From Pseudomonadota bacterium (GTDB lineage Bacteria; Myxococcota; JACRCW01; JAFGSX01), in NCBI GenBank assembly GCA_043821645.1, contig JBDRCO010000076.1, forward strand, positions 96,001 to 160,000: a stretch of DNA of 64,000 nucleotides. The letters run 5' to 3'. Below the pieces are notes generated by a model. That model was not told where the DNA came from and made no database searches. It was given only the letters and a program-made list of their open reading frames with translations. The position numbers and the translations under genes are program-made. Positions 1-64,000 of this stretch are shown here, one piece after another; within the stretch, counting starts at the first letter, position 1; every line of letters begins with the position of its first letter.

Positions 1-20
1 GCACCCGCTCGGGGGCATGC

Positions 21-2405
21 ATGGCGCACGGAAACATGATCGGCGGCAAGTACGAGCTGCTGCGCAAGATCGCCGCAGGCGGTATGGCCGAGGTCTACCT
101 CGCCAAGCAGACAGGTCTGGTGGGCTTCGAGAAGCTCGTCGTGATCAAGCGCATCCTGCCTCACCTCTCCGAGAACGACGAGTTCGTGCGTATGTTTCTC
201 GACGAGGCTCGCACGGCGGCTGACCTGAGGCACGCCAATGTGGTGCAGATCTACGAGGTGGGTGAGGACCAGGGCACGTACTACATCGCGATGGAGTTCC
301 TGCACGGCCAGGACCTGCGCCGCATCTTGCGTCGACAGATAGAGCTCGGCGGCCGGGTTCCTCTCCAGCATGCCCTGCAGATGGTGATCGACGCCGCAGC
401 GGGTCTGCATTACGCGCATCAGAAAGCAGACCTGCAGGGCCGGGCTCTGGGCATCGTGCACCGGGACATTTCACCCCAGAACATCATCGTCACCTACGAT
501 GGCTCGACCAAGATCGTGGATTTCGGCATCGCCAAGGCTGCGAGCCAGTCGACGGAGACGCGGTCCGGCGTCCTCAAGGGGAAGTACTCCTACATGTCGC
601 CCGAGCAAGCCTCGGGTGAGCAGATCGATCAGCGCACCGACCAGTTCGCCCTGGGTATCGTCGCGTTCGAGCTGACCACGGCCACGCGACTGTTCAAGTA
701 TCCCAACGAGATCATGACCCTGCATGCGATCATCGAATGCAGGATCACGCCGCCAGCGCACGTGCTCCGCGGTTATCCCGTCGACCTCAACGACATCCTG
801 ATGAAGGTCCTGGCCAAGGACCGCAACGACCGCTACCCGGACCTCGCGACCTTCGCCTCGGAACTCGAGGAGTACATGGCGCGTGAGGGCATGGTGCACA
901 GCCCGGCGCGGGTGGCCGAGTACATGAAGGACCTGTTCGCCGACGTCATCGAGCAGGAGGCCCAGCTTGGTCACCCCCTGGTCGACGACGAGACCTCCGG
1001 TCCGAGTGATATCCAGCGTGCCACAGCCCGGGCCACCGTGCGCGAGGAGCGTGGCAAGCGCGATGTGGTGCAGCAACAGCCCACCATGGCGACGACACCG
1101 GGGCGTCGCAACACGTCGCAGGTCCGTGCCGAGACCCTGGCCACTGCGTCAACCCAGCCCCCGCACGAGGTGGCCGCAGGTGCCGCGTCGCCGGGCAAGC
1201 GCGCAGGACTCGTGGCCGCCGCAGTGGCAGCCCTGGCCGTGGTGGCGGGCGGAGTGTGGTGGGTCGCCAAAGGCGGCTCCGGGCCCGACAACTCGGGCCG
1301 GGTGATCGTGGAGACCGATCCCGCTGGTGCCTCGGTCTTCATCGACGGCGTCGAGTTCGACGGCAAGACGCCAACCGTGATTCCCAATCTCGAGGTTGGC
1401 CGCACCTATGTCATCAAGGTGACGGAGTTCGGCTACGACTCGCAGCAGGTTCAGGTGCAACCCATCGCAGGCAAGCCGGTCTCGGTGCGACGCCAGCTGC
1501 TCAAGGCCACTGGTTCGTTCGGGGTGGTCAAGTTCATCTCGAAACCCCCCGGTGCCAAGGTCTACATCGATGGCACGCAGGCGGATGGGCAAACACCCTT
1601 CGAGCTGGGAAAGCTCAAGGTGGGGGAAGAGCACACCGCCGTGTTCATGCTCGATGGGCACACCGACGCCACGACGAAATTCAAGGTGCAGGAGGGCATG
1701 ACCGGCGTCGAGGTTGAACTCTTCAAGCCTGGAGACGTCAAACCGGCGATCCTCAGCATCGTCACGGTCCCGGGTGGCGCCAGCGTCCTCGTGGACGGTG
1801 AGAAGGTGGGGGTGTCGCCCATCGCCGCTCTTGAGCGTGCCCCCACCCAGGGCGTCGAGATCCGGGTCGAACTTGATGGCTACAAGGGCGCCACCCAGAG
1901 CGTGGACCTGCAACCTGGCGCCGCGCGCGCCGTCACCTTCACCCTCGAGGCCATCGTCAACACCGGCACCGTCGTCCTCACCAGCAGCCCCACCGGAGCC
2001 AGCGTGATGCTGGGCGAGCGCGAGCTGGGGACCACGCCCCTTGCTCCACTCAAGCTGGAGCCCGGGGAGTACACCTTCGTGCTCGAACACAAGGGCGTTC
2101 GCGTCGAGGAGACCGCGGTGGTCGAGGTAGGCAAGACCCTCAAGCTCAGCGTCAAGATGCCGACGCGGTCCACCACACCGCCGCCACCCAAGGGCAAGGG
2201 GACCCTCAAGGTCGTGATCCCGGGGAGCTGGGCCGACGTCTACGTCAATGGCAAGCTCATCGGCACCACGCCCTTCAAGCCCATCAAGCTGCCTGCCGGG
2301 AGCTACAAGGTTCGCCTGGTCAACAAGGACCTGGGCAAGGACCTCACCGTGCCGGTCAAGATCGATCCGAACAAGGAATACAAGCTCTCCAAGCGCTTCG
2401 ACTGA
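21..2405 (+). CDS. Hanks-type Ser/Thr protein kinase with TM helix and C-terminal PEGA repeats
   Basis: GGMAEVY, VVIKRI, HRDISPQN, DFGIAK, YMSPEQ motifs; hydrophobic segment ~aa395-415; repeated P.GA.V.IDG...G.TP PEGA units. Confidence 0.93.
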   Translation: MAHGNMIGGKYELLRKIAAGGMAEVYLAKQTGLVGFEKLVVIKRILPHLSENDEFVRMFLDEARTAADLRHANVVQIYEVGEDQGTYYIAMEFLHGQDLRRILRRQIELGGRVPLQHALQMVIDAAAGLHYAHQKADLQGRALGIVHRDISPQNIIVTYDGSTKIVDFGIAKAASQSTETRSGVLKGKYSYMSPEQASGEQIDQRTDQFALGIVAFELTTATRLFKYPNEIMTLHAIIECRITPPAHVLRGYPVDLNDILMKVLAKDRNDRYPDLATFASELEEYMAREGMVHSPARVAEYMKDLFADVIEQEAQLGHPLVDDETSGPSDIQRATARATVREERGKRDVVQQQPTMATTPGRRNTSQVRAETLATASTQPPHEVAAGAASPGKRAGLVAAAVAALAVVAGGVWWVAKGGSGPDNSGRVIVETDPAGASVFIDGVEFDGKTPTVIPNLEVGRTYVIKVTEFGYDSQQVQVQPIAGKPVSVRRQLLKATGSFGVVKFISKPPGAKVYIDGTQADGQTPFELGKLKVGEEHTAVFMLDGHTDATTKFKVQEGMTGVEVELFKPGDVKPAILSIVTVPGGASVLVDGEKVGVSPIAALERAPTQGVEIRVELDGYKGATQSVDLQPGAARAVTFTLEAIVNTGTVVLTSSPTGASVMLGERELGTTPLAPLKLEPGEYTFVLEHKGVRVEETAVVEVGKTLKLSVKMPTRSTTPPPPKGKGTLKVVIPGSWADVYVNGKLIGTTPFKPIKLPAGSYKVRLVNKDLGKDLTVPVKIDPNKEYKLSKRFD

Positions 2406-2408
2406 CGC

Positions 2409-2430
2409 ATCGCGAGACACGTTTCGCGAT
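2409..2430 (+). terminator. Hairpin downstream of the kinase gene
   Basis: atcgcgaga-cacg-tttcgcgat inverted repeat just after the stop; no U-tract. Confidence 0.3.
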
Positions 2431-2629
2431 CCGCGAGGCGGAGTCCGCGTCGCACGTTCCTGCTCATGGCGACGGGCTGCTCACAGCAGGACCCACCGCA
2501 CAGCGGGCAGCGCCTCAGGGAATCGTGGCGCGACGTCCACGTGGACCGGAGGTCCGGTCGCCGGTGCAGGGGTTGTCACGGCGCGTCCAAGATCCTAGAA
2601 GTGGGAGCACGACTTCAACAGACAGGGCG

Positions 2630-3001
2630 ATGATGAACAAGCTGGGTACCCACGTCCTCATCGAGCTCTGGCAGGTACCGCCAGAGCAACTCAACGACGT
2701 TGCCTGGGTCCGAAAGCTGCTTCTGCAGGCCGCCGAGGAGGCTCAGTGCTCGGTGGTGAGCCAGACCTTTCATCGCTTCGCGCCGCAGGGTGTGTCCGGT
2801 GTGGTGGTGATCGCCGAGTCCCACATCTCGATCCATACATGGCCCGAACTGGGCTACGCAGCGGCCGACATCTTCACCTGCGGTGACCACACCATGCCCG
2901 AGCAGGCCGCCCAGTACCTCATCAGGACCATGGGTGCTGGACGCCATCTGTTGCAGGTGCTCGAGCGCGGCATTCCAGACACCAGCATCGAGGCGGCCTG
3001 A
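2630..3001 (+). CDS. speD: S-adenosylmethionine decarboxylase proenzyme family (pyruvoyl-dependent)
   Basis: GTHVLIEL, HRFAPQGVSGVVVIAESHISIHTWPE (self-cleavage ESH), DIFTCG; start moved to ATG 2630. Confidence 0.9.
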   Translation: MMNKLGTHVLIELWQVPPEQLNDVAWVRKLLLQAAEEAQCSVVSQTFHRFAPQGVSGVVVIAESHISIHTWPELGYAAADIFTCGDHTMPEQAAQYLIRTMGAGRHLLQVLERGIPDTSIEAA

Positions 3002-3006
3002 AAGAA

Positions 3007-3038
3007 GAGGCCGCAGCCCGGGGTCGAGCGGCGGCCTC
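3007..3038. terminator. Hairpin between convergent speD and dnaK
   Basis: gaggccgc...gcggcctc inverted repeat. Confidence 0.4.
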
Positions 3039-3150
3039 ATCGATTCAGGTTCTTGTGTCTGATGATTCGTCGAATTCGTGAGTCTGGTTGTGCGCCCCGG
3101 TGGTCGGCGCCATTCTCATCGCAAGGCGCTGCGTGCTCAGGGGCCGCGCG

Positions 3151-5070
<1,920 letters not shown>

Positions 5071-5211
5071 GATGCTTCTCCTTGCCCGGGGCGCGACTCT
5101 CTGAAAAGTCGCTAACGCCTCGAAATTATTGACTGAAAGAACCGGCCTCGCGGCATGGGAGCAAGATAGGCACCGGGTCTGGTCTGTCAAGCCCGAGACA
5201 ACACAATGCGC

Positions 5212-7992
5212 TCAGGGCTTGGGGAACTCGAGGGGCCGCCCGCGCAGGCGGCGCAACAGCCGCTGCAGCGAGGATAGATAGGGAGCCCCCCGGTCATAGC
5301 GCAGCTGGTCCGCCAGCGACTCCTCGAGGGGTTCGAGCAAGCTCCGGCGCAGTGGCGTGTTCTCGATGACCGCAACGCGTCGCAGCTGGGCCTCGAGCAC
5401 CACCGGGGTGTTGTTCTGCTCCCGTCCGCGTTTCTCGGCCGCTTGCAGCGCGCGGCGGTACTCCCTCTTCTCGGCGCGCTCGAAGGCCAGCGTGGCTGCG
5501 AGCAGCTCCAGGTACAGCCTGCGCTCGGGCGCACCCTGGGCGGTGGCGAGGGCAGGTCCGGTGTTGTCGAGTTCACGCGCCTCGAGCAAGGCTCGCACCA
5601 GGGCCTCCTGGACGTAGGGGGACGGATCGGCGTGGCGCAGAGCCTCGATCTGCTTGCGGGCACCTCGACGGCTCATCGAGGCCATGTGCCGCGCCGCAAA
5701 GGCAACCGCGGCCCCCTGCGGCTTCTCGTCCACGGCAGCAGCGTCGAGGAAGCGCAGCGCGGTCTTCCTTTCACCTCTCGCCACGCGACCCAGGGCGGCG
5801 AAGCCCGTCGCCAGAGGATCCTTGCGCGCACCGTCCGGGGCCTCGTCGTACAGCTTGAGGAGCTTCGGGTAGTCACCATTGGCCATGGCGGCTCGGAGCT
5901 GCAGCACCAGTCCAGGGCGACTGTCGAGGCGGCGCACGCGCAGGATTCTCCCCGCCTCGTCGGCAAGGGCGGGCTCGCCTCGTGCCAGCGCGAGTTCGCC
6001 GATGGCCTGGTAGCGGGCCTGACCCAGGCCCCGGGCACGCAGCAAGCGCTGCCGTAGCTCGGTGGCCTCGGCTTCCTTGAGCTGCTTGGGCGCGGTGGCG
6101 GCACGCTCGGCATGGTAGAGCAACATGCTGCCGGCTGGCGGACAACTCTCGAGGGTGACAGCGGTGGCGGCGCCGAGTTTCTGGCCGCGCCGCAGGCCGA
6201 TACGACCTCGGGTTGCGGCTTGCTCGCAAGCGGAGATACCGAGGATCTCGAGTCGCGCCAGGCAGGTCTCGATAAGGGCAAGGTCTCCCACGGCCGCTGC
6301 CTGCACGGCGAGCTCACCCAGGACATGCACCGTGCGCACGTTGGTTTCGTTCACCAGCGCACCTGCTGCAGCCACGTCGCCCGACGCCACGGCCAGGGCG
6401 AGCCGGGACGAACCCGGAGTCTCGAGCTTGCCCGCGGCGAGGGCTCGCTCGGCATAATCGGGCCACCCCTCGTCGAGGAGAGCCTCGCTTGCGGCCAGAG
6501 CGCGCGCGGTGTCGCCACCGATCGCAGCTTCGATGTCGTCGAAGGGCGGCGCCTCGGCTGCGGCATTGCCAACCCACGAGCGCAGCGTCACAGCCAGGGC
6601 GAGGGCCCCGAAGTGGAGTCTCGTGGCCTCTGCCTTGACCGGTGCGGCGAGCAGAGGAGAGATCTCCGCTGGACCGTCGCCCCGAGCGAGACGCAGGCTG
6701 GCCTCGGCCAGGTCGGTGGCGGGGGCGTCCTTGGCCACAGCCCGGAGTTCCTTGAGCCAACCCTCGGCGCGCGGGAGCTGGTCGGTGGCCAGCGCGGCCC
6801 GCAGGGCCAGCAGCGGAAGATCCTGTGATTCCGGACGGGCCGCACGCGCCTGGTCGACCCACTTGAGTACCTGATCGTGCAAGCCCCGGTGCAGTCCGTC
6901 CAGGGCGAGCAACTCCAGGCGCAGGCTCTCGAACAGCGGGTCATCCTGACTCTTCTCATTGACCAGGGCGCCAGGCGGGTGCCCGCGGGCAACAGCCAGC
7001 AAGGCCGCGCCCAGGATGGCGCGGGGTTCGTCGGCACTGGCGTGCTCATCGAGGATGGTCTGGGCGCGGTCGAGCAAGCTGGGATCCGCGTCGTCATAAA
7101 GGTAGCGGGCGGCCATGAGCCACACCGCGCGCAGCGCCAGGTCCGAATCACTGGATTCCTCGTGGAGCTGCACAACCTGGCTCAGTGCTGCGTGGCGGGC
7201 CACCGAGCCCCCCTGCCGGATCGCGGTGTCGATCCCGGCGATGGACTGGGTCCAGGCTTCCTGCGAGCGACAGGAGCGCAGTCCGACCAGCACCACCACC
7301 CCGACCACGAGGAGCGCGCCGAGTCCGATGCCGCCGCCGACCAACAGGTGCCGCACCCGGCTCGATCCCCGGAGCTCGCCAACGCTGCGGCGCGTTGCAC
7401 CCAGGGCGGTCTCCAGCCGAGATGCGAACATCCCACTTTCCTGCTCGAAGGCCACCAGTTGCAGCACCGCGGCGGCAGCCTGCTCGCGCCGATCCGCATC
7501 CACGGCGATGGCACCGATGTGTTCCTCTGCGCTGGGCAGCGAGCTCCCCGCCGAGCCAAGGCTGCGGGTCTCGGTCAGCGCTTTCTTGTGTGCCTTTTTG
7601 AGCAATGCGGCGTAGCTCTTCTTGCCGCCCGAGGTGCGCACCGCCAGGGCCAGGTAGCGTTCTGCATGTGCCGGCTCCTCGGCCTCGAGAAGGATCTGCC
7701 CGACCCTGAACAGGGCTTCGGGATCCTGGGGCGCCAGGCGCAGCGCTGCGATCAGGTGCTCCATCCCCTCGGCACCACGGCCCAGGGCATGCAACGCCCC
7801 GGCGCGCAGGAGCAGCCATTCCACATCGCCCTCGTCGGGACGCATCTCCGCGTCGCACACGGTCAGCGCGTCCTTGGGGCGTCCATCGAGCAAGGCGTCC
7901 CGTGCTTCGTGCAGGCGCTGGCTGCGCTGCGACGACAGGGCGGGTGTCCCCGGCGCTGGTTCCGAGCCCGGAGTGTTGCGTTTGGAACTCAT
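5212..7992 (-). CDS. Large TPR-repeat membrane protein
   Basis: N-terminal TPR-like helices (ALRLAPQDPEALFRVG), one TM segment, Ala/Leu-rich helical C-terminal region; start inferred at MSSKRN. Confidence 0.65.
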   Translation of the reverse strand: MSSKRNTPGSEPAPGTPALSSQRSQRLHEARDALLDGRPKDALTVCDAEMRPDEGDVEWLLLRAGALHALGRGAEGMEHLIAALRLAPQDPEALFRVGQILLEAEEPAHAERYLALAVRTSGGKKSYAALLKKAHKKALTETRSLGSAGSSLPSAEEHIGAIAVDADRREQAAAAVLQLVAFEQESGMFASRLETALGATRRSVGELRGSSRVRHLLVGGGIGLGALLVVGVVVLVGLRSCRSQEAWTQSIAGIDTAIRQGGSVARHAALSQVVQLHEESSDSDLALRAVWLMAARYLYDDADPSLLDRAQTILDEHASADEPRAILGAALLAVARGHPPGALVNEKSQDDPLFESLRLELLALDGLHRGLHDQVLKWVDQARAARPESQDLPLLALRAALATDQLPRAEGWLKELRAVAKDAPATDLAEASLRLARGDGPAEISPLLAAPVKAEATRLHFGALALAVTLRSWVGNAAAEAPPFDDIEAAIGGDTARALAASEALLDEGWPDYAERALAAGKLETPGSSRLALAVASGDVAAAGALVNETNVRTVHVLGELAVQAAAVGDLALIETCLARLEILGISACEQAATRGRIGLRRGQKLGAATAVTLESCPPAGSMLLYHAERAATAPKQLKEAEATELRQRLLRARGLGQARYQAIGELALARGEPALADEAGRILRVRRLDSRPGLVLQLRAAMANGDYPKLLKLYDEAPDGARKDPLATGFAALGRVARGERKTALRFLDAAAVDEKPQGAAVAFAARHMASMSRRGARKQIEALRHADPSPYVQEALVRALLEARELDNTGPALATAQGAPERRLYLELLAATLAFERAEKREYRRALQAAEKRGREQNNTPVVLEAQLRRVAVIENTPLRRSLLEPLEESLADQLRYDRGAPYLSSLQRLLRRLRGRPLEFPKP

Positions 7993-8068
7993 GATTGGCG
8001 GCCTGGCTCCGACCCTTCTCGTATACGCCGCGGAGCAGCACGCAGGATAGACGCAGGGGCCGCGACGA

Positions 8069-9316
8069 TCAATGCAGCACCACCCGGGCAAACTTCTTCT
8101 TGCCGGCTCGCACCAGGTAGCTGCCGGGCGCGATGCGCTCGGCGGGGTCGTCGTGGCGCTCACCGTCGAGACGCACGCCGCCCTGACCGATGAGGCGCCT
8201 GGCCTCGCCGTTGGATCCGACCAGTCCAGCACGCGCCAGGAGCTGGATGAGGGGCAGACCACCGTCCTCGGAGGCCAGGGCCACTTCCTCGACGTCCTCG
8301 GGCACGGCTTCTTTGTTGCCGATGTTCTGGTCGAACCAGAGCGCCTCGGCCTGGGCACATTCCGCCGAGTGAAAGCGCGCCACGATCTCCCGGGCGAGAT
8401 CGCTCTTGGCGGCCTTGGGGTGCGCCTCACCTCGTTCCACGGCGCTGCGCCGCGCGGCGATGGTCACGCTGTCGAGGTCGCTGAGCAGGTCGTAGTAACG
8501 CCACATCAGGGCGTCGCAGATGCGCATGATCTTGCCGAACTGCTCCCGGGGTGGCTCGTCGACGCCGATGTAGTTGGCCAGGGACTTGGACATCTTGTTG
8601 CCCACGAGCGCGCCGTTCTCGACCCTGGCGTCGGTGCCCTCGAGGATGGGCGTGGTCAAGATGACCTGGGGCTCCAGCTCGAAGGCGCGCATGATGTCGC
8701 GCCCCACCAGCAGGTTGAACAGCTGGTCGGTGCCGCCCAGCTCGACGTCGGCCTTGAGAGCCACCGAGTCATAGGCCTGGGCCAGGGGATACAGCAGTTC
8801 GTGCACGGCGATGGGTCGCTGCTCGGCGAGGCGCTTTTGAAAATCGTCGCGCTCGAGCATGCGCGCCAGCGAATAGCGCGCGGCCAGGCGAATGACATCG
8901 TCGAAGCCCATGGGGCCGAGCCACTCGCTGTTGAAGCGTACCTCGGTGAGCCTGGCGTCGAGGATCTTGAAGACCTGATTCTTGTAGGTCTCGGCGTTGT
9001 GCTGGATCTGGTCCCGGGTCAGCGGGGGACGGGTGGTGCTCTTGCCCGTGGGATCGCCGATCGAGGCCGTGAAGTCACCGATGACGAAGATCACGCGGTG
9101 CCCGAGCTGCTGGAACTGTCGCATCTTCTGCATCAGCACGGTGTGACCGAGATGCAGATCCGGCGCCGTGGGATCGAATCCGACCTTGACGGCGAGCGGC
9201 GTGTCCTTGGCCAGGCTGCGCGCGAGCTTCTTCTTGAGATCGTCGGGGGTCTGCAGGTCGACGATGCCGCGGGTCAGCAGGGCCAGCTGCTCGTCGACGG
9301 GGGGGAAATGGGTCAT
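8069..9316 (-). CDS. tyrS: Tyrosine--tRNA ligase
   Basis: [13 protein letters not shown] (HIGH), GGTDQ, KMSKS, C-terminal S4-like domain. Confidence 0.97.
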
Positions 9317-9377
9317 GCGGGCTCCGGTGCGCGAGGCGCGCGACGAGGGGTCTTCGTATGCAGAGGAGGCCAGCGCG

Positions 9378-10670
9378 TCAAGCGGTACGCCTGTTCTCTC
9401 CGTCGAGCATGCTCAGGATCTGTGCCGTGCAGCGCTGTGAGGCACCGCGGCCCTCGCTGGCAGCGCGCCTGGCTTCATCGCCGAGGGCAAGGGCGACGGA
9501 GGGGTGTGCGAGCAGGTGCTGCAGGGCGTCGGCCAGCGTCGGAGTGTCCGAGATTTCTTGCAGACCACGGCCGCGCAGCAGCTCGACCTGATCTCTGGAA
9601 TCCCAGGTGTGTGGGCCAACCAGCACGGCCACTCCCTGGGAGGCGGGCTCCAGCATGTTCTGACCGCCCCGGGGCACCAGCGATCCGCCAACGAAGGCGA
9701 CCCGCGCCAGGCCATAGACCCGACCGAGCTCGCCGAGACTGTCCAGCAGCACGACACCGGCATGCTGAAGATCGTCACCGCCTGCACTTCGGCGCGCGAC
9801 GTCGGTGGTCCGCTGCTGGATCAGGGCCAGCACCTCGTCGCTGCGGTCCAGGTAGCGGGGTGCCAGCACCAGGCGAGCGGTCGGATTGGAAACCCGGGCC
9901 TGGACAAAGGCGTCGAGGACAAGCTCCTCTTCCCCGCGGTGCGTGGATCCCGCCACCACCACCGGGTCGCCAGGCGCCATCCCCAGCTCCTGTCCCAGCA
10001 CTTGCACACTCCCGGGGTCCGGACCCTGGACCGCTGCATCGAGCTTGGTGTTGCCCGTGATGTGCACGCGCTCGGGTCGGGCTCCGAGGGCAAGCATGCG
10101 GTCCGCCTCGTCGTGGTTGCGCATCAAGAACAGGTCGACATCGTCGAGAACCGGACCGGTGATGGCGAATAGACGCCGGTAGTGGTGAACCAGGCTCGGG
10201 GAGATGCGGCCGTTGACCACCACCACCCGGGCACCGGCTGCATGTGCACGGCGGATCAGGGCCGGCCACAGCTCGGCGCGTTCGAGAAGAAGCAGACCGG
10301 GCTGCAGTGCCGTCACGGCCCGTCGCGTGGCACCGGGAAGGTCGTAGGGCTGATAAAGCACCCGCGCAGAGGCAAAGCGCTGCCGCGCCATGGCTACTCC
10401 GGTGTTGGTGAGTGCCGTGACCGTGAGCTGGAGCGGTCGTGCGCGGGCGATCTCGTCGAGCAAGGGTTGCAGGCACAGCACGTCCCCGGCCGAGGCGCCG
10501 TGGGCCCACACCCGGAGCGGGGCGTCCGGGCCCGAGGCGAGCCCGGGCAGGGGAGCCATTGACCAGTAGAAGCGCTGCCACCAGCCCGCGCGCAGCTTGG
10601 GCCGCAGCGCAAACAGGGGAAGCAAGGCCACGTGGACCAGCCAGGCCAGCAGGTGATGGAGCGCGGTCAT
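9378..10670 (-). CDS. waaA: 3-deoxy-D-manno-octulosonate (Kdo) transferase
   Basis: [44 protein letters not shown]. Confidence 0.9.
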
Positions 10671-10793
10671 GACGCGGTAAGCCTCGCAGCGCGCGGGCCT
10701 CTCAAGAGCTCCGTCGCGGTTCGATTGACGCACCATATCCTTGCGTGGTACCCAAACCCATCTTACTTTTACGGCGGACGTCATACGGAGAAG

Positions 10794-11381
10794 ATGACCA
10801 TGCGTTGCGTCGCTACCTTTGCCTTGCTGAGCCTGCTGGCCGTTCCTGGAGCGTTCGCCCAGGACACCGCCACCGACGATGGCGCGATCGCCACCGAACA
10901 GCCTGCCGACGAGACCACCCCCGCGACGGGTGGCGAGGCCACGGCACCCGATGCCGCTGCGACCGCACCGGCGGATCTCCCTCCCGCGGACGAGGGTACC
11001 ACCCCAGCCGAGGCGGCTCCGCCGGCCGAGACCGGGACCGAGACTGCCGCGGCCGAAGCTCCGGTGGATAGCTCTGCCGACCTCGAGCGGCTGATCGTCA
11101 CCGGTGTGGCGGGTGGCGTCGCGGTCGTCGGGCTGGGCGTGGGGATCACCTTCGGCGTGCTGGCCCTCAATGATTACAACTGCCTGTCCGATGTCGTCGA
11201 GTGCAACAAGACCCTCGACGAGCCCATCATCGGTGACAAGTACCTGGATGCCCGCGCCGAGGTCGAGCGCAAGGCCCTGTACGCAGACATGGGCTTCCTG
11301 GTGGCGGCGACGGCAGCCACAGTGGCGATCGTTGGCGCGGTCGAGATGCTCCTCGGCTCGGGCTCGGAGGCGAGCGAATGA
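10794..11381 (+). CDS. Exported/membrane hypothetical protein
   Basis: Signal peptide (AFA|QD), acidic Pro/Ala/Thr linker, two C-terminal hydrophobic helices; GGAG SD. Confidence 0.65.
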   Translation: MTMRCVATFALLSLLAVPGAFAQDTATDDGAIATEQPADETTPATGGEATAPDAAATAPADLPPADEGTTPAEAAPPAETGTETAAAEAPVDSSADLERLIVTGVAGGVAVVGLGVGITFGVLALNDYNCLSDVVECNKTLDEPIIGDKYLDARAEVERKALYADMGFLVAATAATVAIVGAVEMLLGSGSEASE

Positions 11382-11848
11382 AAACCCACATGAACTGGAT
11401 GCGTGGACTGATCGTCGTGGTCGTTGCAGGGGTGCTGGTCACGGCGTGCACCGTGATCCTGGACACCCAATCCTTGACCAAGCCCTGTGCGTCCAATGCG
11501 GACTGCGAGGAGGGCTTCCGGTGCGAGGAGGGGACCTGCCTGCCTGGTCCGCGGGACGCCGGTCCTGTGGTGGATGCGGCCGCAGCCGATACCACCGTGG
11601 TGCCGGATACAGGTGGGACGGACACCTCCGTCACCCCCGATGCGGCCACCGCTGACACCCTGGTCACGGACACGATGGCTACCGATACCACGGTCCCCGT
11701 GGACAGCGCGGTGGAGGATGCCACCGCGACGACCGACGCAACCATGGCGGACAGTGCGACCGGCGACGCTGCGGTCGAGGACTCGGCGGTTGCGGACTCG
11801 GCCACCGAGGATGCGGCTGTCGAAGACGCCGCTGCCGAGGACATCTGA
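11378..11848 (+). CDS. Lipoprotein with small Cys-rich module and acidic low-complexity tail
   Basis: Lipobox VTAC; C..NADC.EG.RC...TC; ATGA overlap with upstream gene; D-periodic tail. Confidence 0.75.
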   Translation: MKTHMNWMRGLIVVVVAGVLVTACTVILDTQSLTKPCASNADCEEGFRCEEGTCLPGPRDAGPVVDAAAADTTVVPDTGGTDTSVTPDAATADTLVTDTMATDTTVPVDSAVEDATATTDATMADSATGDAAVEDSAVADSATEDAAVEDAAAEDI

Positions 11849-11914
11849 GTCCGACGCCTCTGACCCCCCCGCCTGCCCCTCCCACGCGGTGTTGTTAGCC
11901 TTGACGAGATCGAT

Positions 11915-13570
11915 CTAGAGCATCGACTCCCAGGTCGAGGATTCTGCAAAGATGTCCTCGGACGCAGAAACCGCTCGGCGCGTCCCCTCGAGCCCACGCA
12001 GGAAGTAGACGAAACTCAACTGCTGCCCGGCCTGGCCACGCTCGGCGGTGAACATCTTGGCGATCCCGTTGGGGTACACGACGTAGCGCCCGGCCGTGGC
12101 ATCTCCCACCGGGAAGCGGATGCCCTGCTTGCCCGGGCCGGGAGCGTAGGCCTTGGCCAGCAACTCGGTGCACACCAGGGTCGCGTCTGAACGCACGTCG
12201 AAGTCGAAATCGTACTCGGCCTTCCAGTAAGCCAGGGCGTCGAGCAGGGCGAGGGCCTTGTCGAGGCGGCTCAGGGAGTGCGGCCGGAGCACCGCGATGA
12301 AGTCCGCGGAGAAAGCATCCTCGGCGGTGTTGAAGAACACGCTGTTGGCCTTGACGCCGTCGCCTTCGAGCACCCTCATGGGCGCTCCCCTGGCGTCGGT
12401 GCGCTGCCAGTCGGCCAGGGCCTTGGGAAACCGCGCCTCGATCAGGGCAGCCAGGCTGTCGTGCCCCAGGCGACGGGCATGGGCGAGCACCTCAGGCGTG
12501 TTCAGGTAGCGCATGGCCTCGTCGAAGCTGCCGATGTACAGGCCGGTGTGACCCCAGAAGCCAGTGATGAAGAAGTTGCTGAGGTAGTAAGTGGTTTTCT
12601 CGAGAAAGATGTCACCGGGCTCGAGCCTGGGCAGCATATCGCGGATCTGTTGGGTGGTGATGAGCTGGCTATCCCAGTGCTTGACCTTGGTGGCACCCAT
12701 GAACACCGCGACAGGGCGCACCACTTCTCGCATCAGGTCGCGGCCGCTGCGTTCACGCCGAGGTGCGGAAGTGTCGCCGTCACCATCCTCCACGGCGCCA
12801 CTTAGGTACAGAAAGGCATAGAGCTCCCGCGAGTGCTCGGTCCAGAATTCCTCGACCCAGGTGTCCTCGCGTGCTGCCGAGAACTCGCGGGTGGGGTCCA
12901 GGGGTCGACGCACCTCGTACTTGGAATAGTGCAGCAGGTCCAGGCGGTCGGGGATATCGACCAGGCCTCGCCGAAAGAGCGTGTAGGTCCCACCCTCGAG
13001 GCCGCGGCCCGCAGGTGTCTCGTCAAATAGCAGCTGCAGGGTCTCGGCGTCGTCGGTGAAGCCGAGCCATCGCTCGCCATAGATGAGCTTGGCCACGCGC
13101 GCGGTCATGCTGATCAGGCGGCCGTCATAGTTGTCGATGTCCCGGTGTCCGCCGGCGCCTTCGATCTGGAGCTGGTAGACCCGGGCCAGCTCCGCCAGCT
13201 CAGAGTGGCCGAGGTAGAACTGCTGCCACAGCCCCCCCAGCAGCCTGCGCTCCTGCAGAGCGAGTACTGTTCGAGGTTGCTTGGCGCGTTCGAACAGCCC
13301 TCGGTGGCTGGCCGCGACTGCGAGCACATCTTCGAGAAAGCGGCACTGTCTCTTGAGCGCGCGCAGATCACGCCGCACAGCCTGAGCATAGGCCTCGCGT
13401 GCCGTTCGCTCCGCCCCGGTGAGGTTTGGCAAGCTGGTGGGGGTCGCGGCGTCGAGACCGACCTGGGCCGTGGAGGGGGCAGTGCCGGTTGGCGGCACCG
13501 TCGCGGCCGCAGGAACGAGCAGCGTCAGCAGGAGGGCACAGGTGAAGGCTGTCGCGGAGTGACCGTGCAT
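11915..13570 (-). CDS. Secreted YiiX/YebB-like permuted papain-like (NlpC/P60) hydrolase
   Basis: Signal peptide; PGDIFL, GFWGHTGLY (His), YDFDF...LVCTEL (Cys) in permuted order. Confidence 0.8.
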   Translation of the reverse strand: MHGHSATAFTCALLLTLLVPAAATVPPTGTAPSTAQVGLDAATPTSLPNLTGAERTAREAYAQAVRRDLRALKRQCRFLEDVLAVAASHRGLFERAKQPRTVLALQERRLLGGLWQQFYLGHSELAELARVYQLQIEGAGGHRDIDNYDGRLISMTARVAKLIYGERWLGFTDDAETLQLLFDETPAGRGLEGGTYTLFRRGLVDIPDRLDLLHYSKYEVRRPLDPTREFSAAREDTWVEEFWTEHSRELYAFLYLSGAVEDGDGDTSAPRRERSGRDLMREVVRPVAVFMGATKVKHWDSQLITTQQIRDMLPRLEPGDIFLEKTTYYLSNFFITGFWGHTGLYIGSFDEAMRYLNTPEVLAHARRLGHDSLAALIEARFPKALADWQRTDARGAPMRVLEGDGVKANSVFFNTAEDAFSADFIAVLRPHSLSRLDKALALLDALAYWKAEYDFDFDVRSDATLVCTELLAKAYAPGPGKQGIRFPVGDATAGRYVVYPNGIAKMFTAERGQAGQQLSFVYFLRGLEGTRRAVSASEDIFAESSTWESML

Positions 13571-13645
13571 GACGTCCTCCTCGCGGAGTGCGGGCGCCGA
13601 ATGTCACCAGCTCGCTCCGATTGCCAGCTCCCGATCTCTCTCGCG

Positions 13646-15919
13646 TCAGGCCTGCTTGTGCTCTTTCTTGTCCTGCGCCAGCACCGAGGTGATGGCGGTG
13701 AGCCGGTTGATCTCCTGCACGCCAGCGCCCCGCTGCATGATGTTGGCAGCGTAGTCGATGCCCAGGATCATGGGTCCCACCACCTCGGCTCCGCCCAGGT
13801 GCTGCAGCAACTTGTAGGCGATGTTGGCGCTGCCGAGGTCCGGGAAGATGAGGACGTTGGCGTTGTCCTTGAGCCCACTGAAGGGGAAATCCCTCTCTCG
13901 CAGTTCGGTGTTCACGGCGATGTCGGCCTGCATCTCGCCGTCGACCTCGAGCTCGGGGCGGCTCTTTTTGATCAGCTCGGTGGCGCGACGCATCTTGTCC
14001 ACCGAGAGGTGGCGCACGGCGCCAAAGGTCGAGAACGAGAGCATGGCCACGCGCGGCGTGATCTCGAACTGCTGCACGTAGTCCGCGGCCATGATCGCGA
14101 TCTCGGCGAGCTGTTCGGCATTGGGGTCGATGTTGATCGTGGTGTCGGCGAGGAACTTGACCGTGTTCTTGAACACCAGCATGTACATGCCCGCGGCGAG
14201 TCCAGGCTTGTCGCGCAGCAGCTGCAGCACCGGGCGCGCGCAGGTGGCATAGGACTCGGTCACGCCGGTGATCATGCCGCTGGCGTCGCCAGTGCGCAGC
14301 ATCATGCAGCCGAAGACATTGGGGTCGTGCACCATCTTCTCGGCGGTGCGGAAGGTGACGCCGCGTCGCTGCCTCAGCTTGAACAGCTCCTGGGCGTACA
14401 GCTTGCGACGATCCGTCGACGACGGGTGCATGAGGATGAGCTTGCTGATGTCCAGGTTGTGCTCGGTGGCCAGCGCCTGCATCTTGGGCACCGGGCCCAG
14501 CAGCACGGGATGGCAGATGCCGTCGTCGGCGAGATCGAGAGCGGCCTGCATCACGCGCAGGCTGTCACCCTCGGGGAACACGATCTTCTGCGGGTTCTGC
14601 TTGGCCTTCATGTAGGTCAGGTGCAGGCGTCCCTGGGCGCGGCTGAGCCGGCGTGTCAGCTCGGCGCGGTAGGCGTCGATGTCGGTCAGGGGCTTGCGTG
14701 CGACGCCGCAGTCCGTCGCCGCCTTGGCAACGGCGGGCGCCACGTGCAGCAGTACGCGCGTGTCGAAGGGCTTGGGGATGATGTACTCGCGGCCGAACTT
14801 GAACTCCTGGTTGCCATACGCCGCACTGACCGACTCGGGCACGTCGAGTCGCGCCAGCTCGGCCAGGGCGTGGGAGGCGGCGATCTTCATCTCCTCGGTG
14901 ATCTTGCGCGCTCGCACATCGAGGGCGCCGCGGAAGATGAAGGGGAAGCCCAGCACGTTGTTGACCTGGTTGGGGTAGTCGCTGCGGCCCGTGGCCATGA
15001 TGACGTCGTCGCGGGCGGCCTTGGCGTCGGGATAAGTGATCTCGGGATCGGGGTTGGCGAGGGCGAACACGATGGGGTCCTTGGCCATCGAGCGCACCAT
15101 GTCCTGGGTGACCAGGCCCGCCACCGAGCAGCCCAGGAACACGTCGGCGCCCTTCATGGCGTCCGCTAGGGAACGCCGCGGCGTGTCGACGGCGAAGGCC
15201 TCCTTGTACTTGTTCATCCCCGCGCTGCGGCCCTTGTAGACCACGCCCTTGGTGTCGACGAGGAGCACGTTCTCGCGCAGCACGCCCATGGTGATGTAGA
15301 GGTTGGCGCAGGCGATGGCCGAGGCGCCGGCGCCCGACACCACGACGGTGAGATCCTTGAGCTTCTTGCCGGCCAGCTCCGCGGCGTTGATCAGGGCCGC
15401 GGCACTGATGATGGCCGTGCCGTGCTGGTCATCATGGAACACCGGGATGTCCATGATCTCCTTGAGCTGGGTCTCGATCTCGAAGCACTCCGGCGCCTTG
15501 ATGTCTTCGAGGTTGATGCCGCCAAAGGTCGGCTCGAGCAGCTTGACCGTGCGCACGATCTCCGCGACGTCCTTGCTCGCGATCTCGATATCGAACACGT
15601 CGACGTCGGCAAAGCGCTTGAACAGGACTCCCTTGCCCTCCATCACCGGCTTGCCTGCCAGGGCACCGATGTCGCCCAGGCCCAGGACCGCCGTGCCATT
15701 GGAGACCACGGCCACCAGGTTGCCTCGCGCGGTGTACTTGAACGCGTCCTCGGGGTTCTTCTCGATCTCCAGGCAGGGTTCGGCGACGCCCGGGGAGTAG
15801 GCCAGGGAGAGGTCCCGGGAGGTGACGCAGGGCTTGGTCGAGATCACCTCGATTTTTCCCGGACGGCCGCTCGAATGGTACAGGAGAGCTTCTTGCTTCT
15901 TCTGGTTCGTGGTCATCAT
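13646..15919 (-). CDS. maeB: NADP-dependent malic enzyme with C-terminal PTA-like domain
   Basis: [51 protein letters not shown]. Confidence 0.96.
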
Positions 15920-16122
15920 GCTCCTGCCCGCACCGGCGCCATCGGGTCTCCGGTGCATTGCCGCTGCCGCGCTGCGGCGTTATGGTTCGCGGGACACCAA
16001 GCCACTGACCGCCAGCAGGGTCAAGGGATACGCACACCCGCTGGTCGTTGTGTGACAGTGCCATGTCGCGACGTACGAGCCCCGGCATAGTGACCGCAGT
16101 TGGTGGGGCGAGGAGAGTCGAG

Positions 16123-18018
16123 ATGCCCGTGCACGCCACAGACTCCGTGCTGATCGTCGAGGAGGGAGAGGTCGGGCATCAGCTCGCCGACTACCTGCGT
16201 CCACGTGGATTTCAAGTGCGCCTGGCCGCGAGCGCGGTCGACGCCCTGGCCTGCCTGGCCGAGGAGCCCGTGGCAGTGCTTTTGAGTGACACCCTGCTCC
16301 CCGACATGAACGGCCGCGAGCTGGTCAAGCAGGCCCGAGCGCAGCAGGGGCCCACACTGGCCGCGGTGCTCATGAGCTCCGTGTTCACCTCGGTGCGAGA
16401 GCGGCTCGACGACACCGATGCCGACGTGGTGGCCTTCTTGCCCAAGCCCCTGCGTCTCGAGGACGTGGAGCGTACGCTGCGCAGGGTCCTGGATCGCGAG
16501 AACCGGGCCGGGCAGGACACTGCTGTGGCGCCGGCACCTCGCCAGGCGGGCCTCGAGCCACGTGCCGCGGCGCGCACCCTGCTCGAGCTCTTCACGACGA
16601 GGCGAAGCGGTGTGCTGCAGTTCAGGCACGAGAAGGACGAGATCGACGTCACCCTGCTCCGCGGGGTCCCGGTCAACGCGCGCTCGAACCTGCGCCAGCA
16701 CACCCTGGGCTCGTACATGCTGGCAGTGGGACGGCTGAGCGTGGAACAGGTGCGGGCGGTCGACGAGCTCATGCGCCAGCGCAAGCTTCGGTTCGGTGAG
16801 GCGCTGGCCGAGCTGGGATATGCCACGTCCTCCGAGACCGTGCAGTTCTTGCGCGGTGCGGTGCTGGCGAGGATTGCTCAAGCGGTCACCTGGAACCAGG
16901 GCGCGCTGAACTTCGTCGAGGATGAGCGCGGCGCCGAGAACGCAGCCCTGACCGAGATCGACCCCCGCGAGGCCATCCTCATTGGCTTCGCGCACCACAC
17001 CGACCTCGCCGAGGCCGTGGCTGCGCTGGGCACGCAGCGCGATCAATACGTGTGTCCGACCTCTCACCTTGAGCTGCTCCGTGACGTCGTCACGCGCGTG
17101 CTCGGCGATGCCTCCCTCACCACCCTGGTGGTGTCCACACCGCGCCTGGATGCCGTGCTGAACGCGATGCAAGCTCAGGGGGCGACCGCGGTTCGCCACC
17201 TGTACGCACTGTGGGCCTCGGACCTGATTGCCTTCCTGCCGCAGCCGCCGCGCGCCGAGGAGCCGGTCGTACCCTCCGACGCCGTGGTGCAGGCCAGTGC
17301 CCCCACGACCGGCGAGAGCTTCGAGAAGGCCGAGGACATCTTCAACGAGTACTTGCGTTGCCAGGGCGCCGGCCACTACGCCGTGCTCAACGTCGACCCG
17401 GCGGCAGGGCTCACGCTGATCGAGGAGGCCGCCCGGGCGCTGCGGGCGAAGCTGGAGATCTGGGCCCAGGTTCGATCGGTGACGCTGCGTGCGCGTACCG
17501 AGGAGATCCGGGGCTGGCTGGAAGACGCTCTGGCAGTGCTGGGCGATCCCGACCGGCGCGTGGCGTATGACAAGTCCCTCCTCCTGGTGCAGCAGGCCGC
17601 GCCTGCGGGGATACAGGACGCGGAGGCCGAGGCACACTTCCGCGCCGGGATGGAGGCCCTGGCCAGGGCGGACTTCAATAACGCGATCGAGGCGCTGCGC
17701 CGGGCACACGAGCGCTGTCCTGACGATCCCGACTACGCAGCATCGCTGGGCTGGGCCGAGTCCCGGCGAGCTCGTCGCGACGCGTCGGAGGGCTACGAGC
17801 GCCTGGTCACCGTCTGCGCGCAGAATCCCAACGCGGCCCAGGCCTACTACTATCTGGGTCTGCTCTCCGAGGAACGAGGCAACCGCGCCAACGCCGTCGA
17901 TGCCCTGTCTCGTGCGGTCGCGGTGGATCCCTACCATGCCGACGCTGCTGCCGCGCTGCAGCGCCTGGGTGGCCAGGCGACCGAGCTCTACCGGGAGCTG
18001 TTCGACGAGCCTGACTGA
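16123..18018 (+). CDS. Response regulator with DUF4388-like, degenerate DnaJ-like and TPR domains
   Basis: REC (LLSDTLLPDMNG...PKP), central myxobacterial-type domain, HYAVLNV..LGDPDRRVAYD J-like segment, C-terminal TPRs. Confidence 0.75.
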   Translation: MPVHATDSVLIVEEGEVGHQLADYLRPRGFQVRLAASAVDALACLAEEPVAVLLSDTLLPDMNGRELVKQARAQQGPTLAAVLMSSVFTSVRERLDDTDADVVAFLPKPLRLEDVERTLRRVLDRENRAGQDTAVAPAPRQAGLEPRAAARTLLELFTTRRSGVLQFRHEKDEIDVTLLRGVPVNARSNLRQHTLGSYMLAVGRLSVEQVRAVDELMRQRKLRFGEALAELGYATSSETVQFLRGAVLARIAQAVTWNQGALNFVEDERGAENAALTEIDPREAILIGFAHHTDLAEAVAALGTQRDQYVCPTSHLELLRDVVTRVLGDASLTTLVVSTPRLDAVLNAMQAQGATAVRHLYALWASDLIAFLPQPPRAEEPVVPSDAVVQASAPTTGESFEKAEDIFNEYLRCQGAGHYAVLNVDPAAGLTLIEEAARALRAKLEIWAQVRSVTLRARTEEIRGWLEDALAVLGDPDRRVAYDKSLLLVQQAAPAGIQDAEAEAHFRAGMEALARADFNNAIEALRRAHERCPDDPDYAASLGWAESRRARRDASEGYERLVTVCAQNPNAAQAYYYLGLLSEERGNRANAVDALSRAVAVDPYHADAAAALQRLGGQATELYRELFDEPD

Positions 18019-18045
18019 GTTCCAGGCCATCGCGCTGGAGGTCCC

Positions 18046-18360
18046 GTGGCCGTGCAAGTGTTCTTGTGTACCGCCCCGTCGTCCGAGGTTGGCTCCACGC
18101 TGGCGCGACAGCTGGTCGAGGAGAAGCTTGCCGCCTGCGTCAACGTGGTACCCGGGATCCGTTCGTTCTACTGGTGGGATGGCAAGGTGCAGGACGATGC
18201 CGAGGTGCTGCTCGTCATCAAGACCCGCCAACAACGCGCCACGGATCTGCTCGCTCGCATCGCGGCGCTGCATCCCTACACCGTGCCCGAAGGGATAGGC
18301 TGGACGGTGACCGACGGCCTCCAGCCCTATCTGGATTGGGTGGAACGCGAGGCGCCATAG
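18046..18360 (+). CDS. cutA: Divalent-cation tolerance protein CutA
   Basis: LVEEKLAACVN, SFYWWDG, LLVIKT, HPYTVPE; GGAGG SD. Confidence 0.93.
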   Translation: MAVQVFLCTAPSSEVGSTLARQLVEEKLAACVNVVPGIRSFYWWDGKVQDDAEVLLVIKTRQQRATDLLARIAALHPYTVPEGIGWTVTDGLQPYLDWVEREAP

Positions 18361-18402
18361 CGAGCCGGACAGAATCGCAGCGAGATCCGCCAACCTGGCG
18401 GC

Positions 18403-18418
18403 TGTGTTGATAATCACA
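18403..18418. promoter_or_regulatory. CRP/FNR-family-like binding site
   Basis: TGTGT-tgataa-TCACA, one mismatch to TGTGA-N6-TCACA, in an AT-richer intergenic gap. Confidence 0.4.
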
Positions 18419-18481
18419 TCTGACGGAACGCAGAACCCGACCCGGTGACCGCCTGGACGGCCCGGGTGAAGACGTGAGCAC

Positions 18482-19375
18482 ATGACCTCGACACCCCGCA
18501 TCCCTGCTTCGACCCAGTCGCTGTGGCGCGCCGCGCAGCAGCTGGAGTCCCAGGGGCGGCTCGATGGCCACGAGCTGGCCACCCTGCAAGGGCTCAAGAC
18601 CGGAGACCTCCAGGATGTCTCGAGCGAGGCCTCGCTGCGGGCCCTGGTTCACCGCCATCACGACGAGCTCGACCTCACGCAGCACCGGGACCTGGCCACG
18701 GTCCTGGGTCTGGTGCCCGGCGCCCACGAGGCGCCCGTGATCCCCTTGCAGGCTGGTTCGCGCACTGCAGGCCCCGCTGGCGGCACCACGGGGCCCTCCG
18801 GCACCATGACCGAGCGCAGCGTGCTCGAGGACCTGCTGCAGCGCCACGGGCCCAGCCTCGACGGACAGCTGCGCAACCTGGTGGTCGGCTTTTTGCGGAC
18901 CATGCCCGAGGAGGACCACACCCCGCGGCGTGGCCAGTTCGGCGCGCTGGCCCAGATCGTGGCCCTGCGCAGCGACCACAAGCCCTTTCCCAGAAGGCTG
19001 GATGCGGACCCTGAACATACACCGGTGTCGCGCCAGGACCTCGAGCACATGCTGGACGCCAACGCCGCCCGCGGGCAGCTCCTGGTGGCCATGGGCGCAG
19101 CCTCGGCCGAGGAACTCGCGCGGTTCAATGCCGGCGAGATGACCCTGAACGAGTTCTACCTGCTTGCAGCCCGCGGCCATTTTGGCGACGCCATCGACCA
19201 GCCCGTGCGCTACGAGGTCCTGCGAGAGCGCATGACCGCCGCGGGACTGGAGATTGATTTTCATCGGCTCCTCAGTGACCTGGATCCCGCCGCAGCCGAG
19301 AAGCTGCTCGACGGCAGCACGACCCCACGCGAGATCTTCTCGCAGCTGGCACACACGCGGGGTCGCGAGGATTGA
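18482..19375 (+). CDS. Hypothetical protein
   Basis: 297-aa ORF with typical high-GC3 codons filling the gap; no motif recognised. Confidence 0.65.
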   Translation: MTSTPRIPASTQSLWRAAQQLESQGRLDGHELATLQGLKTGDLQDVSSEASLRALVHRHHDELDLTQHRDLATVLGLVPGAHEAPVIPLQAGSRTAGPAGGTTGPSGTMTERSVLEDLLQRHGPSLDGQLRNLVVGFLRTMPEEDHTPRRGQFGALAQIVALRSDHKPFPRRLDADPEHTPVSRQDLEHMLDANAARGQLLVAMGAASAEELARFNAGEMTLNEFYLLAARGHFGDAIDQPVRYEVLRERMTAAGLEIDFHRLLSDLDPAAAEKLLDGSTTPREIFSQLAHTRGRED

Positions 19376-19503
19376 GGTGCTCGCCCGGCGCAGACCTCCT
19401 GCGTCCGGTTCCCCCACTTTGCACGAATGTCATGGGGTCTCCGTTGTAAGAGCGGGACGAGTGGGCTAATCCTTACGGGCTCACCCGCGACAAGGGGCTT
19501 CCC

Positions 19504-21930
19504 ATGGGCAACAGCACGACCGTTCCCGATGCAGGAGCCCTGGACCTGATTCCGCTGGAGCGCGTCATCACCTCCCTGGCAGAGCTCAAGGCCAGCGGTC
19601 GCGTGTGCGTGTATTCCGGCGACAGCCAGGGCTCCATCGCGTTCGACCAGGGCAGGGTTGCCGGCGCGGAGTTCCGCGACCAGCAGGGCGACGAGGCCCT
19701 GGTTCACCTCATCGCCTTGACCGTCGGCCGCTACGAGATCATTCCCCAGCCGGCGAGCTCCGAGCTCGGAGGGGCAGACTCGCGCCTGAACAGCATCATC
19801 GTCGAGGCACAGAAACGCCGCGCCCGCCTCGAGTCGTTGAGCCAGGCGGTGGGAGGACTGGAGCGGGTGCTGCATGTGGATGTGCAGCGCCTGCGGCAGC
19901 AGCTCGAGCAGATCCCTGACGAGGTGAACCCTGTGCTCAACCTCTGCGACGGCCGCCGGAGTGTCGCGGAGATCCTGCGCGCATCGAGTTTTGGGGACAT
20001 CACCACCCTGCGCATCCTCGAGCGCCTGACCCTGATGGCCGTGGTCACTGATGCTCAGGTCCCGGAACCCGCTGGCGAGGCCACCGGCCTTGACGACGCC
20101 CCTGCCGCCAGCGCGTCGGCGCCGGCTCCCGTCGAGATACCCAGAGAGCAGGTTGCGGATTCCACGGTGAGCCAGGACGCGCAGGAGCACGCCGCCTCGC
20201 CGGACGAAGCGGCGCAGGATGCCGCGACCGAGGTCCAGCCCGCGCAGGCCGTCGACGCCACCCCATCGTCTGACCTCGAAGCCAGATCCGATCTCGCCAG
20301 CGACTCGGCTCAGCCTGAGGTCTCCCTGCCGGTCTCGGAGCCGGAGACTTCGACCGAGCCGGGCTGGGCAGCGCCACCTGTGGCGAGCACAGCGATCGCT
20401 GACGGGCCGAGCTTGTCCCCGTCGCCAGATGCTGCGGCAGATACCGAGACCGTGAGCGAGATCGCGACCCAGATCGAGTCCCCGATCGAAACCAAGACCG
20501 AGACCGAGATCGAGACCAAGATCGCGACCGAGGCTGTGGAACCTGCTCCCGGGGCCGAGCCCGTTTCGATGGATCAGGCACCCTCCCTGCTGGTCGACGC
20601 TGCGCCCGCGACCCCGGCGGCACCTGTGCCCGTCGACGTGGGCGAGGTCGCCCCTCAGGTGGAGACGGCCGCCCCAGAACATGGTGCGCCGGAAGCTGCG
20701 CCTCCCGCGGAGACTGTGGACACGAGCGAGCTTCGCCTGTACCCGGCAGTCGTTGACGGCGGGAAACCACCTGCTGTGGCCATGTGGCAGACCGAAGTAC
20801 ATGGGGAAACGCCTGTGGTGGCTCGGTGGACGAATTTCCCGCCGGAACCACCGCCCCATAGCGCCTTCGAGGAGTATGGGCCGGCCCGCAGCAGTGCCAA
20901 CTCCCTGGCGGCCGCACTCGGGGGTGAAGCGAGCGGCAGCACCGATGAGGGTTTTGAAAACTGGCTCGACGCGGAAGAGGCGGGATTCTTCGAGCGCGCC
21001 GTGAGCGAGACCTTCGAGTACGAGACCGCGGCGTCTCGACCTCGGGGGCGCGATCTATTTCCCTTTGTCCTGGGCGTCACCTTCGTGGGGCTGGTCGTCA
21101 TTGGTGTGGGGCTCTACCTGTGGCGCAGCAGTCAGCCCCCACCGGCCGCAGGCAGCGTCTCCCTCGGCGAGGTCGTGGTCCAGGAAACGCAGCCCTTTCG
21201 CGCACCTGGCCGTCCCGTGATCATCCCCGCGGACGATGAGCTCAAGGTGCAGTCCCCCTACGAGGCCGTGGTCGAGAGTGCCCGCGGTGCAGAGCCGGCC
21301 AAGGTGGACACCGTCCTCCAGCCCGACACACCCGTGGTCACCGTGCTGCGGGACGTCGAGGGTCTGGTGCCCGAGGCGCGCGCGCCCGAGGAGTTGCCGA
21401 CGCCGCCGTCGGCCGAGACCCAGCCCCAGGAGGAAGCACCTCCGGTTCACGACGCCACGCCAGCAGCTGGCACTGGAGTGCCGGTTCCGACTCCGCCCGA
21501 TCCTCCCCTCAACCCACCGCCAGCAGCGGAGGCCAGCGCCGCGGCCGCCGTGGCTCCCGAGGACGGAGGCAAGACCTTCGCCCAGCTCTATGCCGAGGGC
21601 ACACGCCTGCTCAAGCGCGAACGTTACAAGCAAGCCCTGGCCAAGTTCGAGGCGGCCATGATCAAGGATCCGGGCGACGCCCGGGTCTACCTCTCCATCG
21701 GTCAGATCTACTTCGAGTTCGGCAACATCCACAGCGCCATCAAACACTATCGCAAGGCCGAGGCGCTGGCGCCGCGCAACCCTCGTGTGCACCTGCTGAT
21801 GGGCCTTGCCCTGCATGAGGCCGGCAAGCTTCAGGACGCGCGCACCCACTACCAGCGCTACCTCGAGCTAGATCCCGAGGGCACCGAGGCCCCGGCAGTA
21901 CGAGGCATCCTCGCCACCTTGCCGCGCTGA
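19504..21930 (+). CDS. DUF4388-like domain membrane protein with long acidic linker and C-terminal TPRs
   Basis: N-terminal GALDLIPL...G.IAFDQGRV..A motif, Pro/Ala/Glu linker, single TM, periplasmic TPRs (YQRYLELDP). Confidence 0.75.
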   Translation: MGNSTTVPDAGALDLIPLERVITSLAELKASGRVCVYSGDSQGSIAFDQGRVAGAEFRDQQGDEALVHLIALTVGRYEIIPQPASSELGGADSRLNSIIVEAQKRRARLESLSQAVGGLERVLHVDVQRLRQQLEQIPDEVNPVLNLCDGRRSVAEILRASSFGDITTLRILERLTLMAVVTDAQVPEPAGEATGLDDAPAASASAPAPVEIPREQVADSTVSQDAQEHAASPDEAAQDAATEVQPAQAVDATPSSDLEARSDLASDSAQPEVSLPVSEPETSTEPGWAAPPVASTAIADGPSLSPSPDAAADTETVSEIATQIESPIETKTETEIETKIATEAVEPAPGAEPVSMDQAPSLLVDAAPATPAAPVPVDVGEVAPQVETAAPEHGAPEAAPPAETVDTSELRLYPAVVDGGKPPAVAMWQTEVHGETPVVARWTNFPPEPPPHSAFEEYGPARSSANSLAAALGGEASGSTDEGFENWLDAEEAGFFERAVSETFEYETAASRPRGRDLFPFVLGVTFVGLVVIGVGLYLWRSSQPPPAAGSVSLGEVVVQETQPFRAPGRPVIIPADDELKVQSPYEAVVESARGAEPAKVDTVLQPDTPVVTVLRDVEGLVPEARAPEELPTPPSAETQPQEEAPPVHDATPAAGTGVPVPTPPDPPLNPPPAAEASAAAAVAPEDGGKTFAQLYAEGTRLLKRERYKQALAKFEAAMIKDPGDARVYLSIGQIYFEFGNIHSAIKHYRKAEALAPRNPRVHLLMGLALHEAGKLQDARTHYQRYLELDPEGTEAPAVRGILATLPR
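20446..20532 (+). repeat. Degenerate 12-bp in-frame tandem repeat (IETK/IATE-like)
   Basis: atcgcgacccag, atcgaaaccaag, accgagaccgag, atcgagaccaag, atcgcgaccgag. Confidence 0.55.
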
Positions 21931-21999
21931 GCGCGCTCCGCTCCACCTGTTCTCAGTCATCGCCCGGGACCTGGAATCCAAGCGCAGGGCTCCACCGGC

Positions 22000-22428
22000 T
22001 CAGGCACCCTCGACCCCGAGATGGTGACGAAGCGACGTCAGCGCCTCGGCGCGGTCGAGCCCCGCCGGGACACCCTCTTCGAAGGTCAGGCTGTCGACGG
22101 ACAATTCCGTGAAGTCGGCATGGTGTGGACCAGCAGCGAAGAAGCGCAGGGGCTTGCCGAGCTGTAGCGCGTACAGGATCTCTGCCCACACACCATCGGC
22201 AATGGGGCCATAGACCCACAACGCGTCGCAGCGCGCGAGTACGTTGTTGTTGCAGCAGCGCACGTCGTCCCGCGGCACCAGGTCGTGCAGGAAGTAGCCG
22301 AAGGCATTGAACGGGTTGAGGGGGACGGCCCCCTGTTCGATGGCGTGCTGGCACACCAGCATCCGGGCGTAGTACAGATGGCGGGACTGGGCAGTGAACA
22401 CCACCGGGCGTGATTCGAGCAGGTTCAT
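22000..22428 (-). CDS. Nucleoside 2-deoxyribosyltransferase-like (DUF4406-like) protein
   Basis: VPLNPF...NNNVLARCDALWVYG.IADGV.AEI.YA..LGKP pattern; ATGA overlap with upstream gene. Confidence 0.6.
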   Translation of the reverse strand: MNLLESRPVVFTAQSRHLYYARMLVCQHAIEQGAVPLNPFNAFGYFLHDLVPRDDVRCCNNNVLARCDALWVYGPIADGVWAEILYALQLGKPLRFFAAGPHHADFTELSVDSLTFEEGVPAGLDRAEALTSLRHHLGVEGA

Positions 22429-23930
22429 GATGGTTCCAGCTCCTGTGCCGGGCGGTGCAGGATGGCCTGCGCGGCCACGGCGCCGGTGATCATTGCGGGC
22501 ACGATGCCCTGGCCATGGCCCGCCGCGTCTCCCACGACGAAGAGCCCTGGCCGCGCGGTCTGGCAGTCGGCATCCAGCGCCACGCGAGGCCACAGGAACT
22601 CGAGCTCGGGGCCCACCACCAGGATCTGCTCCAACATCTCTTCAAGCGCAGGCTGCAGCGCGCTGGCCTCGTGGATCGCGGCCAGGGTGCGCTGAATTCC
22701 CTGGACCAGATGCGCGTGTGACACCCCGTCGAACAGAGCATGCACGGGGCCACAGCGCAGGTCCTGCAGGGAGGGAACGAAGGGGAGTTCGCCTCGAAGC
22801 GCGTCCCAATCCTGGGCGGGTTGGCTCCCCGCCATGAAGTCCCCCAGGCGCTGTACCAGGGGACGGCCCCCGCTGAGATCGCGGTAGCGCGGGAGCACCT
22901 CGCCATCGAGCCACGCCGTGCCGTCGCGCGCACTGGCGGGTGTCTGCACGAGCACGGCGAAGTTGGCTGGCGCTTGTGCCAGCGAGGTCGCAGGGTGGAC
23001 CACAACATGACCATCGAGGCTGATCAGCGTCGAGCCGAAGGCATCCTGGTAGTTGGTGAGCTTGATCCGGCCACCCCCTGGACCGGCGCAGAAGCAGAAG
23101 GTCTTGACCTTGTGGCCGTCGTCCAGACGCCAGTTGACCTTGAGATCCGGATGCACGCGCCCGGCAGCCGCGAGCCAGGCCGCGGGCATCTCGAGGCGGA
23201 CACCGATGGAGGACGCGGGGGCCTGCAGGGCGATGCCCAGCCTGCGCAGCAAGGATGCATGGTGGCGAACACTGCGCCGCCCGCCGGCCAGGATCAGGTG
23301 GCGCGCGTGCACGGTCGCGGCACCCGCAGCACTGCGCAGGTGGAGTTCGAAGCCCCCAGGTTCCGCAGTGACGTCGATCAGTTCTGTGCCCAGGCGCACA
23401 GGAGATAGCCGGAACCGTGACGTCAGTTCGCGCTCCATGGCGACCAGGACACGTGACAGCGAGGACTCGGGGAGCACCGCCACGGGGTATTCGCGAATCG
23501 ACAGGCCGTGCGACGCAAAGGTCTTGTGCCACGAGGCATCCACGGCATGTCCCACCAGCTGCAAGGACTCTCCGAGCCAGACCTCGAGCCGCGTCGCCAT
23601 CGCGCTGGATAGCCGCCCGGCCCGCGCCTCGCCGAGCAAGTGGGCCAGGTGTCGGGCACAGGGCATCAGGCTGATCTTGGCGCCGTCGCCGTCGTGCAGG
23701 CAGCCACCGAAACCGCTGACCACGTGGCACACACCGCCGCAACCCTCGCAACGGTGACCGGCGTCGGCGGGGCAGGGGCGGGACTGCCGATCACGGCCGA
23801 GTTCGAATAGCCGGACCTCGAGCCCGGGCTGTGCGGACAGCTCGAGAGCTGCGGTGAGCCCGGCCGGACCCGCGCCCACGATGGCGACATCGATGCTGCG
23901 TCCCACGGATCGTCCTTTGATCAGGCGCAC
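22425..23930 (-). CDS. FAD-dependent oxidoreductase (COG2509-like) with N-terminal Cys cluster
   Basis: VAIVGAGPAG Rossmann motif, CP..C.GC..VC, IGVRLE, KTFCFC, GLFVVGDAAG. Confidence 0.8.
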   Translation of the reverse strand: MRLIKGRSVGRSIDVAIVGAGPAGLTAALELSAQPGLEVRLFELGRDRQSRPCPADAGHRCEGCGGVCHVVSGFGGCLHDGDGAKISLMPCARHLAHLLGEARAGRLSSAMATRLEVWLGESLQLVGHAVDASWHKTFASHGLSIREYPVAVLPESSLSRVLVAMERELTSRFRLSPVRLGTELIDVTAEPGGFELHLRSAAGAATVHARHLILAGGRRSVRHHASLLRRLGIALQAPASSIGVRLEMPAAWLAAAGRVHPDLKVNWRLDDGHKVKTFCFCAGPGGGRIKLTNYQDAFGSTLISLDGHVVVHPATSLAQAPANFAVLVQTPASARDGTAWLDGEVLPRYRDLSGGRPLVQRLGDFMAGSQPAQDWDALRGELPFVPSLQDLRCGPVHALFDGVSHAHLVQGIQRTLAAIHEASALQPALEEMLEQILVVGPELEFLWPRVALDADCQTARPGLFVVGDAAGHGQGIVPAMITGAVAAQAILHRPAQELEPS

Positions 23931-24091
23931 CCGAGCCTGCCTGGCCCAACGTAAGAAAATCGGCAGTTGGCGTCAAAGCGTTGCGTCGCATGCGCAGGCC
24001 AAAAAATTGCGGGTGGGCGGACATGGCCTTACGGTGGAGGCACGTGGCGCCGCCAGGGTCCAGCAGGCGACAACGGCGCCGGAGGTCGAAC

Positions 24092-24271
24092 ATGCGAGAG
24101 AGCATTGCGGTCCGTCATCGCCCCACGCTGCTGCGCATCCCCGAGCCCGACTTGCTGGCACTGCGCCACCTCGCCGAGCGCACCCGCGTCCCTCAGAGCG
24201 CCTACCTCCGCGAGGCCATTGGCGATCTGCTCGTGAAGTACCGCCACGTGTTCGAGGCAGACGAGGGCTGA
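24092..24271 (+). CDS. Ribbon-helix-helix DNA-binding protein
   Basis: TLLRI..PDLLALRHLAERTRVPQSAYLREAIGDLLVKY; GGAGG SD. Confidence 0.75.
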   Translation: MRESIAVRHRPTLLRIPEPDLLALRHLAERTRVPQSAYLREAIGDLLVKYRHVFEADEG

Positions 24272-24298
24272 GCTCTCGCCACACCCAGGAGGACAGCC

Positions 24299-24460
24299 AT
24301 GCATCATCCGACCTTCCCCGTGTCCTGGCAGGAGATCGCCGCGAGCTACGATCCTCGGGGTCTACCCTTCCTGCGCTATTACCAGGAAGCGGGCATGCTG
24401 CAGCGACATCAGGATCCTGTCTCGACGATCCTGGTGCGCGGCGACGACGGGGAGCGATGA
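24299..24460 (+). CDS. Small hypothetical protein, 53 aa (absent from ORF track)
   Basis: AGGAGG at 24287-24292, 6 nt before ATG; MHHPTFPVSWQEIAASYDPRGLPFLRYYQEAGMLQRHQDPVSTILVRGDDGER. Confidence 0.45.
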   Translation: MHHPTFPVSWQEIAASYDPRGLPFLRYYQEAGMLQRHQDPVSTILVRGDDGER

Positions 24461-24535
24461 GATGCAAGGCCCCGACGACAGAACCCGACCTGAGCCTGGA
24501 CCGCGCCAGCGCAGCCTGCGCCGTCCCCGCACACT

Positions 24536-25378
24536 TCACGCGCAGCTGGTCGAGATCGAGACCAGGCTCGACTGTGGCCTCGAACTCCCCGAACCCTCGC
24601 GCTCGCCCGCCGGAACGCCAAGATCGTCGGGATCATAAAGCACGCGCATCAGGTGGAGCCCGTGCGCCGGAGCCGTGCGGCCTGCGGCCAGCCGCTGCCG
24701 GGCCGCGAGCGCTGAGTCCAGATCGCCTGCCGCGCGCTCGCCCGAGCCCACCTCCACCAGGGTGCCGACCAGGGTGCGGACCATGCGCCGGAGAAAGCGA
24801 TCGGCCCGCACGTCCAGGACCGTCAGACCGCCCCCGTGACGAACATGTAACTCTTCTATATTACATACATTATTTGCGTTCTCGCGAGGTCTCATGGCGA
24901 AGCTCGTGAAGTCGTGCCTCCCGCGCAAGCACGCTGCCGCTTGCTGCATGGCGTCCACATCGAGCCGCACGGGGAGGCGCCAGGAACGCCGCGGAGTCTC
25001 GCCGGTGACCGGGTTCTCGGCGTCCTCCACCAGGTAGCGGTACCAGCGCAGCCGCGCACTGGCGCGAGCGTGGAAGCGCCGCGGAACCTCGGTGCAGGCG
25101 CGCACCCAGATCCCGTGGGGCAGACAGGCGTTGATAGCTGCAGGCAAGCTGGTGGCGGGAGCAGGGGCAGCGGTCTTGAAGCTCACCACCTGCCCCAAGG
25201 CGTGAACGCCGGCGTCGGTGCGTCCGGCGGGGACCAGCGCCCAGGGTGCAGCACCCAGGACTTGCCCCAGGGCCTGACGGAGGTGATTTTCGACGGTGGG
25301 CAGATCGCCCTGACGCGCGAAGCCGTGCCAGAGATCGCCGCGGTACGACAGCAGGAGCGCCAGGCGATGCGGTAGCAT
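24536..25378 (-). CDS. truA: tRNA pseudouridine(38-40) synthase
   Basis: SYRG..WHGF, AGRTDAGVHALGQ, FHAR, HDFTSF, FLRRMVR, TAPAHGL. Confidence 0.93.
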   Translation of the reverse strand: MLPHRLALLLSYRGDLWHGFARQGDLPTVENHLRQALGQVLGAAPWALVPAGRTDAGVHALGQVVSFKTAAPAPATSLPAAINACLPHGIWVRACTEVPRRFHARASARLRWYRYLVEDAENPVTGETPRRSWRLPVRLDVDAMQQAAACLRGRHDFTSFAMRPRENANNVCNIEELHVRHGGGLTVLDVRADRFLRRMVRTLVGTLVEVGSGERAAGDLDSALAARQRLAAGRTAPAHGLHLMRVLYDPDDLGVPAGEREGSGSSRPQSSLVSISTSCA

Positions 25379-25441
25379 GCTCTCCCCTCGCGCGGAGGAC
25401 GGGAGGGCGCTAAAATACTCTTTTCGAGGAGTGATCACAGC

Positions 25442-26473
25442 ATGGAAGAACAGGGCGCGCCCTTTGATCTGGACCTCGGTGCGCGGGAGATCGAGTCCGG
25501 CTGGCTCTACAAGGAGCGCGGCGTGGTGTGTGGACCTGTGTCCGCCGCTGTGCTCATCGACAAGCTCTTTGCCAGCGCTCTGGACGGCGACACCAGCGTC
25601 TCGCCCGAGTTCGGCGAGTGGCGCCCGCTTCGCGACGTGCCCGAATTCGAGGGACCGCTGGCGAAGGCCCAGCAGGCCATCGCGGCCGAGAAGGCGCGTC
25701 AGGAGCAGCGGCGGCTCCGGCGCAACATCGTGCTGGGGCGTGCGGGGCTCGTGATCTTCGTCGCCATTGCGTTCAGCAGCACGGGTTTCTTCAGTGGGCG
25801 CTACCTCGCCACGGCCCGCCCCTGGGAGGATCACACCGACTGGGTGTCCCGGGCGCCGACCATCGTCGCGCTCTCGGTCAAGCCCGTCGTCAAGCCTGCA
25901 CCTGGAGTCCGCGCAGAAGCCGCGACAGCTGCGGGCACCGGTGACGCAGACGCGCAGCGCGAAGGCCCGACTGTGGCCAGTGCCGCAAGCGCGTCACGGG
26001 ACAGCCGGCGTTCGAGTTCGTCGAACCGTCGATCCTCCTCGTCGTCGTCCTCCTCCACGGCGACCAAGGACAGCAAGCGAGCGGACCCGGTTGCGAGCGC
26101 GCACGGCGATGCTGCCAAGGACGAGCTGAAGGTCGGTGCGGCGAGCGCGGGGGCGATGGACTACAACGCTGCCGGGCTGCCCCGCTCGCTGACCCAGAAC
26201 CAGATCATGAAGGTACTGGCGACCCAGAAGGGGAGCATCGTCAACTGCCTGTCGGCCGAGGCCAAGATCAACACGGACATGCCGGAGACCGTGACCATCG
26301 AGTTCGTGGTCACGGCGGAGGGGACGCCGGCGGAGTTCAAGGTGCTGGAACGGCAGGTTCGCGAGGGCAACCTGGCGGCATGCCTTCGATCCAAGGTGAT
26401 GGTTCTGCGCTGGCCCAAGGTCTATGGTGAGAACAAGACGGTCAAGATCCCCTTCAACATCAAGCGCCGCTAG
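25442..26473 (+). CDS. GYF_2 / AgmX-PglI C-terminal domain protein (GltJ-like gliding motility family)
   Basis: N-terminal WLY....GPVS...W, single TM, Ser-rich linker, C-terminal TonB-like L...I..V...I..C...LA.CL...PF. Confidence 0.7.
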   Translation: MEEQGAPFDLDLGAREIESGWLYKERGVVCGPVSAAVLIDKLFASALDGDTSVSPEFGEWRPLRDVPEFEGPLAKAQQAIAAEKARQEQRRLRRNIVLGRAGLVIFVAIAFSSTGFFSGRYLATARPWEDHTDWVSRAPTIVALSVKPVVKPAPGVRAEAATAAGTGDADAQREGPTVASAASASRDSRRSSSSNRRSSSSSSSSTATKDSKRADPVASAHGDAAKDELKVGAASAGAMDYNAAGLPRSLTQNQIMKVLATQKGSIVNCLSAEAKINTDMPETVTIEFVVTAEGTPAEFKVLERQVREGNLAACLRSKVMVLRWPKVYGENKTVKIPFNIKRR

Positions 26474-26476
26474 GTC

Positions 26477-27052
26477 TCACTCGACGCGCAGCTCGGCGTC
26501 GTGTTCGCCGACCACCACAGCCTCGAATACCTCGATGTGGCAGTCCGGGTCCTGCCAGGTGCCCGGGGCGAGGCCGGCCTTGATGCAGGTCTGGTCGAGA
26601 AAGGTCTCGCGGTTCCAGTGGTGCTCGGTGGCCACCTGGGGCAGCAGCACGCCGCGATGATGGTTGTGCGAGATGCACAGCCCGTGTCGTCCAACCTCGA
26701 CCACGGCAATGTTCTTCACAGGCTCCAGCGGTGTGAGCAACGAGATCTCGATGTCGATGTGCTCGACATCTCCCGCCTGCAGGGGCCGGAACCGAGGATC
26801 CCGCAACGCTGCAGCCTCGGCCATCTCGCGGATGGTACCCAAGATGCTCGGGCTCGGCGCGAAGGTCCCGATGCAGCCGCGCAGCATGCCGTCGTGGTGC
26901 AGGGTGACGAAGGCGCCATGGCTGGTGAAATCCTCTGGCAGGTCGGCAGTCGAGGCGCGATCGGTGGGTGCGCCCACGGCCTGCTGCACCGCCCTGCGCG
27001 CAACGCGGAGGAGCTGGCGACGCTGCCTGGGCGTGAGATCGGTGGCGTTCAC
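26477..27052 (-). CDS. AMMECR1-family protein (AmmeMemoRadiSam protein A)
   Basis: GAFVTL...LRGCIG, AALRDPRF, EISLLTP, GVLLPQV, KAGL. Confidence 0.92.
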   Translation of the reverse strand: MNATDLTPRQRRQLLRVARRAVQQAVGAPTDRASTADLPEDFTSHGAFVTLHHDGMLRGCIGTFAPSPSILGTIREMAEAAALRDPRFRPLQAGDVEHIDIEISLLTPLEPVKNIAVVEVGRHGLCISHNHHRGVLLPQVATEHHWNRETFLDQTCIKAGLAPGTWQDPDCHIEVFEAVVVGEHDAELRVE

Positions 27053-27080
27053 GGAGCCCTCCGCTGACGCCGGGGTGGCG

Positions 27081-27707
27081 CTAGTTGGCGATCCAGCTCA
27101 GGTCGCCAGCACCCTCGCGCAGGACGACGGGGTAGGGCCCGGTGAGGTCGACCACGGAGGACAGGGGCCTCTCGAGGCGGCCAGCGTCGAGCAGCAGGTC
27201 GATGCCGTGGCCCATGTGCACCTCGATCTCGTCGGGCTCGAACAGTCGAAGCTCGCCGACCCGGGTGCTGGTCGAGATGATGGGCTTGGCCAGGCGCCGG
27301 GCGATGGCCAGGCACACCGGAGAGTCAGGGACGCGGATGCCCACGGTCATGCGCTTGGACTGCAGGATCTTGGGGACCTCGGGAGTGGCTCGGACCACGA
27401 AGGTGTAGGGACCGGGCAGCAGCCGGCGCATGGTGCGGAACGACTCGTTTTCCACCATGGCGTAGCGCGCGATGTCGACGAGGTCCGGCACGATGAAGGA
27501 CATCAGGTGGTCGTCGGGGAGACCCTTGAGCCGGTGCACACGTTCGATCGCTTCACGGGAGAAGATGCTGCACCCGACCCCGTAGGTGGTGTCCGTGGGA
27601 TATGCGATCACGCCGCTCGACTCCAGTATCTCCACGGCGCGGGCCACCTTGCCCGGTTCGGGGTCGTTGGGGTCGATTCTAAGCCGCGTACAAGTGGGAT
27701 GCGCCAT
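27081..27707 (-). CDS. Sua5/YrdC/YciO family protein (YciO-like)
   Basis: GVIAYPTDTTYG, LLPGPYT, VGIRVPD, PIISTS, SSVVDL. Confidence 0.9.
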   Translation of the reverse strand: MAHPTCTRLRIDPNDPEPGKVARAVEILESSGVIAYPTDTTYGVGCSIFSREAIERVHRLKGLPDDHLMSFIVPDLVDIARYAMVENESFRTMRRLLPGPYTFVVRATPEVPKILQSKRMTVGIRVPDSPVCLAIARRLAKPIISTSTRVGELRLFEPDEIEVHMGHGIDLLLDAGRLERPLSSVVDLTGPYPVVLREGAGDLSWIAN

Positions 27708-27915
27708 CCGTGCGCCTCGACGTCCAGGGCGAGTGAAGCCTCGCCGTGCTGAGAAAGGCGAGCAGCATACACGAGAACATGTGGCAGATGAAGCCTCAGC
27801 TGCACAGAAGCGCGAGGCCGGGCCAGGCCAATTTCTGCACCTCTCAGGACTGCGGAGCTATCATGGGAGCAGGCACGGGCGGGTCCATGGGCAGGGCGCC
27901 CGGTGGAGCGATGCA

Positions 27916-29643
27916 GTGGTGCGATTTCTGGCGGCCCTGGTGGTGCTGCTGACGTCCAACCTGGCGTGGTCGGCGCCAGTGCGCGTGGTCATCCTGAGCT
28001 TCGAGGGTCCCTCGAGTGGCGGGGCCGAGCTTGCGGACGCTGTCGAGCTCGAACTCGAGCTGGCCGAAGGCGTGGTCCTGGTGCCCCGGCGCCCCGTCGA
28101 GAAGCGACTGCGCCGCGGACGCGACCGGCTCTCGGCCGATTCGGTGAGTTCGGCCCTGCGCAGCTCCGAGGCGGATCTTGCGCTGACCGGGCAGGGGCGG
28201 GATAGCCGCGATGGTCCGGTCATCGATATCCGGGCGTACACACGGGATGGGCAGATGGTGGTGAACGAGGTGTTCACCCTGACTTCCGACGAACCGGACG
28301 CGGATACCCTGGCACCCCTCATCGCCGATTCCCTGCGCGAGGCGGTGGCCAGCGGGTTGCGTGAAGTGCGCCCCAGAGCCGAGCCCGAAGAGGAGCCTGC
28401 CGTGGCCCGGAGCACGGCGCGAAGCGATGACGACCTCTTCGTCGATGACGCCGAACTCGAGGGCCGGAGGCCGGTGACGGAAGCGCCTCCCAGGGACAGC
28501 TCGCGGGACAGTTCGCGCGATGGTGACCGGGGAGGGCGCAGGCTCGACGACGATGCCGGCACAGACCGCGGCGGCCGGCCGGTGATCACGGAGCAACCGG
28601 AGCCCGAGCGCTCCCGCAGTGGCTGGGGTGACCACTACCGCGACGAGGACCAAGGGGACGACCGTGCGGGCCGCGACAACCCAGGTCGCGATCGTGACCG
28701 GAGTTCGCGCCGTGATGATCCCGGGGACCAGGATCGGAGGCGCGATGAGCGCGACGACCGCGATCGGGGGCGGCGACGCCTGCTGGATGAGGGCGAGGAA
28801 GACTGGGACCGCCGCGTCATCGCACCCGTCCGGCGTGAGGAACCGCGCCCCCGGGTGGGTGACATCGACGCTGGCACAGACAGTGGTGAGCGCACGGGTG
28901 CCCGGGCACTCCTCCCCTACGTGGCGGTGGCTGCTGCCTTCGAGCCGCTGTACTGGAACTACGCCGTGGAGGCTGCCGCGGGCCGCAGCCGCGTGGACTG
29001 GAGCCCACTGTCTCCCCTGGCGGGTGGATCCTTGCGCCTCGAGGTGTGGCCCATCCCCTACGCCGGTGTCGACGCCCAGGCCCGCTTTGGCAAGGTGCAG
29101 GTTGACCTGACAGGCATCCCGGGACTCAACGAGAAGGCCATCGAGATCTATTTCTACGAGGCCCAGCTCCACCTGCGCGGGCAGTATCTGCTCGACGCGA
29201 CCTGGCCCGGCTTCGCCGTCGGAGCCCGGCTGGGCTACCGCTTCCTCATGGCCGACACCGCGCCGCAGACACCCTTCACCGTGGTGCCAGGCTACACCGC
29301 CCACATGCTCGCGCCTGGCGTCGACATACGCCTTCCGTTTCATCCCCAGTACGCCGTGCTCATGGCGAGCGCCGAGGTGGTGCCCTTCGCGCTGTACACC
29401 GAGGCGCCGGATGAACCCGGCCAACCCGGCAGCGCCTCGCTCTTTGGCTGGCGGGTGGACGCACTGTTTCGCAGCACCATCGCCTACGGCATCTTCGTCG
29501 AGCTGAGATTGTTCTACGAGGAGTTCTACGTCACCTACGCGGGAGCAGGAACCCGGACCGACGCCGGTGGGGGCGCGTTCGCCGACGGCAAGGTGACCAC
29601 GGGGCTGCGCGGTCTGTCCCTCGGCGCCGGATGGTCGTATTGA
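27916..29643 (+). CDS. Exported protein: N-terminal alpha/beta domain, Arg/Asp-rich linker, probable C-terminal outer-membrane beta-barrel
   Basis: Signal peptide (AWS|AP), RD-rich region ~28490-28830, amphipathic aromatic beta strands ending GAGWSY. Confidence 0.65.
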   Translation: MVRFLAALVVLLTSNLAWSAPVRVVILSFEGPSSGGAELADAVELELELAEGVVLVPRRPVEKRLRRGRDRLSADSVSSALRSSEADLALTGQGRDSRDGPVIDIRAYTRDGQMVVNEVFTLTSDEPDADTLAPLIADSLREAVASGLREVRPRAEPEEEPAVARSTARSDDDLFVDDAELEGRRPVTEAPPRDSSRDSSRDGDRGGRRLDDDAGTDRGGRPVITEQPEPERSRSGWGDHYRDEDQGDDRAGRDNPGRDRDRSSRRDDPGDQDRRRDERDDRDRGRRRLLDEGEEDWDRRVIAPVRREEPRPRVGDIDAGTDSGERTGARALLPYVAVAAAFEPLYWNYAVEAAAGRSRVDWSPLSPLAGGSLRLEVWPIPYAGVDAQARFGKVQVDLTGIPGLNEKAIEIYFYEAQLHLRGQYLLDATWPGFAVGARLGYRFLMADTAPQTPFTVVPGYTAHMLAPGVDIRLPFHPQYAVLMASAEVVPFALYTEAPDEPGQPGSASLFGWRVDALFRSTIAYGIFVELRLFYEEFYVTYAGAGTRTDAGGGAFADGKVTTGLRGLSLGAGWSY

Positions 29644-32600
29644 GCAGCCTCTGGTCCGAGTTCCCGGTGCGACGTCCCGTGGCCGTGGTCATGGCGACGA
29701 CGGCCGTGCTGGTGTTCGGGCTGGTCTCGTACGCGCGCCTGCCCCTGGCGCTGTTTCCGGAGCTGACCTATCCCACCCTGACCATTCGCACCAGCTACCC
29801 CGGTGCCGCGCCCGAGGAGGTCGAGGAGGCGGTGGTCCGACCCATCGAGGAGCTGGTGGCGACGGTGGATGGCCTGGTGCGCATGCGCTCGGCGGCGCGG
29901 GCCGACGGTGCCGACGTGGTGCTCGAGTTTGGCTGGGGCTGGTCGATGGTGAACGCAGCCCAGGACGTGCGCGAGCGCATCGACGTGCTGCAGTTGCCCG
30001 AGGGTGTGCAGCGGCCCTTGCTGCTTCGCTACGACCCCTCGCTGGATCCCATCCTGCGCGTGGGCCTACTGGCCGAGGCCGGTAGCCTGTCCCTGGGAGA
30101 GCTGCGGGATTATGCGGATCAGCACCTCCGCCGCGAACTGGAACGCGTGCCTGGCGTGGCCTCGGTCTCGGTCCTCGGTGGCGAGGAGCGCGAGGTCGAA
30201 GTGGCGCTGGACAGCGCCCGTCTGACCGCGGTGGGCCTGACCGCGGCGCAGGTCAGTGCGCGCCTCAAGGCCGAGAACATCAACGTTGCGGGTGGCGATC
30301 TGCGCGAGGGCAACGCCCAGTACCTGGTGCGCACCCTGCACCAGCTGCGCAGTCTCGACGCGATCCGCGACGTGGTCCTGCTTCGTCGCGACGAGGCCTA
30401 CGTGCGGCTTGGCGACGTCGCCACGGTGGCGCTGGTGGCCAGGCGACCGACACACCGTGCGCGCTTCGCTGGCCGCGAGGGGGTGGAGCTGGCGGTGTTC
30501 AAGGAGGCCGACGCCAACATCGTGCAGACAGCCCGGGCCGTGCGCACCAGGCTCTCCGTCGACGAGAACGAGACCGGTGCAGAGCGGCCCTCGTCGCGCG
30601 TTGCCGCCGCCAAGGCGAAAGGCAAGAGCGCGCGGGCGCGCCGCGGCAAGGTGCAGGCGTCCCAGGGCGTCGAGCTGCCCGGCGGCGTCCGGGTCGTGGT
30701 GCTCACCGATCAGAGCCGCTTCATCGAGGCGGCGCTGAGCGAGGTGCGGCAGGCCGCGTGGACAGGTGGGCTGCTTGCCATGCTGATCCTCTACCTCTTC
30801 CTGCGCACCCTGCGCGCCACCCTGATCACGGCCGTGGCCATCCCGGTCTCGGTGGTGGTGACCTTTGCCCCGCTGTCCCTCGCCGGGGTAAGCCTCAACA
30901 TCATGAGTCTGGGAGGGCTCGCCCTGGGCATTGGCATGCTCGTCGACAACGCGGTGGTGGTGCTGGAGTCCATCGCCCGCTGCCGCGAGGAGGGCGACAG
31001 CCTGGCGCGGGCCGCGGTGCGAGGGACGAGCGAGGTGGGAGGGGCGGTCGCGGCCTCGACGCTGACCACGGTCGCGGTGTTTGCCCCCATGGTCTTCGTC
31101 GAGGGCGTGGCAGGCCAGGTGTTCGGCGACCTGGCGCTCAGCGTGGTGTCCTCGCTGCTGGCCTCGCTGGCTGTCGCCCTGACCCTGATGCCCATGCTGG
31201 CCTCGCGCGATGTCGACGCACAGGGTGTCGCGGCCGGGACGCGTCATCCTCGCGAGGCGGCGCGCCGGCTCGTCTCCGGGTGCACGCAGCCCTGGCGCAG
31301 ACATCGTCGCTGGTGGCACTGGCTGCTGGTCCTGCCCTATCTGCTGCTGCGGACCGCAGCCCTGGCCGCATTCTCGACGGTGGGATGGCTGCTCTTCACG
31401 CAGTACTGGCTGGCGGTGAAAGCCGGGCGTGCAAGCCTGCGCGTCCTGGGTGGGATGGAAGGTCGCATCGGGATCCTGCTCTTCTCGCCCTTTGACCGGG
31501 GCTATCTCCTCCTCGACCGCACCCTGCAGGCGACCCTGCGCCAGAGCTTTTTCCGTCCGTGGCTGGTGCTCGGGCCGACGCTGGTGCTCACGACCCTGGC
31601 TCTGTTCGCGCTGCCCTCGCTGGGCTCCAGCCTGGTTCCCGACGTCAACCGGGGCCTGTTTGATATCCGTGTCAGCTTCCCTGTGGGCACGCCTCTGGAC
31701 CAGACACTGCGCCAGCTGGAGCCAGTGGAAAGGATCCTGGCGGCACGTCCCGAAGTTGCGCTTCTGTCCACTTTCGCAGGCGTGTCCGACGAGCTCTGGC
31801 AACAGAGCAGCGAGGGTGAGCACACGGCCCAGGTTCGCGTCCAGCTCAGGCCGGGGAACAAGGTCCTGGCCCGAGAAGCGCAGATCATGGACCTGGCGCG
31901 CTCGGCCCTGGCGCAGATTCCTGAGGTCCAGGTGCGCCTCGAGCGGCCTCCCTTGTTCAGCTTCGCAGCCCCGGTCGAGGTCCAGATCACCGGTGTCGAC
32001 ATCGAGCCCCTGCAGCAGGCGACAGTGCTCGTGTTGCAGACCCTGCGCAGCCTCCCCACGCTCACCGACATCGAGTCGAGTGCAGCCGCTGGCTTACCCG
32101 AGGTTCACGTCGAGCTGCGCCAGGCCTCCCTGGCCCAGCTCGGGCTCGACGCCGAGACTGTCGCCCAGACCGTGCGCGATCAGATTCACGGCCGCGACGC
32201 CTCGCTGTACCGCCCGGCGCGGAGTACTGGCGATCGTTTCGACATCGTGGTGCGCGGCGACCTGGGTCCGCTGCCACGCGTGCGTGAGCTTGCGGGTATT
32301 CCGGTGTCTCACGTCGACGGTGTGGCGGTCCCACTGGGAGCCGTGGCCGAGCTCCGCCACGGGCTGGGACCGGTCGAGGTGCAGCATCTTGACGGCATTC
32401 GCGGCGTCATTCTCCAGGCGGGACTCGCCGAGGACGTGGACCTGGCACGCGCTGCCACCTCGATCAGGGACGCGGTGGCTGGGCTCGCGCTCCCCGTGGG
32501 TGTCGACGTGCGCGTTGCGGGGCAAGATGTCGAGCGCGCGCAGGCCATGCGTTCGCTTCAGCTGGCCCTGGCCCTCGCGGTGTTCCTGGTCTTCGCGGTC

Positions 32601-33053
32601 CTTGCCTCCCAGTTCGAGTCCGTGCGCCTGCCTCTCCTGATCCTGTCCACGGTGCCGCTGGGTCTGGTGGGTGCCGTGCTGGGGCTCGCGATCTCCGGCA
32701 CACCACTGTCCATCCTGGCGCTCATCGGCGGCATCACCCTGGTCGGCATCGTCGTCAACAACGCCATCGTGCTCCTGGATCGCGTGCAGCGCGAGCAGCG
32801 CGCAGGTGTGGCACTGGACGAGGCGCTATGTCGTGCTGCCAGCCTGCGGCTGCGACCCATTCTGATGACCTCGCTGACCACCATCGTGGGTCTGCTGCCC
32901 ATGGCCCTGAGTCGAGGTGAGGGGGCCGAGCTGCGCGCTCCCATCGCGATCACGCTGATCTCGGGCTTGCTGGTGAGCACGCTGCTGACCTTGATCGTGG
33001 TGCCGGTGCTGGTGCGTCTGACCAGCCCGCGGAGCCGGAGCATGGTGGCGTGA
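29631..33053 (+). CDS. RND efflux permease (AcrB/AcrD/AcrF family)
   Basis: YPGAAPEEVE, GMLVDNAVVVLE, GIVVNNAIVL, RLRPILMT. Confidence 0.93.
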   Translation: MVVLSSLWSEFPVRRPVAVVMATTAVLVFGLVSYARLPLALFPELTYPTLTIRTSYPGAAPEEVEEAVVRPIEELVATVDGLVRMRSAARADGADVVLEFGWGWSMVNAAQDVRERIDVLQLPEGVQRPLLLRYDPSLDPILRVGLLAEAGSLSLGELRDYADQHLRRELERVPGVASVSVLGGEEREVEVALDSARLTAVGLTAAQVSARLKAENINVAGGDLREGNAQYLVRTLHQLRSLDAIRDVVLLRRDEAYVRLGDVATVALVARRPTHRARFAGREGVELAVFKEADANIVQTARAVRTRLSVDENETGAERPSSRVAAAKAKGKSARARRGKVQASQGVELPGGVRVVVLTDQSRFIEAALSEVRQAAWTGGLLAMLILYLFLRTLRATLITAVAIPVSVVVTFAPLSLAGVSLNIMSLGGLALGIGMLVDNAVVVLESIARCREEGDSLARAAVRGTSEVGGAVAASTLTTVAVFAPMVFVEGVAGQVFGDLALSVVSSLLASLAVALTLMPMLASRDVDAQGVAAGTRHPREAARRLVSGCTQPWRRHRRWWHWLLVLPYLLLRTAALAAFSTVGWLLFTQYWLAVKAGRASLRVLGGMEGRIGILLFSPFDRGYLLLDRTLQATLRQSFFRPWLVLGPTLVLTTLALFALPSLGSSLVPDVNRGLFDIRVSFPVGTPLDQTLRQLEPVERILAARPEVALLSTFAGVSDELWQQSSEGEHTAQVRVQLRPGNKVLAREAQIMDLARSALAQIPEVQVRLERPPLFSFAAPVEVQITGVDIEPLQQATVLVLQTLRSLPTLTDIESSAAAGLPEVHVELRQASLAQLGLDAETVAQTVRDQIHGRDASLYRPARSTGDRFDIVVRGDLGPLPRVRELAGIPVSHVDGVAVPLGAVAELRHGLGPVEVQHLDGIRGVILQAGLAEDVDLARAATSIRDAVAGLALPVGVDVRVAGQDVERAQAMRSLQLALALAVFLVFAVLASQFESVRLPLLILSTVPLGLVGAVLGLAISGTPLSILALIGGITLVGIVVNNAIVLLDRVQREQRAGVALDEALCRAASLRLRPILMTSLTTIVGLLPMALSRGEGAELRAPIAITLISGLLVSTLLTLIVVPVLVRLTSPRSRSMVA

Positions 33054-33820
33054 CAGCGCCAGCACAGGTTGCTGTGGACTGGACTGAGAACGCTGTGCTG
33101 GGTGGCCGCGTGGTCGTGGCCCAGGACCGTCGCGGCTACCGCTACAACGTCGACGCGCTGTGGCTGGTGCGGCACTGCGTGGGTGAGGCGCGCGGTCGTG
33201 TCGTGGATCTGGGCGCGGGCAGTGGCGTGATCGGACTGTGCCTGGGTGCCCGGGTCGGTGTCGACGAGGTGGTCCTGGTGGAGCGCCAGGCCGCCCTTGT
33301 GCGGTGCGCCCGGCGCAGCATCGAGCTCAGCGCGCCGCGTTGCCCCGTCCGCATCCTGGAGAAGGATCTGCGCCAGCTCACGGCAGCCGAGGTGGGCGCT
33401 CCCGCCGACCTCGTGGTCTGCAATCCGCCTTTTCATGACGTCACGCGCTCGCGGCCAGCCGCGAACCCGCAACTGGACCAGGCGCGCCGCGCCTTGCATG
33501 GCGACGTCCATGACTTTGTTCGCGCAGCCCGCCGGCTGATGGGTGCCGAGAGCTGGCTGGGGGTTGTCTACCCTGCGGCACGGCGCGGCGAATTGCTCGA
33601 GGCCCTGCGCGCTTCTGGCTTGAGCGCGGGCCAGTGGCGTGTGGTCCAGGCTCGACCGAAGCGACCGCCGCGCCTGATCCTCGTCCTGGTCCGGCCAGGG
33701 TCGACGGGCGACTTCGACGAGCTGGAACCGTGGATAGAGCAGGACAGCGACGGCTCCGAATCGAGCCTCGCGCGCTCGCTCCGAGATGCCTCGTGGCTGG
33801 ACCAACGATCCCTCCCCTGA
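33050..33820 (+). CDS. tRNA1(Val) m6A37 methyltransferase-like SAM-dependent methyltransferase
   Basis: Q...GYRYNVDA, VDLGAGSG, VCNPPF. Confidence 0.8.
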   Translation: MTAPAQVAVDWTENAVLGGRVVVAQDRRGYRYNVDALWLVRHCVGEARGRVVDLGAGSGVIGLCLGARVGVDEVVLVERQAALVRCARRSIELSAPRCPVRILEKDLRQLTAAEVGAPADLVVCNPPFHDVTRSRPAANPQLDQARRALHGDVHDFVRAARRLMGAESWLGVVYPAARRGELLEALRASGLSAGQWRVVQARPKRPPRLILVLVRPGSTGDFDELEPWIEQDSDGSESSLARSLRDASWLDQRSLP

Positions 33821-33867
33821 CCTGACCCCGCGGGTCGGGTCTCGCCCTGTCTCTCACCAAACGGGGT

Positions 33868-33894
33868 TGCGTGAGCTATACTTGGAATCACGCA
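33868..33894 (+). promoter_or_regulatory. Inverted repeat enclosing a -10-like box upstream of the YG-repeat gene
   Basis: TGCGTGA-N13-TCACGCA with TATACT at 33877-33882. Confidence 0.45.
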
Positions 33895-33922
33895 GCGTGG
33901 GACTGCGACATAGGAGGTTGTC

Positions 33923-34426
33923 ATGGACGACAAGCAGATGCGCCAGAAGATAGATCAGGCACTCGGTGCGCTGGAGCAGCGCCTGCGCATGCGGGGCCGG
34001 GTCAAGACCGCCGCCGCTGGCGCCACGGCCGGCCTGATGATGGCCCTGGATGCCTGCGTCAAGATTGTCGATCCGCAGCCGGTGTATGGCGTCCAGGTGG
34101 ATGCGACGCAACAGGATGGGGCCAGGGACGCGAGCGGTTCCGATCTGGTGGTGCTCTATGGCATCCAGGATGCGGGCCCGACGGACCTGTCCATGGGCGA
34201 GATGAGCACCCTCTACGGGGTGATGACCGACGCCACGTTTGACGCCGGCCCGGCGCCCGACGTGGACCTGGGTGAGATGGGTGTGCTCTACGGGGTCATG
34301 ACCGACGCCACGGTGCAGGACGTGGACCTCGGGGAGATGAGTGTTCTTTACGGCATCCAGCAGCCTGACGGCGGCGACGAGGACGCGAACGTCGAGGATG
34401 CCGAGACCACGGAAGACGCAAGTTGA
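33923..34426 (+). CDS. Lipoprotein-like protein with five (L/V)YG repeats; candidate splicease/RiPP-type precursor
   Basis: AGGAGG SD; charged helix aa1-28, hydrophobic stretch ending LDAC (C45); PVYGV, VLYGI, TLYGV, VLYGV, VLYGI. Confidence 0.75.
   Translation: MDDKQMRQKIDQALGALEQRLRMRGRVKTAAAGATAGLMMALDACVKIVDPQPVYGVQVDATQQDGARDASGSDLVVLYGIQDAGPTDLSMGEMSTLYGVMTDATFDAGPAPDVDLGEMGVLYGVMTDATVQDVDLGEMSVLYGIQQPDGGDEDANVEDAETTEDAS
34183..34360 (+). repeat. Internal tandem repeat (last two units 60 bp apart) encoding D(V)DLGEMxxLYG(V/I)
   Basis: gacgtggacctgggtgagatgggtgtgctctacggg vs gacgtggacctcggggagatgagtgttctttacggc; earlier unit ggcgagatgagcaccctctacggggtgatgaccgacgccacg. Confidence 0.8.
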
Positions 34427-34469
34427 GCGCGCACGTTTCCACCGTGGACATCCCGCGAAGGGGGCTGAG

Positions 34470-35594
34470 ATGCGTCTGATGGATGTCGCGTTCGGGCTGC
34501 TGGCGCTGACTGTCCCGCTGCTAGGTTGCCCCGAAGAGGCCATCGTGCCTTCGGGCAGCGACGGTGGTGCGCGGGGAGTGCTGATCCTTGGCGATGGCGC
34601 GGTTTTACTGGGCGACGGCGCGGTGGTGCCGGTCGATGGAGGCTATGACCTCGGCGACGGCGCCATGGTCTTGCCTGACGGGGCCGTGGTGCCTGTCCCC
34701 GACGCCGGCGTGGCGACCGGGGATGCAGGGCCCGCCCTTGCGACCTGCGACGATACGGCTGCAGGTCTGGCTGGCTGCCAGTGCTCGGATGGCATCGACC
34801 AGCCCTGCGATGGCCATCCCAATGGCGATGGCTTCATCGACGAGTATGACATCTTCTGTGCGGGACCTTTTGACAATGACGAGTGCTCCTGGGCCACGGG
34901 CATCCCTGGTGACAATCGCAGCGCCTCGCACGGTGACAGGGAGTGTTTCTTCGACGGCAACTCAGGTCTGGGAAACGACGACGAGTGCTTCATGTTCGTG
35001 CCGCCGGGCTGTGACTGCTACGGGTGCTGCGCGTTTGACATCAATGGGGACGACGTCAAGGAAGAGGTGCGCCTGGGTGGAGCCTGCGAACGCTTCGTGG
35101 TGACCGGGACACCCCAGGCGGGGCAGCTCGGAGGGGCCTGCCTCGGTGGAGGAACCTGCAGCGGAACCCTGCTGTGTGTCACGGATACCGGGGGCGGTTC
35201 TTTCTGCGCGCCTTGCGAGCCCTGCGCCAACTTCGGCGGAACGCAGTGCAACGAGACCACGGGGGAGGGGTGCTGCTGGAATGTCTGCGACGAAGCGGCT
35301 GGTGAGATTTGCTTCGGCGACGAGCCGCCGCCGCTGTCACCCTACGACGCAGGTTCTTCAGTCACGGATAGCAGCACGGCCACGGGCACGGACTCCGGCA
35401 GCAGCACGGTCCACGACGGCTCGTCCTCGAGCAGCGATGCTGCGACCACGACCCGCGACGCCAGCACGACAGGGAACGATGCGAGCTGGCCCGGCGATCC
35501 GCGGTGCAGCGATCTCCCCTACTGCGGGCCAGATGGTCCCTGCCCCACCGGCACCTTCTGCTACTTCGCCTGCTGCTATCCACTGCCTGGGTAG
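34470..35594 (+). CDS. Cys-rich lipoprotein
   Basis: Lipobox LLGC; L(G/P)DGA(V/M) repeats; about 30 further Cys; Ser/Thr/Asp linker. Confidence 0.8.
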   Translation: MRLMDVAFGLLALTVPLLGCPEEAIVPSGSDGGARGVLILGDGAVLLGDGAVVPVDGGYDLGDGAMVLPDGAVVPVPDAGVATGDAGPALATCDDTAAGLAGCQCSDGIDQPCDGHPNGDGFIDEYDIFCAGPFDNDECSWATGIPGDNRSASHGDRECFFDGNSGLGNDDECFMFVPPGCDCYGCCAFDINGDDVKEEVRLGGACERFVVTGTPQAGQLGGACLGGGTCSGTLLCVTDTGGGSFCAPCEPCANFGGTQCNETTGEGCCWNVCDEAAGEICFGDEPPPLSPYDAGSSVTDSSTATGTDSGSSTVHDGSSSSSDAATTTRDASTTGNDASWPGDPRCSDLPYCGPDGPCPTGTFCYFACCYPLPG

Positions 35595-35693
35595 ACCCAA
35601 TCGGGCAGGAAAAGGACGAGATCGCTGAGGCTCTGAGAAGGGGGTTCTCACCCAGCCCGAGGCCATCGCGCTTCTTGGACTCGTCAGCGTGAC

Positions 35694-36962
35694 TCAGCGA
35701 TAGGGACTGAACAGGGCCACGCTGGTGCGCCGTGCGTTGAGCGCAAGCAGTTCTACCGCACCATAGGCGTCACCGCTGGTCTCGGGGATCTGCTGCTGGA
35801 CAAACTCGACGATGATGGTCCGGGCCTGCTGGCCTGAGCTTGTGGTATCGCACTCATCCCACAGCTCAAAGATCGTGGCGCGACGTTCGAGGGTCGATTG
35901 GCTCTGGTCCGCCCACACCTCGCACAGGTGCGCGTGCAGTCCGTCAAGAGCCGAGCGCTGCACACGAGCCAGGTGCTGGCTGCGAAGCTGATCGCGCAGA
36001 TTCTCGGTCTCGGTCAACAAGCAGGTCTTGGCCGTGGCGTAGGGGTCCTCAGCCACGGCGCGCATGGCTGACTCGGTGATGTCGAAGATGCCGCTGATGC
36101 TGTTGGCGGTCAGGATGAGGTTGAGCATGGCCAGGACATCCTTGACGTCGTCGTTGACGGGGATTCCCTGGGCTTTTCCCAGCTTCTGGAGCTCGTGGCG
36201 GCGTTCGCGCAGCGCGCGCTGCAGCTCGGCCCGCGGGTCCTTGAACAGCTCAGGCAGGCGCTCGACAGGCACACCGAGGGCGCGAGCGCGGATATGCGGT
36301 GGGTCGTACAGCAACACGCTGCCATCGGCGAAGATCTCGGCGTGGATCTGCGATCCCTGGTAGGTGTAGCCGCCGTCCGCGGTGGGTGTGAGCTGGCCCA
36401 GGAGGGTACCTGCCCGGTCGCGCTCCGTGACAGGGACCTGACCGTAAGACGGATCAAAAAGGTGGGCCATCGGGTCTGGCCTGTCCATCCTGCGCTCCAG
36501 GGTCGATGCACCGGGATGCAGTCCGCGGCTCCCGGCGGCGAGCACCTGTTCCAGGAACGAAGGTGCAGACTCCTCGGGCGTGGTGGGAGTGCGGCGGAAG
36601 CTGATGGCGGCAGGCGCTGGAGCCAGCTCCGGCGAGCTTGGCGTCGTGCCAAGGTCCTCAGCCACGGGCTCGATGCCTGCAACCTGTGGCTGCTTCTCGT
36701 CGCCACGACGGATAGATCTTGCGATGGGACGCGGCTCCAGGATCCTGGCTGGTTGCGCAGCGACAGCTGGCGGGGTCTCAACGCGTTCCAGTAGCAGCAC
36801 GGGAAGGACGCGGTTCGTGGTCTTCGTGGCGTCGGATACAGGTTCGGGCCAGGTGCTGATCCAGAAGGCGAGTCCGCCGTGGAGCAGCAGCGCCAGCACC
36901 AGGGCCACACCCAGGCGGGTGACACTGTTCAGAGGTCGGCGTCCTGGGCGGTCATCCATCAT
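35694..36962 (-). CDS. Membrane-anchored hypothetical protein
   Basis: N-terminal TM (LALLLHG), Pro-rich linker, helical C-terminal domain (FELWDEC). Confidence 0.65.
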   Translation of the reverse strand: MMDDRPGRRPLNSVTRLGVALVLALLLHGGLAFWISTWPEPVSDATKTTNRVLPVLLLERVETPPAVAAQPARILEPRPIARSIRRGDEKQPQVAGIEPVAEDLGTTPSSPELAPAPAAISFRRTPTTPEESAPSFLEQVLAAGSRGLHPGASTLERRMDRPDPMAHLFDPSYGQVPVTERDRAGTLLGQLTPTADGGYTYQGSQIHAEIFADGSVLLYDPPHIRARALGVPVERLPELFKDPRAELQRALRERRHELQKLGKAQGIPVNDDVKDVLAMLNLILTANSISGIFDITESAMRAVAEDPYATAKTCLLTETENLRDQLRSQHLARVQRSALDGLHAHLCEVWADQSQSTLERRATIFELWDECDTTSSGQQARTIIVEFVQQQIPETSGDAYGAVELLALNARRTSVALFSPYR

Positions 36963-37081
36963 CGAGGGTCCTGCGCTGCGTCAACTTCAGTATATCCCTA
37001 TGCGAGGCGAGCACGATCTTGCCGCCGAGGCCTGGTTTCCGCGTTATCTTGTGCTGACGACCTGCGAGACGGGGAGGGCGC

Positions 37082-37276
37082 ATGACCGACAAGGCCGAGA
37101 ACACCGAGCCCGCGTTCAAACCGCCAGCTCCCGACGAGCTGCGCCGACGCATCGCCCGCACCCTCGACGACAGCACGGAGCAGGAGCTGCAGGACGGGGT
37201 CTATCCCAAGAAATGTGGCATTGGTGCCTTCACCTCGACCGAGGGCGATGAAGAGACACCACAGCGTCGGCGGTGA
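37082..37276 (+). CDS. Small hypothetical protein
   Basis: 64 aa, GGAGG SD, normal codon usage. Confidence 0.5.
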   Translation: MTDKAENTEPAFKPPAPDELRRRIARTLDDSTEQELQDGVYPKKCGIGAFTSTEGDEETPQRRR

Positions 37277-37420
37277 GCTCGAACAGATTTCCCTGCACAA
37301 TGTCGACGTGAACTTGGCGAACGGAAGACCTCCAGCTCCCCGCGAGGTCATCTTTTCTTGCTCACCAAGACAGCGTCTCCATTGTCTGGCTTCTCCTGGA
37401 GGGACGGCGCAGCCAACGTC

Positions 37421-37957
37421 CTAACCCCCCACGCTCTCCAGGTGATACTCGAGCTGCACCAGACCGCTCTTGAATGCCTGGCTGCGCAGCAGCTTCAGCC
37501 TGCGCAGCTCGAGCTCCGGGGTGAACAGCGGAATACCGCGACCCAGGACCAGGGGCACCAGGGACAGGGTGAGATCGTCGACAAGCGCCGCCTGCAGGAA
37601 CTGCCGGATGACCTGACCGCCGTCGACGTAGATCCTGCGAAGGCCCTGCACCCCGAGCTCGGCCACGAGCTGGCCAGGGGTGCCCTGAAAGAACTGCTCG
37701 CCGTGGCGCGGCTCCGCGGGACGGTGGCTGAGTACCACGCAGTGCTTGCCGGGGTAGGGCCAGGCGTCAAAGCCGGTCACCACGTCGTAGGTGCGGCGGC
37801 CCAGCACCACGCCGTCGACGCGGGCTATAAAGGCGTCGAAGCCGAAGTCCTCACCGGTGCTGTTCACCGACTCGAGCCAGGCGAGGCCGTCGTCGGGATC
37901 CGCGAGGTAACCATCGAGGCTGGTGGCGACGAAGACAGAGCAACGGGGTCGTGACAT
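37421..37957 (-). CDS. Dihydrofolate reductase-like (RibD C-terminal) family protein
   Basis: FVATSLDGYLA, LGRRTY, YVDGG, VPLVLGRGIPLF; GAGGAG SD. Confidence 0.88.
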   Translation of the reverse strand: MSRPRCSVFVATSLDGYLADPDDGLAWLESVNSTGEDFGFDAFIARVDGVVLGRRTYDVVTGFDAWPYPGKHCVVLSHRPAEPRHGEQFFQGTPGQLVAELGVQGLRRIYVDGGQVIRQFLQAALVDDLTLSLVPLVLGRGIPLFTPELELRRLKLLRSQAFKSGLVQLEYHLESVGG

Positions 37958-38073
37958 GTCCAGCTCCTCAATCTGCCCCCAAGTGCGCCATTTGACGCCT
38001 GATGCCACCCGCCACGACAGGCGCCCTCCGGCCTCGATTTCGGACTAGGCTTGGCCAGTCAGGAGGATACGCC

Positions 38074-38892
38074 GTGGCAGCTTTCTGGGAAAACAAGGTT
38101 GTGTTCATCACCGGGGCGTCGAGCGGCATTGGCGAGGGCCTGGCCCTGGCCCTGGGGCGAGCGGGTGCGGCCGTGGGCCTGATCGCGCGACGCGAGGACC
38201 TGCTGCGCGATCTCGCACACCGCATCGAAGCCGAGAGCTCCCGGGCCGCGGTGGCCGTGGCCGACGTGAGCAACCGCGAGCAGATCGAGGCTGCCATCGC
38301 CTCGCTGGAGCAACAGCTCGGTCCTCCCGACGTGCTGGTGGCCAACGCCGGCGTCAGCATCTTCATAAAGGGGCACCGCTTCGACACGACCAAGGTGGAG
38401 ACGGTTTTCAAGGTGAACCTGCTCGGCGCGGTGTATTCCATCGGCGCGGTACTGCCTGGCATGGTCGAGCGCGGCCAGGGTCACATCGTCGGTGTGTCGT
38501 CGATCGCGGGCTTTCGCGGCCTGCCCAGCATGGGACCCTACAGCGCCAGCAAGGCCGCCCTGTCCGCCCTGCTCGAGGCCCTGCGCATGGATCTGACTCC
38601 CCGCGGCATCGTGGTGAGCTCGGTTCACCCGGGCTTCGTCGACACCCCACTGGTCGAGGGACGTAAGCTGCCCTTCCTGGTTCCGCTCGACCGAGCCGTG
38701 GTCACCATCCTCAATGGTGTCGAGCGCGGCAAGCGACGCATCGAGTTCCCCTGGCCCATGGTCCTGGTCATGCAGCTCGTCCGCCTGCTGCCCTGGCGGC
38801 TGTGGGAGTGGCTGGGCAGCCAGTTCAATCGCCGCATGTCCTCGGGCAAGCCCAAGACGCAGGTCGACACCCCACCGGCGCCGCCCGCCTGA
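38074..38892 (+). CDS. SDR family oxidoreductase
   Basis: TGASSGIG, NAG, YSASK, HPGFVDT; AGGAGG SD before GTG. Confidence 0.92.
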   Translation: MAAFWENKVVFITGASSGIGEGLALALGRAGAAVGLIARREDLLRDLAHRIEAESSRAAVAVADVSNREQIEAAIASLEQQLGPPDVLVANAGVSIFIKGHRFDTTKVETVFKVNLLGAVYSIGAVLPGMVERGQGHIVGVSSIAGFRGLPSMGPYSASKAALSALLEALRMDLTPRGIVVSSVHPGFVDTPLVEGRKLPFLVPLDRAVVTILNGVERGKRRIEFPWPMVLVMQLVRLLPWRLWEWLGSQFNRRMSSGKPKTQVDTPPAPPA

Positions 38893-38928
38893 GGGGGCCC
38901 AGGCCGTCGCGCCCGCGCACCCCGCACG

Positions 38929-39435
38929 TCAGTCCTGTGTTGTCGACGTCGCAGGTGCCGCGGTCCTCGGCTTCACCTCGAGGACCTGCGGTGGTTTCGC
39001 GCGCTCACGCAGCAGGAGCCAGCGCGCCAGGACCACGCCTGTCCCAATGGCCGCCACTTCCTGGAACATGGGGAGCAACAGAAAAGGGAGCACCACGCCG
39101 GCGAGCACCACAGCGATGCGCAGTGCCAGGTTGATGCTGTCCTGGCGGTCCCACTTGTCGGGTGCCAGGTAGGGCTGACCGCACGACAGGCACCAGGGCA
39201 CGGTGTTGATGCGCAGGAAATGGCAGTGCCCGCACAGGGGCCGCTCACAGTTGACGCAATGCTCCTGGGCTTCAACGTGGTGCTCCGGACAGGGCAGGGG
39301 CCGCGCTGGTCGCGGGGGTGTGATCAATTGTCCGGGCACCAGGGGCACCTCGGCATCCCGGGCATCGATCGGACAGTGCGGGCACTGCGCCCCGGTGGCG
39401 ACGAGCGGAAGGCCGCAGCGTGGGCAGGTGCTCAC
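38929..39435 (-). CDS. Zinc-finger (B-box-like) membrane protein
   Basis: CPRC..CPHC, CPEH..CVNC..LCGHC..CLSC, two TM helices. Confidence 0.65.
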   Translation of the reverse strand: MSTCPRCGLPLVATGAQCPHCPIDARDAEVPLVPGQLITPPRPARPLPCPEHHVEAQEHCVNCERPLCGHCHFLRINTVPWCLSCGQPYLAPDKWDRQDSINLALRIAVVLAGVVLPFLLLPMFQEVAAIGTGVVLARWLLLRERAKPPQVLEVKPRTAAPATSTTQD

Positions 39436-41087
39436 GGCCTGTGGGTCCAGATCTCGCGATGCGCGTCCAGAAAGCTCACCTCGTAGATCAGGGTCTCGCC
39501 GTCGGGGCTGAAGCTGGGAGCGGACTTCTGAGTGTGCTTGGTCTTGAGGCGCTGCAGTCCGGAGCCGTCAGGTTGCACGACGTAGAGGTCCGTGGCGTCG
39601 ATCTCGGCGTCCTGAAAGAACTGGCCGTAGCGCTTGTCAGCCTTCATCTTGTCGCCCAGGTCCGTCTTGAACACGCCCTCGAAGACAATGCTCCCATCGC
39701 GGGGCGACACCGCGAAATCGCCAAAGCCCCGGATCTCCCCTTCGGGCTTGAGCACAACGGTCTCGTTGTCGCCACCGGCATCCAGGCTTACCAGCTGTTG
39801 CTGTCCGTCGGGCTCCGGGCCCTGCACCAGGGCGAAGATCTGACTGCCATCGGGGCCGAAGATGGGGGACTGGTAGTGGCCACTGCGGGTGAGCTGCTTC
39901 TCGCGTCCGCTCGAGGGCTCGAACTGATAGATGTCGCCAACGTAGCGCCCGGCGCGCTCGAGGGTGCGGTCGTCGATGGCCGTGTCGTCGTCGTAGCCCC
40001 GTCGCCCACGAACAAGATCGCGCACCCGATCGGGATCCTGGGCCTGGTAAATCAGCACGTCGTCCCTGGGGGACCAGCTCAGGTGGGAGCAATTGTTTCG
40101 CGAGACCATGCGGATCTGGCCGCTCTGTGAGTCGAGGACGCTGAGGGCATCGTGGAGACGCTCGCGCCAGTTGCTGTTGATGAAGGCCAGCCAGCGTCCC
40201 GACGGGCTCCAGGCGAAGGTGTGGGCGTCGACCAGCCGCCGGGGCTCGCCGCCCTGGGCGGGGAGGTGAAAAATCACGGAGCGCCCGCCGTCGTCTCCGT
40301 CGTCACTCCATCCCACAAAGCTGATCTCGGCGTGGCGAGGACGCCAGGCGAAATCCAGGTACTCGACCCGGCCCTGGCCGACGTTGACCAGCTTGCGCGG
40401 CTCGCCTCCCAGCTTCTGCACCACCAGCCAGGTCTCACCGCTGATGTTTCCCTCGAGCGCTGCCACGGCACCGAACAAGGTTGCACGAGGCGCCTGCAGG
40501 TAGGCCAGGGTCTTGCCATCCGACGAGAAGCGCGCATGCGAGGCGTCCTGCTTGTCCGGCGCCTGGACCAGAACACCTGAGCTTGGCGCCAGTACCGCGC
40601 GGGCGACGACGGCGAGGATGGCGAGCCCGGTCACGCCTCCACCGATCAGGGCCACGCCACGATAGGAGCGCTCCGAGCTGCGTCCGGCCTCCTCGCCGGA
40701 CAGCGGCAGGCGCGGCGGCGGCGCGATCTCCGGGGCACGCAGGAGCCGGGCACGTTCCTGCACGAAACGATTGGCTGGTTCCAGCCGTGCGGCCTTGGTG
40801 ATGTACTCACGTGCCAGTTCCTTGGCCCCGGCCTCGAGGTAGATGTTGGCCAGCGCTGCCCACAGCGTGCAGGTCTCGGGCTTGCCTCGGATCTCCTGCT
40901 CGATGGCCTGCACGCGCTGCTGCACCTCGGCCGGCAAGGTCGGCAGAACCTGCTGCCGCAGATCGCGGTGGGTCTGGTCGTCGTCAGGGATCAGGACTTG
41001 GGCACAGCGTGGGCAGATCACGGCGCCCGGTGCGGCGGCGATCTGACACGCCGGGCAGGTCGGCGCGGTGCGAGGGTCGGCTGCCAT
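39432..41087 (-). CDS. Zinc ribbon-TPR-TM-TolB/PD40 beta-propeller protein
   Basis: CPAC..CPRC, TPR helix pair, TM, repeated FSSDG/WSPSG/SPRDG/FSPDG blades. Confidence 0.75.
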   Translation of the reverse strand: MAADPRTAPTCPACQIAAAPGAVICPRCAQVLIPDDDQTHRDLRQQVLPTLPAEVQQRVQAIEQEIRGKPETCTLWAALANIYLEAGAKELAREYITKAARLEPANRFVQERARLLRAPEIAPPPRLPLSGEEAGRSSERSYRGVALIGGGVTGLAILAVVARAVLAPSSGVLVQAPDKQDASHARFSSDGKTLAYLQAPRATLFGAVAALEGNISGETWLVVQKLGGEPRKLVNVGQGRVEYLDFAWRPRHAEISFVGWSDDGDDGGRSVIFHLPAQGGEPRRLVDAHTFAWSPSGRWLAFINSNWRERLHDALSVLDSQSGQIRMVSRNNCSHLSWSPRDDVLIYQAQDPDRVRDLVRGRRGYDDDTAIDDRTLERAGRYVGDIYQFEPSSGREKQLTRSGHYQSPIFGPDGSQIFALVQGPEPDGQQQLVSLDAGGDNETVVLKPEGEIRGFGDFAVSPRDGSIVFEGVFKTDLGDKMKADKRYGQFFQDAEIDATDLYVVQPDGSGLQRLKTKHTQKSAPSFSPDGETLIYEVSFLDAHREIWTHRP

Positions 41088-41178
41088 GGACGCTCCCCTT
41101 GAGAGGACAGCATTGTAGCGGCCGCGCGCCCTGGGTTGAAGTGGTCACCCGTCCTGGTGGCTCCCTCCGGGGCGCGGC

Positions 41179-42357
41179 TCAGGGTGCGGGCTGGGGCTGT
41201 CCGCGGTAGGGATCCTCGAGGTACTTCCTGGCCAGCTTGGAGGCCTGTCGGTTCCAGGTCCGGCCCTCGTGATCGCGCGCCTCCTCGTATAGCAGGATCG
41301 CCTTGGCGCGTTCTCCCCGGAGATCGGCCAGCATGCCCTGCAGTAACGCGATGCGGGGTGTGCCGGTGAGCTGATCGAAGCGAGGATCCCTGCGCAAACC
41401 TCGCAGCACACCCTCCGCGTCGTCCAGACGGCCCAGGCACAAGAGCGCTTCGGCCTCGGCCAGGTGGGCATTGAGGGCGGTGGGTGCGTCGTAGTTGCGC
41501 ACTCCCTTCGCACTCTTTCCCACGGCCTGTCGCGCATGCTCCAGGGCTTGTGCCGCGTGGCTCGATGCGAGCAGCACGTTGGCGTGTTCCACGTCGAGAT
41601 ACGGATTGTCGGGAAAGCGCGCGATGAGCTGCGAGGACAGCTCCAGCCCACGCGCCGATCGTCCTGGCTCGAACAGGGTGTAGATGTTCGCCAGCAGCGA
41701 GGTGGCTCCCAAGCCGTGCAAGGTGCTGCGGGTCCTGGCGCGCTCGAGGGCCATCAAGCCCTGTTCGGTGCTGCCGCGGGGCACAAACCACAAGAAGTTC
41801 ATCCATTGCATGAAGCGGGGCAGCCGGCCCGCATAGTAGGCGTAGGCACCAAAGGGAAAGTAGAGGTCCTCGCAAGTAGGATCCACGGAGTTCGTGGTCT
41901 GGCACAGTGCTATGGCCCGCTCGAGGTGGTCACGACCTTTCTCGCCACGGCTTCCACCAGCGTAGAGATTGCCTCGCTGGGCCTCGAGCCGGCCCAGGTA
42001 GGTGTTGCACAGGCCCAGGTAGTGCAGCCCATCGACGCGCGTGGTGTCGACGTCAGCCAGGGGGAGCGCCTTCGCGATGCACTGTTGAAGGTGCAGGATG
42101 ATGCGAGCGTCGTACTCCGCATTGCTCAGGTCCGGGTTGATGCGCCAGAACAGCACGCTGGCCTGATAGAAATCGCCAGCCGGGTGGTTCGGGAACTGCT
42201 GCCCCAGCTCCCTGAGCTTGTGCTCGGCCACATCGTAGTCACCGGCGAAGGTCTGCTCGGTGATCTGATTCAGCAGCTCGCGCCCCGGAGGGGTCGCGGC
42301 TCGGGTGCTGGAAAGCGAGAGCAGCCCGAGGAGCAGTGCAGCGCTACAAAGCGTCAT
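41179..42357 (-). CDS. Secreted TPR-repeat protein
   Basis: Signal peptide, helical repeats (ARFPDNP); start inferred. Confidence 0.65.
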   Translation of the reverse strand: MTLCSAALLLGLLSLSSTRAATPPGRELLNQITEQTFAGDYDVAEHKLRELGQQFPNHPAGDFYQASVLFWRINPDLSNAEYDARIILHLQQCIAKALPLADVDTTRVDGLHYLGLCNTYLGRLEAQRGNLYAGGSRGEKGRDHLERAIALCQTTNSVDPTCEDLYFPFGAYAYYAGRLPRFMQWMNFLWFVPRGSTEQGLMALERARTRSTLHGLGATSLLANIYTLFEPGRSARGLELSSQLIARFPDNPYLDVEHANVLLASSHAAQALEHARQAVGKSAKGVRNYDAPTALNAHLAEAEALLCLGRLDDAEGVLRGLRRDPRFDQLTGTPRIALLQGMLADLRGERAKAILLYEEARDHEGRTWNRQASKLARKYLEDPYRGQPQPAP

Positions 42358-42370
42358 CGTGGGGACATGC

Positions 42371-44443
42371 TCACGGCAGCGGGAACAGGATGAGTCCCTT
42401 GAGCATCTGCTCGAGGCGCGGCACGGTCTCGATGCCGGTGGAGTTGGTCTCGCAGTAATGGTCTCCCGGCGCGTCGTCGACCCAGGGGTTGTCGGCCAGT
42501 TCAAAGCGCCACGGCGGCACCAGGTAGCCGATCTCGTCGTTGGCCAGGCCCACCATGAACTTGTACTTGCTGTCCGCCAGATCGAGCAGGTACGGCGGAC
42601 CGGGCGCCTTGCTGACGTCGGGTGGGTTCGGGTTGTTCGGACTCACGATGGAGTCCAGGCCGCCCGGGGTGTGGCTTCCGTCGTAGCCACCGATGGCCAG
42701 CTCAGGGAAGCCCTCGCCCGGCAGCGTGAGCAGGGTCACGGGTCCGATCTCGACCACAGCCACCTCGCTCATCAGGTGCGGCCGGTTGCCATCGTCAATG
42801 GGATCGTCGCGACGCCAGTCGTACACCTGGCGGTCGAACAGGCCACGCATGAGCGCGAAGTGAAAGATGACGTTGTCGACGGGGATCTTGAGCGCCTTGG
42901 CACGTACGGTGACACGACCGCGGACCACGGACTCGGCATCCTGCAGAGCGGCCAGAGCGACGGCGCCAATGTTTTGTCCGTAGGCCTCGGTGCGCGTAAA
43001 GGTCTTGGGGTTCTCGCGGCCCTCGGTGTTGCGGTACGGGTAGGCTGTGCCGTCGTAGCCCACGAAGTCGAACTTGTTGGGGCCCATCAGGCCGCCGACC
43101 ATGCCCTGCAGGTAGACACAGATCCCTCCGGCGCCCGGCAGGGCCGGACCACCGGGGCCTGCGGGCAGCCCATCCTCGACGGCACGGCGCAGGCCATCGG
43201 CGTAGTCCGACGAGACAAAGTTGTTCAGGCTGCCCAGGCTCTCGGGGTGGTTGGCCCAGGACACCAGGGTGCCGATGGGCACGTTGTCATCTCGCCCGAC
43301 GGCGCGGATCACCAGCATGCGGTCGTCGATGATGTTGGGATCCTCGTAGTCGCCGATGAAGCTCGTGTAGCCGGTCTTCGTCTCGGCCACCTCCAGCCGC
43401 GCGGGCGTCAGCTGGGCCACGGCCTCGGCCACGGCCTCGGTCGCCTGTTCGATGATGAAGGCGATGTGACCGGGCATGCAACCGGGGAGATCCGAGATGT
43501 CCGATGATACGGCAGGGTTCGCCATACCCCACTGGCCCATGGTGTCCGGGGCCTCGTGGGTGTGGGTGGAGCTGAGCAACACGTAGTCCACGTCCGCACC
43601 GCTCGCACGCAGCCGCTGCGTCACGGCCTCGCGCACCTTGACCACGTCGTCGTAGAAGAAGCCGATGGCGTCAAGCGACAGGATGGCCACGGTGGTGTCG
43701 CCGCTTTGCACCACGAAGGCGCGCACCCACAGCGGATCGTGAACACCCACTGCGGGTCTGTTGCTGTCGAAGCCGGCGATCCACATGCCCTGAAACTCAC
43801 CGTCTCCCTCGCCACTGTCCGGTCCGGGATAGGTCACATCCTCGCCATCCACGGCACCGTCGCCGTCGTTGTCGATGCCGTCGCTGGCCTCGGCGCCGGT
43901 TTCTGGCACGTTGCCCGGACACAGGCGATCCAGACCGCAGTCCAGGAAGAAGTCCATGACCCCGTCGCCCTCGGAGCGATCCGCGTCGGGGCCGGTGTAT
44001 TCGACGTCCTCGGCATCGGTGAGCCCGTCGCGATCGTTGTCGATACCGTCGCTGGCCTCGACGCCGCTCTCGAGGTTGGGGCCGATGTTGTCCGCGCAGA
44101 TCTGGTCCCTGCCGCAGTCGCGCTGGAAATTGAGGTGCAACATGCCGCAGCGGCGGATGCCGAAGAACTGCTGCATCTCTGGCAGGCACTCCGCGCTGTG
44201 TCTGTCCTCGAGGAAACCCGGTCTCGCGATCTCAAAACCCCTCGGGGTCACCTCGCGCTTGGCCACGCCCACATGAAGCGCGTCGTCCGACGACGGCGCA
44301 CAGGTCGGGCCGCCAGGGCAATACACGTCAGGGACCTGGGCCCCTGGGGGTAGGCCCGGCGGCGGCTGGCACGAGTCACAGGCCGTTCCGCACAGCAGCA
44401 CAGCCGCCAGGGTAGAGCCAAGACGCCAGGGAGCGCTGGACAT
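42371..44443 (-). CDS. Neutral/alkaline ceramidase-like lipoprotein
   Basis: VGVAKREVTP, GVHDPLWVRA, SSTHTHEAPD, WANHPE, SSDY, PGEGFPE, GLANDEIGY. Confidence 0.7.
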   Translation of the reverse strand: MSSAPWRLGSTLAAVLLCGTACDSCQPPPGLPPGAQVPDVYCPGGPTCAPSSDDALHVGVAKREVTPRGFEIARPGFLEDRHSAECLPEMQQFFGIRRCGMLHLNFQRDCGRDQICADNIGPNLESGVEASDGIDNDRDGLTDAEDVEYTGPDADRSEGDGVMDFFLDCGLDRLCPGNVPETGAEASDGIDNDGDGAVDGEDVTYPGPDSGEGDGEFQGMWIAGFDSNRPAVGVHDPLWVRAFVVQSGDTTVAILSLDAIGFFYDDVVKVREAVTQRLRASGADVDYVLLSSTHTHEAPDTMGQWGMANPAVSSDISDLPGCMPGHIAFIIEQATEAVAEAVAQLTPARLEVAETKTGYTSFIGDYEDPNIIDDRMLVIRAVGRDDNVPIGTLVSWANHPESLGSLNNFVSSDYADGLRRAVEDGLPAGPGGPALPGAGGICVYLQGMVGGLMGPNKFDFVGYDGTAYPYRNTEGRENPKTFTRTEAYGQNIGAVALAALQDAESVVRGRVTVRAKALKIPVDNVIFHFALMRGLFDRQVYDWRRDDPIDDGNRPHLMSEVAVVEIGPVTLLTLPGEGFPELAIGGYDGSHTPGGLDSIVSPNNPNPPDVSKAPGPPYLLDLADSKYKFMVGLANDEIGYLVPPWRFELADNPWVDDAPGDHYCETNSTGIETVPRLEQMLKGLILFPLP

Positions 44444-44480
44444 GGCAGACCTCGTCATCTGGGCAGGCCGGGCAGGGTGG

Positions 44481-45695
44481 TCAGGCGTCTTCGGCAGATG
44501 CGTCTTCGGTGCTTGCATCCTCGACGCCAGCGTCGGAGGTGGTCGTCGCATCCGAGGTCGTCATCGCATCGGCCGCGGTCGTGGCGTCCTCGGTGGTCAT
44601 CGTATCGGCGGTCGTTGCATCCGTAGCAGTCGTTGCGTCAGGGGTGGTCATCGCATCAGGAGAGACTGTCGCATCGGTGCTGGTGGCGCTGTCCGGCAAA
44701 CCCGCATCGACGGCTCCGGTGACTGGCGGCAGACCGTGCGGCGTGTAGATCGTGACCGCATCGGGGAACACGTAGATCTTGGCGCTGCCGAGCTTGCGCG
44801 TGGTGGAACCGTCCTTGTACCAGGCCTCGACCAGTTGCTGGCCGGGTTCCACGTTGAGGTAGGCATAGGTACCGCAAGGGCCCGACGCGGTGCGTGAGCG
44901 ATCTGGCTGATCGCAATCCGTACCGATGGTGTAGATGAGCCGGGTCTGGCTATCCATGCAGGGGCTGGACACCACGACGTTTTCGAGCACCTTCTCGTCA
45001 CAATCCTGGACCTCGCCAGCGATCACGCCGCGGCCGACGCCGTCGCTGATGTCATCCATACCTTGCACCGGGCGACTGGCCAGGGTGGGCAGGGACTGGT
45101 AGGTGGCCGAGTAGATGACATTGGCCTCAAAGAACACGTATTCGCCACCCAAGATCTCGATCTTTGCAGGATCCAGCATCACGTTGTACTGGTACGAATC
45201 CACCACCACCATCGAGGCACTGCGCTGGGAGTCGTAGACCTTGACCAGCAGCGGTGTCGAGGTCGGCACACCCTCGACGCGGTAGTAGGCGCCCTTGGGA
45301 CAGTTGATGGCCTCGAGGGTGGTCGTCTCCACCGCCGCCTCGCCGTAGGCTGGCGATTCGGTTGCAGGGTTCTGGTCCATGTCAAAGACCGCGACCTTGA
45401 GGGTGGTGGCGACGATGCGCTCACCCACACCGAAAACGTCGAGGCAGCCACCCATCGCGACGGTGGTGCTCTCGGCCCAGACCTCGGCCGTGGTCACGCA
45501 GGCGAGCTGGGGTGCGGTGCCGTTCTCGCGCTCGGGGGCGGTGGCCGCGGTCGGGGTGGTGTAGGGATCGTCGATACTGCAGCCCGCGTCCGTGCTGACG
45601 ATGCCTCCGTCATTCTTGGGACGGTTCTCACCCGGGCAACCCGCAAGGGCGACGGCCATCGGGAGCACGAAGACGCTAGATCTGAGCAGTGTCAT
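44481..45695 (-). CDS. Lipoprotein with beta-sandwich-like domains and acidic Thr-rich tail
   Basis: Lipobox LAGC; C-terminal DA(T/M)TT repeats. Confidence 0.7.
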   Translation of the reverse strand: MTLLRSSVFVLPMAVALAGCPGENRPKNDGGIVSTDAGCSIDDPYTTPTAATAPERENGTAPQLACVTTAEVWAESTTVAMGGCLDVFGVGERIVATTLKVAVFDMDQNPATESPAYGEAAVETTTLEAINCPKGAYYRVEGVPTSTPLLVKVYDSQRSASMVVVDSYQYNVMLDPAKIEILGGEYVFFEANVIYSATYQSLPTLASRPVQGMDDISDGVGRGVIAGEVQDCDEKVLENVVVSSPCMDSQTRLIYTIGTDCDQPDRSRTASGPCGTYAYLNVEPGQQLVEAWYKDGSTTRKLGSAKIYVFPDAVTIYTPHGLPPVTGAVDAGLPDSATSTDATVSPDAMTTPDATTATDATTADTMTTEDATTAADAMTTSDATTTSDAGVEDASTEDASAEDA

Positions 45696-45801
45696 GAGAA
45701 CGATCCTCCTTGCACAGGCAATGACATGTCGTGATGGCGAGCGAGTCCCCCGGGACAAGCGACGTGATTGCGTCGAAACCTAGCGGTCTGGCCCTCGGCC
45801 G

Positions 45802-46224
45802 TCAACGTCCGCGCCGCTTCGAGGCTGCCCTCGCGCGCTCGACGGCTTGCTCCACGCTCAGCGAGGGATCTCCGCCGCGTACCGCAGCCGGGCTCAGGGG
45901 CGGAGCGCCGCGGGGAACGGGGCCGGTGACCAGCTTCACCTTGCTCAGGGGGACGTCGAGCTGCTGGTTGAGCCGCTCGAGGATGTCGGGGAGCAAGTAG
46001 TGCAGCTCGGCTCGCCAGGTCGAACCGTCCACACGCACCGTCAAGGTGCCCTGGCGAAGGTGCACGGCCTCGGTCACCGTGGCGAGGGTGGTGCCCACGA
46101 CCCTTGGCCACAGCGCCATGGCCAGGTGTTCGCGCACACCCTGGTAAAGGCCCTGACGGCGCAGCACGCGATCGAGCGCAGAGGCCGCGGGTTCGGCGTG
46201 AGGCTGACGTGGTCGGCGGGTCAA
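45802..46224 (-). CDS. DUF721 / DciA-like helicase loader
   Basis: WPRVVG..LA..T......GTL.VRV..STWRAEL....ILERLN; TTG start after GAGG inferred. Confidence 0.75.
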   Translation of the reverse strand: MTRRPRQPHAEPAASALDRVLRRQGLYQGVREHLAMALWPRVVGTTLATVTEAVHLRQGTLTVRVDGSTWRAELHYLLPDILERLNQQLDVPLSKVKLVTGPVPRGAPPLSPAAVRGGDPSLSVEQAVERARAASKRRGR

Positions 46225-46299
46225 GCAAAGCACCTCTCGTGGAACGGCTTTCGCGCACATAATCCTGACGCGTGCCCACAAACAATCTATATTTGTCGA

Positions 46300-46680
46300 G
46301 TGAACTCGTCTCAGGATAACAGCAATCGTCGGCTCTGGCCTCGCGTCGAGCTCGACGCCAGGGTGGTCATCTCCTTCACATCCGTCGAGGAAGCGGTCTC
46401 GGGCCCCCTGGTGAACCTGAGCGAGGGTGGCGCCTACATTCGCACCACCAAGACCAAGCCCATCGGCACGCACCTGTGGCTGCGCATCGCCGTGGAGGAC
46501 GAGAAACTCATCATCGAGGCCCAGGGCACGGTGGCCCGGGTCATCTCCATCGAGGCGGCAGATCTTCACGGTGTGGTGCCTGGCATGGGTATCCGGTTCA
46601 CCAACCTGGGGAGCAAGGACCGGGAGGCCATCCGGCAGCTCGTCTCGGCGATTCTTGCGGTGGCGCGGAGAGGTGCGTGA
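46300..46680 (+). CDS. PilZ domain protein (myxobacterial TIGR02266-like)
   Basis: RLWPR (RxxxR), NLSEGG, GMGIRF. Confidence 0.82.
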   Translation: MNSSQDNSNRRLWPRVELDARVVISFTSVEEAVSGPLVNLSEGGAYIRTTKTKPIGTHLWLRIAVEDEKLIIEAQGTVARVISIEAADLHGVVPGMGIRFTNLGSKDREAIRQLVSAILAVARRGA

Positions 46681-47528
46681 ACACGAGCCCGAAGGGGCGT
46701 CGCCGCAGTGTCTCGACGCGCGAGGACCTCGACGCAGGCGAGGCCGGGTCCGCCCCCAAACAGGATGAGGCGGTCCAGGCAGCGGCAGAGCTGCTGGGTC
46801 GCACGCAGCGCGCCTATGCGCTGACCGGCGCCGGTATCAGTGCGGCCTCGGGGATCCCCGACTTCCGTGGTGCGTCGGGGTTGTGGCAGCGCTTTCCGCC
46901 GGCAGAGTTCTCCACCATCGATGCTTTCGTCAGCGACCCGGACAAGGTGTGGCGAATGCTCCGTGAGGTGGGCGCGATCTGCCAGGCCGCCACTCCCAAT
47001 GCGGGGCACCGCGCCCTGGTTGCTCTGCAGAAGCGGCGCCTGCTGCGAGGCGTGATCACGCAGAACATTGATGGCTTGCACCAGGCTGCAGGCAGCCGCT
47101 CGGTGGTCGAGTACCACGGCAGCTCGCGGCGTCTGCATTGCCTGGGTTGTGGCGCCGAGTTTGCGCTGTGGCGGCGTGCTCGCGCGATCGCCCGCGGTCA
47201 GACTCCCCGCTGTTCGTGTGGCAATGCGCTCAAGCCGACGGTGGTGCTCTTCGGCGAGATGCTACCGCCCCAGGCCCTGCGCCAGGCGGAACAATGGATG
47301 GAGGATGCCGAGGTCTTGCTGGTGGTAGGGACCAGCGCCAACGTGGCGCCCGCGAGCGAACTCCCGCTGCTCGCCAAGGCCGCTGGTGCCCTCGTCATCG
47401 AGTTCAATCTCGAGGCCACCGCGCTGACCGAGGTGGTGACCGACATCTTCGTGCAGGGCCCCAGCGAGCAGAGCTTGCCGCTGTTGGTGGCAGCCCTGAG
47501 CAGGCCCGGGTGGCGCGCCGGTCGCTGA
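46677..47528 (+). CDS. cobB: NAD-dependent protein deacylase (sirtuin)
   Basis: TGAGISAASGIPDFRG, TQNIDGLH, HGS, Cys zinc site, VGTS; GTGA overlap with the PilZ gene. Confidence 0.9.
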   Translation: MNTSPKGRRRSVSTREDLDAGEAGSAPKQDEAVQAAAELLGRTQRAYALTGAGISAASGIPDFRGASGLWQRFPPAEFSTIDAFVSDPDKVWRMLREVGAICQAATPNAGHRALVALQKRRLLRGVITQNIDGLHQAAGSRSVVEYHGSSRRLHCLGCGAEFALWRRARAIARGQTPRCSCGNALKPTVVLFGEMLPPQALRQAEQWMEDAEVLLVVGTSANVAPASELPLLAKAAGALVIEFNLEATALTEVVTDIFVQGPSEQSLPLLVAALSRPGWRAGR

Positions 47529-47653
47529 GAAAATCGTCCACGACGCGGTGCGGCTTGATATGTGCCACCTATTTGTATTAGTGAATCATCCCCGTTTGAC
47601 CCCAGCTCGCGCGGGCGAGAACCTCGACGAGCACCTGGCGAAGGAGAGCTTGA

Positions 47654-50023
47654 ATGACACGGAATAGGAATCATGGATCTTGGATCCTGGCGCTCTGCGT
47701 CGGGGCGATGAGCTGGACCGTGGCGGGTTGTCCGCCGCCGCCGGTGACCAATGACGCGGGTCCCTCGGACGAATGCGAGGTTCCGCGTGATTGCGGCGCA
47801 GGTTCCGACTGCGTCATGGGTGCCGACGGCTATCGCATCTGCATCAAGCTCTTTTGCACCACGGACACGGACTGCAACGTGGCGGCGGGTGAGCACTGCG
47901 ATCAGCGCCGCGGGCTCTGCCTGGGCGATACCTGTCGTGACAACAACCAGTGCCAGGGCGGCAACGTCTGCCTCGGCGGCTCCTGCCAGGCCGCGCCTCC
48001 AGGTGCCGACTCGTGCCAGATCTCGCCTGCGGCCGCCGTGGTGCGGGGCGGCGCCACGGCCAATCTCGGCGTCACCGGCTTCCTGAACTCCGGCGCTCTG
48101 GCCGCTCTGGCGACCTTCACCTGGTCGTCCAGCGATGACAGCTGTGTCACGGTCAGCAGCGCAGGTGTGGCCAACGGAGCAGGCGCCTCGACCTGCACAG
48201 CCACCTTGACCGCGACCCCGGTGGGTGGCGGTACCGCCTGCACGGCCACGGTCACCAACTTCCCCGCGGTGACCTTGCCGACCCTGCGCGCCCTGGTGCT
48301 CGAGGAGTTTGCAGGCACGCCGGTGCAAGGCGCCAAGCTGCTGGTGCGCACCGATGACGGCGCCGGCGGAGCGGTCACCGTGCTCACCACCGTCGACACC
48401 GATGCCCAGGGCGTGGCTACCATCGCCGACGTGGGTGTCACCCAGGCCAGTCACCTCCTCGACGCATCCATCTTCCACCAGGGCTACCACTACATGACCG
48501 TGGTGCGTCCAGGCAGCAGCGATCTGGCCTTCTTCCTGCGCAAGGTCCCCGACGCCACCAAGATGGCCGGCGTCAAGGGCACCTTCGACTTCAGTCAGGT
48601 GCACACGCGTGGCGACATCAGCCTCGGCATCGCCGGCATGTCGATCCCCGGTAGCTTGACCGACCTCGACTTCATGTTGCTTCTCGGTGAGACCGTGCCC
48701 CGCGACATCAACCTCGAGGGCGTGGGCAACTTCGAGGACGTGCCGCTTCCCTCGGGCCTGTTCATGAAGGTCGGCGCCGCGGACATCAAGGCCGACTTCC
48801 AGGCCTTTGGCGAGCCTGGCAAGCGCATCCTGTGGGGCCTCGGCGGCAAGGTCAGACTGGCCGAGATCGGACCCATCATCAGCGAGGTGGCGGGTGGCAG
48901 TGGCGAGCTCGACATCGGCGGCATCCTGGCCGCAGTGCTGCCCTACTTCGGTACCTTCGACCATGCCGTGGCTGGCAACATCGACCTGCCCCTCGTCAAT
49001 CGTCCTACCACCGGCGAGCCAGGCAACTGGGACTTCGGGACTGACAGCCAAACCCTCGGCATCGATACCCTGCTGTCACAGTCCGCGGCCTACACCATCC
49101 CGACCCTGCCGCGCAGCCCGGTGTCCGATGCCTTCATCGACGGCGCCATCGTGCTCATGGGCGTCATTGTCCCCGGACAGGGCACGGTGCCTCTGGGGCT
49201 CACCGCCGGTCTCGATGCTCCCGAGGACACGGATGTTGCCGACGGTGTGGTGGACCCGACGCCTTGCCCGGAGAACAACCCCGGTTGCGTGAGGCCGCCT
49301 CGCGGCCAGGTCATCGTCGACTTCGCGCCACCCCACAGCGGCATGGAGGGTTCGCCCTACATCACCATGGTCATGGCCCTCGGCCTGGATGCCATCGGTG
49401 AAGCGCAGTTCACCTCCATCCTGGTCAACATCGCCGACAGCGTGTCGGGTTCGGGTGCCAACACCTTCGCGGCCGGCGCCTTCCTCCCCGTGATCAGCGG
49501 CGCGACCTACGTGCGCGGCCTGAGCTTCGCGCAGAACGCCAACGTGACCGGCGCGGATTTCTATCGCCTGCACCTCGATGCGGCGGACAAGGGCTGGGAT
49601 ATCTACTTCGACGACGCGGTGGCTGGCCTTTCGCTCCCGACCCCGCCGACCGGCATGGAAGCCCGCAACAACAATGCGGACGTCCAGGTCTTCAAGACCT
49701 TCTCGGGGAGCATCGGTGTGCGCGAGCTGTTCGAGTTCAACGGCACCAACGTCAGCGACCTGCTGTACCTGACCGCGGGATTCTCGACCATGGAGTGCAC
49801 GACCATCGAGCAGCCGCAGCAGGGCAACTGCAACGCCGACGACGGCTACACGCTGGATGCCGCCAGTGGCCTGTGTGTGGGTGGCCCCAGCGACATCACT
49901 GCCTTTGGCGCTGGCACGGCCAGCCCCTGCAGCGGCCAGACCGGCTACGAGCCCGTGTTCACCGCCGGGGCAGGTTCTGCAGGAATCTGCGCGCGCACTC
50001 CCTCGTGTCGCCAGGAGAACTGA
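47654..50023 (+). CDS. Large Cys-rich lipoprotein with Ig-like domains
   Basis: Lipobox VAGC; three C..D.DC-type modules; WSSSD...VTVSS.G Ig-like motif; AAGGAG SD. Confidence 0.75.
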   Translation: MTRNRNHGSWILALCVGAMSWTVAGCPPPPVTNDAGPSDECEVPRDCGAGSDCVMGADGYRICIKLFCTTDTDCNVAAGEHCDQRRGLCLGDTCRDNNQCQGGNVCLGGSCQAAPPGADSCQISPAAAVVRGGATANLGVTGFLNSGALAALATFTWSSSDDSCVTVSSAGVANGAGASTCTATLTATPVGGGTACTATVTNFPAVTLPTLRALVLEEFAGTPVQGAKLLVRTDDGAGGAVTVLTTVDTDAQGVATIADVGVTQASHLLDASIFHQGYHYMTVVRPGSSDLAFFLRKVPDATKMAGVKGTFDFSQVHTRGDISLGIAGMSIPGSLTDLDFMLLLGETVPRDINLEGVGNFEDVPLPSGLFMKVGAADIKADFQAFGEPGKRILWGLGGKVRLAEIGPIISEVAGGSGELDIGGILAAVLPYFGTFDHAVAGNIDLPLVNRPTTGEPGNWDFGTDSQTLGIDTLLSQSAAYTIPTLPRSPVSDAFIDGAIVLMGVIVPGQGTVPLGLTAGLDAPEDTDVADGVVDPTPCPENNPGCVRPPRGQVIVDFAPPHSGMEGSPYITMVMALGLDAIGEAQFTSILVNIADSVSGSGANTFAAGAFLPVISGATYVRGLSFAQNANVTGADFYRLHLDAADKGWDIYFDDAVAGLSLPTPPTGMEARNNNADVQVFKTFSGSIGVRELFEFNGTNVSDLLYLTAGFSTMECTTIEQPQQGNCNADDGYTLDAASGLCVGGPSDITAFGAGTASPCSGQTGYEPVFTAGAGSAGICARTPSCRQEN

Positions 50024-50103
50024 TCTCCGGCACCCCTGGCTCCCGTCGTCCTTTCGCGACATGATCCCGGCATGACACCCACCTGCCCGCGCAGGGGCGC
50101 GGC

Positions 50104-53100
50104 ATGACTGCATCCCCGTCGTCACCCGAGCTGGACCGCCGCGTCGGCGGGCTGGTTCGCATGGCCCTTGGCCGCCCTGTCACCGTGACCATGGTGGCGC
50201 TGGCCGCGGTGGTGGTGGGCTTGATCTCCTACGTTCGGATCCCGCTTCAACTCATGCCCTCTGGTTTCACGGTGCCGCTGCTCTACGTGCAGGTGGCCTG
50301 GCCCAACGCCACTCCGGCCGAGGGCGCAGAGCAGGTGCTCGAGCCCCTCGAGGCTGCTCTGGCCACGGTGCCGGGGATCAAGGCCACGCGGAGCATGAGC
50401 CGGCTGGGCGGACTCGGGATGCGCGTGGAGTTCGATGACGGAACGGACATGAGCGATGCGTACAACGGTGTACGCGAGCGCATTGACCGCATCCAGAACG
50501 ATCTGCCGCAGGGGATCCAGAAGATCTACATCTGGAAGTTCGACCCCGACGACGAGCCCGTGCTGGTGCTCGCGATCCTGGCACCCCAGGATCTCGCCGA
50601 CGCCTACGAGCGCGTGCAGGACAGGCTGGCCCGTGCCCTCGACCGTCTGCCCGGGGTGGGCAACGTGGAGATCTGGGGTGGCACCCCCCACATGGTCGAG
50701 GTTGCCATCGACGCGGACCTAGCTCACTCCCATGGCCTGACTCCTTACCAGGTGGCCGAGGCCGTGCGCCGGGCAGGCTTCGTCGTCTCGGCCGGTGTCG
50801 CCCGCGAGGCAGGGCGCGTGCTGCCGATCCGGGTGCGCCAGCCACTTCGCGATCTGCAGACCCTGCGGGAGCTCCCGGTCGCGCGCGACCTGCGTCTGCA
50901 GGACCTCGCCCACGTGGTGCTGGCTCCCGACATCGACCGCGGCGCCGTGACCCGCATCGATGGCAAGTCTGCCCTGATGCTGGGGGTGTACAAGGAGTCC
51001 CGGGCCAACACCGTCGACACCTGCCGCCTGGTGCGCAGGACTCTGGAGCAGGTCCTGGCCAGCGAGCGCGCCCTCGCGGGGTTCTCGAGCATGTCGCTCT
51101 TCGATCAAGGTGAGCTCATCGACGAGTCGATCCAGAATCTGCAGTCCTCCTTGCTCTTCGGGGGCATCATCGCTGTGGCGCTGCTGTTCGTCTTTCTCGG
51201 ACGCTGGCGCCTGACCCTGGTCTCTGCCGTCGCGATCCCCGCGTCCTTGCTCGGCGCTCTCGCCGTGCTGTACCTGTCCGGGCGCACCCTCAACCTTCTC
51301 TCCCTCATGGGACTGATGCTCAGCGTGGGCATGGTCGTCGATAACGCCATCGTGGTGGTGGAGCGCATCGCCCGGCGTCGCCAGGCTGGAGCCTCTGTTC
51401 AGGACGCGGCCGGTCAGGGAACCGAGGAGGTGGCGCTGGCCATCACCGTGGCCACGGCGACGACCGTGGCCGCCTTCTTGCCCATCATCCTGATGTCCGG
51501 AAAGCAGGAACTGCGCTTCTTCCTGGGGGAGGTGGGCCTGCCCGTGTGCTACGCGCTCGTGGCATCCCTGGCGGTGGCGGTCGTGGTGGTACCCCTGCTG
51601 ACCCGCCTGGTCGGCAGCAGCCTGGATACACGCGCACATCCCCTCGGTGTCTCCGCCGACCACGTGGCCCAGGGCTACGCGCGTCTCCTGCGCCGGGCCG
51701 TACAGAAACCCTTCGATACGCTGCTCATCGCGATCCTGCTCTTCGCTTCCATCTTCGTTGCCAAGGTGCCCTCGACCGACAGCCTCGACGGGGGTGGAGA
51801 CGAGATCGCCGTCATGCTCGCCATGCCTCCGAGCTACACCGACGACGAGCGTCTGCAGGTCCTGATGCAGGTCGAGCAGGTGATGCTGGACCATGCCTCC
51901 GAGTTCGACCTCGAGCACGTGGTGCTGCAGCTGCGCCGCGATCGCGGACGCGATCTGGTACGTGGCTACTTCAAGCCGGTGGCCGAGCGGCAGAACAACC
52001 GCGACGAGGTGGGCAGGCAGCTCAAGAACCTCATCGATCCCGGGCCCGGGGTGCGCTGGCGCGTCGGCTGGGGAAGCCTGCGCGACGGCGATGGCAAGAG
52101 TCTGCGGTTGACGCTGCGAGGAACCGACCCCGAGGTGCTTCGCGACCTTGCCACCCAGGTCGTGGACCGTCTGGAAGGTGTTTCTGGCGTGATCTCGGCT
52201 CAAGCCGACGTGGACAGTGATTCAGTGCGTGAGCTGCATGCGCGGCTCCGCCCCGAGGCGGCCCTGCGCAGCGGTGTGGGCCCGGCCCTGCTCGGCGGAA
52301 GCTTGAGTCTTGCCCTGCGTGGCTGGCGCGTGACACGCATCCCTCTGGGTGGGCGTGACGTCGAGGTGCTGGTGCGCGCGGCACCGCATGGCGAGGGGCG
52401 GCGCGATCTCGGCAACCTCGCACTGTCCATGGCTCCGTCGAGTGCTGGCGATCTCGGTGGGGCCGTGACCTCCGGCGACACGACCGCCACCGACTCCGGC
52501 GCGGCAGCCCTCGAGGGCGCCGGTCTGGCTGTCGCCCTCGACCAGCTCACCAGCTTCGAGGAGGCGCCGGGCTTTGGCGCGGTGTACCGGGAGAACCGCG
52601 AGACCGTGGTGGCGATCGCGCTCACCCTGGACAGTGACGACATCCAGGCGGTGCGGGGTGAGGTCCAGCAGCGCATCGACGATGTGGCCCTGCCCAGAGG
52701 CGTCAAGCTGGACTTCGGTCAGCGCTTCAGTGACCTCGAGGGTCTGCAGTCCGACGAACGCTTCGCTGCGCTGTTGGCGATCTGCTTTGTCTTCCTGCTC
52801 ATGGGTATTCTCTTCGAGTCCTGGCTGCTCCCCCTGGCGGTACTGGCATGCATGCCCTTCGCGTACACCGGTGCACAGTGGATGCTCTTCGTCACCGGGA
52901 CCCCGCGCGACGTCATGGCCATGGTGGGCATGGTCATTCTCATCGGCATCGTGGTCAACAATGCCATCGTGCTGGTCGACGCCATCAACCGGGCTCGCCT
53001 TCAGGGACTAAACAGGATCGACGCCATCACCCGGGCCGGGCACGAGCGGCTCCGCCCCATCCTGATGACTGCGCTGACGACGATAGGCGGGCTGCTTCCC

Positions 53101-53307
53101 CTGGCCCTGGGGCAAGCTCAGGTGGCCGGGATCTCCTACGCCCCTCTGGCTCTCGCCGTCATCGGTGGGCTCGTCACGTCCACCGCGCTCACTTTGGTCG
53201 TGGTGCCCGCGGCGTATGTCGTGCTGGATGATCTCGGTGGCTTGCTGCGGCGGACTCTGCACGCCCGGACCCTGCCCGACGATCCCTCGCCCCCGTCCGA
53301 TGCCTGA
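50104..53307 (+). CDS. RND efflux permease (AcrB/AcrD/AcrF family)
   Basis: WPNATP, GMVVDNAIVVVE, GIVVNNAIVLVD, RLRPILMT. Confidence 0.93.
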   Translation: MTASPSSPELDRRVGGLVRMALGRPVTVTMVALAAVVVGLISYVRIPLQLMPSGFTVPLLYVQVAWPNATPAEGAEQVLEPLEAALATVPGIKATRSMSRLGGLGMRVEFDDGTDMSDAYNGVRERIDRIQNDLPQGIQKIYIWKFDPDDEPVLVLAILAPQDLADAYERVQDRLARALDRLPGVGNVEIWGGTPHMVEVAIDADLAHSHGLTPYQVAEAVRRAGFVVSAGVAREAGRVLPIRVRQPLRDLQTLRELPVARDLRLQDLAHVVLAPDIDRGAVTRIDGKSALMLGVYKESRANTVDTCRLVRRTLEQVLASERALAGFSSMSLFDQGELIDESIQNLQSSLLFGGIIAVALLFVFLGRWRLTLVSAVAIPASLLGALAVLYLSGRTLNLLSLMGLMLSVGMVVDNAIVVVERIARRRQAGASVQDAAGQGTEEVALAITVATATTVAAFLPIILMSGKQELRFFLGEVGLPVCYALVASLAVAVVVVPLLTRLVGSSLDTRAHPLGVSADHVAQGYARLLRRAVQKPFDTLLIAILLFASIFVAKVPSTDSLDGGGDEIAVMLAMPPSYTDDERLQVLMQVEQVMLDHASEFDLEHVVLQLRRDRGRDLVRGYFKPVAERQNNRDEVGRQLKNLIDPGPGVRWRVGWGSLRDGDGKSLRLTLRGTDPEVLRDLATQVVDRLEGVSGVISAQADVDSDSVRELHARLRPEAALRSGVGPALLGGSLSLALRGWRVTRIPLGGRDVEVLVRAAPHGEGRRDLGNLALSMAPSSAGDLGGAVTSGDTTATDSGAAALEGAGLAVALDQLTSFEEAPGFGAVYRENRETVVAIALTLDSDDIQAVRGEVQQRIDDVALPRGVKLDFGQRFSDLEGLQSDERFAALLAICFVFLLMGILFESWLLPLAVLACMPFAYTGAQWMLFVTGTPRDVMAMVGMVILIGIVVNNAIVLVDAINRARLQGLNRIDAITRAGHERLRPILMTALTTIGGLLPLALGQAQVAGISYAPLALAVIGGLVTSTALTLVVVPAAYVVLDDLGGLLRRTLHARTLPDDPSPPSDA

Positions 53308-53342
53308 GGTAGCATGGTATGAGGTCCGCACAGAGGTCTTCG

Positions 53343-55235
53343 ATGCTCGTTGATCGTCACCCCGCGCTGAGCATATCCAGGATCCTGGTGCCGACGCTTT
53401 GCGGCCTCGTGTTCGTGCTGGGCGGGTCCTGCGCACCCCCCCCGTGCTGCCGGGGTGACCTGGACTGCGCCGAAGGCTACGCCTGCACGGGTGGGCAGTG
53501 CCGGCCCCGCTGCCGCTTCGAGGGCCAGTGTTCCCTTGGCCAGCGTTGTGATGTCGAGCGAGGAGTCTGTGTCGGGGGGACGCAGCGCCTGGCGTGTACT
53601 GTCGACGACGCGGGTCCTGGCGATGGCCCGGCGGTGGAGTCGGGTCGCGATGTTGGCACGGTGGACGTCCGCGGAGACAGCGGGCGGCTGGATGTGACGG
53701 GCGTGGACCTGCCCGCGACAGATCGAGGACCTGGTGACGGCGGGGGCTCGGATCTCTCGGGTCGCGATCTGGTGCGGCGAGATGTCGGCACCGGGGACGT
53801 CACGGATTGGGACAAGCCGCCAGAAGAGGGGGGTGGCGACGGACCCGCGGTCTGCACGGACGATATCTTTGAGAACAACGACGACCGGCAGCATGCGGCG
53901 AGCATCACCAGCGCTCCCTTCGACGCGGTGCTGTGCCCGGGCGATCCTGATTTCTTCATCGTGGACCGCGGGATGAACGCCATCGTGCGTGCCACCTTGC
54001 GCTGCCCCGATGCACCGGTTCCCATCAGCCTGATCCTCCGTCTGCCTGGAGGTGTCCGGCTGGCCAGGACCTGCCTGTCGTCGACCGGAGAGGTCACGGC
54101 GAACCTCTCGGTTCCCGAGCCAGGACCGGCCACCGTGGAGCTGAGTGCGGGAGGTGCGGAGCCCGTTCCCTACAACCTGCAGGTCGAGGTCGAGGGCACG
54201 CAGCCGCCCTGCGGCACCGATCCCTTCGAGCCCAACAACTCGGCTGCCGACGCCTTTGTGGTCCGCCACGGCAGTAGCCTCAACGCAGCGACCTGCAGCG
54301 AGGACCCGGACTTCTTCGCCGTGGTCATGATGATGGGGACCACGCTGTCGGTGCGCCAGGATGTGGGCACACCCTGCGCCGGAGACCGCCTCACCCTGCT
54401 GGGACCCAACGGTACGACCGTGCTCGCGGACGACGTGTCGGCGGCCTCGCAGCGCGTTGTGTCCTCGAGCGTCACCCAGTCTGGGACCTACTACGTGCAG
54501 GTACTGAGTGGATGCACCGAGAACAGCTACTACGCCCTGCGGGTAGGTGACAGCTCCTGCGCCGATGACAGCCTCGAAGACAACGACAGCCTGGGTCAGG
54601 CCAGCAGTGTGGTCCCCTCCCGTATCGATGGGGCGATCTGTCGCGGCGACGATGACTACCTGGCCTTTGACGCAATCCAGGGGACTCCGCTGCGTCTGGA
54701 CCTGAGATTCAGCCACTCCAGCGGAGACCTCGACCTGGCGTTGTTCGACCCGGTGGCTCGCCGCGTCGGCCTCGCCCAGGGCGTGGGTGACGAGGAGGTC
54801 GTGCAGTACACCGCCAGCCAGAGCGGGCGCTACACGGCGCGGGTGTACGGTTTCAATGGTGCCGAGGCTCCCTACAGCCTCGACATCTGCCTCGACGATC
54901 CCTGGGAGGAGAATGACAGCATCGACCGCGCCGTGGACCTGCCTGGGCGCAACCTCCGAGGGGTGCTGTGCCGTGGCGATGTGGACCATTTCAGCGTGGA
55001 TCTCGTTGTACCGTCCGTCCTGCGCGCGACCTTTGTGCCAGAGCAAGGTCTGGCCGCCTCGCGCCTGAGCCTGGTACGCGCTCGTGACGGCGCCGAGGTG
55101 GCAGCCGCAGTTGTCCTGTCCGACGGCCAGCACCTCGAGTACATTCCCGACGAGAATGCGCGCTTCGTGCTGGTTGTGCAAGGACCGCCGGAGACCACGC
55201 TGTATGACTTGCAGGTGGTGATCCAGCAGGACTGA
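53343..55235 (+). CDS. Lipoprotein with Cys-rich N-terminus and repeated pre-peptidase C-terminal (PPC)-like domains
   Basis: GGSC lipobox-like; repeated C.DD..E.ND...A...C..D.D.F modules; DLDLALFD. Confidence 0.72.
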   Translation: MLVDRHPALSISRILVPTLCGLVFVLGGSCAPPPCCRGDLDCAEGYACTGGQCRPRCRFEGQCSLGQRCDVERGVCVGGTQRLACTVDDAGPGDGPAVESGRDVGTVDVRGDSGRLDVTGVDLPATDRGPGDGGGSDLSGRDLVRRDVGTGDVTDWDKPPEEGGGDGPAVCTDDIFENNDDRQHAASITSAPFDAVLCPGDPDFFIVDRGMNAIVRATLRCPDAPVPISLILRLPGGVRLARTCLSSTGEVTANLSVPEPGPATVELSAGGAEPVPYNLQVEVEGTQPPCGTDPFEPNNSAADAFVVRHGSSLNAATCSEDPDFFAVVMMMGTTLSVRQDVGTPCAGDRLTLLGPNGTTVLADDVSAASQRVVSSSVTQSGTYYVQVLSGCTENSYYALRVGDSSCADDSLEDNDSLGQASSVVPSRIDGAICRGDDDYLAFDAIQGTPLRLDLRFSHSSGDLDLALFDPVARRVGLAQGVGDEEVVQYTASQSGRYTARVYGFNGAEAPYSLDICLDDPWEENDSIDRAVDLPGRNLRGVLCRGDVDHFSVDLVVPSVLRATFVPEQGLAASRLSLVRARDGAEVAAAVVLSDGQHLEYIPDENARFVLVVQGPPETTLYDLQVVIQQD

Positions 55236-55278
55236 TGATGTTCAGAGGCGGTGCGTCCACCCCCCACCCGACGAGGAT

Positions 55279-56853
55279 GTGCTCGCCGAGCTCATCCGGA
55301 CAGCAACGACGATGACAGCTCCTGCTACCCCCAAGCCCCAGTCCGCTGCGCTCCGGGAACTGTACCAGCGCATCTGTGAGCAGGTGGATGCACCCACGCT
55401 GGTGGTTTTGCTCTACGCGTCTCTCGAGCGCAAGCGCCTGGAGGGGCTGTATACGCGATTCGCTCCGCGCCAGGGGCCGCGGGTGCAGGGGTTGGCCAAG
55501 GAAGAGCTGGTCGGCGCCGTTGCCGGCTGGTTCTTCTCGTCGCTGGACGTGGCGCACGCTGTGATCCGCGAACTCGACCGCGTCGCCAGCAAGGAACGCC
55601 ACATCGTGGCCTCGCTCCCCGACGCCAGCATCGCCGAGCGGCTCGAACGCTACCAGGCGCTGGATTTCAGGCGCGAACGCGCCAAGCTGGTGTGGGCCTT
55701 GCTCCGCGATGATCGCGCCGAGGCCCACGGCGTGGCCAGTGAGGTGTCTCGCGAGATGGTCGCACTGGCCCAGGGTGATGTTTCCGAGGCGGTCCCTGCT
55801 GCGGGCGCCGACGATGACAGCCGACTTGCCTCGCTTCGAGACAAGCTCGCCAGCTACGAGAACGGGCTGCAGGAAGTGAAGGGGCGGGTCAAGGGACTCC
55901 AGGGTCAAGTTCAGCGCCTGGAGCGCGAGCGCGCCGAGCTCATCGTCACCATCGGCCGCAAGGAGAGTGCCTTGCGCGCCGAGGAGAGCCAGCGCCGCGC
56001 CGCCGACGAGGCCGTCCTGGCAGCGCAGCGTACGATCAGGGAACTCGAACATAGGCTCGCGGCCATCGGCCCCGACGAGGTGCAACGGCTGGCCGAGGAG
56101 CGCAGCCAGCTGGAGCAGAAGCTCCGACGCCTGGAGAAGAAGGCCGAGCACACCCTGGAGACCGAGCGCCTGCGCGATGAGAGGGACGCCCTGCGGCTTC
56201 AGATCGAGGAACTCGAAGGGGCACAGATGCGCAGCCGCGACGAGCGGCAACAGCTGCTGCAAACACTGGTGGTGCGGGACCGCGCCACCCAGGAGCGTCT
56301 CTCTCACATGCGCGAAGCGCTCAAGGCCGCACGGCGCATGACCCAGACCACGGGCGACGCTGGCGAGCCGACTCCGCGCAACCGCGACGAGCGGCTCGGC
56401 ATCTTCGTTGACGCAGCCAACGTCAGTGCCAGCGCCAAGCGTGCGCATGGTAGCCACTTCGATTTTCATACGGTGCTCGCCCTGGCCGGCGATCGAGAGC
56501 GTGTGGTGACCCTGGCCTACGTCGTCGACAACGGCCAGCCGGGCTTCCAGGCGTTCGCCTCGGCCCTGCGGCAAATGGGTTTCACGGTCAAGGTCAAGAA
56601 GCCCAGTGTGAGGCCGGATGGCAGCATCAAGGCCGACTGGGACATGGCCATCGCCATGGACATCGTGGAGGCCCGTCACCGCGTCGACACCGTGCTCATC
56701 GCATCGGGCGATGGCGACTTTGTGCCTCTGGTCCGACGCCTCAAGCGCTGGCGAAAGCGGATCGAGGTCACGGCCTTCGATCATGCGATCCATCCCGAGC
56801 TCAAGCGCACGGCCGATGCCTACTGGCCCCTCGGGGCGCAGTCCTTGACCTGA
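55279..56853 (+). CDS. Coiled-coil protein with C-terminal NYN (LabA/DUF88, PIN-like) ribonuclease domain
   Basis: IFVDAANV, KADWDMAIAMD, ASGDGDFVPLV, LKRTAD; long heptad region. Confidence 0.85.
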   Translation: MLAELIRTATTMTAPATPKPQSAALRELYQRICEQVDAPTLVVLLYASLERKRLEGLYTRFAPRQGPRVQGLAKEELVGAVAGWFFSSLDVAHAVIRELDRVASKERHIVASLPDASIAERLERYQALDFRRERAKLVWALLRDDRAEAHGVASEVSREMVALAQGDVSEAVPAAGADDDSRLASLRDKLASYENGLQEVKGRVKGLQGQVQRLERERAELIVTIGRKESALRAEESQRRAADEAVLAAQRTIRELEHRLAAIGPDEVQRLAEERSQLEQKLRRLEKKAEHTLETERLRDERDALRLQIEELEGAQMRSRDERQQLLQTLVVRDRATQERLSHMREALKAARRMTQTTGDAGEPTPRNRDERLGIFVDAANVSASAKRAHGSHFDFHTVLALAGDRERVVTLAYVVDNGQPGFQAFASALRQMGFTVKVKKPSVRPDGSIKADWDMAIAMDIVEARHRVDTVLIASGDGDFVPLVRRLKRWRKRIEVTAFDHAIHPELKRTADAYWPLGAQSLT

Positions 56854-56875
56854 GCGCCGGCGCGCGAGATATGCT
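56845..56875 (+). promoter_or_regulatory. Putative sigma70 promoter of rnpB
   Basis: TTGACC-N19-TATGCT just upstream of the P1 helix (spacer long). Confidence 0.35.
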
Positions 56876-56882
56876 CCCCTTG

Positions 56883-57304
56883 CTCGTCGGAGGCGGCTGG
56901 GTGGCCGCCGGCCTCGCTCGCGCGGGGCGGGAGGAAAGTCCGGGCTCCACAGGGCAGGGTGGTCCCTAACGGGGACTCGGGGTGACCCGCAGGAAAGTGC
57001 CACAGAAATCACACCGCCGTCCGGACCCGTGGGGTGCGGCTTCGCCGTCGACGCGGGGCCTCCGGGCAGCAAGGTTGAAATGGTGCGGCAAGAGCGCACC
57101 GCGCTCACGGTGACGTGGGTGGCACGGTAAACCCCACCTAGAGCAAGGCGAAGAAGAGCCGAGGCGCCTTTGGGCGCATGGGTGGCCCGCCCATCGGCTC
57201 GGGTGAAGCCGCTGCAGGCGGCAGGCAACTGCCGTCGTAGAGGAATGGTCACCACCCGTCGTCAGACGGGGACAGAACCCGGCTTACAGGCCGCCTCCGA
57301 CGAG
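56883..57304 (+). ncRNA. rnpB: RNase P RNA, bacterial type A
   Basis: GAGGAAAGTCCGGGCTC, GAAAGTGCCACAGAAA, GGTAAACCCC..GAGCAAG, ACAGAACCCGGCTTA; ends pair (ctcgtcggaggcggc/gccgcctccgacgag). Confidence 0.97.
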
Positions 57305-57334
57305 TTTCTCTTTTTCAACATGCAGGATGCGCGC

Positions 57335-57351
57335 GGGGGGGGGGGGGGGGG
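57335..57351. repeat. G17 homopolymer
   Basis: 17 consecutive G between rnpB and the convergent PLP-enzyme gene. Confidence 0.85.
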
Positions 57352-57364
57352 CCCTGCGCCGGAC

Positions 57365-58876
57365 TCACACCCGGTACAGCACGTCCAGGTAGCGCGCGAG
57401 CAGGTCGCCGACGATGCTGCGGACGGGGAGAGTGGCGGCCATGCCGTAGACCGGGGCCATGCCACCCTGCGCATCGGGGTTGTCCCGGACCCACTGGACG
57501 CATTGCCACAGGTCGTCGACAAAACGCTCGGCCACACCTGGCTGGGTATGGCGCAGAGTGACGGCGAGGTGAACGCAGGCTGGCTTGTGCAAGCCATTGA
57601 GGTTCCAGCCCCGCTTTGTCATCTGATCCATCACCCGATAGACATCGAGCTCATCGGAACCGAAGGCGATGATCCACAGAGGGTCGCCCATGACCTTGAG
57701 GCCTGGGATGTCCTGGACACCGCGCTTGATCTTCTGTCCCGTGTCGACGATGCGTCGCGTGGCGTCGAGGTAGCCCTGCTCGCCGAGGCTGATCAGGGTG
57801 GCCCAGCACGCGGCGCTGAGGGCGCCAGGGCGGCTGCCCGCGAGGGTGGGCGAGAAGTACATGCCCCCGGGCCAGTCGGTGATCGTGTAGTACTGGAAGC
57901 GTCGCAGCGGCAGGTCGCGATAGAGCACCACCGACGTGCCCTTGGCCGAGTAGCCGTACTTGTGCGTGTCGGCCGACATGGAGGTCACACCCGGCAGCTC
58001 GAAGTCGAAGGGCGGCACGGCGTAGCCCAGCCGTCGTGCCCAGGGCAGCACGAAGCCACCCAGACAGGCGTCGGTGTGAAAGCCGACACCGTGTTCCCGG
58101 GCCAGCTCGCTGAGTTCGGCGATGGGATCGATGATGCCGTGCGGGAAGGTCGGTGCCGAACCCACGATGGCCACGGTGCGGCGGCTGAGGGCTGCGCGCA
58201 CCGACGCGACGTTCGCCCGCATGCCCTCGTCGACAGGTGTGCGCACGATCTTCATGCCGAAGTACTGTGCCGCCTTGTCAAACGCGGCATGGGCCGTGAC
58301 GGGCGCAATGATCTCGGCGCGCCGCAGGCCGTGCTCGGCGCGGGCGCGATCCCGGTAGACCTTCATTGCCAGCAGGATGCTCTCGGTGCCGCCCGAGGTG
58401 ACGGCGCCGCAGACCTCGGCATCGGTGGCGCGATCGCTTCCCAGCATGTGCGCCGTCATGGACACGATCTCGGCCTCGTACTTGGACGTCGATGGCCACA
58501 CATCCGAGTGCAGCGGGTTGCTCTGCGAGTTCACGGCATAGGCCTGGTTGAGGAACTCGATGTGGGCAGGGTCCCCGTGATAGACCGCGCCTGACACGTA
58601 GCCTTGATCCCAGCGTGCGTTCTCCTCGCCTGTCATGGTCCGCATGTCCGCCAGCACCTTCTCGCGCGCCACGCCCTGTGCCGGCAGGCGCGCGTGGCTC
58701 GCGAAGCGGTCGCGGTAGGGGCGCGCGCTGGCCTCGAGGTCGTGCATGACCTCGGACATTTCCTTGTCCACCGCCCGCTGCACCTGGGGGATGCGGCGCA
58801 GCACCCGGAACAGGGCTCCCGCGACGCGGGGGTCGACGTGTTGACCGAGTGTGTCGACGACGTTCTTGAACTCCAT
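57365..58876 (-). CDS. Sphingosine-1-phosphate lyase-like PLP-dependent enzyme
   Basis: [58 protein letters not shown]. Confidence 0.85.
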
Positions 58877-58890
58877 GGCGGTGCCCTCTT

Positions 58891-60468
58891 TCAGTGGCGG
58901 TTGAGTCTCGCGTGCAGGCCCTTGTTGCGCTTGTACAGCTGCAAGAACACCTCGAACATCTCGTCGTACACGGCGCGGTTGGTTGACGTCGGTGTGAAGG
59001 TCCGCGCGATGGGCACGCGCTCCGGGATGTCCTCGAGGCGCAGTCGCCCCAGTGCCATTGCCGCCAGGAGCCCGGCGCCGCGGGCATTGGCCTGGATCGG
59101 GTCCTTCACTTGCTGCACGTCGTGGTTCCACACGTCGGCAAAGATCTGGCACCACACGTCCGAGGTGGCACCGCCGCCAATGATGCGAATGGGGTCGAGG
59201 CGCCGCCCGGCAAAGCGTTCGACATGATGCAGGAGCCAGCGCGCGTTGAAGGCCACACCCTCGTACACGGCCCGGAGCATGTGCTCACGGGTGGTCTGCA
59301 GCGAGATGTTGAAGAAGCTGCCACGAACCGAATGGTCCTCGACCGGGGTGCGCTCGCCGTAGAGCCAGGGCGTGAACAGCAGTCGATGGCTGCCTGCGGG
59401 CACGCTGGCCACGATCTGGTCGAACACCTTGTACACGTCGGGTTGGTGGGTCTCCTGCAGCAGCGCATCCTTGTGATAGACGATGTTGTCGCGCAGGAAA
59501 GTCAGGCAGGCGCCCGAGGTCTCCTGCTCGTCGGCGATGAAGTAGCGGCCGGGCAGTCCCGAGGGCAACGAGGCCATGTTGTGCAGGAGGTCGGTTTTCT
59601 TGAAGGGCACGTGACAGGTGAGCCACGACGAGGTGCCCACGTAGAAATGAGATTCATAATCGCGCACAGCGCCGGATCCGACAGCGGCCGAATGCAGGTC
59701 CGGTGTTCCCATGACCACCTGCACCGAGGGGTTCAGGCCCAGGGCGTCTGCCGACGCTGCGGTCAGGGTCCCCAATACCGCGTCGACGGGGAGCAGCTCC
59801 GGCAGCTTGGCGCGGTCTATCCCGCTGCGCCGGATCAGCAGATCACTGTAGTGCACGTTGCGGATGTCGCGATTGTCGGTGACCCAGGTCAGCGTGATCG
59901 TGGCAAAGGACGCTGCCATGCGGCCGGTGAGACGCGCGTTGAGCCAGTCCATGGGCTCGAGCAGCTTGTGTGCCGCGCGGTAGATGTCCGGTCGCTGGTC
60001 CTTGAGCCAGAGCATGTGCGCGATGGAGTCCTTGCCCGAGTGCCCCGGCGCGCCCCCGGTCAGGCGCAGGTAAGCTGGTAACTTGCGCAGGCTATAGCCG
60101 TCGATGGCCACCAGACCGCCGGTCAGGCGCTTCATGTAGCGGCTGCCGCGCGAGTCCATCCAGATGATGGCGCGGCACAGGGGCCTGTTGTCCCTGTCGA
60201 CAGGCACTGTTCCCGACCACTGGGTGGTGCAGCACAAGGCGACGATGCGGTCACGCGAGGCGAGCTGTCTCGCGTGCAGGCGTGCCACGGCCGTGGTGAT
60301 GGCTGTCCACCAGTCCTCGGGGTCTTGCTCGGCACCGCCACCGTCCAGCAGGTGCAGGGGAGTGGTCTCTATCTCGTGACCGAGCACGTCTCCCTGCATG
60401 GTCACCAGGGCGACCTTGGGGCCTGAGGTGCCCAGGTCGATGGCCAGCACGCAATCCTGTTCCGTCAT
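58891..60468 (-). CDS. FGGY-family carbohydrate kinase (xylulokinase-like)
   Basis: [32 protein letters not shown]. Confidence 0.9.
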
Positions 60469-60512
60469 CGTGCCCTCCCGTCGCTCGTCGAAGCCCGGTC
60501 CGCACTCCGTTG

Positions 60513-61502
60513 TCACGACACGAGGACCACCTTGCCCAGGTGCGCCATGGAGTTCATCTCCTGGATCGCGTCCTGCACCTTCTCCAGCGGGTGGCACCGA
60601 TGTACGCGGGGTGTCAGGGCGCCGGATGCGAAGTGTTGCATCAGCGCGTCGTAAATTGCGTCGAGGCGTGAGCGTGGCCAGCTCTCCAGCGCGCGGGTGA
60701 GCCAGAAGCCCTCGACGCGGCGCTGGCCAAAGATCAGGGCACCGGGATCCAGCTGCAAGGTCTCGAGGCTGAGCGCGCCGTACATGACCATCTGGCCACC
60801 CTCGCGCAGTGCCTTGACACAGGCGCGCCCGGTGGCGCCACTGACCGCATCGAGCGCCGCGTCGGCTCCCTCGCCACCTGTCATCTCCCGGGCGGCCAGG
60901 ACCAGACCGCCCTGGCCCTCGACCACGACGTGTTCGGCCCCTGCGGCCTCCAGCGCGTCCACACGGTCAGGACGGCGCGTGGTGGCGATGGCGCGGAGCC
61001 CGAGATGGCGGCAGATGTCGAGGGCTGCCAGCCCGGTGGGGGAGGTCGCAGCGGTGAGCACGACCACCTGGCCCGCCTGCAGCTGCATCACCTCGACCAG
61101 GCAGATCCAGGCCGTGAGGTAACTGACGAAGGCTCCACCCGCCTGCGCGTCGTCGAGACGTTGAGGCGTCGGAAACACGTCCTGCGCGCGCACACACACC
61201 TTCTCGCACCAGGTTCCACTGCCGATGGCTGTGCCGTTGCGCAGCATCACGCGGTCTCCTGGCGTCAGGCCGTGGACCTCAGCGCCCAGCGCAGCGATCA
61301 CGCCGGCGCCTTCGCGTCCGGGGATGGCTGGCAGGTCGGGCAGCCGGGCATAGCGGCCGAGGACCATCAGGATCTCGGCGCGGTTGATGCCGCGCGCCGT
61401 GAGCGTCACCAGGACCTCGCCCGGGCCAGGACTGGGGTCCGGCAGATCTTCGATGACCAGCGCGTCAGGGCCTCCGTGCGCGTGTAGCCGCACTGCTTTC
61501 AT
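60513..61502 (-). CDS. MDR-family NADPH:quinone/enoyl reductase
   Basis: MKAVRLHAHGGPD, GINRAE, PGREGAG, HLGKVVL; no catalytic Zn ligands. Confidence 0.85.
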   Translation of the reverse strand: MKAVRLHAHGGPDALVIEDLPDPSPGPGEVLVTLTARGINRAEILMVLGRYARLPDLPAIPGREGAGVIAALGAEVHGLTPGDRVMLRNGTAIGSGTWCEKVCVRAQDVFPTPQRLDDAQAGGAFVSYLTAWICLVEVMQLQAGQVVVLTAATSPTGLAALDICRHLGLRAIATTRRPDRVDALEAAGAEHVVVEGQGGLVLAAREMTGGEGADAALDAVSGATGRACVKALREGGQMVMYGALSLETLQLDPGALIFGQRRVEGFWLTRALESWPRSRLDAIYDALMQHFASGALTPRVHRCHPLEKVQDAIQEMNSMAHLGKVVLVS

Positions 61503-62173
61503 GTGTTGTCCTCGTTCTTGCTCGCAACCTGCGCCCCTCGCCAGCCCGTGGCGACGATGTAGACCTCCTTGCTGTGGGTCCGCGTCGCCCGTGGCCGGAT
61601 CTGGCGTACCTGGGCAAAATCCTTTTGCAGACCAAGGATCAGGTGTGGCACATCTCCGCCGTCAAAGATCTTGGCGACCACGCCACCTCCGGTGGACAGC
61701 AGTAAACTGGCAAGGCTCAGCGCCCTCTCGACCAGGGACATGGAACGGGCCTGATCCACGCCCTTGATGCCGGTGGTGTGTGGCGCCAGATCCGACAGCA
61801 CGACGTCGAAAGCACCGCCCGCGGCTTCGCGGAGCCGTGCCGGATCTACGGTGAAGACATCCGCCTGCAGCGTGATAACGGTGGGTCCAAGTGACAGCGT
61901 CACCGGTTCGAGATCCACACCCACCACGCGGCCGTGGGGGCATATCGCGCGAGAGGCCAGCTGGAGCCAGGCTCCGGGCGCACAGCCAAGATCGAGCACG
62001 CGCGCCCCGGGCTGGATCACGCGGGTGCGGGCCTGGATCTCATCGAGCTTGAATACCGAGCGCGCCGCAAATCCCTGTTCCCGGGCCTTGTGGTAGTAGG
62101 CATCGTGCCGCTCGTAGGAACCACGCTGTTTGCGGTCACGACCGCCGGGTGCTGGGCGTCGTCGATCTGTCAC
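61499..62173 (-). CDS. rlmE: 23S rRNA Um2552 methyltransferase
   Basis: ARSVFKL, LDLGCAPGAW, GVDL, SDLAP, K, SKEVY. Confidence 0.92.
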   Translation of the reverse strand: MTDRRRPAPGGRDRKQRGSYERHDAYYHKAREQGFAARSVFKLDEIQARTRVIQPGARVLDLGCAPGAWLQLASRAICPHGRVVGVDLEPVTLSLGPTVITLQADVFTVDPARLREAAGGAFDVVLSDLAPHTTGIKGVDQARSMSLVERALSLASLLLSTGGGVVAKIFDGGDVPHLILGLQKDFAQVRQIRPRATRTHSKEVYIVATGWRGAQVASKNEDNT

Positions 62174-62176
62174 GAT

Positions 62177-62986
62177 CTACCTGGGAACCACCAGCACCTT
62201 GCGTGCTGCGCTGCCACTGATGTCCTCGGCCACCACCACCACCTGTTCCTCGCCCGGGGACAGCGCGGCCATGAACTCGCCTCCGGAGTCGGGGTACGTC
62301 ACCTCGCCGTTGACGTACACCCGGCTTCCCGGCGTTACGTGCCCGCTGACCGTGGGCAGTTCACCCGGTCGGGTGCGGGCTGCCACCTGCACCTTGAGGG
62401 CGAGGTCGGGCACCTGGTCTGTGACCACGGCCGGGGCCAGGGGAGAGAGGATGAAGACCTGACCGGGCTTGACCTCGGTCGGTCGGTCGTCGCCCTCGTG
62501 AACCAGGGCGGTTCCCTCGACACAGAGCCCGCACAGGAGGCCCTTGCCGTCGGCGATGATGTGGAAGGACCCCGGGAGCAGCTCGACGTGACTTGCCGCA
62601 GCCAGGGATCCGACGGTGGTCCCGGCGGAGTGGTCGACCTCGATGTGCAAGCGCCCGTTATCGAGCAGCCACTGTGGACCCGTCGCTGCTGCTCGGCGGG
62701 AACGGATCCCAGTGCTGTCGTACAGACGCAGGGTGCCCCGTGCCGTCTCGACCGAGGCGCTCGAGAAATCGCCGGTCCGGACCTCGGTGTCCGCTGCGAT
62801 CCAGGATGCCGGCGTGGCGCGTTCGGGACGCCCTCCACTGGCGCGCACCTCGACCGTGCCCACGACCTCGCGCACCACGCCCGCCCGGCCCCGGTAACCC
62901 AGCGGATGCCCCTGCTTGACCAATGTGACCCCGACCAGTGCCAGGGCAGCCACCAGCATCGCTGCCGCAGCAATCTTGAGCCTCAT
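62177..62986 (-). CDS. FecR-like exported protein with C-terminal Ig-like domain
   Basis: N-terminal signal/TM, V.G.VEV...VRTG..S.A, CVEG..V, VSG.VTPG..VYVNG. Confidence 0.6.
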   Translation of the reverse strand: MRLKIAAAAMLVAALALVGVTLVKQGHPLGYRGRAGVVREVVGTVEVRASGGRPERATPASWIAADTEVRTGDFSSASVETARGTLRLYDSTGIRSRRAAATGPQWLLDNGRLHIEVDHSAGTTVGSLAAASHVELLPGSFHIIADGKGLLCGLCVEGTALVHEGDDRPTEVKPGQVFILSPLAPAVVTDQVPDLALKVQVAARTRPGELPTVSGHVTPGSRVYVNGEVTYPDSGGEFMAALSPGEEQVVVVAEDISGSAARKVLVVPR

Positions 62987-64000
62987 CGCCGTCTCCGTCT
63001 GATGCGGGAGGCATGATGCGCGTCTTTGTCCGACAGCGTCAACCCGCCTGGGGGCTGCAGGGGCGAGACGGGCAGGCTCGGAAGATCCCGGTACCAGGGG
63101 GAGGCCAGCCGGGGGTTGAAGGTGCCGAAGCGGAGGCCGGGGTGGCGCGACGCCAGTTCGAGAACAAAGCCGCGCAGACCCAGCCTCTGCCCACGCTGAG
63201 TTGGCAGCATGGCGTTGTAGTGCACTGGGTCCACGCACAGGTTGCGCAGCTGCACCATGTCAAGGACGCCGTCGGCATGCAGCGCGCTCACGGCCTCGAG
63301 TTCGTCGTGGCGATCGGTCCAGCCAGGCCAGAGCAGCAGGTTGATCGATGTGAAAGCACCGGCGTCGTGCGCCGCCCGCAGACTGGCGCGGACCTCGTCG
63401 AGACCGTAACCCTCGGGACGGAAATAGGCCTGGAACACCTCGCTGTCGAAGCTGTTGACGGACACGCGCACTGCACCGACGCCTGCCCGAACAGCCTCGG
63501 AGACCACGTCGGGGCGGGAGCCATTGGTGTTGAGGTTGATGACACCGCGCGCGGTCTGCTTGCGGGCGAGTTGCACGCCCTGGATCAGGACGTCGCTGTT
63601 GATGGTTGGCTCGCCTTCGCAACCCTGGCCGAAGCTGACCATGGCCTCGGGAGCGTTCTCGACGTGGTCCACGATGACCTCGGCGATTTCCTCGGCGGTC
63701 GGTGTGAAGCGCAGCCGGAACTGGGGAACCGGAGCGTTCCACTCGGGCGCTCGCGACAGGCAGCCCAGGCAGGCTGCGTTGCACGACGGGGCGATGGGCA
63801 GCGCCCCCTCCCAGCGCTGGTAGAAGATGTTCTGGGAGCAGCGACAGTGGTAATCGGTGGCGCAGGTGGCGAGCTGCGTCAGCACGCGGTTGTCTGGATG
63901 CGCCGCCAGCCGCTCAGCCACACGCGCGTCGAGGTCGGGCAGGTCGTAGAGCGAAGGGTCCCAGCGCGACAGCTCATCGACCTGGAACATGGCCGCGAGA
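62983..64000 (-). CDS. Radical SAM protein (5' end outside window)
   Basis: CNAACLGC (CxxxCxxC), SFGQGCEGEP, NLNTNG, RVSVNS. Confidence 0.88.
   Translation of the reverse strand, partial: LAAMFQVDELSRWDPSLYDLPDLDARVAERLAAHPDNRVLTQLATCATDYHCRCSQNIFYQRWEGALPIAPSCNAACLGCLSRAPEWNAPVPQFRLRFTPTAEEIAEVIVDHVENAPEAMVSFGQGCEGEPTINSDVLIQGVQLARKQTARGVINLNTNGSRPDVVSEAVRAGVGAVRVSVNSFDSEVFQAYFRPEGYGLDEVRASLRAAHDAGAFTSINLLLWPGWTDRHDELEAVSALHADGVLDMVQLRNLCVDPVHYNAMLPTQRGQRLGLRGFVLELASRHPGLRFGTFNPRLASPWYRDLPSLPVSPLQPPGGLTLSDKDAHHASRIRRRRR

Follow-up and report, generated by a model that had tools for sequence, protein, structure and literature searches.

What is a small protein for that joins a charged N-terminal helix to a lipobox-like cysteine and a series of Tyr-Gly motifs? 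Such a protein is encoded in the window, the 64,000-nucleotide stretch of DNA analysed here (part of contig C76), and the preliminary description of the locus read it as a multivalent substrate of a splicease encoded in trans. PlpX-type radical SAM (rSAM)/SPASM enzymes are reported to cut a tyramine equivalent from XYG motifs of Nif11-type precursors (PMC10849128, PMC11002830). MYG and LYG are described as sites spliced by PlpX, RcsX and RasX (PMC10533398, PMC11626197), with a loss of 135.06 Da and products that inhibit proteases (PMC11626197). In binary systems, which are described as having no Y protein, the leader helix is said to bind the enzyme at the place of the Y helix, and structure predictions put the XYG within the active site (PMC11414181). 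Spliceotides are presented as cluster-encoded, with native products and natural roles that are still unclear (PMC9811515).

For the gene in the window we consider it the most probable reading, with a probability of roughly 0.6, that its product is the exported precursor of a modified protein resembling a spliceotide, and that this precursor, encoded in trans, is a substrate of a splicease-like enzyme on another contig (C101). The modified form would probably be a membrane-tethered protease inhibitor acting outside the cytoplasm. Sequence analysis supports the interpretation as a splicease substrate, and the bioinformatic searches that could have spoken against it instead found a splicease-like enzyme in the genome and in a close relative, and Tyr-Gly conserved among the homologues.

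The gene, its Tyr-Gly sites and its family

The ORF listing and translation place a 167-aa precursor at 33923..34426 (stop codon included) on the + strand, the strand of every feature of the target given below. M1 was taken as the start because a Shine-Dalgarno-like AGGAGG (33912..33917) stands 5 nt 5′ of the ATG, and it is also the start in homologues. The codon-position GC of the target (0.73/0.42/0.83 for positions 1/2/3) resembles that of the adjacent genes. That GC-rich DNA merely left this frame open by chance is scarcely credible: a 229-aa frame does overlap the target on the opposite strand, and a scan for promoters and terminators found no such site at the target, but the GC3 of the target is 0.83 as against 0.71 in the opposite frame, the ribosome-binding site is strong, and homologues are 42-60% identical with a conserved start. 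The open frame is a real gene, as first observed. Its surroundings are uninformative: no link to the target was seen for the upstream methyltransferase and RND pump or for the downstream Cys-rich lipoprotein, and the latter shows no detectable kinship (E 0.32) with the Cys-rich lipoprotein that adjoins a paralogue on contig C60. Pfam gave no useful match to the protein and NCBIfam none at E<=1, and so none to the Nif11 or NHLP leader models (TIGR03798 and its kin).

Each of the five Tyr of the target (55, 79, 98, 123 and 143) precedes Gly, in the contexts VYGV, LYGI, LYGV, LYGV and LYGI, and the earlier remark that every Tyr sits in an xYG motif can be narrowed to [VL]YG[VI] in 5/5 cases. When the 122 residues after Cys45 were shuffled, Gly followed every Tyr in 2 of 100,000 shuffles. 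Site 1 (V54-Y55-G56 in PQPVYGVQVDA, 34082..34090) has Y55 and G56 at least 90% conserved, and it is this site that is predicted to dock, within residues 51-59, in the enzyme barrel. Site 2 (L78-Y79-G80 in DLVVLYGI, 34154..34162) was read from the sequence and the family alignment. The later sites lie in repeats: site 3 (L97-Y98-G99, 34211..34219) in the unit 34179-34237, site 4 (L122-Y123-G124, 34286..34294) in the unit 34254-34312, which is 78% identical to the preceding one, and site 5 (L142-Y143-G144, 34346..34354) in the unit 34303-34353, 78% identical to 34243-34293. These tandem copies of 59 and 51 nt, 78% identical and spaced by 75 and 60 nt, emerged only in a separate repeat search, Tandem Repeats Finder having returned nothing at a score of at least 30. 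Since sites 3-5 are located in diverged tandem copies, they are not independent of one another. The L-Y-G codons vary synonymously among the copies (CTC/CTT, TAT/TAC, GGC/GGG), and these differences at 78% nucleotide identity bear out the proposal that the later units arose by tandem duplication and diverged synonymously with LYG kept. Asp and Glu account for 21% of the chain behind Cys45, and the sequence ends in an acidic C-terminal tail (residues 145-167, 34355..34423).

Searched exhaustively with HMMER, 1.84 billion representatives yielded 15 proteins at E<=1e-3, of which 13 are small (78-208 aa) and built on the same plan as the target. Two large repeat proteins (P0010 and P0011), which match the acidic repeat region alone, were set aside as lying outside the family. 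An alignment of 14 rows has a conserved start, M-[ND]-[DE]-x-x-M-R-x-x-[IV]-D-x-x-L, a Cys after the hydrophobic stretch, and a first site P-x-Y-G-V-E-V-D-A that is at least 90% conserved. Conservation of Tyr-Gly among homologues, on which the preliminary description had made its claim depend, was found at the first site in the 14 rows and, across the 15 family members, at 57/80 Tyr; at the others the next residue is Ala, Pro, Ser, Met, Glu or Thr. The exception is the distant member P0014, which lacks YG and has LYMAP three times.

Among 41 genomes (the window's own, G000, and 40 relatives), matches to the target protein were confined to G000 and to G001, the sole genome of the same family, which carries a homologue. 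G000 encodes both the target and the 108-aa paralogue on contig C60, which has the lipobox LLAGC. A weak match to the target also lies in a 1176-aa frame on contig C3 of the same genome. A locus search with a 6-row alignment gave one locus in genome contigs (its protein being that of L010) and two in metagenome contigs. In none of the five loci with context (the window, L011, L010/L111, L112 and L113) does the enzyme adjoin the target-type gene (0/5), and no conserved neighbours were found around these five subfamily loci, L112 and L113 included.

A leader shared with the precursors beside the C101 enzyme

The reading of the N-terminal part as a charged helix followed by a hydrophobic stretch running to LDAC agrees with what we see at residues 1-24, T29-L42 and Cys45. 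The helix of residues 1-24 (MDDKQMRQKIDQALGALEQRLRMR, 33923..33994), a proposed enzyme-binding and activation element, passes into a basic stretch, R20-K28 (33980..34006), which is Arg-rich in the family alignment and could form the n-region of an internal signal. The Ala/Gly-rich hydrophobic stretch T29-L42 (34007..34048), a putative h-region or membrane anchor, is present in 15/15 family members, and so is a Cys behind it; in the target this is Cys45 (ALDAC, 34055-34057), the sole Cys of the protein, at the end of the lipobox-like L-D-A-C (34046..34057). Mean Kyte-Doolittle hydropathy over the 15 residues preceding Cys45 is 1.27. By the criterion of a basic n-region, a hydrophobic h-region and [LVI][ASTVI][GAS]C near the N-terminus, the box of the target fits at Leu -3, Ala -1 and Cys, with Asp at -2 and the Cys at residue 45. 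A relaxed pattern, [LIVMFA]-x-[AGS]-C, matches 13/15 family members and the strict PROSITE-type pattern (PS51257) 2/15. Canonical lipoboxes occur in the C60 paralogue (LLAGC) and in enzyme-fused relatives, and the genome encodes both Lgt (PF01790, three matches) and LspA (PF01252, two matches). Because the target has LDAC with Asp at -2 and its Cys only at residue 45, lipidation is uncertain: the odds are about even that the segment acts as an internal lipoprotein signal, and it could instead be an uncleaved membrane anchor.

The genome has 13 SPASM matches and none of them lies on the window's contig C76, just as the preliminary description, finding no SPASM enzyme in the window, had led us to expect of a maturase in trans. 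A candidate for that role was found on contig C101, where positions 3631-4758 encode a 375-aa radical SAM/SPASM protein whose CxxxCxxC and SPASM Cys are invariant in its alignment. Its best NCBIfam scores are 300.5 bits to TIGR04103 ('nif11-class peptide radical SAM maturase 3'; cut-off 725) and 296 to TIGR03913 (cut-off 592), the next family reaching 156. The protein stays below every curated NCBIfam cut-off and is a homologue of TIGR04103, not an equivalog; it is nonetheless the only one of the 13 that scores as splicease-like, and the genome has no second copy of it at E<=1e-30. Two of the other 12 SPASM proteins match an rSAM family at E<=1e-40, one TIGR04133-like (on contig C44) and one mycofactocin-maturase-like, and a 1765-aa SPASM protein matches only an alpha-amylase family.

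An all-frame scan for dense [VLIMAT]YG[VIAM] motifs singled out the target and just one other frame, which lies on C101 and adjoins the SPASM gene. Indeed, three small genes stand in tandem directly 3′ of the C101 enzyme, and their products open with the helix of the target (MTEREMRTKIDSVL..., MNDRSMRDRIDHVL...), continue with RIAPVKCDKNPEAPEC (a CDKNPEAPEC motif) and have two or three xYG[VI] sites at the C-terminal end. The two of these three peptides that were scanned had no NCBIfam match at E<=0.1. In G001 a 78% identical enzyme is likewise followed by four tandem precursors of this type, and the helix is common to all of these cis precursors, three in C101 and four in G001. The co-occurrence of target and enzyme thus covers two genomes that are close kin. 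Further members of the C101 cluster are an OmpA-family gene, a methyltransferase-domain gene and two genes that belong to no family, and no PlpY-like Y protein was seen in it. A secreted trypsin-like protease is encoded about 5 kb from the enzyme, which is suggestive for an inhibitor role without being evidence of one.

A profile of the 24-residue leader, built from 21 leaders, matched exactly 5 of 107,506 six-frame segments of the genome (E 1e-7 to 1e-11; next E 2.3), namely the three C101 cis peptides, the C60 paralogue and the target. Two partial profiles were built against circularity. With seven cis leaders alone, the best segments outside the training set were the target (E 0.0074) and the C60 paralogue (0.011), followed at 0.28; with 12 lipoprotein-type leaders from other genomes, the profile found the target, the C60 paralogue and all three cis peptides (the latter at 2e-6 to 2.5e-3), with the next segment at 1.7. 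Thus, as these profiles have it, the target shares a recognition-type leader with the precursors adjacent to the enzyme. What had been called a charged helix is a leader common to the three YG peptides that directly follow the enzyme, and the search for other small lipoprotein-type proteins with a similar helix, suggested at the outset, yielded the C60 paralogue.

We modelled the complex of the enzyme (9-row alignment) and the target (14-row alignment) with three 4Fe-4S clusters and SAM. The complex score was 0.66 (0.65, 0.66 and 0.67 in separate runs) against 0.01 for the best control; that mark was reached by 58/80 solved complexes and 2/110 mismatched pairs in a calibration run without custom alignments or riding ligands. 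The runs have at least 41% of contacts in common, with a partner pLDDT of 39-41. In the confidently predicted interface, the helix turns one of its faces (residues 1, 3, 6-7, 9-10, 13-14, 17-18 and 21, including the conserved M6, I10, L14 and L17) to the enzyme, and residues 51-59 (PQPVYGVQV) lie against barrel residues near CxxxCxxC. The model supports binding of the target helix and the first VYG site by the C101 enzyme, and it agrees with the arrangement described for binary spliceases, leader helix on the enzyme and XYG in the active site (PMC11414181).

Kinship of the enzyme and the competing explanations

Species genomes were scanned with the enzyme alignment and 80 loci were kept, which set the C101 protein among its relatives. 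In six cyanobacterial loci, precursors with [LM]YG[VI] adjoin the enzyme, and the Nif11 leader model recognises the precursors of every one of these loci, in three cases above the cut-off. Four cyanobacterial enzymes were scanned; they score 810-830 bits to TIGR04103 (cut-off 725) and are 38-42% identical to the C101 enzyme. Because these enzymes pass the cut-off and stand beside Nif11-leader [LM]YG[VI] precursors, members of TIGR04103 show the published spliceotide arrangement (PMC10849128, PMC11002830). We take TIGR04103 to correspond to IPR026482, the entry named for PlpX. A scan with the cyanobacterial enzymes did not bring up Pleurocapsa PlpX itself among its 80 top-ranking loci, all of them at least 73% identical, and in the PDB the nearest solved chains were SkfB and PqqE, no splicease structure being found. 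A quick maximum-likelihood tree (LG+G4; 87 enzymes and two outgroups) splits into a 42-row clade of cyanobacterial and zinc-ribbon type and a 45-row clade that holds the C101 enzyme, with SH-aLRT values of 99 and 97. The C101 enzyme, sitting in the sister clade, is therefore a relative and not a member of TIGR04103, and we recognised no characterised enzyme within the 45 rows.

The substrates of these relatives resemble the target. Fifteen of the 87 enzymes, all within the 45-row clade, are extended by a C-terminal fusion in which a hydrophobic stretch leads to a canonical lipobox Cys (e.g. LAGC or GGC) and then to an acidic tail bearing 1-12 YG. In four further loci of this clade (L047-L050), the protein directly upstream of the enzyme combines an N-terminal helix (e.g. 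MKEIEMRARLDRLLE), a lipobox and LYMAP/LYSAP repeats; in three Myxococcota loci of the 42-row clade (L068, L088 and L089), proteins with a zinc ribbon, a lipobox and xYG[AGS]P adjoin the enzyme. A predicted exported, Cys-anchored, acidic Tyr-repeat chain is the usual substrate design of this enzyme lineage, and the target fits it. The cis substrates of the nearest relatives have LYMAP, YS or YA where the target has YG, and Met, Ser or Ala after Tyr implies that the reaction may not need Gly or may differ.

Against a spliced substrate of the C101 enzyme weigh the TIGR04103 score of 300 bits where 725 is the cut-off, with TIGR03913 scoring nearly the same, the failure of the target gene to adjoin the enzyme at any of the five loci, and the non-canonical lipobox, with its Asp at -2, its Cys at residue 45 and the strict pattern in 2/15 members. 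The same enzyme and substrate could be joined in another reaction, a side-chain cross-link, hydroxylation or epimerisation, with no excision of tyramine, and this we regard as unlikely yet deserving of weight. It would suit an enzyme that lies below all curated cut-offs in a clade separate from that of TIGR04103, and relatives in which Tyr precedes Met, Ser or Ala, such that Tyr, and not Tyr-Gly, is the constant across the clade. Speaking for splicing nevertheless, the two best families score about 145 bits above all other rSAM/SPASM families, the target has Gly after 5/5 Tyr, and precursors in both clades have the [LMV]YG[VI] context of sites reported as proven splice sites (PMC10533398, PMC11626197).

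It is less probable still that the protein receives no modification and is an ordinary small envelope protein, acidic and bitopic or lipid-anchored, whose helix would be a cytoplasmic module and whose YG would be structural elements of its repeats. A gene that stands alone with no conserved neighbours and a product predicted to be disordered (pLDDT 39-41) would be in keeping with this, but the helix occurs in only five frames of the genome, three of them directly after the rSAM enzyme, lipobox and Tyr-motif tails are fused to or adjoin this enzyme family in many lineages, and the complex prediction passes its controls. Very improbable, finally, is a pairing of the target with the TIGR04133-like rSAM/SPASM protein on C44. 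That enzyme, at 374 bits (cut-off 425), adjoins a lipoprotein with CYGMP directly after the lipobox, so that the genome has another rSAM enzyme with a lipoprotein partner; its adjacent lipoprotein, however, is its own and has no leader helix, C44 yields no match to the leader profile, and the target, with no NCBIfam match at E<=1, has a leader that matches the C101 peptides instead.

A proposed pathway and its place among known systems

If the target is indeed a spliced substrate of the C101 enzyme, the helix of residues 1-24 would recruit the genome's single splicease-like rSAM/SPASM enzyme (C101:3631-4758), which would likewise act on the three small soluble YG peptides whose genes come directly behind its own. 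Working in the cytoplasm, the enzyme would draw the [VL]YG[VI] motifs into its active site and modify the Tyr; most probably each site would lose a tyramine equivalent (C8H9NO, 135.06 Da) and be left with an alpha-keto-beta-valine or alpha-keto-beta-leucine residue. The region behind the helix, basic and hydrophobic, might then serve as an internal Sec signal, and the lipoprotein pathway (Lgt/LspA) would cleave before Cys45, so that leader and signal would be gone in one cut. What would remain is a membrane-tethered acidic chain of 122 residues with at most five ketoamide sites. Full splicing is predicted to shift this one small protein by up to -675 Da.

More tentatively, we suggest that a leader helix placed before a lipoprotein signal lets one cytoplasmic splicease feed two product lines, adjacent soluble peptides and unlinked lipoproteins, with signal peptidase II as the leader peptidase and a lipid-anchored multivalent inhibitor with five ketoamides as the outcome; we hold this fuller scheme to be possible, with the odds somewhat against it. 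If it is true, a ribosomal modified-peptide pathway would depend on the general lipoprotein machinery for three steps, export, removal of the leader and lipidation, and signal peptidase II would be a simple explanation for leader removal. It would suggest that splicease chemistry is also used on exported, membrane-anchored proteins and that substrates may be scattered through the genome, findable by a 24-residue leader alone, in which case cluster-based genome mining under-counts them. Spliceotides are a known kind of product; the novelty lies in the lack of linkage, in a leader that soluble and exported substrates have in common, and in signal peptidase II as the implied agent of leader removal. 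We found no literature joining 'spliceotide' with 'lipoprotein', although Scott et al. 2022 (Chem), which lay outside the search, may cover such substrates, and the words 'signal peptidase' and 'lipoprotein' are absent from a 2023 review of leader peptidases.

How, then, does this arrangement compare with known systems? With type I PlpX/PlpY/PlpA of Pleurocapsa sp. PCC 7319 (IPR026482) it shares the XYG motif and the rSAM/SPASM superfamily, TIGR04103 being the nearest curated family. Unlike the type I precursors, which have Nif11- or nitrile-hydratase-like leaders, the target has no Nif11/NHLP leader and is predicted to be exported. The binary systems of Rheinheimera, RhaX/RhaA, RcsX/RcsA and RasX/RasA, as they are described (PMC11414181, PMC11626197), agree in several points: an rSAM/SPASM enzyme with no PlpY-like partner gene in its cluster, a leader helix predicted on the enzyme and LYG/MYG-type sites are found in both, and the C101 cis precursors have two Cys, as RcsA and RasA are reported to have. 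The C101 enzyme differs in reaching 300 bits to TIGR04103 from a sister clade, and it is set beside the Rheinheimera enzymes by description only; the target differs in lying on another contig, in the signal and lipobox between leader and core, and in its five sites and acidic repeat.

Two further kinds of system pair an rSAM/SPASM enzyme with a lipoprotein. The NCBIfam hypothetical equivalogs TIGR04133/TIGR04134 resemble ours in joining such an enzyme to a lipoprotein with YG just after the lipobox; they form a pair in cis with no leader helix, and the C101 enzyme belongs to another family (156 bits). The same substrate design is seen with the Myxococcota enzymes fused to or adjoining lipobox and Tyr-repeat proteins, of which the fused ones and L047-L050 belong to the same clade as the C101 enzyme, and the L047-L050 proteins also have an N-terminal helix related to that of the target. 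In contrast to these, the C101 enzyme is unfused and accompanied by small non-exported cis peptides, and its putative lipoprotein-type substrates are unlinked, from which it follows that recognition of the target must rest on the shared helix alone.

The enzyme cluster and a neighbouring protease

In the genome that carries the window, the splicease-like rSAM/SPASM enzyme proposed to modify the Tyr-Gly sites of the target (the 167-aa protein) in trans forms a gene cluster with three tandem precursors of 60-64 aa each (contig C101:3631-5430; L006/L013/L105). Each precursor conserves a RIAPVKCDKNPEAPEC motif, and their C-termini read YGIGF or YGVDPGGG. No transporter or peptidase genes were seen within 14 kb of this cluster. 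About 5 kb from the enzyme, a secreted trypsin-like serine protease of 888 aa with four MopE-type metal-binding repeats is encoded on the minus strand (C101:9899-12568; L105), and a protease inhibitor might act on this protein or work together with it.

The target, its paralogue and their surroundings

A 108-aa paralogue of the target is encoded on contig C60 (13574-13885, minus strand; L011 1486..1812). It has the same leader as the target and a canonical lipobox (LLAGC), three of its five Tyr residues lie in YG, and, like the target, it is unlinked to the splicease-like enzyme. A further match, to target residues 41-115, falls inside a 1176-aa frame on contig C3 (290156-290395, plus strand; L012); this match is weak (E 2.4e-4, 36% identity) and probably reflects an acidic low-complexity region.

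Directly downstream of the target in the window lies a plus-strand gene for a 374-aa Cys-rich protein (34470..35594), which has a classic lipoprotein signal (LLGC) and no assigned Pfam or NCBIfam family. The C60 paralogue also has a Cys-rich lipoprotein next to it, and the two lipoproteins are not detectably related (E 0.32). Just upstream, on the same strand, are genes for an AcrB-type RND transporter (1140 aa) and a TrmN/PrmC-like small methyltransferase (29631..33820), the stop of the former overlapping the start of the latter; no link of this pair to the target was found.

Other rSAM enzymes and their associated proteins

A second rSAM-lipoprotein system is present on contig C44 of the same genome (270-2806, minus strand; L108), where a TIGR04133-like enzyme (374 bits against a cut-off of 425) is flanked by two lipoproteins, one with CYGMP immediately following its lipobox.

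Other splicease-like enzymes share a single reading frame with a hydrophobic segment, followed by a lipobox Cys and then an acidic tail (L015, L023, L030, L031 and 11 further loci). These tails hold up to 12 YG sites, and many contain CCxC(D/E)YG motifs. The related genome G001 encodes one such fusion (824 aa) besides its unfused enzyme. Archaeal relatives of the splicease-like enzyme, 44% identical, occur in Methanosarcina records (L073, L078), and the small proteins adjoining them end in PLYGIIPPYGVLPK or PLYGIVRPLYGVPLK. At L047-L050, helix-leader lipoproteins encoded upstream of the enzyme carry LYMAP, LYSAP or PPYMAP repeats, where the residue after Tyr is Met or Ser instead of Gly; these repeats bear on what the enzyme clade actually recognizes.
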